Source: Fonticula alba ATCC 38817
Lineage: Eukaryota; Protista; Nucleariida
Reading direction: 5' to 3' (one strand)
Length of the DNA: 7,700 nt
Assembly: GCA_000388065.2 (NCBI GenBank)
Contig: KB932215.1
The notes under the pieces: generated by a model
Told to the model about the DNA's origin: nothing
Databases searched by the model: none
Seen by the model: the letters and a program-made list of their open reading frames with translations, nothing else
In this document: one piece after another, positions 1-7,700 of the stretch
How positions within the stretch are numbered: the first letter of the stretch is position 1
Layout of the letters: every line of letters begins with the position of its first letter
Translations under genes and position numbers: made by a program

Positions 1-1
1 C

Positions 2-3000
2 GCCCGGCAGGCCGCCACACCAGGCGCCCGGTCCGCGGCCGGCGCCGTCCTCGCCCACTCCACCCGGCGGCTCCTGGCCAGCCAGGCCCCGGCCGATCAG
101 CCCGGGCCTGTGTCGGCCGGGCCGCTTGCCGGGCCGGGATCCCACCATGCCGAGGCCATCCAGGCGCTGGACGCCGCGCTGGAGGCCGTCTTCCTGGCCG
201 GCCTGGACACCCGGCATACGCACGCCTGGACCACCTCCGGGCTGACCTCGCGCCCGGCGCGCGTTGTTTGTGCGCCCCCCCCCCGCACCCCCTCCCCGCT
301 GCCCATGCGCGGCCTGTGCGCCCTGCTGCCCTGCCGCTGACCCGGTCGCCTGCCGCCGCCTCCCCGGCCGCCCCTTGTCCCGTGCGCCGCCGCAGTCACC
401 GGGCGCGACGCGGCCCTCACGCGGGCCGTCGCGCGCTCCGCCCTGCTGCCGCTGCTGAGCGCCCCCTCCGGCCCGGGGGGCGCCTTCGCCCTGCCGGACA
501 ACACGCGCGACGTTGTCCGGGCCTGGGCCTCCTCCGACTGGTCGTGCGTGTGGCCCTGCGCCGCCCTGCCCCGCGGCGGGGCTTTGCCCGATCCCGCCTC
601 GCCCCCCTGCCCCGCCCCACGCTGACCCATCGCCCGCTTTCGTCCGGCGCCGGTGCCCGGCCCGCAGCCCGAGCGGCGGTGTCGAGATCCTCCTCACCCC
701 CGGTGCGTGTGCTCCTGGGCCGCCGGCTCTGCCCCCGGTCCACCGGGGTGTCTCGGGCCCCGGCTGTGCCCGGCCCCCGTGGTCGGCCCCGGGCCTCATG
801 CGCGCGACTCACCGCCCCCCCCTCCCCCCCCCCCCCCCCCTTTCTCCCGCCCCTTCCCTGGCTAACCCGGTACAGGCACCACCTGGGACTCGAGCACGGA
901 TGCGGTCCAGCGCCGGGCCATTGCCGAGGCCGATCTGACCGTGGTCGTGGTGCCGCCGCCGCCGCCGGCCGCCTTCCCCCTGGAGCCCGACGCCCCGGGC
1001 CCCGGGGCCGGGGCCCTGGACGCCGCATGGCTCGGGCGCCGCGACGATGTGGCCCTCATCCGGGCGTCGCTCTTCCCGCGCGAGCCGTCGGCCTGGGCCC
1101 CGCCCTCGTCGGTGCCCCTGGTGTCGGACCCGTCGCTGTCGGGGCCGGAGCAGGCGGCGGCGGCGGCCGCACGTGCAGCGGCCGCCGCCGCCACCGGCAG
1201 CGGGCCCGACTGCGATGGCGGCCCCCTCCCCCGGCCGTCGCCGGTGCTGGTGTTCGCCACGCCGCCCGGGCTGTCGGCGCCGCAGCGCCAGGCCATGGCG
1301 CAGCAGGCCTCGCAGGCGGTGCTGAGCCGCGCCGCGGCCGGGGCCTTCTCCCCGGCCCGGTGCTCGGTCAGCCCGGGGGACTCGGCCCAGGCCGGCTCCC
1401 CGGCCGGGCACCAGCACCAGCACCAGCACCCGGTCGATGTGTCCACCTGGCCGTCGTTCGTGGTGGACCCGGCCGACGGCCGCGGCGCCCCGGTCCTGCG
1501 GGACTACCTGCTGGAGATGGCGCGCCAGGAGAAGCGCCACAATCTGCGCATGCGCTCGCTGCTGGATGCCGCCCATGAATGTGCGTTCGGCGCGGGGCCT
1601 CCGCGTGTGCCCTCTTCGGGCGGCGCTTGGTGCTCTCTTGTTTCTCCTGCTGCTGCTGCTGCTGCTGCTGCCGTTGTTGCTGTTGTTGCTGCTGCTGACA
1701 CTGCGGCCGCCCTGCCCTCCGTCCCGCGGCCCGTGCGGCCCTTCAGCCCTGCAAGAGGCCGGCGAGACCCTGCGCCAGCGGGAGGTCGTCACCCGCCAGC
1801 TGTACTACAGCCCGGGGGGCATCCGCGACCGGCTCAAGTCCTCGGGGCTGGGTCTCTTCTCGCTGAGCGAGCAACTGAGCGCCGCCTCGTCGCAAGTCTC
1901 GCGCTACCTCCTGGGCGATGGGGCCGACGCCGGCAGTGGGAAGGAGCTCTCGATCCCGGGCCCGGGCCCGGGCCCGGCCACGGCCGCCTCCGCGTCGGCC
2001 CCCCAGCCGCGCTTCTCCTGGCTGGACCTCTATCGCCGGGTGCATCTGCTTGGCGGGGCCAATCGCCGGAAGATGACGGTCTTCGAGTTCCAGGTGTGGC
2101 AGAAGCTCCAGGCGTCGTTGCATTTCTCCCCGGACTCGGTTCGTGCCCTTGGTGTCTCTTTCTTCCCTGCCGCACGTGCTGACCGGGTGCCTTGCTTGCT
2201 CCGCTGCCGGATGTCGACGCTGCCGGCTGTCCGTGCGGCGGCCCCTTCGCCGGTGGCTCCCCCTCTGTCTGGGCCGCCTTCGCCATTTCCCCGCCATTTC
2301 CCTGCCCTTTTCCTGCCTTTCTCTCTTCCTCTCCGCCCACGCGCACGCATTTGCACACGCACTTCCCTCTCCCCCTCCTCCCTGCGCCACACACACACGC
2401 ACACACACACACACACACGCACACGCACACGCACACGCACACGCACACGCAGCTCGCCCCCGCTACCACCATGATCAACTCCCTGCCGCTGTTCGCCCGG
2501 CTACGCGACGCCCCGGCCGCCGACGCGACACCCCCGGTCCCCGGCCCGGCCGAGCGCATCCTCCACGAGCAGGAGCTCTTCGACATCGTGTCCAGCACCA
2601 TGGACCACCACCTGTCGCCGGAGGCCCTGACCCGGAGCACCCGGCGCAAGCTCATCGTCACGCACCTCGGCTCGCTGGTGCTCTATTCCGCGGCGGCCGG
2701 CGCCCCGCTGACGGTCTGGGGCCAGACCCTGCTGGACCCGAGCGTGGTCATCACCCCCCTGGAGGCGGGCCTGGTGGCCACCGGGTCCGTGGCCCTGTCG
2801 CTCACGAGCTTCCTCTGGCGCCGGTGGATGCTCTCCTCGGCCGCGGCCCGTATTCACAACAAGTGCGGTGCCCTGTCCTCCTTCTCCGACACCACCCTCT
2901 CCAAGATGCTGTCCCTGATCGACGACAAGGTGAACGCCTGGTCCTGCAGCCAGGCCGAGCAGCGGCGCGTCTTCCAGGCCCAGGCGCAGGTCCGCCGCGC

Positions 3001-3037
3001 GGCCGAGGCCCTGGACCCCCACCGGCCGGATGAGTAG
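2..3037 (+). CDS. 5'-truncated 6-exon gene, >=710 aa; putative mitochondrial dynamin-superfamily-like pseudo-GTPase (mitofusin/bacterial DLP-like layout, possibly Mmc1-like) with two C-terminal hydrophobic segments
   Basis: Reconstructed exons: <2-269, 396-543, 668-702, 876-1580, 1747-2138, 2453-3037 (TAG 3035-3037). They total 2133 nt = 711 codons, with all GT-AG phases compatible and GC3-rich codons. Motifs: RVVFTGRDAALTRAVARSALL (G1-like), GVEILLTPG-x17-ADLTVVVV (G3-like), helix LRDYLLEMARQEKRHNLRMRSLLDAAHESLQEAGETL, WLDLYRRV, and hydrophobic LIVTHLGSLVLYSAAAGAPLTVWG and AGLVATGSVALSLTSFLW. Gene structure is well supported; the family call is from remembered alignments only. Confidence 0.7.
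270..395 (+). other. Intron 1 of gene 1
   Basis: GTGCGC donor, GCTGAC branch motif 336-341, CGCAG acceptor; phase 1 restores the frame (VVF-TGR). Confidence 0.8.
544..667 (+). other. Intron 2 of gene 1
   Basis: GTGCGT donor, GCTGAC 621-626, CGCAG acceptor; phase 2 compatible. Confidence 0.75.
703..875 (+). other. Intron 3 of gene 1
   Basis: GTGCGT donor, GCTAAC 861-866, TACAG acceptor; joins LLTP-G-TTWD; contains poly-C 824-840. Confidence 0.8.
1581..1746 (+). other. Intron 4 of gene 1
   Basis: GTGCGT donor, CTGAC 1695-1699, TTCAG acceptor; joins AAHE-S-LQEA into one continuous helix. Confidence 0.85.
1647..1697. repeat. (CTG)8 plus degenerate (TTG/CTG) trinucleotide microsatellite in intron 4
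   Basis: Read directly: (CTG)8 at 1647-1670, then CCG TTG TTG CTG TTG TTG CTG CTG CTG. Confidence 0.95.
2139..2452 (+). other. Intron 5 of gene 1 (314 nt)
   Basis: GTTCGT donor in phase 0 (alternative phase-0 donor at 2094), CTGAC 2179-2183, and the first AG of the intron at 2451-2452; pyrimidine-rich with a CA repeat. Confidence 0.7.
2388..2450. repeat. (CA)n/(CACACG)n microsatellite abutting the 3' splice site of intron 5
   Basis: Read directly from sequence. Confidence 0.95.
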
Positions 3038-3102
3038 CCTCTCTGCCTCTCGCCTCCGGGCGGCGGCGCTCCCCTGTCTCCCCCCGCCCCCGGGGGGCAG
3101 AG

Positions 3103-4018
3103 NNNNNNNNNNNNNNNNNNNNNNNNNNNNNNNNNNNNNNNNNNNNNNNNNNNNNNNNNNNNNNNNNNNNNNNNNNNNNNNNNNNNNNNNNNNNNNNNNN
3201 NNNNNNNNNNNNNNNNNNNNNNNNNNNNNNNNNNNNNNNNNNNNNNNNNNNNNNNNNNNNNNNNNNNNNNNNNNNNNNNNNNNNNNNNNNNNNNNNNNNN
3301 NNNNNNNNNNNNNNNNNNNNNNNNNNNNNNNNNNNNNNNNNNNNNNNNNNNNNNNNNNNNNNNNNNNNNNNNNNNNNNNNNNNNNNNNNNNNNNNNNNNN
3401 NNNNNNNNNNNNNNNNNNNNNNNNNNNNNNNNNNNNNNNNNNNNNNNNNNNNNNNNNNNNNNNNNNNNNNNNNNNNNNNNNNNNNNNNNNNNNNNNNNNN
3501 NNNNNNNNNNNNNNNNNNNNNNNNNNNNNNNNNNNNNNNNNNNNNNNNNNNNNNNNNNNNNNNNNNNNNNNNNNNNNNNNNNNNNNNNNNNNNNNNNNNN
3601 NNNNNNNNNNNNNNNNNNNNNNNNNNNNNNNNNNNNNNNNNNNNNNNNNNNNNNNNNNNNNNNNNNNNNNNNNNNNNNNNNNNNNNNNNNNNNNNNNNNN
3701 NNNNNNNNNNNNNNNNNNNNNNNNNNNNNNNNNNNNNNNNNNNNNNNNNNNNNNNNNNNNNNNNNNNNNNNNNNNNNNNNNNNNNNNNNNNNNNNNNNNN
3801 NNNNNNNNNNNNNNNNNNNNNNNNNNNNNNNNNNNNNNNNNNNNNNNNNNNNNNNNNNNNNNNNNNNNNNNNNNNNNNNNNNNNNNNNNNNNNNNNNNNN
3901 NNNNNNNNNNNNNNNNNNNNNNNNNNNNNNNNNNNNNNNNNNNNNNNNNNNNNNNNNNNNNNNNNNNNNNNNNNNNNNNNNNNNNNNNNNNNNNNNNNNN
4001 NNNNNNNNNNNNNNNNNN
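3103..4018. other. Assembly gap, 916 N
   Basis: Run of N; ORFs spanning it are artefacts. Confidence 1.
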
Positions 4019-4045
4019 CCCCCCCGCCTTGCCTTGCCTTGCCAG

Positions 4046-4676
4046 ACGCTCGATCATGGTCAACCGCGGATGGATCCCCCACGACATGAAGGACCCGAAG
4101 CTCCGGAGCGCCGGCAATCCCACCGGGCCGGTCGATGTGATCGGCATGCTCCGGCACCCGATTCGCGTGCGTGCTTGCGCTGGTTCATTGCCCCGCCCTT
4201 GCCCGGGGTCGAGCCGCACTGACCTTCGCCCTGCTGGCTGTGCCCTTCGCCTTTATCCGCCTGCCCCCCCTCCCCGTCTCCTGGCGCCCGGCCCTGCAGC
4301 CGTCCTCCTTCACGCCGGACAATGTCCCCGAAAAGGGCCAGTGGCACTGGATCGATGTCGGGCAGCTGGCTGACACGCTCCGGGCCGATCCCATCGTCAT
4401 TGATGTCACTGGTGCGCGCCCGCCCCGGGCCCCCTCCCTGGTCCTCTCTCGCCCCGCCCCCATTGCACTCACCTGCGTGGTCTCTCTCTCTCTCTCTCTC
4501 TCTCTCCCTCTCCCTTGATCCCTTGCTCGCACACACGGTGCACAGACGCCAACTTCCCCGGCGGTCTGCCCATGGCCGACCAGACCACCGCCAACATCCG
4601 GAATAACCACCTCAGCTACGCGGTGACCTGGTACATGCTCAGCGCCTCCACCGCGGCCATGATCTTCCTCCTTTGA
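4046..4676 (+). CDS. SURF1: SURF1/SHY1 family cytochrome c oxidase assembly protein, exons 2-4 (C-terminal half)
   Basis: Exons 4046-4166 (RSIMVNRGWIP...GPVDVIGMLRHPIR), 4300-4411 (PSSFTPDNVPEKGQWHWIDV...) and 4546-4676 (DANFPGGLPMADQTTANIRNNHLSYAVTWYMLSASTAAMIFLL*, TGA 4674-4676). VNRGW, FTPDN-P-x2-G-W-W-D and RNNHLxYxxTWY are hallmark SURF1 motifs. Introns 4167-4299 and 4412-4545 are GTGCGY...CAG and in phase. Confidence 0.95.
4481..4506. repeat. (TC)13 microsatellite in a SURF1 intron
   Basis: Read directly from sequence. Confidence 0.95.
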
Positions 4677-5123
4677 GGGCCGGCCACCCGGCTTCTGGCT
4701 GGTTTTTATGTACCTCGCCCCCCCCCCCCCCCCCCTCCTGAACGCCCCTCCCCGCCTCTCGACCAGGAGGCGCGGGCCTCCGTCCGCGGCGCGCCGACAG
4801 ACGAGCCACTGGCAGGCCGCGAGGCAGAGGCCCGGCTCGGCTCGGCTCGAAGAGCGGGCGGGGCCGGGGGCAGGCACACGCCGCCGGCATATGGCGGCCA
4901 CCGATGGAGACCAAATACACGCCCAAATCGAACACGACGAGGACCACCTGCCGACGCTTGCGGCCGCCACGATCGGGGCTGATCACATGGGCGCCGGCTG
5001 GCGCTGGTCTCTGGCCCACAACAGCCGAGCCGCCCCTTGTCCTTGCGCATGTCCCCCCGGCCCCCGGCCCCCGGCCCCCGAGTGTGTGCATGCATGCCCG
5101 GGCGCGGACGCGGCCGCCGGCGG

Positions 5124-5130
5124 TGATTGG
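5124..5130 (-). promoter_or_regulatory. Possible CCAAT box (CCAATCA on the - strand) upstream of LTN1
   Basis: TGATTGG at 5124-5130, ~440 nt upstream of the LTN1 ATG and next to A-rich tracts; a short motif that could be chance. Confidence 0.25.
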
Positions 5131-5202
5131 TGCAGGCGAGAAAAAAGAGAAAACCCAAGCGAGCAGCAGCCCGGGGTGGCAGACATTGCGCCAGAGGGGG
5201 CC

Positions 5203-5225
5203 GGGGGGGGGGGGGGGGGGGGGGG
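5203..5225. repeat. Poly-G (23 nt) in the SURF1-LTN1 intergenic region
   Basis: Read directly. Other C/G homopolymers lie at 824-840, 4718-4735, 7196-7211 and 7688-7700. Confidence 0.95.
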
Positions 5226-5572
5226 CTCCTCTCGGCCTTTTCGGGAGGGGCGGCAAGAGCAGCAGGAAAAAAGGCCCGGATCAAAGGACAAAGGGGGGGG
5301 GGCATGTGCACTCGCGCGCGCGCGTCGCACGCGGCCTCGCAGCCAGGATGCCGGCCGAGGGGAGGGGGCCCGTGCCGCGTCTGAAGGGGCGCCCCCGCGC
5401 GATGGACCGGGCCAGATCGCCAGCACCCGCCCCCTTCCCCCCCCCCCTCCCTCCCCGGCTCTTTCTTCCTCTCCCCCTCCCCCTTCCCCGGTCTCCTCCC
5501 CCCTCCTCCTGGCGAAGGGCGCCTTGTCACTTTTTTTCCCTGATCCCCCCCCTCCCCTCCCCCCGCACCACC

Positions 5573-6525
5573 ATGTCCAAGAAGGGCAAGGGCCTCCGTA
5601 ATAAGGACTCCGCCAGCAGCAGGTGCGCCCCTGCCGCCGGGCCCGCGGCGTCAGCCCGGCGCCTGTCTCCCCTATGCCACCGGCCAACTGACCGGCTTCT
5701 TTTTGCGCCCCCCGCCCCGCCCCGCCCCGCCCCGCCCCGCCCCGGACAACCCACCAACCCCCGGCGCCGGCCCGGCACCACCCCAGCAATGCCTCCTTCC
5801 TGCTGGAGCGGACCGGCGTCTCGGCGCAGGCCGGCTTCGCCCTGTTCGGGGAGTTCACCGCGGCCGCCTACGACCTGGACCACAATGTGAATGTCCTGCT
5901 GAAGAAGCTCTCCAAGAAGAGCGAGATCACCCGGGCCAAGGCGCTGGAGGAGCTGCTGGAGGCCCTGGCCGCCATGGACTCGGAGGAGGTCGGCAAGCTG
6001 GCCCTGCGCTGGGCTTCGGACACCTTCGCCCGGGTCCGCGCGGACCCGGTCCCGCGGGTGCGCATCCTCGGCATGCAGATTCACGGGCGCCTGTGCCAGC
6101 GCCTGGGGCGCGCGGTGCAGGCCCATGTCCCGGCCCTGTCCGGGGCCTGGGTGGCCGCGCAGTTCGACACCTCCAAGGAGGTGGCCGCCGAGACGCGCGC
6201 CGGCCTGGCCGCGCTCTTCACCCCGGTGCAGTTCGAGCGCCTGGTCCGCCACTGCCAGCCGGACATCCTGGCCCGTGCCAGTGACATCATTCTCAGCGAG
6301 GATCCGACGCAGTTCTGTGCGTGGGCCGGCGCCCCTCGCCCTTCACCCTGCCTGCCCGCTCGATTTTTTCTGCCCCCCCGCCGGCGCAAGCGCCCCCTGC
6401 TGACACGCTGGCCCGCGCGCCGATCCCGGCCCCAGGCGACCCGAAGGTCTTTGACGAGCACGAAATCCGCTCGGTCTTCGAGCGGCTCCAGGTGGAGTCC
6501 CTGCTGGGCCTGTGCTCGCTTGTCG
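5573..6525 (+). CDS. LTN1: E3 ubiquitin ligase listerin (LTN1/Rkr1), N-terminal HEAT domain; 3'-truncated (~223 codons visible)
   Basis: ATG 5573 in CACCACCATG context. Exons 5573-5622, 5787-6316 and 6436-6525 give MSKKGKGLRNKDSASSSNASF...LLKKLSKKSEITRAKALEEL...FARVRADPVPRVR...HVPALSGAWVAAQFDTSKEVAAET...CDPKVFDEHEIRSVFERLQVESLLGL. This matches the listerin N-terminal signature (LRKLSKKD-xxTK-xKA; D..RRVR; W..AQ.D). The donor at 6526 has no credible downstream exon before the gap. Confidence 0.9.
5710..5744. repeat. (CCCCG)7 pentanucleotide repeat in LTN1 intron 1
   Basis: Read directly from sequence. Confidence 0.95.
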
Positions 6526-6686
6526 GTGCGTGCGCGCGCGCGCATGCGTGTGCTCCGCGCAGGCCACCTGCCCGTGGCGCCGGCGATGCATGCGCACATG
6601 CGGACGGCCTCCCCCGGCGGCTTGCCCCCCCACTCCCCGGGCATGGCTGCCGTCTGTCACCCGATTGCTCAACCCCTGCCATCCCT

Positions 6687-6706
6687 CACACACACACACA
6701 CACACA
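6687..6706. repeat. (CA)10 microsatellite in LTN1 intron 3
   Basis: Read directly from sequence. Confidence 0.95.
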
Positions 6707-6777
6707 TGTGCCTCTTCCCCCCCCCCCGAACCGCCCCACACCCCCCTGGACTGCCTCTTTCTCGGCCCGTCCTCCGG

Positions 6778-6787
6778 NNNNNNNNNN
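6778..6787. other. Assembly gap, 10 N (probably a placeholder size)
   Basis: Run of N separating an unfinished LTN1 intron from the SURF1 upstream region. Confidence 1.
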
Positions 6788-7048
6788 CCCCCCCCCCGGC
6801 CCGAGGGGGCCCAGTCGGCCAGGCATGCACATGTGGCGTGCCCCCTCGCCGCGGTGGCCGCGCGTCCCGCCGGGGCGCCCCGTCTTCTTTGCCTTTTTTT
6901 CCCTCCACACCCGCCGAGAGGCGGGAGCATGCTCTCCTTTGTCCCCGGGGGGCCCCGTCCGCTGCTGCCGCCCTTGCCGAAATATACACCGTAAAAACCT
7001 GCGCGCTAAAAGAAAAAAAGCCGGCCAGCCCGCGTCGCCGATCCCGGG

Positions 7049-7056
7049 CACGTGAC
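7049..7056. promoter_or_regulatory. E-box CACGTGAC (GTCACGTG on the - strand; bHLH-ZIP Cbf1/USF-type site) upstream of SURF1 exon 1
   Basis: Exact motif ~176 nt upstream of ATG 7232, just downstream of A-rich tracts at ~6980-7020; no functional evidence. Confidence 0.3.
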
Positions 7057-7231
7057 GCGACCTTCGCGCCATGTTTTTTTCACATCCGGCGCACCTGCTC
7101 CGGGGGGGGGGGGCATGCACGCCGGCCGAACACGTTCAAGGGCCGCGATCCGGCCCGGCGGCCGTTGTGGCTGCCCAGACTCCCCCCGCCCTCCTCCCCC
7201 CCCCCCCCCCCGCCCCGCTCGCTCGCCCGCC

Positions 7232-7605
7232 ATGTCCTTCTTCCGTTCGCAGAAGGCCGTCTTCGCGGCGGTCCCGCTGGCCACCTTCGCCCTGGGCACC
7301 TGGCAGGTTCGCCGGCTCCAGTGGAAGACGGACCTCCTGCAGAAGATCGAAGACCGCCGGTCGGAGGACCCGATTGCCGTGGCCAGCACCGACGCGGCGC
7401 TGGACCACCTGCTGGCCCGGTCGACGGCCACCCAGTCCAGCGAGGTGGTCGACCGGGTGGTCAACGAGTCGGACGATGGGCTGGAATTTCGCCGGCTGCG
7501 CTTCCGCGGGGTCTTCGACCATGGGCGCGAGATCTTCGTCGGGCCGCGCACCAACGACGGCAACGCCGGCTTCCATGTTGTCACGCCGCTGGTCCTGGAG
7601 AATGG
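7232..7605 (+). CDS. SURF1: SURF1/SHY1 exon 1 (N-terminal half), located downstream of exons 2-4
   Basis: CGCCATG start; MSFFRSQKAVFAAVPLATFALGTWQVRRLQWKTDLLQKIEDR...EFRRLRFRGVFDHGREIFVGPRTNDGNAGFHVVTPLVLENG. LGTWQVxRLxWK, EFRR...G.FDH and G..V.TPL are SURF1 motifs. Phase-2 donor GTGCGC at 7606. Confidence 0.95.
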
Positions 7606-7700
7606 GTGCGCTCGCTGTCTGCCGCCGTCGCCGTATCCATGCGCCGCCCCCGTGGGTGTGGTGTGCTCGCTCGCCTCCTCTTGTTCACCCCCCCCCCCCC

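What the first reader, a model, noticed from the sequence alone, without database searches (positions are those of the whole stretch)
2..3037. Candidate catalytically dead dynamin/mitofusin-like protein (Mmc1-like pseudo-GTPase) hidden by introns
Seen: after splicing, the protein has an Arg/Ala/Ser/Leu-rich, acid-free N-terminal stretch (ARSAAGAVLAHSTRRLLASQ). It is followed by RVVFTGRDAALTRAVARSALL, GVEILLTPG-TTWDSSTDAVQRRAIAE-ADLTVVVV, a strand PVLVFATPPG, a strand FVVDP, a long amphipathic helix, and two C-terminal hydrophobic segments ending in a helix. Established (recalled, not looked up): mitofusins and bacterial DLPs have G1 like VAFFGRTSNGKSTVINAML, G3 like LVLMDSPG-x17-ADVFVLV, G4 NRWD/NKxD, then a helical stalk and a transmembrane hairpin. 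Here the order and the 17-residue G3-to-AD spacing are kept, but the P-loop GKS/T is LTR, the G3 Asp is Leu and G4 is absent. Inference: a nucleotide-dead, mitochondria-targeted dynamin-superfamily scaffold. The WLDLYRRV and EAGLVATG...LWRRW motifs recall fungal Mmc1-type proteins (fission-yeast Mmc1 is described as a MICOS-associated dynamin-like pseudoenzyme). If the host is non-fungal, this would extend that class.
Basis: partly seen in the sequence, partly recalled or inferred. Interest (0 to 1): 0.75.

Follow-up and report, generated by a model that had tools for sequence, protein, structure and literature searches.

The report
Dead dynamin-like mitochondrial protein in Fonticula
A transcribed six-exon gene of the amoeba Fonticula alba, a sister lineage of the fungi, encodes a protein with no sequence relatives. 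It looks like a bacterial or mitofusin-type dynamin that has lost its GTP-binding motifs and has the layout of the fungal cristae scaffold Mmc1, but kinship with Mmc1 could not be tested here.

Summary
Window 2-3037 (+) carries a six-exon gene. Spliced transcript contigs from four public runs confirm four of its five GT..AG introns as joints and the fifth through contig pieces.

The organism is Fonticula alba and the public model is H696_05899, a 603-aa hypothetical protein. That model starts falsely inside intron 1, so it lacks exon 1 and half of exon 2, including the P-loop-equivalent stretch.

The protein is a sequence orphan in Pfam, PDB, an exhaustive search with exon 6, three word searches, metagenomes and its own genome. 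No exon holds a P-loop or an NKxD motif.

Two kinds of weak evidence point to a dynamin-like G domain:
- The ESM Atlas features and its own model hit only dynamin, mitofusin or GTPase clusters.
- Two independent bacterial dynamin-like profiles place their best local match on the predicted G3-to-beta4 block (0/1000 and 6/1000 shuffles). One profile also hits the G5/alpha5 block.

hhalign and whole-protein scores are not significant, and the AlphaFold2 model is unusable.

The layout matches Mmc1: a presequence-like N-terminus, a helical middle, two C-terminal hydrophobic segments and a terminal helix. Homology to Mmc1 itself could not be tested.

Verdict: a probable new member of a known kind, of moderate interest.

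The parts
2..269 (+). Exon 1 (5' end not readable). It holds an Arg/Ala/Ser-rich stretch with no acidic residue in its first 31 readable residues (presequence-like), a Pro/Gly linker, a helix-like stretch, and the start of the beta1-like strand (ARVV).
   Evidence: Frame-2 translation; transcript contigs cover 2-269 and join to 396; composition.
270..395 (+). Intron 1 (GTGCGC...CAG). The public model H696_05899 starts at an ATG inside it (305-307).
   Evidence: Joint 269>396 in all four runs; P0001 begins MRGL, then mid-exon 2.
396..543 (+). Exon 2. It holds the P-loop-equivalent region without GK[ST] (F/TGRDAALTRAVARSALL) and then the start of the block resembling the DLP 'PENRKGV' segment (PDNTRDVV).
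668..702 (+). Exon 3 (35 nt). It holds the beta3-like strand and the degenerate G3 motif (GVEILLTPG, with Leu in place of the G3 Asp).
   Evidence: Joints 543>668 and 701/702>875/876; HMM alignment to VDTPG.
494..967 (+). The G3-to-beta4 block, spliced across introns 2 and 3. It corresponds to P0001 residues 16-74 and is the best local match of the bacterial DLP G-domain profiles.
   Evidence: Second-phylum profile: 4.1 bits, 0/1000 shuffles. Acidobacteriota profile: 6/1000. Combined profile: 0/1000. Among 172 Fonticula decoy frames, for the second-phylum profile only true GTPase exons score higher.
876..1580 (+). Exon 4. In order: alpha2/beta4-like (ADLTVVVV), a low-complexity insert of about 100 aa (poly-Pro, poly-Ala), beta5-like PVLVFATPPG with no NKxD, a second insert (HQHQHQH), beta6-like FVVDP, and the start of a long helix.
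   Evidence: (helix 247-298 in the model, low confidence).
1478..1784 (+). The G5/alpha5-to-stalk block (P0001 residues 245-291, across intron 4). It matches DLP profile positions 250-302, directly after the profile's G5 strand.
   Evidence: Profile 1: 5.6 bits, 0/1000 shuffles and 0/172 decoys. Combined profile: 1/1000. Profile 2: not replicated, 85/1000.
1747..2138 (+). Exon 5: helical middle (stalk-like) region with a GPGPGP linker and the WLDLYRRV stretch.
2453..3037 (+). Exon 6 with the stop codon at 3035-3037.
   Evidence: 100% match to P0001 residues 410-603.
2648..2722 (+). First hydrophobic segment (candidate transmembrane helix 1).
   Evidence: Kyte-Doolittle 19-residue windows of 1.2-1.4.
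2738..2815 (+). Second hydrophobic segment (candidate transmembrane helix 2), separated from the first by about 5 residues.
   Evidence: Kyte-Doolittle windows of 1.25-1.54.
2816..3034 (+). C-terminal helical tail of about 73 aa after the hairpin.
   Evidence: The only part of the AlphaFold2 model with pLDDT of about 70 (residues 555-595).

Best explanation
The gene (Fonticula alba H696_05899, with a corrected 5' part) is transcribed and spliced. It encodes a protein of about 720 aa or more that is a degenerate descendant of a bacterial or mitofusin-type dynamin-like protein (DLP). The strands and helices of the G domain are still recognisable in the canonical order: beta1/alpha1, then the 'PENRKGV...VDTPG'-like block, 17 residues, the 'AD + beta4' strand, beta5, beta6, and a long helix into a stalk. 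The residues that bind and hydrolyse GTP are gone: there is no GK[S/T], Leu replaces the G3 Asp, and there is no NKxD. Two long low-complexity inserts have been added. A helical middle region, a hydrophobic hairpin with a very short loop and a terminal helix follow, and the readable N-terminus resembles a mitochondrial presequence. Inferred mechanism, not shown: the protein is imported into mitochondria and anchored in the inner membrane by the hairpin, with its bulk in the matrix. It would self-assemble as a static, nucleotide-independent scaffold that stabilises cristae beside MICOS, as described for S. pombe Mmc1. It is most likely the Fonticula counterpart, and probably the orthologue, of fungal Mmc1. 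That would place the origin of this pseudo-enzyme before the split between Fonticula and the fungi.
For: The gene and its junctions are shown by spliced transcript contigs. The organism and the public model come, and the 5' error of that model. P-loop and NKxD are absent from every exon. The ESM Atlas gives a best feature hit of 0.91. All ten best hits that carry a Pfam family are Dynamin_N, MMR_HSR1 or GTP_EFTU, and a Fzo_mitofusin cluster scores 0.89. The Atlas's own model matches a G-domain cluster (TM 0.66 by target, residues 14-273) and a 'dynamin family protein' cluster (212 residues aligned, residues 1-320). Two DLP profiles built from independent sets of bacterial genomes both put their best local alignment on P0001 residues 16/33-72/74. 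The scores were 0/1000, 6/1000 and 0/1000 shuffles, and hhalign picks the same region (P 0.024). A collinear second block sits directly after the G5-like strand (0/1000 shuffles, 0/172 natural decoys). For the second-phylum profile, only true Fonticula GTPase exons outscore the protein among 172 same-genome decoy frames. The layout matches the criteria used for Mmc1 candidates: mitochondrial presequence, two C-terminal transmembrane segments and no Pfam domain (PMC10592917). Other mitochondrial dynamics and MICOS-linked proteins (Ugo1, Aim24) are already known to be shared by fungi and Fonticula (PMC4802753).
Against: No statistically solid homology was found. Whole-protein HMM scores are marginal for profile 1 (E 0.0038 for one target) and not significant for profile 2, where the reversed sequence scores higher. 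hhalign probabilities are 1-2%. The G1 region and the C-terminal half show nothing significant. The G5 block is not replicated by profile 2. About 15 sub-profile tests were run, and shuffles do not keep helical periodicity. The ESM feature scores (0.90-0.91, 164-168 shared features) lie in a range that 4-10% of shuffled proteins reach. AlphaFold2 without an alignment gave pLDDT 40. No link to Mmc1 itself was tested. Exon 6, which holds the hairpin, has no relative among 1.84 billion representatives. The start codon and true N-terminus are unknown, so targeting is an inference. Mic10, Mic60 and Mic26 Pfam models found nothing in a six-frame search of the genome, though that search is weak for an intron-rich genome.
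Confidence: 0.5

Rival explanations
1. A lineage-specific orphan membrane protein with no evolutionary relation to dynamin-like proteins. On this reading the motif order and the weak profile matches are chance or composition effects in an Ala/Arg/Leu/Pro-rich protein from a genome of about 73% GC (measured on this window).
For: Only the protein itself was found in all sequence searches. There is no Pfam hit. hhalign probability is 1-2%. Profile 2's whole-protein score is not significant and the reversed sequence scores higher. The AlphaFold2 model is unconfident. The ESM scores lie in a range that shuffled proteins sometimes reach.
Against: The a priori predicted family (dynamin/mitofusin) is exactly what the ESM features and structure return. 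Two independent profiles choose the same pre-specified block with 0-6 of 1000 shuffles reaching the score. For the second-phylum profile, only genuine GTPase exons beat it among same-composition decoys. The two blocks are collinear with the G-domain order.
Confidence: 0.28
2. A degenerate dynamin-like protein that is not an Mmc1 orthologue. It would be either a decayed mitofusin/Fzo1 of the outer membrane, which has the same hairpin plus C-terminal helix layout, or an independently inactivated bacterial-type matrix DLP of the MfnL kind.
For: The detectable similarity is to bacterial DLP profiles and, by ESM, to mitofusin and to Verrucomicrobiota and Planctomycetota DLP clusters. The six-frame search with Dynamin_N found two dynamins, an EHD and an Era-like gene in Fonticula but no canonical mitofusin G domain, and Fzo_mitofusin found nothing. 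No Mmc1 comparison was possible.
Against: The readable N-terminus is presequence-like, which does not fit an outer-membrane mitofusin. A GTP-dead sole mitofusin could not drive fusion. MfnL-type proteins are reported absent from opisthokonts (bioRxiv 10.1101/2023.06.28.546890). Mmc1 is reported as ancestral to most fungi, the sister group of Fonticula (PMC10592917). Absence of Fzo1 in a six-frame search with masked stretches is weak evidence.
Confidence: 0.17
3. An active GTPase with an unorthodox nucleotide-binding site.
For: None beyond the G-domain-like order of elements.
Against: No Walker A Lys/Ser, no G3 Asp and no NKxD anywhere in the six exons.
Confidence: 0.03

Closest known systems
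Mmc1 (Mug99) of Schizosaccharomyces pombe and its fungal orthologues (Kumar et al., PMC10592917; Curr Biol 2024)
   Same: Both have an N-terminal presequence-like region, a DRP-like order of elements without the GTP-binding residues, and no Pfam domain. [quoted passage not shown] Both are single-copy. The host is the sister lineage of Fungi.
   Different: The Fonticula protein is longer (about 720 aa or more against 526) because of two low-complexity inserts. Its localisation, self-assembly and MICOS association are unknown. The published survey covered only Mycocosm fungal proteomes.
Bacterial dynamin-like proteins (BDLP, IniA, LeoA, DynA type; Pfam Dynamin_N PF00350)
   Same: The overall length is 550-700 aa. 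The blocks 'PENRKGV...VDTPG...AD + beta4' and 'G5 strand + G..Le..L helix' are collinear, and a hydrophobic paddle or hairpin lies towards the C-terminus.
   Different: The bacterial proteins have intact G1-G4 motifs and reach the Pfam threshold. The Fonticula protein has none of the motifs, no Pfam hit even at E 10, large inserts and a presequence-like N-terminus.
Mitofusin / Fzo1
   Same: The G3-to-beta4 spacing of 17 residues followed by 'AD' and a hydrophobic strand (the mitofusin spacing is recalled from memory, not tested). Both have a hairpin of two hydrophobic segments followed by a C-terminal helix. An ESM feature hit to a Fzo_mitofusin cluster scores 0.89.
   Different: Mitofusins are active GTPases of the outer membrane without a presequence. 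Neither the Fzo_mitofusin nor the Dynamin_N profile matches this gene.
TbMfnL / DBF family (matrix-facing dynamin-superfamily protein of trypanosomes and other non-opisthokonts; bioRxiv 10.1101/2023.06.28.546890)
   Same: A presequence plus C-terminal membrane anchor, bacterial-type DLP relatives, and a proposed matrix-side action on the inner membrane.
   Different: MfnL has a canonical, required GTPase domain and is reported absent from opisthokonts.

Membership tests
Mmc1 family (criteria of PMC10592917) | Hit by the profile built from SpMmc1 (iterative jackhmmer over fungal proteomes) | not testable with these tools
   No Mmc1 sequence or profile could be obtained by reference. The paper's supplements are not held. 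Exhaustive phmmer with exon 6 and the word searches returned only the protein itself.
Mmc1 family (criteria of PMC10592917) | Predicted mitochondrial targeting sequence at the N-terminus | tested here: inconclusive
   The first 31 readable residues hold 4 Arg and no Asp or Glu and are Ala/Ser/Leu-rich (chance about 0.05). The true N-terminus, at least 8-9 more codons, is not readable. No targeting predictor was available.
Mmc1 family (criteria of PMC10592917) | [quoted passage not shown] | tested here: met
   Exon 6 residues 66-90 and 96-121, Kyte-Doolittle 1.2-1.5, loop of about 5 residues. This rests on hydropathy only, not a dedicated predictor.
Mmc1 family (criteria of PMC10592917) | No other identifiable Pfam domain | tested here: met
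   Exon-by-exon scan and whole P0001 scan: nothing below E 0.06.
Mmc1 family (criteria of PMC10592917) | DRP-like fold by remote homology and structure prediction | tested here: inconclusive
   ESM Atlas features and its own model point to dynamin or G-domain clusters. Local DLP-profile matches are at p of about 0.001-0.006. But hhalign probability is 1-2% and the AlphaFold2 model has pLDDT 40.
Mmc1 family (criteria of PMC10592917) | Self-association, inner-membrane and matrix topology, enrichment next to MICOS | not testable with these tools
   These need experiments. Six-frame Pfam searches for Mic10, Mitofilin and ApoO in the genome found nothing, but they are weak for an intron-rich, partly masked genome.
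Dynamin superfamily GTPases (Dynamin_N, PF00350) | G1 P-loop GxxxxGK[ST] | tested here: not met
   Regular-expression scan of all six exon translations found none.
Dynamin superfamily GTPases (Dynamin_N, PF00350) | G3 DxxG after beta3 and G4 [NT]KxD after beta5 | tested here: not met
   The position aligned to VDTPG reads LLTPG. No [NT]KxD occurs anywhere.
Dynamin superfamily GTPases (Dynamin_N, PF00350) | Match to the family profile above the curated cut-off | tested here: not met
   No Dynamin_N hit for the exons or for P0001 at E up to 10. The genome-wide Dynamin_N search does not ring at this locus.

The most novel reading that the evidence does not exclude
The Fonticula protein is the deepest-branching Mmc1 orthologue and still keeps recognisable bacterial-DLP sequence blocks ('PENRKGV...DTPG'-like and the post-G5 helix). 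If so, it would tie the fungal pseudo-enzyme Mmc1 to a matrix-facing, bacterial-type DLP ancestor (MfnL/BDLP-like) that opisthokonts were thought to have lost. It would date the loss of GTPase activity to before the Fonticula-fungi split.
Probability: 0.15. Interest if true: 0.65.

Novelty: new member of a known kind. Interest (0 to 1): 0.4.

Why it matters
Mmc1 is so far described only in fungi, as a GTP-dead dynamin-like scaffold that supports cristae beside MICOS. A counterpart in Fonticula alba would move its origin to the base of Holomycota, as is already reported for Ugo1 and Aim24. It would also supply a very divergent sequence for asking which features of such pseudo-enzymes are really conserved, such as the hairpin, the terminal helix and the G-domain core strands. 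On the practical side, the public gene model H696_05899 is wrong at its 5' end. It omits exactly the exons that carry the presequence-like region and the P-loop-equivalent stretch, so proteome-based surveys would misjudge this protein.

Tried and rejected
- **Pfam:** scanned each exon and P0001; nothing found. The Rubrerythrin hit at E 0.06 is noise on a helix.
- **Word searches:** run with exon 6, with P0001 and with P0001 residues 225-345; each returned only the protein itself.
- **Exhaustive phmmer with exon 6 against 1.84 billion representatives:** only the protein itself plus a repetitive false hit, P0002.
- **PDB phmmer:** nothing.
- **ESM Atlas with exon 5 alone:** scores up to 0.84, uninformative.
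- **Metagenome and prokaryote genome scans with P0001:** no relatives.
- **Paralogue search in the own genome:** none.
- **AlphaFold2 of P0001 without an alignment:** pLDDT 40, so no fold search was run on it, because matches would be meaningless. The second structure job was not used. No unbiased alignment exists, and an alignment padded with bacterial DLPs would only return the DLP fold.
- **Weak or negative profile results:** the G1, G4 and C-terminal sub-profiles and the whole-protein score for profile 2 were not significant.
- **Upstream and downstream sequence:** reads N, either an assembly gap or withheld, so I could not tell which. The start codon could not be found.
- **Mmc1 paper:** supplements and the published version are not held.
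- the full spliced model (E1-E6) was never joined, searched or folded. Exons were searched by reference, and the public protein P0001 (mid-E2 to E6) stood in for the rest. As a result the beta1/P-loop-equivalent stretch across the E1/E2 junction was never tested as one piece.
- **Complex prediction for self-association:** not run, because no binding claim is made.
Full report
**What is there.** The window is about 73% G+C and carries spliceosomal introns of the fungal type (GTGCGY...CTRAC...CAG). Reading the three forward frames gives a six-exon model on the + strand:
- E1 2-269
- E2 396-543
- E3 668-702
- E4 876-1580
- E5 1747-2138
- E6 2453-3037, with the stop at 3035-3037

The window lies at G000:C15:93652-101351 of a 31.3-Mb assembly.

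The word search with the public protein names the organism. P0001 is 'hypothetical protein H696_05899 [Fonticula alba]', 603 aa. Fonticula alba is not a fungus. It belongs to the amoeboid sister lineage of Fungi within Holomycota, which is established knowledge and is also stated in PMC4802753.

**Transcript evidence.** Four public runs of 2012 hold 59-63% of the sampled words of the stretch. Laid on the window, their contigs are spliced.
- Joints 269>396, 543>668, 701/702>875/876 and 1580>1747 are all GT..AG.
- Pieces 1747-2138 and 2458-3037 are separated by 5 contig letters, which equals the acceptor at 2452/2453.
- Intron bins have zero depth.
- One contig of 2194 nt spans window 10 to 3037 plus 69 nt of 3' UTR.

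The public model is wrong at its 5' end. P0001 begins MRGL, from an ATG at 305 inside intron 1, and joins at 460 in the middle of exon 2. The transcripts instead join 269 to 396. P0001 therefore lacks exon 1 and the first 21 full codons of exon 2, plus the codon split across the E1/E2 junction. That is the presequence-like region and the stretch equivalent to beta1, the P-loop and alpha1.

The start codon cannot be read. Exon 1 has no in-frame Met, the bases upstream read N, and the contigs extend only 24-27 nt further. The flanks on both sides of the window read N right up to its edges. I cannot tell assembly gaps from withheld sequence.

**Sequence searches.** The protein is an orphan by every sequence search available.
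- No Pfam family for any exon or for P0001.
- Nothing in the PDB.
- Only itself in an exhaustive phmmer of exon 6 against 1.84 billion representatives.
- Only itself in three word searches.
- Nothing in metagenomes or in prokaryote genomes.
- No paralogue in its own genome.

Exons were used by reference, and P0001 stood in for mid-E2 to E6.

**Is it a dead dynamin-like protein?** Shown directly: no exon contains GxxxxGK[ST], GK[ST] or [NT]KxD. Two kinds of independent but weak evidence favour a G-domain origin.

(a) *ESM Atlas.*
- The best feature hits for P0001 are 0.91 and 0.90.
- All ten best hits that carry a Pfam family are Dynamin_N, MMR_HSR1 or GTP_EFTU clusters.
- One of these is an Ascomycota cluster of about 600 aa.
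- A Fzo_mitofusin cluster scores 0.89.
- Several bacterial DLP clusters are also among the hits.
- The Atlas's own model (pLDDT 0.57) aligns to a G-domain cluster (TM 0.66 by target, residues 14-273).
- The same model aligns to a 'dynamin family protein' cluster (212 residues aligned, residues 1-320).

The tool's own calibration says such scores are leads: 4-10% of shuffled proteins reach 0.9.

(b) *Bacterial DLP profiles.* I built two profiles from independent genome samples:
- 19 ORFs of 550-700 aa from the phylum of G002, an Acidobacteriota MAG.
- 9 ORFs from the phylum of G001, an actinomycete MAG.

With all filters off and one target, the G-domain part of each profile places its best local alignment on the same stretch of P0001, residues 16/33-72/74. 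There PDNTRDVV...GVEILLTPG, then 17 residues, then ADLTVVVV aligns to the DLP consensus PENRKGV...GV.LVDTPG...ADAA.FVV.
- Second-phylum profile: 4.1 bits, reached by 0 of 1000 shuffles.
- Acidobacteriota profile: reached by 6 of 1000 shuffles.
- Combined profile: 4.3 bits, reached by 0 of 1000 shuffles.
- hhalign picks the same region (P 0.024).

A second, collinear block covers P0001 residues 245-291. It starts just after FVVDP and aligns to profile positions 250-302, just after the profile's G5 strand. It scores 5.6 bits, reached by 0 of 1000 shuffles and 0 of 172 natural decoys, and by 1 of 1000 shuffles with the combined profile.

The decoys were 172 stop-to-stop frames of at least 120 aa from Fonticula DNA, so they share the protein's composition. 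For the second-phylum profile, the only decoys scoring above the G3 block are exons of true GTPases: the two dynamins, an EHD and an Era-like gene.

**Limits of that evidence.**
- The G5 block is not replicated by the second profile (85 of 1000 shuffles).
- The second profile's whole-protein score is not significant, and the reversed sequence beats it.
- The G1 sub-profile finds nothing in exon 1 or exon 2, and the G4 and C-terminal sub-profiles find nothing significant.
- hhalign probabilities are 1-2%.
- About 15 sub-profile tests were run.
- Shuffling destroys helical periodicity.
- AlphaFold2 without an alignment gave pLDDT 40, so no fold search was justified.

I therefore rate 'derived from a dynamin-like G domain and nucleotide-dead' as likely, about 0.65-0.7, but not shown.

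**Layout and the Mmc1 question.** Mmc1 (PMC10592917) is a 526-aa S. pombe inner-membrane protein. It has a presequence and two consecutive C-terminal transmembrane segments with fewer than 5 residues exposed to the intermembrane space. It has no Pfam domain, a DRP-like fold by HHpred and AlphaFold, and none of the GTP-binding residues. It self-assembles beside MICOS and is widespread in fungi. The survey behind it covered only Mycocosm fungal proteomes.

The Fonticula protein meets the checkable criteria:
- No Pfam domain.
- Two hydrophobic segments about 5 residues apart near the C-terminus, then a helical tail.
- Missing GTP motifs.
- A readable N-terminus with 4 Arg and no acidic residue in 31 positions (chance about 0.05).

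The defining test, similarity to the Mmc1 profile, could not be run. No Mmc1 sequence was reachable by reference, and the supplements and the published version are not held. Ugo1 and Aim24, also linked to mitochondrial dynamics or MICOS, are reported as shared by fungi and Fonticula (PMC4802753). A holomycotan origin for Mmc1 would therefore be unsurprising. No paper in the library links Mmc1 with Fonticula.

**Rivals.**
1. A true orphan with chance resemblance (0.28).
2. A decayed DLP that is not Mmc1, either a degenerate mitofusin/Fzo1 or an independently inactivated MfnL/BDLP-type protein (0.17). The six-frame Dynamin_N and Fzo_mitofusin searches found no canonical mitofusin in the readable genome, which keeps the mitofusin idea alive. 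The presequence-like N-terminus argues against it. MfnL-type proteins are reported absent from opisthokonts (10.1101/2023.06.28.546890).
3. An unorthodox active GTPase (0.03).

MICOS subunits were not detected by six-frame Pfam searches. This is inconclusive for short, intron-split genes in a partly masked genome.

**Verdict.** A GTP-dead dynamin-like protein with Mmc1-like architecture in a non-fungal holomycotan is the best reading (0.5 for the whole statement). Homology to Mmc1 is untested and the fold is not demonstrated. If true, it is a new member of a known kind that extends Mmc1-type pseudo-enzymes beyond Fungi, which is of moderate interest.

Noticed in passing
window 270-543 (ATG at 305-307; false exon junction 315/460): The public gene model H696_05899 (P0001) starts at an ATG inside intron 1 and splices into the middle of exon 2. 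Transcript contigs instead join 269 to 396. The model therefore lacks the true N-terminal part of about 113 aa or more.
   Followed up: yes
window 4056-4673 and 7232-7606 (+): The C-terminal half of a SURF1/Shy1 gene (Pfam SURF1 positions 97-127 and 180-205) lies about 3 kb upstream of the N-terminal half (positions 2-91) on the same strand. N runs sit at 3103-4018 and 6778-6787, next to the pieces. This looks like two scaffold pieces placed in the wrong order, or two partial copies. The sequence after the window reads N, so it could not be settled.
   Followed up: partly
window 5573-6520 (+): The N-terminal exons of a listerin (Ltn1) E3 ligase gene (Pfam Ltn1_1st, E 3e-12) lie between the two SURF1 pieces and run into the 10-N gap region.
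   Followed up: partly
G000: C6:1090295-1091176, C32:6570-7368, C1:2998769-2999339, C3:1617322-1617432: A six-frame Dynamin_N search of the Fonticula genome finds two dynamins, an EHD-type protein and an Era-like GTPase. It finds no canonical mitofusin/Fzo1 G domain, and the Fzo_mitofusin profile finds nothing, although Ugo1 is reported for Fonticula. Fzo1 may lie in masked sequence or be very divergent.
   Followed up: partly
G000 whole genome: The Pfam models for Mic10 (PF04418), Mitofilin/Mic60 (PF09731) and ApoO/Mic26 (PF09769) give no six-frame match. This probably reflects poor sensitivity on short intron-split exons rather than true absence.
   Followed up: no
window 807-853, 4726-4741, 5208-5225, 7194-7211, 7691-7700 and others: Long homopolymer C or G runs flank the N runs and lie in introns and intergenic DNA. 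A (CA)n/(CACG)n microsatellite fills the 3' part of intron 5 (2389-2450) and a (CTG)n run lies in intron 4 (1640-1697).
   Followed up: no
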